From Promethearchaeota archaeon (GTDB lineage: Archaea > Asgardarchaeota > Lokiarchaeia > Sigyniarchaeales > SOKP01), in assembly GCA_011364975.1 (NCBI GenBank), contig RDOE01000097.1, positions 1-10,924 on the forward strand: a DNA stretch of 10,924 nt. The letters run 5' to 3'. Position numbers and translations under genes: made by a program. The notes beneath the pieces were generated by a model that was given only the letters and a program-made list of their open reading frames with translations, made no database searches and was not told where the DNA came from. Of the stretch, positions 1-10,924 are shown piece after piece (positions within the stretch are counted from its first letter, which is position 1; each line of letters starts with the position of its first letter).

Positions 1-813
1 ATGAGGATATTCAAGAATAGATTGATGACTCGCATTCTGAAGGATGATTAATTTACTATTTGGGATCAATTCATGCATCCGTTCACTTATTGCCTTTGGG
101 CAACTTTTATCTTTATCAGCAGCTAAAATTAAAACATCTTGCTTAATTTCTCCTAAACGATTATATACATCATGTGTTTTCAAAGCTTCAGATTGATTGA
201 TTATGTCCTTTTCAGTAGGTCCATTAATTGTTTTTTCTTCAACTAGATCCTCAACTGACCAGATTCCATGAAATTTTTTCTTAGGGTTTTCGTTCATTTG
301 TTTCCAAAAGTTACGCGTATAACTATGTTTAGCACCAATTAGGAAAGTTGCTAAGGGATCTTTTTTGTAGCCTCTCATTCCTTCAATGGTTTTCTTTTTA
401 TTCATTTCGACTGCTTGACTTGGATCCACTCCTGGAGGTGCTATACGGGGTATTGTATTTATTAACACAATTTTATTGATTTTTTTAGGATACTTTAATG
501 CAAAATTTTGAACAATCATGCCTCCTAAACTATGACCAAGAATATTAGTCTTTTGAATTTGAAGGGATTCTAATAATCCATTAATATCATCAGCATAAAT
601 TTCCATCGTATAAGGTTCATCAGGGCGATCTGACTTTCCCGCCCCACGGTTGTCAAATCTAATTACTTTAAAATGCTTTGCTAGATCCCCTACTTGGGCT
701 CGAAAATGTTCTTTTCTATCACTAAATCCATGCACTAAAACTAAAGGATAACCTTCTCCAAAAATTTCATAACAGATATTAATTCCATTAACCTTTGTAA
801 ACTTTTCTACCAT
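1..813 (-). CDS. Alpha/beta-fold hydrolase (esterase/lactonase-like), paralogue 1; 3' end runs off the window
   Basis: Not in the ORF track. Hand translation from ATG at 813 stays open to position 1: MVEKFTKVNGINICYEIFGEGYPLVLVHGFSD...FDNRGAGKSDRP...GHSLGG...ADKDK...NASHQSILEYPH. It has the HGF oxyanion motif, a GxSxG nucleophile elbow, and acid and His positions. It is collinear with the next two ORFs. Confidence 0.93.
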   Translation of the reverse strand, partial: MVEKFTKVNGINICYEIFGEGYPLVLVHGFSDRKEHFRAQVGDLAKHFKVIRFDNRGAGKSDRPDEPYTMEIYADDINGLLESLQIQKTNILGHSLGGMIVQNFALKYPKKINKIVLINTIPRIAPPGVDPSQAVEMNKKKTIEGMRGYKKDPLATFLIGAKHSYTRNFWKQMNENPKKKFHGIWSVEDLVEEKTINGPTEKDIINQSEALKTHDVYNRLGEIKQDVLILAADKDKSCPKAISERMHELIPNSKLIILQNASHQSILEYPH

Positions 814-859
814 GATATTAAATTCCCAGTTTCTATCTTAATAGTTTAGATAAAAAATA

Positions 860-1696
860 CTACGCTGTTAAAAATTCAATTATAAGTTTATTTATTTCAG
901 GTGCTCGTGAGAGGGGAGAACTATGTCCTGCTTTATCAATCACGGTTAGAGTACTATTGGGGATGGTATTATGCATTTCAATCATTGAATTACTAGATGT
1001 TAATTTATCATGAGAAGATGCAATTAATAGGGTAGGATTTTTTATCTGTTGTAAATCTTGATTAGTTATTTTTAGTAAAAGTGCTGTAGATTGATTTATT
1101 ATGTCTTGCGGAGTAAGAGGATTTAAGTTTTCATATCTAATTAAATCCTCAACTGACCATAATCCAAAAAACTTTTTCTTTGGATTTGTTCTCATTTCTT
1201 TCCGAAAACTATAGTAATATCCTAAATGTGTTCCATTCCAGAAAGCTTGAATTGGATTTTTTTTTCGCTCTTCTAATGTTTTTATATGATTTCTTTTTAA
1301 CATTTCTACGCCTTGATTATCTGGTGCTCCCATAACAGTGTTAATTAAAATAATTTTTTTTATTCGATTTGGATATTTGATAGCAAAGTGTTGTACAATA
1401 ATTCCACCTAATGACCATCCAATAATATAAGATTTTTCAATTTTGAGGTAATCCATTAAACCTCTAACATCATCAGCAAGCATTTCTGCAGTATTTGGGT
1501 AATTAGGACGATCAGAGTTCCCTCCATTTCGATTATCAAACCGGATCACCTTAAAATGTTCTGATAAAGGACCAAATTGAGCAATCCAACCTTCTTTATT
1601 ACTTCCGAACCCATGAACTAAGATAACCGGTTCACCTTCACCTTTTATTTCATAACATAATTTTATCCCATTTACATCTGCAAATTTTTCAACCAT
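860..1696 (-). CDS. Alpha/beta-fold hydrolase, paralogue 2 (278 aa)
   Basis: Motifs VHGFG, FDNRNGG, GWSLGG nucleophile, SHDKL acid and AGHSS His give a complete Ser-Asp-His triad. Confidence 0.95.
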   Translation of the reverse strand: MVEKFADVNGIKLCYEIKGEGEPVILVHGFGSNKEGWIAQFGPLSEHFKVIRFDNRNGGNSDRPNYPNTAEMLADDVRGLMDYLKIEKSYIIGWSLGGIIVQHFAIKYPNRIKKIILINTVMGAPDNQGVEMLKRNHIKTLEERKKNPIQAFWNGTHLGYYYSFRKEMRTNPKKKFFGLWSVEDLIRYENLNPLTPQDIINQSTALLLKITNQDLQQIKNPTLLIASSHDKLTSSNSMIEMHNTIPNSTLTVIDKAGHSSPLSRAPEINKLIIEFLTA

Positions 1697-1707
1697 GACT
1701 TAACTAA

Positions 1708-1713
1708 TCTCCT
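1708..1713 (-). promoter_or_regulatory. Possible Shine-Dalgarno sequence (AGGAGA) for hydrolase paralogue 2
   Basis: Purine-rich AGGAGA lies 11 nt upstream of the ATG at 1696 in an otherwise AT-rich spacer. Confidence 0.4.
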
Positions 1714-1745
1714 ACTTAAATATTATATTATGCAAGTTTTATTCA

Positions 1746-1767
1746 GAATTAAAGATTTCCTTAATTC
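1746..1767. repeat. Short intergenic inverted repeat GAATTAA-N8-TTAATTC (possible operator or hairpin)
   Basis: Perfect 7 bp arms at 1746-1752 and 1761-1767, about 50-70 nt upstream of the start at 1696. The region is AT-rich, so chance is possible. Confidence 0.35.
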
Positions 1768-1880
1768 AGGGATCTAGTAATTAAATCTTCTTGCTAATTA
1801 TTTTCCATTAACTTGGGGTATCCAGTCAAAATAATCATTATCATAGATTGTTTACTAATTAGCGGTAAAGTTTTGATCTC

Positions 1881-2717
1881 TTAATTTTCAAGAAAATTTA
1901 TGATATATTCATTTACTTCTGGAGCCTTTTCCTTTGCGGATTCATGACCCGCTTTCTCTATCACTTCTATAATACTATTAGCCATTATTTTATGAAGTTC
2001 AATCATCTTTTCTTTGGGGACGAGTTTATCATGAGATGCTGTAAGAAGCAGGGCTCTATGTTTAATTTCATTAATTCTATCATAAGCATAATAAGTTTTG
2101 AATGAGGCGGCTAAATTGCGTATATCTTGAGGCGTAGGGGAATCTGTTTTATAATACTCTATTAAATCTTGAACTGACCACAATCCATAAAATTTTAAAT
2201 TAGGATTTTCTTTCATCTTTCTTCTAAATTTTGGATAAAATCCAAATTGAGTACTGTCCCAGAATGATTTTTCTGGCATTTGTTTCATTAATTCAATACT
2301 TTTTATTCTAGATTGAATATATGCTTCAGGATCAAAATCTTCGGGAAACTTTGCTAATGTATTTATAAGAATAAGCTTATTTACCATAGATGGATATTTA
2401 ATAGTGAATGTTAATGCAATCATTCCTCCCATAGACAAACCTAAAAGATGAGCCTTTTTAAATTTCAGATAGTCCATTAAAGCTTTAAGATCGTCCGCAA
2501 ACATATCCATAGAGTAAGGATTATTTGGGCGTTCTGTTTTTCCTGCACCACGTGCATCATATGTTAAAACTTTAAATTTTTGAGAAAGAGTGGGGACCTG
2601 TGCCATAAAACTTTCTTTTTTTGAGCCAAATCCATGTATTAAGATTAAAGGATACCCATCACCATCTACTCGATAACAAACCTTAAGACCATTTACATTA
2701 GCGAATCTTTCTTCCAT
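1881..2717 (-). CDS. Alpha/beta-fold hydrolase, paralogue 3 (278 aa with corrected start)
   Basis: Motifs IHGFG, YDARGAG, GLSMGG, SHDKL and AGHES. Start moved from 2774 to the ATG at 2717: MEERFANVNG aligns with MVEKFADVNG and MVEKFTKVNG, and the length then equals paralogue 2 (837 nt). Confidence 0.93.
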   Translation of the reverse strand: MEERFANVNGLKVCYRVDGDGYPLILIHGFGSKKESFMAQVPTLSQKFKVLTYDARGAGKTERPNNPYSMDMFADDLKALMDYLKFKKAHLLGLSMGGMIALTFTIKYPSMVNKLILINTLAKFPEDFDPEAYIQSRIKSIELMKQMPEKSFWDSTQFGFYPKFRRKMKENPNLKFYGLWSVQDLIEYYKTDSPTPQDIRNLAASFKTYYAYDRINEIKHRALLLTASHDKLVPKEKMIELHKIMANSIIEVIEKAGHESAKEKAPEVNEYIINFLEN

Positions 2718-2823
2718 AATCATTCTATACTTCAAATTGAAATAAAATAGTAATAAAATAATTTTAAGAATCATTTTACTTTAATTTAAGTACTTATATT
2801 ACTTTTCGGGGATGTAATTCGAA

Positions 2824-3573
2824 ATTCAAAAAAAAGTAATCATTCAAAGTGTTTCGGGAAATAAACTTCATGCCGTTCATTATCTTTGCTCCACGGAAGG
2901 TTCTAAATCAATTCTTATAATGTGTCATGGATTCACAGGAGACAAATATGAATGGGGTCGTTTTCCTAGATTAGCGAATGAATGTAATAAAGAAGAATTT
3001 GATGCTATTTTTTTTGATTTTTCGGGTTCCGGTGAAAATGAGAGAGTCCCAATAACCGTATTCAAACAAATTCAAGATTTAGAATCAGTTTTTAAATGGG
3101 TACAAGATAGAGGATATAAAAAAATAGCAGTGTTAGGGTTATCTTTCGGAGGACTCACTGCGTTAGGAGCAGAGTTAACTGGAATTAAAGCTTATATATT
3201 TTGGGCGCCATTCTTTTTTTTACATACAACAGAAGATCACTCTGATTGGTTTAGGGATTTAAATAAAGGACCTGTAAGAATCCCTACTTCAGGTGAAGGC
3301 GAACCAATTATTATTGATATGAGCTTTATGACAGACTTTGCGAAAGTTCGAGTTAAATCTAATCTTAAAAAATTGGATATTCCCACATTAATGGTTCAAG
3401 GAACCTCAGATCAATCAGTACCATATGAATTTACAAGAAAAGCATTTTCTTTGTTACCTAAGAATAAAAATAATAAACTAGTTGAAATTAACGATGCAAC
3501 TCATGATTTTGAAGGAAAACATTTAAATGAGTTTATCAACCACACTATTTTATGGCTGAAGGATTATCTATAA
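2824..3573 (+). CDS. Alpha/beta hydrolase of a different family (serine aminopeptidase S33 / S9-like esterase); start uncertain
   Basis: Motifs CHGFTG, FDFSGSGE, GLSFGG nucleophile, QGTSDQSVP acid and ATHDF His. The track start (2920) falls two codons before HGF. The frame is open upstream to 2818 and reads like a hydrolase N-terminus (IQKKVIIQSVSGNKLHAVHY...SILIMCHGF). 2824 (ATT) is a tentative start. Confidence 0.85.
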   Translation: MQKKVIIQSVSGNKLHAVHYLCSTEGSKSILIMCHGFTGDKYEWGRFPRLANECNKEEFDAIFFDFSGSGENERVPITVFKQIQDLESVFKWVQDRGYKKIAVLGLSFGGLTALGAELTGIKAYIFWAPFFFLHTTEDHSDWFRDLNKGPVRIPTSGEGEPIIIDMSFMTDFAKVRVKSNLKKLDIPTLMVQGTSDQSVPYEFTRKAFSLLPKNKNNKLVEINDATHDFEGKHLNEFINHTILWLKDYL

Positions 3574-3584
3574 AATTTCTAGAT

Positions 3585-5930
3585 TTATTTATTCTCTATT
3601 ATTTTAGGGGGTGTAAGTTTCAATAATTCATAGTTTTCAAGTAAACCTTTTAAATAATCATCTTGTATTAAAACTTTTTTCGTGTTTGGGATATATTCTA
3701 CATTTACACCAGATTTAGCTAATTGATCAATCATCATCTTGCCATAGTAATTTGTTGATAATTCATGGATATCATATTTTTCATTAGTTTCTTTATATAT
3801 TTTACAATTTTCTAATTTATTCTTCAATTCCAAAATTAGCTTTAAAGTCCATTTTCGAAATATAGCAAACTGTTTCAATTCTTTAATATTAATCTCATTA
3901 TACGATTCTTTTTTAATTAGATCTGTTAAAATTTTCGCAACTTCATTTTTAAGGTCAATTTTTAGAAGTTGTAATGATTCTCTCTTCAATGAATCTCTCT
4001 TAAACCTATCTAATTGTTTCAAATTGCTGAAAATTTGTGAATAGCGTTTAAATCCGATCATTCTTAGAACTTTATTTTTATAATCTGGTCTTTCCAAAAC
4101 ATTAAGATAAATTTTGTTTAGTTCTTTTATTATTTTATTATGGATAAATTCAAAGAATATCTTTTTGCTACTTTCTTTATCTGGTAAAAAACTTATATTA
4201 AATCGCTCTTCTATGAGATCATAAGCATCTATTTCATCAATCTTATACTTTTTCATATCTATAATAATTTCAAAAGGAATATAGGTAGAGACAAACTCCA
4301 TACCTCTCCAAATAAGCTCTATAGCAGTTTTGAAATTTATCCTTCTTATTGGATGCATAACTTTAATATTACCTGCTTTAATTTCGATTGGTTTTTTATA
4401 GCAGAGAATCAAGTCAAAAGGTTTAATTTCATTTGTTAAAGGATGATTGGTATCCGGAATTATAAATCCATCCGAAAATTGACAGATATAGCTTCCTAAA
4501 ATAGGCCTCTGCGCTAAATCCCATTCAACCAAGATATATTTTTCAAGTTCTTTTATATTAATATCGAAGTTTACTTCGATAATTTTCTCATTCTTAACAA
4601 CATTTTTAATCTGTGGATTTTCTAATCCCCAAAAATTTTTTACTTTATATTCTATAGGATTATTTCCGTTGAATATCTCTTTAAAAATAGGATAATTTTC
4701 TACAAAGAAAGTTTGGTCAATATATTCTAGGTGATGTTTTTCGATACCACATTTTTCTATCACGTAATAATATAAAGGTGATTCATTGCGACGTGTAGAA
4801 GTCCAAATTAAAGTAGGATAATCATGTTTATATCTAAAATTCATCTCTGGTAATTTGTCAGATTGTATATTTTCTATTATAAGAGATCTCAGAAAAGCAT
4901 GCTTTTGATGTAATCCTTCGATAAATAAATCTTTCAGTTTTTCTTTATACTTACCAATTTTTATGTAGAGGTCATTTCTATTACTGAAATTGCATGAATT
5001 AGCAACTCTTAAATAAGCATCTAAATGTTCTTCTGAATCCATATTTAATATTGCTTCTTCTACTGAATTAAGAGTATCTTGTTCAATTAGATGATTAATG
5101 TTTGCTTTTTTTTCACTTGATATTTCATGAAAATATTTTTCAATGTGAATTTGAGAATTCAAATTATTCAATAAGAGATATTTAAGGATTACATTGTCAA
5201 CAAAATTAATTTTTAAATTTTGAATTATTTTATAAGCCGCCTTTTCAGGAAACGATTTTAAAAGAGATTTAATATTAATAATTATCTCTACCTGCTGAAA
5301 AAACTCTTTTTTACCAAAATTTTCAAGTAGATTATTTAATATCGCTTCTATTTCATCATCGTGGTCTTTTAGTAATTCCTTAAACTTTACTACATATTTT
5401 AAATACTGATCATATAATTTATGATTTAAAGATACTTCTGCTATTTTCTCAACGTATGAGAAATTATTAGACTCATTATATGCTTGTTCGAGGAAATTAA
5501 TTGCCTCATAAATCTTCGAACTTTTGATAAGTTCTTCTGCTTTTAAAATAAAATTCTCTATCTTACTTTGTTTTACGAGATTGAAATTTGATGAGAAATT
5601 AATGTTTCGAATATTTTTACAAATAACTTCACAAATTTCTGGTTCTATTAATAAAAGTACCTTCACAACATGTTTACAAAATTTAAAATTTTTTTTGAAA
5701 TCAGGGCAATCATGAATTATGTTGATTTTATTAAAATCCTCGAAAATATCAACCACATATTTAGCGTTGTTTGAACCTTGAAGATTAGCCAGTATTTTTA
5801 TTTTAGGGTCAGTCGAAATATTTAAATTGATTATGTTCTTATCTGGAATCGCCTTTCCTCTAGCTAATCTTGCACCCATTACATATCGTTTAAAAAACTC
5901 TGCATTTCCTGGGTTATTTTTAAGCTCCAT
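3585..5930 (-). CDS. Large SWIM-type zinc-finger protein (781 aa) with helical/TPR-like region and uncharacterised C-terminal half
   Basis: The N-terminus follows the prokaryotic SWIM pattern: ARG...ANLQGS..KYVVDI...HDCPDF-x6-FCKHVVKVLL (H73, C75, C85, H87). A TPR-like helix pair follows (AEELIKSSKIYEAINFLEQAY). The gene starts 27 nt after the vWA gene stop. Confidence 0.8.
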   Translation of the reverse strand: MELKNNPGNAEFFKRYVMGARLARGKAIPDKNIINLNISTDPKIKILANLQGSNNAKYVVDIFEDFNKINIIHDCPDFKKNFKFCKHVVKVLLLIEPEICEVICKNIRNINFSSNFNLVKQSKIENFILKAEELIKSSKIYEAINFLEQAYNESNNFSYVEKIAEVSLNHKLYDQYLKYVVKFKELLKDHDDEIEAILNNLLENFGKKEFFQQVEIIINIKSLLKSFPEKAAYKIIQNLKINFVDNVILKYLLLNNLNSQIHIEKYFHEISSEKKANINHLIEQDTLNSVEEAILNMDSEEHLDAYLRVANSCNFSNRNDLYIKIGKYKEKLKDLFIEGLHQKHAFLRSLIIENIQSDKLPEMNFRYKHDYPTLIWTSTRRNESPLYYYVIEKCGIEKHHLEYIDQTFFVENYPIFKEIFNGNNPIEYKVKNFWGLENPQIKNVVKNEKIIEVNFDINIKELEKYILVEWDLAQRPILGSYICQFSDGFIIPDTNHPLTNEIKPFDLILCYKKPIEIKAGNIKVMHPIRRINFKTAIELIWRGMEFVSTYIPFEIIIDMKKYKIDEIDAYDLIEERFNISFLPDKESSKKIFFEFIHNKIIKELNKIYLNVLERPDYKNKVLRMIGFKRYSQIFSNLKQLDRFKRDSLKRESLQLLKIDLKNEVAKILTDLIKKESYNEINIKELKQFAIFRKWTLKLILELKNKLENCKIYKETNEKYDIHELSTNYYGKMMIDQLAKSGVNVEYIPNTKKVLIQDDYLKGLLENYELLKLTPPKIIENK

Positions 5931-5957
5931 AATAGTTTAATTGAAAAGTTCTTACCT

Positions 5958-8663
5958 TCATTGATTTGATATTATATCTGAGATGAGTTTGGGAAAATCT
6001 CTCCATTGATTTAAAGTAAGTAATACTCCATTAGCTTCTTTAACCATCTTTTTTGCCATAACTGCAGAGAAATTAAATTTAGGAACTACCATAACAAACT
6101 TTATATCTTTCTCTTTCATTTTTTTAAGCTCTCCCAAACTATTATTATAATCAAAAACATCAGCATCAGTAAATAAAATATTTAATTTATATTTCGAACG
6201 TGCCTTTTTTTCAAACTGTAAATTGGCCCACTTAAGCGCTGATTGGATACATGTCCCCCCTCTTGCTGAAATATCAAGTAATTCATCAACAACTTTTTCA
6301 AGTTCCACATTGTCATCTAAATTTTTTAATTTATGAGTGTTGGATTCAAAAAATGTTAAAGCAAACTCTTCAGGTTTAAAGGCATATACTAACATGGTTG
6401 CACATAGTGCCATTTGAGCTAATTTTTGTCCTGTCATACTTCCACTAATATCTAATTCAAGAACGAGACAACGTAATCCATCAGTAGTTTTAGAAACTAA
6501 AAAATCATCATTACTGATCATGTCAACTGTTTTTCCTCCTTCTAATAAACTATTGATTGTTTCTTCTAAATCAATTAATTCAAAGTCATCTCCTAGCGTA
6601 TATGGAATAACAATATTCTCTACTAATGGACCTGATTTTGCAGTTCCGATAAGTGAGTTAGCAGACCTTATTCCTAAGTCAATCATGATCTGCTTAATAA
6701 TTTCTTTTAATTTTTTCTTTACATTAGCAGATACATTATGTCTAGAATAAAACCACTGTTCTAACAGATCTAAACCACCTCCGGCCCCTAAAGAAGAAAG
6801 AGCCATATCCAATGCTTGAGACCCCATTTTTTCCGCTGAATTTAGAACCTGAGAAAGAAACTTTTCATCTAAAGCACTTAATGCCGCAAGGTTTGGATTA
6901 TTTTGGTTTGCTCCACCAATAGCAAGTTTTACTAATTCATCTACTTGTTGTGGTGCGAGTTGCATCTGATTTAGAAAATCCTTATATGATTGATACGAAC
7001 CCTCGTTTGATTCAACTAGTTTTTTTAAAAATTTAAAATTAGGCTGAATCAAATTCAATATTTCCTCTTCTGCCATGTTAAGACGTTCTCCTGCTGTTTT
7101 AATAGATTCGATATCTGGGAGGAAGCCCTGATTATTAAAATCTTTGACCATTTTACCAAGATTTTCTTTATTTTCAGCATTTTCAATTAAATCATTTATT
7201 AACTCAGAAATTTTATAGCTCAATTGAGATTGAGCTGAATAATCTAGTACATTATCTTTATTGTCAATAAGCTTGTCTATGTAATCTTTAACTTGGGAAT
7301 TTATTAACTGTTCATCGCTATAATCTTGATTAATAGATTGAATTTCTTTATCAACTATATTACTTATTAATTTTCGCCATGATGGAACCTTTATTGGATT
7401 ATTCAGTAGTTGGTGCTTTATTTCATCTAAATTCTGGTCTTTTACAAATGAATCTAAGTTATCAAGAATTTCATTTAGGTATTGTTCACTCAAATTATTA
7501 CCAAAATACTGATCAAAATTCCTTACGTTTTGATAAGCATCTTTAAACGGTAAATTTAAACTGTTTCCTATAATGTTCTCAAGTGTACTAATATCGAAAT
7601 TCAAATCTGTTCCTAATGTTTTTGAAGCGTTGAAAAGATCATTTAAATTCCTATTATTCTCTTGAAAGTATTTTGTAATTACATCCTTTAATATTTGCTC
7701 ACTGTTTGCATCCAAAATATTTGACTTAAGAGCAAATTCCATTACATTTAATCCATTATAGAAATTTTCACTAAAAACTTTTTCCAGTGCATCTCGAAAA
7801 GAATTGTAATCTTTATCTTTTGAAAGGAAATTCAAAATTTCTTGGATCTGTTGTTCTGTAAGGTTCATAATATTATTGAATATATCCTTTTCATTAGATA
7901 AGTTGGTTTCCTGTTTTCTAAAATTTGAATCAGCCATTACATTATTTAAATATTTGAGCATCTCTTGAATGTAATTTTGATCAAAATTTTCGTTATTCTG
8001 TCGAGATATAAATTCTGATAATATTTTTTCCCTTAAAGTACTAGAATTGGATAAGATTTCTTTTGAAAGATTGAGTTTTTGAGCCGTTAAAATATCTTCA
8101 GGATCAAGATGATTTATTTTTTTTCTTAAAAGCTCCTTAGCATAATTTAATAGACTGTTCAAATCTGTAAATCGGTTAAAATCAGTAATAGCATTTTTAT
8201 CAATAAAATCCAAAGCTGTCTTATAAGGATCCTCATCTAATTCTTTATTAAATTTAGCGAGGAAATCATTTAAACTCTCATCTAATAATTGATCTAGATT
8301 AAAATCCTTTATGTTGTCATAAAATTTATCTAAAAAATCAAAATCATCAATAATTCTATCTAATTCACTCAAATTCAATCCAATATCATTCACTAAGTTG
8401 GAAGCCTTTACCTCACCAAAGAGATCTGCCGATAGATTTTTTGAGGATAATGTATTCGTGGAGGAATCTTTGAAACTAAGAAGTTCTATCGCAATTTTGC
8501 GTGCTAAAATTTGGTTTTCTAATGGGCTTGTAATAACAGCTATCTCAATAAAATCTCGATCCTCACAAGTTCCTTTATTCATAAATCTTGCTAAGATTAA
8601 TTTGCAAATTGCAATAGCTTGACGTATAGACGGTTTATATGCACATTTTTCATGTCTTCTCAT
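5958..8663 (-). CDS. Large vWA (MIDAS) domain protein, likely MoxR partner; true start may lie upstream near 8717
   Basis: C-terminal vWA domain with intact MIDAS: LELDISGSM (DxSxS at 6438-6452), GGT and LFTD. It is preceded by an IDLEETI motif of the kind seen ahead of the vWA domain in CoxE-like proteins. It has a long, apparently helical middle region and lies directly downstream of the MoxR gene. Confidence 0.92.
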   Translation of the reverse strand: MRRHEKCAYKPSIRQAIAICKLILARFMNKGTCEDRDFIEIAVITSPLENQILARKIAIELLSFKDSSTNTLSSKNLSADLFGEVKASNLVNDIGLNLSELDRIIDDFDFLDKFYDNIKDFNLDQLLDESLNDFLAKFNKELDEDPYKTALDFIDKNAITDFNRFTDLNSLLNYAKELLRKKINHLDPEDILTAQKLNLSKEILSNSSTLREKILSEFISRQNNENFDQNYIQEMLKYLNNVMADSNFRKQETNLSNEKDIFNNIMNLTEQQIQEILNFLSKDKDYNSFRDALEKVFSENFYNGLNVMEFALKSNILDANSEQILKDVITKYFQENNRNLNDLFNASKTLGTDLNFDISTLENIIGNSLNLPFKDAYQNVRNFDQYFGNNLSEQYLNEILDNLDSFVKDQNLDEIKHQLLNNPIKVPSWRKLISNIVDKEIQSINQDYSDEQLINSQVKDYIDKLIDNKDNVLDYSAQSQLSYKISELINDLIENAENKENLGKMVKDFNNQGFLPDIESIKTAGERLNMAEEEILNLIQPNFKFLKKLVESNEGSYQSYKDFLNQMQLAPQQVDELVKLAIGGANQNNPNLAALSALDEKFLSQVLNSAEKMGSQALDMALSSLGAGGGLDLLEQWFYSRHNVSANVKKKLKEIIKQIMIDLGIRSANSLIGTAKSGPLVENIVIPYTLGDDFELIDLEETINSLLEGGKTVDMISNDDFLVSKTTDGLRCLVLELDISGSMTGQKLAQMALCATMLVYAFKPEEFALTFFESNTHKLKNLDDNVELEKVVDELLDISARGGTCIQSALKWANLQFEKKARSKYKLNILFTDADVFDYNNSLGELKKMKEKDIKFVMVVPKFNFSAVMAKKMVKEANGVLLTLNQWRDFPKLISDIISNQ

Positions 8664-8761
8664 TGCAGTAATAAATTTAAGGGAAAACCAGACGGGATTT
8701 TCACTAAAAAGTACTATGCTTAATCACAACCAGACTTAATTTATATTATAAATTTTAAAAT

Positions 8762-9856
8762 CTAACCTAAAACTTGAGATATTATATTATTGATAACATC
8801 ATTTACTTTTACCCCAGGTTTAGTTTGAATAGCACCATATAGAACATTTCTTGATAAATCTTTTAGAATTTTACTGGGATCTTGTCCACCATCTTTACTT
8901 TGAGCAACACCACTTAAGCGAGCTAATGCAATTCCACTTCTTAAACTAGCTGGAGTTTGAATTTGATGATGAGTTCGTGTTCGATTGATAATTAAATAGA
9001 TTTTTTCTAAGATACTCTCATCAATTTTATAATAGGGATTATTATGTTCAATAATTTTCATTTCAGTCTTTTTATCAGGATAATCTAACTCAATCCATAC
9101 ATTAAAACGATCCTTTAAAGCTTCGCCTAACCTATGTGTTCCAACTAATTCAGAGGGATTCATAGCTCCAATGAAAAAGAAACCAGAAGATGCCTTAATT
9201 CGACCTAAATGAGGGATAGATAACATCTTTTCTTCTAACGGCTCAAGTAATGAATTTTGAGTATATTCTGTTGCCCTATTAATTTCGTTAGCTAAAAATA
9301 CTCCTCCATTAAGCATAGATTTTACTAAAGGACCAGGATTAAATGCTTCAAAAGAGAAACCTTTTTGAATTGTAGTTGCCGGATTGAATGAACCAACTAA
9401 ATGTGCTGGTTTTGTTGATTCATCGAAAGTAATCCATTCAAATGAGTCATTACCTGTTATTTCTGCTCTTGATTGCGCATAATATCTACAAAGAGTTGTC
9501 TTTCCTATCCCGGGAGGTCCAACTAAAATCGGATACAAATTTGAAGCATCTGCTTCATAAATTAGTTCAAGTGCCTCTTCATATTGCCCTGACAGCACAA
9601 TCTGCATCTTCTCTTCATTTTGAGATAGTAAATTCTTTTCAAATAACTCTTTTAATGAATATTTAGTCTTATTAGTTTGATTCTTAATGGAATTTTTTAA
9701 ATACGGAGACTTTTTCAAAACTGTAAGATTATCTAATTTTTCCTTTTCGACTCCATTCTTATTTGGTTTATTATCGGAAATTTTAGAAGAAATTGTTTCC
9801 TTTGTTTCTTTAGATTTATTTATTTCACTTTCAATAATTGCAGGTTTCTTAGCCAT
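8762..9856 (-). CDS. MoxR-family AAA+ ATPase (364 aa)
   Basis: Walker A GPPGIGKT, LVGSF.P and F.PGPLVKSM..GG motifs, Walker B region VFLANEINRA, TQNSLL, sensor-1 GAMNP, arginine finger ALKDRF, LDYP and lid motif ASLR. Confidence 0.95.
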   Translation of the reverse strand: MAKKPAIIESEINKSKETKETISSKISDNKPNKNGVEKEKLDNLTVLKKSPYLKNSIKNQTNKTKYSLKELFEKNLLSQNEEKMQIVLSGQYEEALELIYEADASNLYPILVGPPGIGKTTLCRYYAQSRAEITGNDSFEWITFDESTKPAHLVGSFNPATTIQKGFSFEAFNPGPLVKSMLNGGVFLANEINRATEYTQNSLLEPLEEKMLSIPHLGRIKASSGFFFIGAMNPSELVGTHRLGEALKDRFNVWIELDYPDKKTEMKIIEHNNPYYKIDESILEKIYLIINRTRTHHQIQTPASLRSGIALARLSGVAQSKDGGQDPSKILKDLSRNVLYGAIQTKPGVKVNDVINNIISQVLG

Positions 9857-9914
9857 ATTACTAACCTTATAACTTAGATTTTTGCTTTTTGTTGCTTAAA
9901 AAGTAATTTGAAAC

Positions 9915-9926
9915 TATATATAAAAA
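9915..9926 (-). promoter_or_regulatory. Possible archaeal TATA box (TTTTTATATATA) upstream of the MoxR gene
   Basis: TATA-like element in the 109 nt gap between amrS and moxR, about 60 nt upstream of the ATG at 9856. The AT-rich background limits its value. Confidence 0.3.
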
Positions 9927-9965
9927 CCAACAGCATAAAGAAAAAGTGAACTTTTAAAAAATTAT

Positions 9966-10924
9966 TTACATATAATTAATGATTTGACAATCACATTTCT
10001 TACATTTACCTTTGGATGTTAATCCAATTTTAGTAATTTCATAATCTAATCGCTTGATTAATAACGCTTTACATGTAGGACAATAGGTATTTTCATAATT
10101 GGAAGAAGGAAGATTGCCGAGATAAACAAAATCTAAACCAATACTTTTTGCTATATTATAAGCCTTTATTAAGGATGAAATGGGTGTTGGACTAATAAAG
10201 CCATATTCACTAGATTTATATTGTGGAAACGCTCGGGTTAAATGGAAAGGAGTGGATTTGCCAAGTTTAGTAACTATGTTTTCGCAAATTTCTTTAATTA
10301 CACTTTCATCAGTATTATAATTTTCAATTAATAGAGTTGTTAGTTCTATATGAATTCCTAAATCTTTTGCTAATTTGGCATTTCTCCAGACGATCTCAAT
10401 ATCAGTGCCACAAAATTTTCTAACCATCTCATAATTACCCTTAATATCAATATTCATTGCATCTAACCCATTATGTGCTAAATCTCTTAAGACTTCTTCA
10501 GTCATATATCCATTACTTACATATGTATTGTAGAAACCCTTCAACTTTGCAAATTTAAAGACTTCTAAAGAATATTCAAACAATAAAGTGGGCTCATTAA
10601 AAGAAATTGAAGTTCCTTGACAATTATTCTTTATAGCTAACTCAATAACCTTTTCTGGTGGAAGGAATTCTCTTGCATTATTTATTAATTCTCCTATATC
10701 TCCATTTGGATGGGAGATATTATGATTCTGACACCAAAAACAATTGAAATTACAACCATATGTGCCTATAGTTATTGCAACACTTCCAGGATAAAAATGA
10801 AAAAATGGTTTCTTTTCAATTGGATTATAAGAAAGAGCGGGAATCAAACCATGTATAAAAGATCCAATCACTCCATCTTTATTAATTCTTGTCTTACAGA
10901 ATCCTATCTCATCTTTATAAATCC
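9966..10924 (-). CDS. amrS: AmmeMemoRadiSam system radical SAM enzyme (PflA-related); 5' end lies beyond the window
   Basis: Family signature PIEKKPFFHFYPG, CxxxCxxC (GCNFNCFWCQN), SFNEPT, NIDIKG, YLGN and C-terminal CPTC...CKKC. The frame stays open upstream of the track's GTG at 10871 to the window edge (IYKDEIGFCKTRINKDG), matching the usual GxCxxRxNxxG segment. Confidence 0.9.
   Translation of the reverse strand, partial: IYKDEIGFCKTRINKDGVIGSFIHGLIPALSYNPIEKKPFFHFYPGSVAITIGTYGCNFNCFWCQNHNISHPNGDIGELINNAREFLPPEKVIELAIKNNCQGTSISFNEPTLLFEYSLEVFKFAKLKGFYNTYVSNGYMTEEVLRDLAHNGLDAMNIDIKGNYEMVRKFCGTDIEIVWRNAKLAKDLGIHIELTTLLIENYNTDESVIKEICENIVTKLGKSTPFHLTRAFPQYKSSEYGFISPTPISSLIKAYNIAKSIGLDFVYLGNLPSSNYENTYCPTCKALLIKRLDYEITKIGLTSKGKCKKCDCQIINYM

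What the first reader, a model, noticed from the sequence alone, without database searches (positions are those of the whole stretch)
8480..8989. vWA protein begins with an orphan AAA+ lid segment resembling the adjacent ATPase's own lid
Seen: vWA frame ITAMRRHEKCAYKPSIRQAIAICKL (8598-8672) aligns without gaps to MoxR INRTRTHHQIQTPASLRSGIALARL (8915-8989). There are 8 identities in 25 by hand, with pattern I-x3-R-x-H-x7-S-[IL]-R-x2-I-A-x3-L. Established: this S-x-R helix is the MoxR lid carrying the sensor-2 Arg. No P-loop or Walker motifs are evident in the vWA protein. Inference: a lid without an ATPase core could dock into or cap the MoxR ring by mimicry, or supply a sensor-2 Arg in trans. 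It may be a relic of an ATPase duplication, a more reduced analogue of the degenerate AAA module of BchD/ChlD.
Basis: partly seen in the sequence, partly recalled or inferred. Interest (0 to 1): 0.8.

Follow-up and report, generated by a model that had tools for sequence, protein, structure and literature searches.

The report
Orphan AAA+ lid on vWA protein
The large vWA protein encoded next to a MoxR-type ATPase in this Asgard archaeon begins with an 80-residue domain that descends from the ATPase's small "lid" subdomain but has no ATPase core, and this unusual, previously undescribed head piece probably tethers the protein to the ATPase ring.

Summary
The vWA protein starts about 18 codons upstream of its first ATG, at ATA 8717. 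Its first ~85 residues are a conserved four-helix module. Profile-profile comparison matches this module to AAA+ lids (hhalign P=3.4e-10; controls P>=0.04). HMM searches of the whole genome find the match in both directions. The AlphaFold model (pLDDT 93.8) has chelatase, CbbQ, NorQ, dynein and MCM lids as its best structural matches, at middling Z (8.2-5.8). The S-x-R arginine is kept in 195 of 195 family members and the R of R-x-H in 99%; the H is kept in only 53%. The module is always N-terminal and never follows a P-loop core. It heads an Asgard family of ~850-aa proteins built as lid module, acidic linker and MIDAS vWA domain. These lie in a conserved MoxR-vWA-SWIM-like cassette. The proposed mechanisms (capping, trans sensor-2) are untested, and the ATPase keeps its own sensor-2 Arg. 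I favour a role as an anchor on the MoxR small subdomain, as shown for the unrelated N-domains of NorD and CobT. It is a new variant of a known kind, of moderate interest.

The parts
8463..8717 (-). Lid-derived N-terminal module of the vWA protein (~85 aa). Model helices lie at 8655-8696, 8574-8627, 8532-8561 and 8475-8522. Invariant Arg (sensor-2 equivalent) is at 8622-8624, Ser at 8628-8630, and the Arg of R-x-H at 8658-8660.
   Evidence: Alignments A1/A2. AF2 model with pLDDT 93.8. hhalign and HMM matches to lids. Structural matches.
8715..8717 (-). Probable non-canonical start codon ATA. Relatives have ATG, GTG, TTG or ATT at this aligned position, preceded by a Shine-Dalgarno-like element (window: ggttgtgatt at about 8721-8730).
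   Evidence: The 18 codons between 8717 and ATG 8663 are conserved as protein, with synonymous differences, in 8 relatives.
8118..8462 (-). Acidic segment right after the module (residues 86-200 counted from 8717; 21% D/E, net charge -10). It is the start of a ~600-residue Asn/Leu/Asp/Glu-rich middle region.
6078..6575 (-). C-terminal vWA domain (Pfam VWA_2 and VWA_CoxE). The MIDAS motif D-I-S-G-S is at 6438-6452.
   Evidence: D-x-S-x-S is present in 76 of 76 complete orthologous ORFs.
5958..8717 (-). Whole vWA protein gene: 919 aa from ATA 8717, or 901 aa from ATG 8663.
8762..9856 (-). Cognate MoxR-type AAA+ ATPase (AAA_5, 364 aa). Walker A GPPGIGKT is at 9497-9520. Its own lid is at about 8765-9082, with sensor-2 Arg R306 at 8939-8941. 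It has a Lys/Thr/Pro-rich N-terminal extension of ~70 aa.
3585..5930 (-). Third gene of the cassette: a 781-aa protein with a weak SWIM zinc-finger-like match (residues 74-94, E=0.008).
   Evidence: A homologue lies directly downstream in 69 of 80 related loci and in the paralogous cassette of the same genome.

Best explanation
The first ~85 residues of the vWA protein (8463-8717, minus strand) are a stand-alone descendant of the small alpha-helical 'lid' subdomain of an AAA_5/MoxR-type ATPase. It covers lid helices alpha6 to alpha8 plus one further helix. It lacks alpha5 and the whole P-loop core. It arose once, most likely from a duplicated, BchD-like ATPase-vWA protein whose core was lost. 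It now heads an Asgard-archaeal family of ~850-aa proteins built as lid module, long acidic/helical linker and C-terminal MIDAS vWA domain. These proteins are always encoded directly after a MoxR ATPase and before a SWIM-like protein. Inferred mechanism: the module is the anchor that docks the vWA protein onto the MoxR hexamer, most likely on or beside a protomer's small subdomain. The vWA domain engages the ring and the client, so that ATP-driven movements stretch or twist the linker, as proposed for NorQD and CobST. Shown here: homology, fold, conservation, architecture and synteny. Inferred: binding to MoxR, the binding site, and the role of the invariant Arg.
For: Sequence evidence. hhalign of the N-module family against ATPase lids gives Prob 96.7%, P=3.4e-10. 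Against the whole cognate MoxR it gives P=1.6e-6, at residues 279-342 of 364. Controls give P>=0.044. Among 9091 six-frame ORFs of the genome, the module HMM ranks the two vWA N-termini first and the two cognate MoxR lids third and fourth (E 0.027, 0.054). An HMM built only from ATPase lids ranks four MoxR ATPases first and the two vWA N-termini fifth and sixth (E 0.0051, 0.014; next hit 0.091). It also matches 195 of 195 modules. In other Asgard genomes the module HMM directly hits the lids of Walker-A ATPases (E 4.9e-8 to 6.7e-4 per genome).
Structural evidence. The AF2 model has pLDDT 93.8 and pTM 0.84, with four helices, and the invariant Arg sits in the first turn of helix 30-47. In the VIA-align search of 48,161 chains, rank 1 is dynein (Z 8.2, rmsd 2.9, 82 aligned), rank 2 the CbbQ2 lid (Z 6.8, residues 195-272) and rank 3 the BchI lid (Z 6.5, residues 267-350). 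NorQ residues 193-269 score Z 5.8. In all, 15 of the 50 listed rows are AAA+ proteins. The second look puts the ChlI lid (residues 269-354) on top at Z 8.1, with the next row at 6.1.
Conservation over 195 rows: R31 100%, R19 99%, S29 94%, D54 98%.
Architecture. 135 of 136 library hits carry the module within the first 48 residues. 21 of 22 distant full-length members have a C-terminal vWA domain.
Synteny. An upstream ORF ends 13-47 nt before the module in 75 of 80 loci, and 74 of these have a Walker A. A SWIM-like gene lies downstream in 69 of 80 loci.
Origin. The modules form one cluster (UFboot 99 / SH-aLRT 95) next to a cognate MoxR lid. The fused AAA_5-linker-vWA protein P0221 has a lid that matches module positions 12-82.
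Mechanistic analogy. The NorD N-domain binds the small helical subdomain of NorQ (PMC13036017, passages). The CobT N-domain binds the CobS small domain (bioRxiv 10.64898/2026.10.09.757910 and 10.64898/2026.07.21.739949, passages). ChlD's inactive AAA+ N-domain mediates association with ChlI (PMC6604950, Introduction).
Against: Plain HMMER finds no lid. A single sequence and two profiles against PDB sequences found none. Pfam gave 0 lid families for 30 Asgard modules. It gave only 2 sub-threshold lid hits among 68 distant members: AAA_lid_2 at E 0.12 and the midasin lid at E 0.18. Foldseek found no match with E<=0.001 (best 1.1). The VIA Z scores (8.2-5.8) are in the range the tool itself calls common for helical bundles, and cyclin boxes, TFIIB, ATP-cones and bromodomains score similarly. 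The match to classical AAA_3 MoxR lids is weak (P=0.023), and ChlI-like lids of relatives gave no profile match. Nothing here shows that the module binds MoxR. There is no cognate-specific similarity signal. The MoxR model was too poor to use (pLDDT 47.6). In NorD and CobT the anchoring N-domains are not lid-like, so the functional analogy rests on position in the protein only.
Confidence: 0.55

Rival explanations
1. The module is lid-derived, but its present job is target or partner recognition rather than docking on the ATPase. It would bind the SWIM-like protein or the unknown client, and the vWA domain alone would hold the protein on the MoxR ring.
For: Kahle et al. proposed that the variable N-domains of MoxR-associated vWA proteins mainly give target specificity (PMC9976466, passages). 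The SWIM-like gene is co-conserved in 69 of 80 loci. The short vWA partners of other Asgard MoxR ATPases lack the module altogether, so it is not needed for MoxR-vWA pairing in general.
Against: Later structures show the NorD and CobT N-domains sitting on the ATPase small subdomain (PMC13036017; bioRxiv 2026.10.09.757910; passages). The residues most conserved in the module are those most conserved in real lids. That points to a surface inherited from the ATPase context.
Confidence: 0.22
2. The orphan lid occupies a lid position on the MoxR ring, for example at the seam. It caps a protomer or inserts its invariant Arg (sensor-2 equivalent) into a nucleotide site in trans, so that it reads or tunes ATP hydrolysis.
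For: R31 is kept in 195 of 195 modules and R19 in 99%, although there is no core to serve. These are the same positions as the invariant R306 and R294 of the ATPase. In the model R31 sits at the N-terminal turn of a helix, as a sensor-2 Arg does.
Against: The cognate MoxR retains its own invariant S304/R306, so no site obviously lacks an Arg. No complex model could be made. No case of a lid acting in trans came up in my reading or is known to me (recalled; I made no search aimed at trans-acting lids). The Arg could instead be structural or contact another partner.
Confidence: 0.13
3. There is no common ancestry. The module is a generic four-helix bundle whose resemblance to lids is convergent or due to composition.
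For: Foldseek was not significant. Z scores are below 13, and unrelated helical folds are interleaved with the lids. HMMER against PDB and Pfam was negative.
Against: Genome-wide HMM searches find the match in both directions. hhalign gives P=3.4e-10, with clean reversed and permuted controls. The alignment is almost gapless over 61 columns, with the invariant residues coinciding. Direct HMM hits fall on the lids of unrelated-context ATPases.
Confidence: 0.07

Closest known systems
BchD/ChlD subunit of Mg-chelatase (with BchI/ChlI)
   Same: It partners a MoxR-clade AAA+ motor encoded nearby. Its order is N-terminal ATPase-derived part, acidic linker, then C-terminal integrin-I/vWA domain with MIDAS. 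The ATPase-derived part has no measured ATPase activity and mediates association with the motor (PMC6604950, abstract and Introduction). The ChlI and BchI lids are among the best structural matches of the module (Z 8.1 and 6.5).
   Different: ChlD keeps a whole AAA+ module (~40% identical to ChlI). Here only lid helices remain, with no alpha/beta core and no Walker motifs. The vWA protein has no NCBIfam BchD-ChlD match. The linker is ~600 residues and the ATPase is AAA_5-type, not ChlI-type.
NorQ-NorD, CbbQ-CbbO and CobS-CobT (AAA_5 MoxR ATPase plus vWA adaptor)
   Same: There is an adjacent AAA_5 ATPase gene. The adaptor is built as N-terminal domain, long flexible linker and C-terminal MIDAS vWA. 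In NorQD and CobST the N-domain docks on the ATPase small subdomain (PMC13036017; bioRxiv 10.64898/2026.10.09.757910; passages). NorQ and CbbQ lids match the module structurally.
   Different: Their N-domains are unrelated folds. CobT_N resembles an M48C peptidase domain (bioRxiv 10.64898/2026.07.21.739949, passage). NorD's N-domain is ~224 residues and is described as not conserved among such adaptors (PMC9976466, passages). The clients here are unknown. A SWIM-like third gene replaces the known clients.
Canonical AAA+ lid of MoxR/AAA_5 ATPases (including the neighbouring gene's own lid)
   Same: The helices are in the same order and register (alpha6-alpha8). It shares the I-x3-R-x-H...P/A-S-x-R-x2-I-A-x3-L pattern, with the Arg at the start of the third lid helix.
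   Different: It is not attached to a nucleotide-binding core, it lacks alpha5, and it has a different last helix (E-N/D-Q...A...A motif). It forms its own cluster apart from all ATPase lids.
Natural fused AAA_5-linker-vWA protein (P0221, 647 aa, unnamed metagenomic source)
   Same: Its lid is followed by an acidic, Pro/Gly-rich linker and a VWA_CoxE domain in one chain. The lid aligns to module positions 12-82. It is a possible picture of the ancestor.
   Different: It has an intact Walker A and an AAA_5 core. It is a single example, and its genomic context and organism are unknown.

Membership tests
AAA+ small (lid) subdomain | Profile-level sequence similarity to bona fide lids | tested here: met
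   hhalign P=3.4e-10 and P=1.6e-6, with clean controls. HMM ranking is reciprocal in the whole genome. Direct HMM hits fall on ATPase lids in other genomes.
AAA+ small (lid) subdomain | Compact helical bundle that superposes on solved lids | tested here: met
   The AF2 model has pLDDT 93.8 and four helices. The top VIA matches are dynein Z 8.2, ChlI lid Z 8.1, CbbQ lid Z 6.8, BchI lid Z 6.5 and NorQ lid Z 5.8-6.0. Caveats: these Z values are middling for helical models, and Foldseek was not significant.
AAA+ small (lid) subdomain | Sensor-2 Arg at the N-terminus of the third lid helix | tested here: met
   R31 is kept in 195 of 195 rows. It aligns with the invariant R306 of the ATPase. It sits in the first turn of helix 30-47. 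Whether it contacts a nucleotide is unknown.
AAA+ small (lid) subdomain | Follows a P-loop alpha/beta core in the same polypeptide | tested here: not met
   In all 80 loci the ORF opens at most 19 codons upstream of the module. The module is N-terminal in 135 of 136 library hits. There is no Walker A and no AAA Pfam domain. It is therefore an orphan lid, not an AAA+ protein.
AAA+ small (lid) subdomain | Match to a curated Pfam AAA_lid family above threshold | tested here: not met
   0 of 30 modules matched. There were 2 sub-threshold hits among 68 distant members.
MoxR-vWA two-component remodelling systems (NorQD/CbbQO/CobST type) | vWA protein encoded beside an AAA_5/MoxR ATPase | tested here: met
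   Window genes. 75 of 80 loci have the upstream ORF, 74 with a Walker A. The same genome holds a paralogous cassette.
MoxR-vWA two-component remodelling systems (NorQD/CbbQO/CobST type) | C-terminal vWA domain with a MIDAS D-x-S-x-S motif, preceded by an N-domain and a long linker | tested here: met
   76 of 76 complete ORFs carry D-x-S-x-S.
MoxR-vWA two-component remodelling systems (NorQD/CbbQO/CobST type) | Physical complex, with a vWA finger in the ATPase pore | not testable with these tools
No full-length model was made.
BchD/ChlD | Complete, if inactive, N-terminal AAA+ module | tested here: not met
   Only lid helices are present. The vWA protein has no TIGR02031 match.

The most novel reading that the evidence does not exclude
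The lid-only module is a working pseudo-subunit fragment. It inserts at a lid position of the MoxR spiral, for example at the seam, and uses its universally conserved sensor-2-type Arg to read or complete a nucleotide site in trans. This would couple the ATP state of the ring directly to the tethered MIDAS domain. It would then be the minimal end-point of BchD-like pseudo-ATPase reduction. Because it sits in an Asgard AAA_5 + long acidic linker + MIDAS system, it would also be a prokaryotic model for how midasin-type motors connect ring, linker and MIDAS domain.
Probability: 0.12. Interest if true: 0.8.

Novelty: new variant of a known kind. Interest (0 to 1): 0.55.

Why it matters
MoxR-vWA pairs are widespread but poorly understood remodelling machines. 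Recent structures show that the adaptor's N-domain grips the ATPase's small subdomain, yet those N-domains are unrelated to one another. Here the N-domain is itself a relic of the ATPase: a free-standing lid that keeps the sensor-2 Arg. This gives a concrete evolutionary series: motor + full pseudo-ATPase-vWA (ChlI/ChlD), then motor + lid-only-vWA. It also defines an undescribed domain family found in 83 of 201 sampled genomes of the phylum. The question it raises is simple to test: what does a lid do without its ATPase? The system is Asgard-specific as far as named sequences go, and its client is unknown.

Tried and rejected
- HMMER against PDB sequences, with one sequence, the Asgard profile A1 and the broad profile A4, found no lid.
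- Pfam on 30 modules gave nothing. PADLOC gave nothing for the vWA or SWIM-like proteins. NCBIfam gave nothing for them either.
- Foldseek against the PDB gave no match with E<=0.001.
- hhalign against ChlI-like lids and a second group of lids carrying Pfam AAA_lid_2, both from relatives, gave no match (P 0.42, 0.44). Against classical AAA_3 MoxR lids the match was only P=0.023, though at the lid position.
- Sub-group hhalign, done to see whether modules resemble their own cognate lid more than the paralogue's, was uninformative because Neff was low.
- A recent local DNA duplication of the MoxR 3' end is rejected: no repeat links the two sites, and the module family is deep and diverse.
- A mis-called or split gene with an AAA core upstream in frame is rejected. 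The frame is closed by a stop at 8724-8726. In all 80 loci it opens at most 19 codons before the module.
- A special relation of the ATPase to midasin is not supported. Midasin's E=4.8e-29 is summed over several AAA stretches of 12-21 bits each. The best single-domain hit is MoxR 2r44, 46.9 bits.
- The MoxR AF2 model had pLDDT 47.6, too poor for fold search. Only its secondary-structure register was noted.
- Searching homologues of a short family member (P0127) gave no names.
- Literature searches for a prior description found no paper on a lid-like N-domain in a vWA partner or on this Asgard cassette. They were MoxR+vWA+SWIM, MoxR+von Willebrand+Asgard, SWIM+AAA+VWA+Asgard and MoxR+VWA+'lid domain'.
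- The E. coli yehL/yehP/yehQ lead (a recalled resemblance: AAA_5 + vWA + SWIM genes) could not be followed. One genome announcement only was found.


Full report
**What is in the window**

All genes around the finding lie on the minus strand. In order they are:
- A radical-SAM gene (9966-10871).
- A 364-aa AAA+ ATPase (8762-9856). It matches Pfam AAA_5 at 4.7e-21 and AAA_3 at 5.7e-16. Its best single-domain PDB relatives are MoxR 2r44 and NorQ.
- A large vWA protein (5958-8663/8717). VWA_2 and VWA_CoxE domains lie near the C-terminus, and the MIDAS motif DISGS is present.
- A 781-aa protein with a weak SWIM-like zinc-finger match (3585-5930).
- Four alpha/beta-hydrolase genes.

Homologues of the vWA protein that carry a name are all Asgard archaea: Promethearchaeota, Lokiarchaeota, Hermod-, Thor- and Hodarchaeota.

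**The observation**

They align without gaps with 8 of 25 identities, and BLASTP gives E=0.016 for that one comparison. On its own this is marginal. No DNA repeat links the two sites, so any relationship is old and visible only at protein level.

**The true N-terminus**

Most orthologues begin about 18-19 residues upstream of the window's first ATG, with M-I-I-F-P-x-x-P-V-W-F-S-L-K-F-I....

In the window this frame is open from 8723 and reads ...IVLFSENPVWFSLKFITA-MRRHEK. It has no ATG, GTG or TTG before 8663.

In 80 related loci the frame opens at most 19 codons before the module. A Shine-Dalgarno-like element precedes the aligned start. That start is ATG or TTG in most loci, GTG in one relative, ATT in four loci, and ATA (8717) in the window.

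Across eight relatives, the 18 upstream codons keep the same amino acids while differing at synonymous sites. So 8664-8717 is coding.

**A conserved module**

Alignments of 30 and 35 N-termini (A1, A2) show an ~82-residue block with many invariant positions.

A profile of A2 was searched against 1.84 billion representative proteins and found 136 proteins (E<=0.001).
- In 135 of them the module starts within the first 48 residues. The exception is a small repeat protein matched by a fragment.
- None carries the module after an ATPase core.
- 21 of 22 distant full-length members have a C-terminal vWA domain.
- Some members are short (~390-480 aa), with the module followed soon by VWA_CoxE.

Conservation across 195 family rows:

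| Residue (A2 numbering) | Kept in |
|---|---|
| Arg of S-x-R (R31) | 100% |
| Ser of S-x-R (S29) | 94% |
| Pro before it (P28) | 94% |
| Arg of R-x-H (R19) | 99% |
| His of R-x-H (H21) | 53% |

The His is kept in at least 90% of the two Asgard paralogue groups.

The window protein has no Walker A pattern.

**Is it a lid? Sequence evidence**

Plain HMMER against PDB sequences and Pfam sees nothing. There are two sub-threshold lid hits among 68 distant members, both placed on the module: AAA_lid_2 at E 0.12 and the midasin lid at E 0.18.

Profile-profile comparison is clear.

| hhalign comparison | Result |
|---|---|
| 195-row module profile vs whole cognate MoxR alignment | Prob 90%, P=1.6e-6, on residues 279-342 of 364, S-x-R motifs superposed |
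| Same profile vs 75 ATPase lids alone | Prob 96.7%, P=3.4e-10, 61 columns, almost gapless |
| Reversed target | P=0.55 |
| Reversed query | P=0.61 |
| 40 column-permuted queries | best P=0.044 |

Genome-wide HMM searches agree in both directions, over 9091 six-frame ORFs of the window's own genome.
- The module HMM ranks the two vWA N-termini first and the two cognate MoxR lids next (E 0.027, 0.054).
- An HMM built only from ATPase lids ranks four MoxR-type ATPases first and the two vWA N-termini fifth and sixth (E 0.0051, 0.014; next hit 0.091).

In a sample of 201 genomes of the phylum, the module HMM also hit the lids of ~300-330-aa Walker-A ATPases directly (E 4.9e-8 to 6.7e-4 per genome). 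Two of these ATPases have short vWA partners that lack the module.

The positions invariant in the ATPase lids (I290, R294, S304, R306, I309) are the ones retained in the module.

Against classical AAA_3 MoxR lids the match is weak (P=0.023) but falls at the right place. ChlI-like lids of relatives gave no profile match.

**Is it a lid? Structural evidence**

AlphaFold2 on A2 gives a confident model: pLDDT 93.8, pTM 0.84. It has helices 7-20, 30-47, 52-61 and 65-80 and a small beta-bridge. R31 lies in the first turn of the second helix.

Foldseek against the PDB finds nothing significant. The best E is 1.1, and NorQ appears at rank 22 with TM 0.50.

The Foldseek-independent VIA-align search of 48,161 chains gives the following:

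| Rank | Chain | Z | Matched residues |
|---|---|---|---|
| 1 | Yeast dynein 7mgm_A | 8.2 (rmsd 2.9, all 82 residues aligned) | 3922-4018 |
| 2 | MoxR-type CbbQ2 | 6.8 | 195-272 |
| 3 | BchI | 6.5 | 267-350 |
| 20 | NorQ | 5.8 | 193-269 |

- By my recollection the dynein range is the AAA6 small-domain region.
- Several other dyneins, MCMs and ORC1 also appear.
- In all, 15 of the 50 listed rows are AAA+ proteins.
- For CbbQ2, BchI and NorQ the matched ranges run to the end of the chain. For the other AAA+ rows, that the range is the small domain is my reading, not checked.

The second look at Foldseek's candidates puts the ChlI lid (269-354) on top at Z 8.1, two units above the next row.

The tool warns that such Z values are common for helical bundles. 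Cyclin boxes, TFIIB, ATP-cones and bromodomains are interleaved with the lids. The structural evidence therefore agrees with the lid reading but would not carry it alone.

The MoxR model itself was poor (pLDDT 47.6). This point is weak.

**Extent of the module**

The module corresponds to lid helices alpha6-alpha8 (lid positions 19-80 of 106). It lacks alpha5, the helix that follows the core, and has its own last helix.

**Origin**

In a maximum-likelihood tree (116 rows, only 70 columns), the 94 modules form one cluster (UFboot 99 / SH-aLRT 95). The nearest lid is that of a cognate AAA_5 MoxR (support 96/74). AAA_3 and ChlI-like lids are distant (quick version).

A search for longer relatives of the ATPase found a natural 647-aa fusion. 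It is built as AAA_5 core, lid, acidic Pro/Gly-rich linker and VWA_CoxE. Its lid aligns to module positions 12-82.

Together with ChlD, this makes 'duplicated ATPase-vWA protein that lost its core' the simplest history. ChlD is a full but inactive AAA+ module, followed by an acidic linker and an integrin-I domain (PMC6604950, abstract and Introduction). The history is inferred, not shown.

**Context**

- An upstream ORF ends 13-47 nt before the module in 75 of 80 loci, and 74 of these have a Walker A. Three of the other five loci have fewer than 100 nt upstream.
- A homologue of the SWIM-like protein follows in 69 of 80 loci.
- D-x-S-x-S is present in 76 of 76 complete vWA ORFs.
- The window's genome holds a second, paralogous cassette on another contig. 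It also holds a third MoxR-vWA pair whose vWA protein (a 375-aa open frame) gave no module-HMM hit.
- The module was found in 83 of 201 sampled genomes of the phylum, and in 49 of 85 high-quality ones.
- The module is basic (net charge +4). The next 115 residues are strongly acidic (net -10).

**Mechanism**

Nothing here shows binding, and the complex predictor was unavailable. The best-supported inference comes from recent structures of AAA_5-type MoxR-vWA machines.
- In NorQD and CobST the adaptor's N-terminal domain docks on the ATPase small subdomain.
- The vWA domain sits in the concave face with a finger in the pore.
- The long linker between them is stretched or twisted by ATP-driven rotation.

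These points come from passages of PMC13036017 and of bioRxiv 10.64898/2026.10.09.757910 and 10.64898/2026.07.21.739949.

Those N-domains are not lid-like. CobT_N resembles an M48C peptidase, and NorD's N-domain is described as not conserved among adaptors (PMC9976466, passages).

I therefore read the Asgard module as the anchor or stator of the same kind of machine, recruited from the ATPase's own lid.

The absolute conservation of R31 and R19 in a domain with no core begs an explanation. However, the ATPase keeps its own invariant sensor-2 Arg, so nothing calls for an Arg in trans.

A third option is that the module recognises the SWIM-like protein or the client.

**Novelty**

Four literature searches found no description of a lid-like N-domain in a MoxR-associated vWA protein or of this Asgard cassette. 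Pfam, NCBIfam and PADLOC have no model for the module.

It is a new variant of a known kind: a MoxR-vWA adaptor, a BchD-like pseudo-ATPase taken to its minimum. It is not a new kind of system. Interest is moderate. The finding is solid and offers a neat, testable question, but the function of the cassette is unknown.

Noticed in passing
window 8715-8717 (minus strand); L017, L018, L019, L025: The vWA gene appears to start at a non-canonical codon: ATA in the window and ATT in four related loci. A Shine-Dalgarno-like element lies upstream, where other relatives have ATG, TTG or GTG. Several database gene calls for close relatives start at the internal Met and so truncate the module.
   Followed up: partly
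own genome, contig C200 (L005: 8020-8961, 5500-8001, 3134-5497, all minus strand): A second, paralogous MoxR - lid-vWA - SWIM-like cassette lies in the same genome. Its ATPase (313 aa) lacks the Lys/Thr/Pro-rich N-terminal extension seen in the window's ATPase.
   Followed up: partly
own genome, contig C194 (ATPase 10273-11145 +; vWA match 11469-12251 +): A third MoxR-type ATPase sits directly before a vWA gene (a 375-aa open frame) that gave no hit to the lid-module HMMs. Similar short pairs occur in other Asgard genomes (L118, L119).
   Followed up: partly
window 9650-9856 (minus strand): The window's ATPase and its orthologues carry a ~70-residue low-complexity, Lys/Thr/Ser/Pro-rich N-terminal extension (MAKKP...). 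The AF2 model gives it very low confidence there (pLDDT below 50 for residues 1-73), which suggests it is disordered. Its role is unknown.
   Followed up: no
window 1-2774 (minus strand) and 2920-3573 (plus strand): There are three tandem paralogous alpha/beta-hydrolase genes (Abhydrolase_1, E 1e-32 to 1e-37). A fourth, shorter hydrolase-fold gene lies on the opposite strand, next to the cassette.
   Followed up: no
window 3585-5930 (minus strand): The third cassette gene has only a partial SWIM-like motif (H-D-C-P-D-F-x7-C-K-H; Pfam SWIM E=0.008) and no other recognisable domain. Its paralogue in L005 has no Pfam hit at all.
   Followed up: partly
window 9966-10871 (minus strand): The radical-SAM gene upstream of the cassette ends in two C-x-x-C pairs (CPTC...CKKC), suggestive of a zinc ribbon. 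Whether it is conserved next to the cassette was not checked.
   Followed up: no
L060 (record titled as a Nanopelagicaceae bacterium MAG): One of the 80 loci carrying the Asgard-type cassette is labelled as an actinobacterial MAG. Its sequence is nearly the same as Asgard loci (for example L058), so the contig is probably mis-binned.
   Followed up: no
P0222 (1923 aa, JGI name 'midasin'): The search for longer relatives of the ATPase returned a 1923-aa multi-AAA protein named midasin from a metagenome. Its origin, prokaryotic or eukaryotic, was not examined.
   Followed up: no
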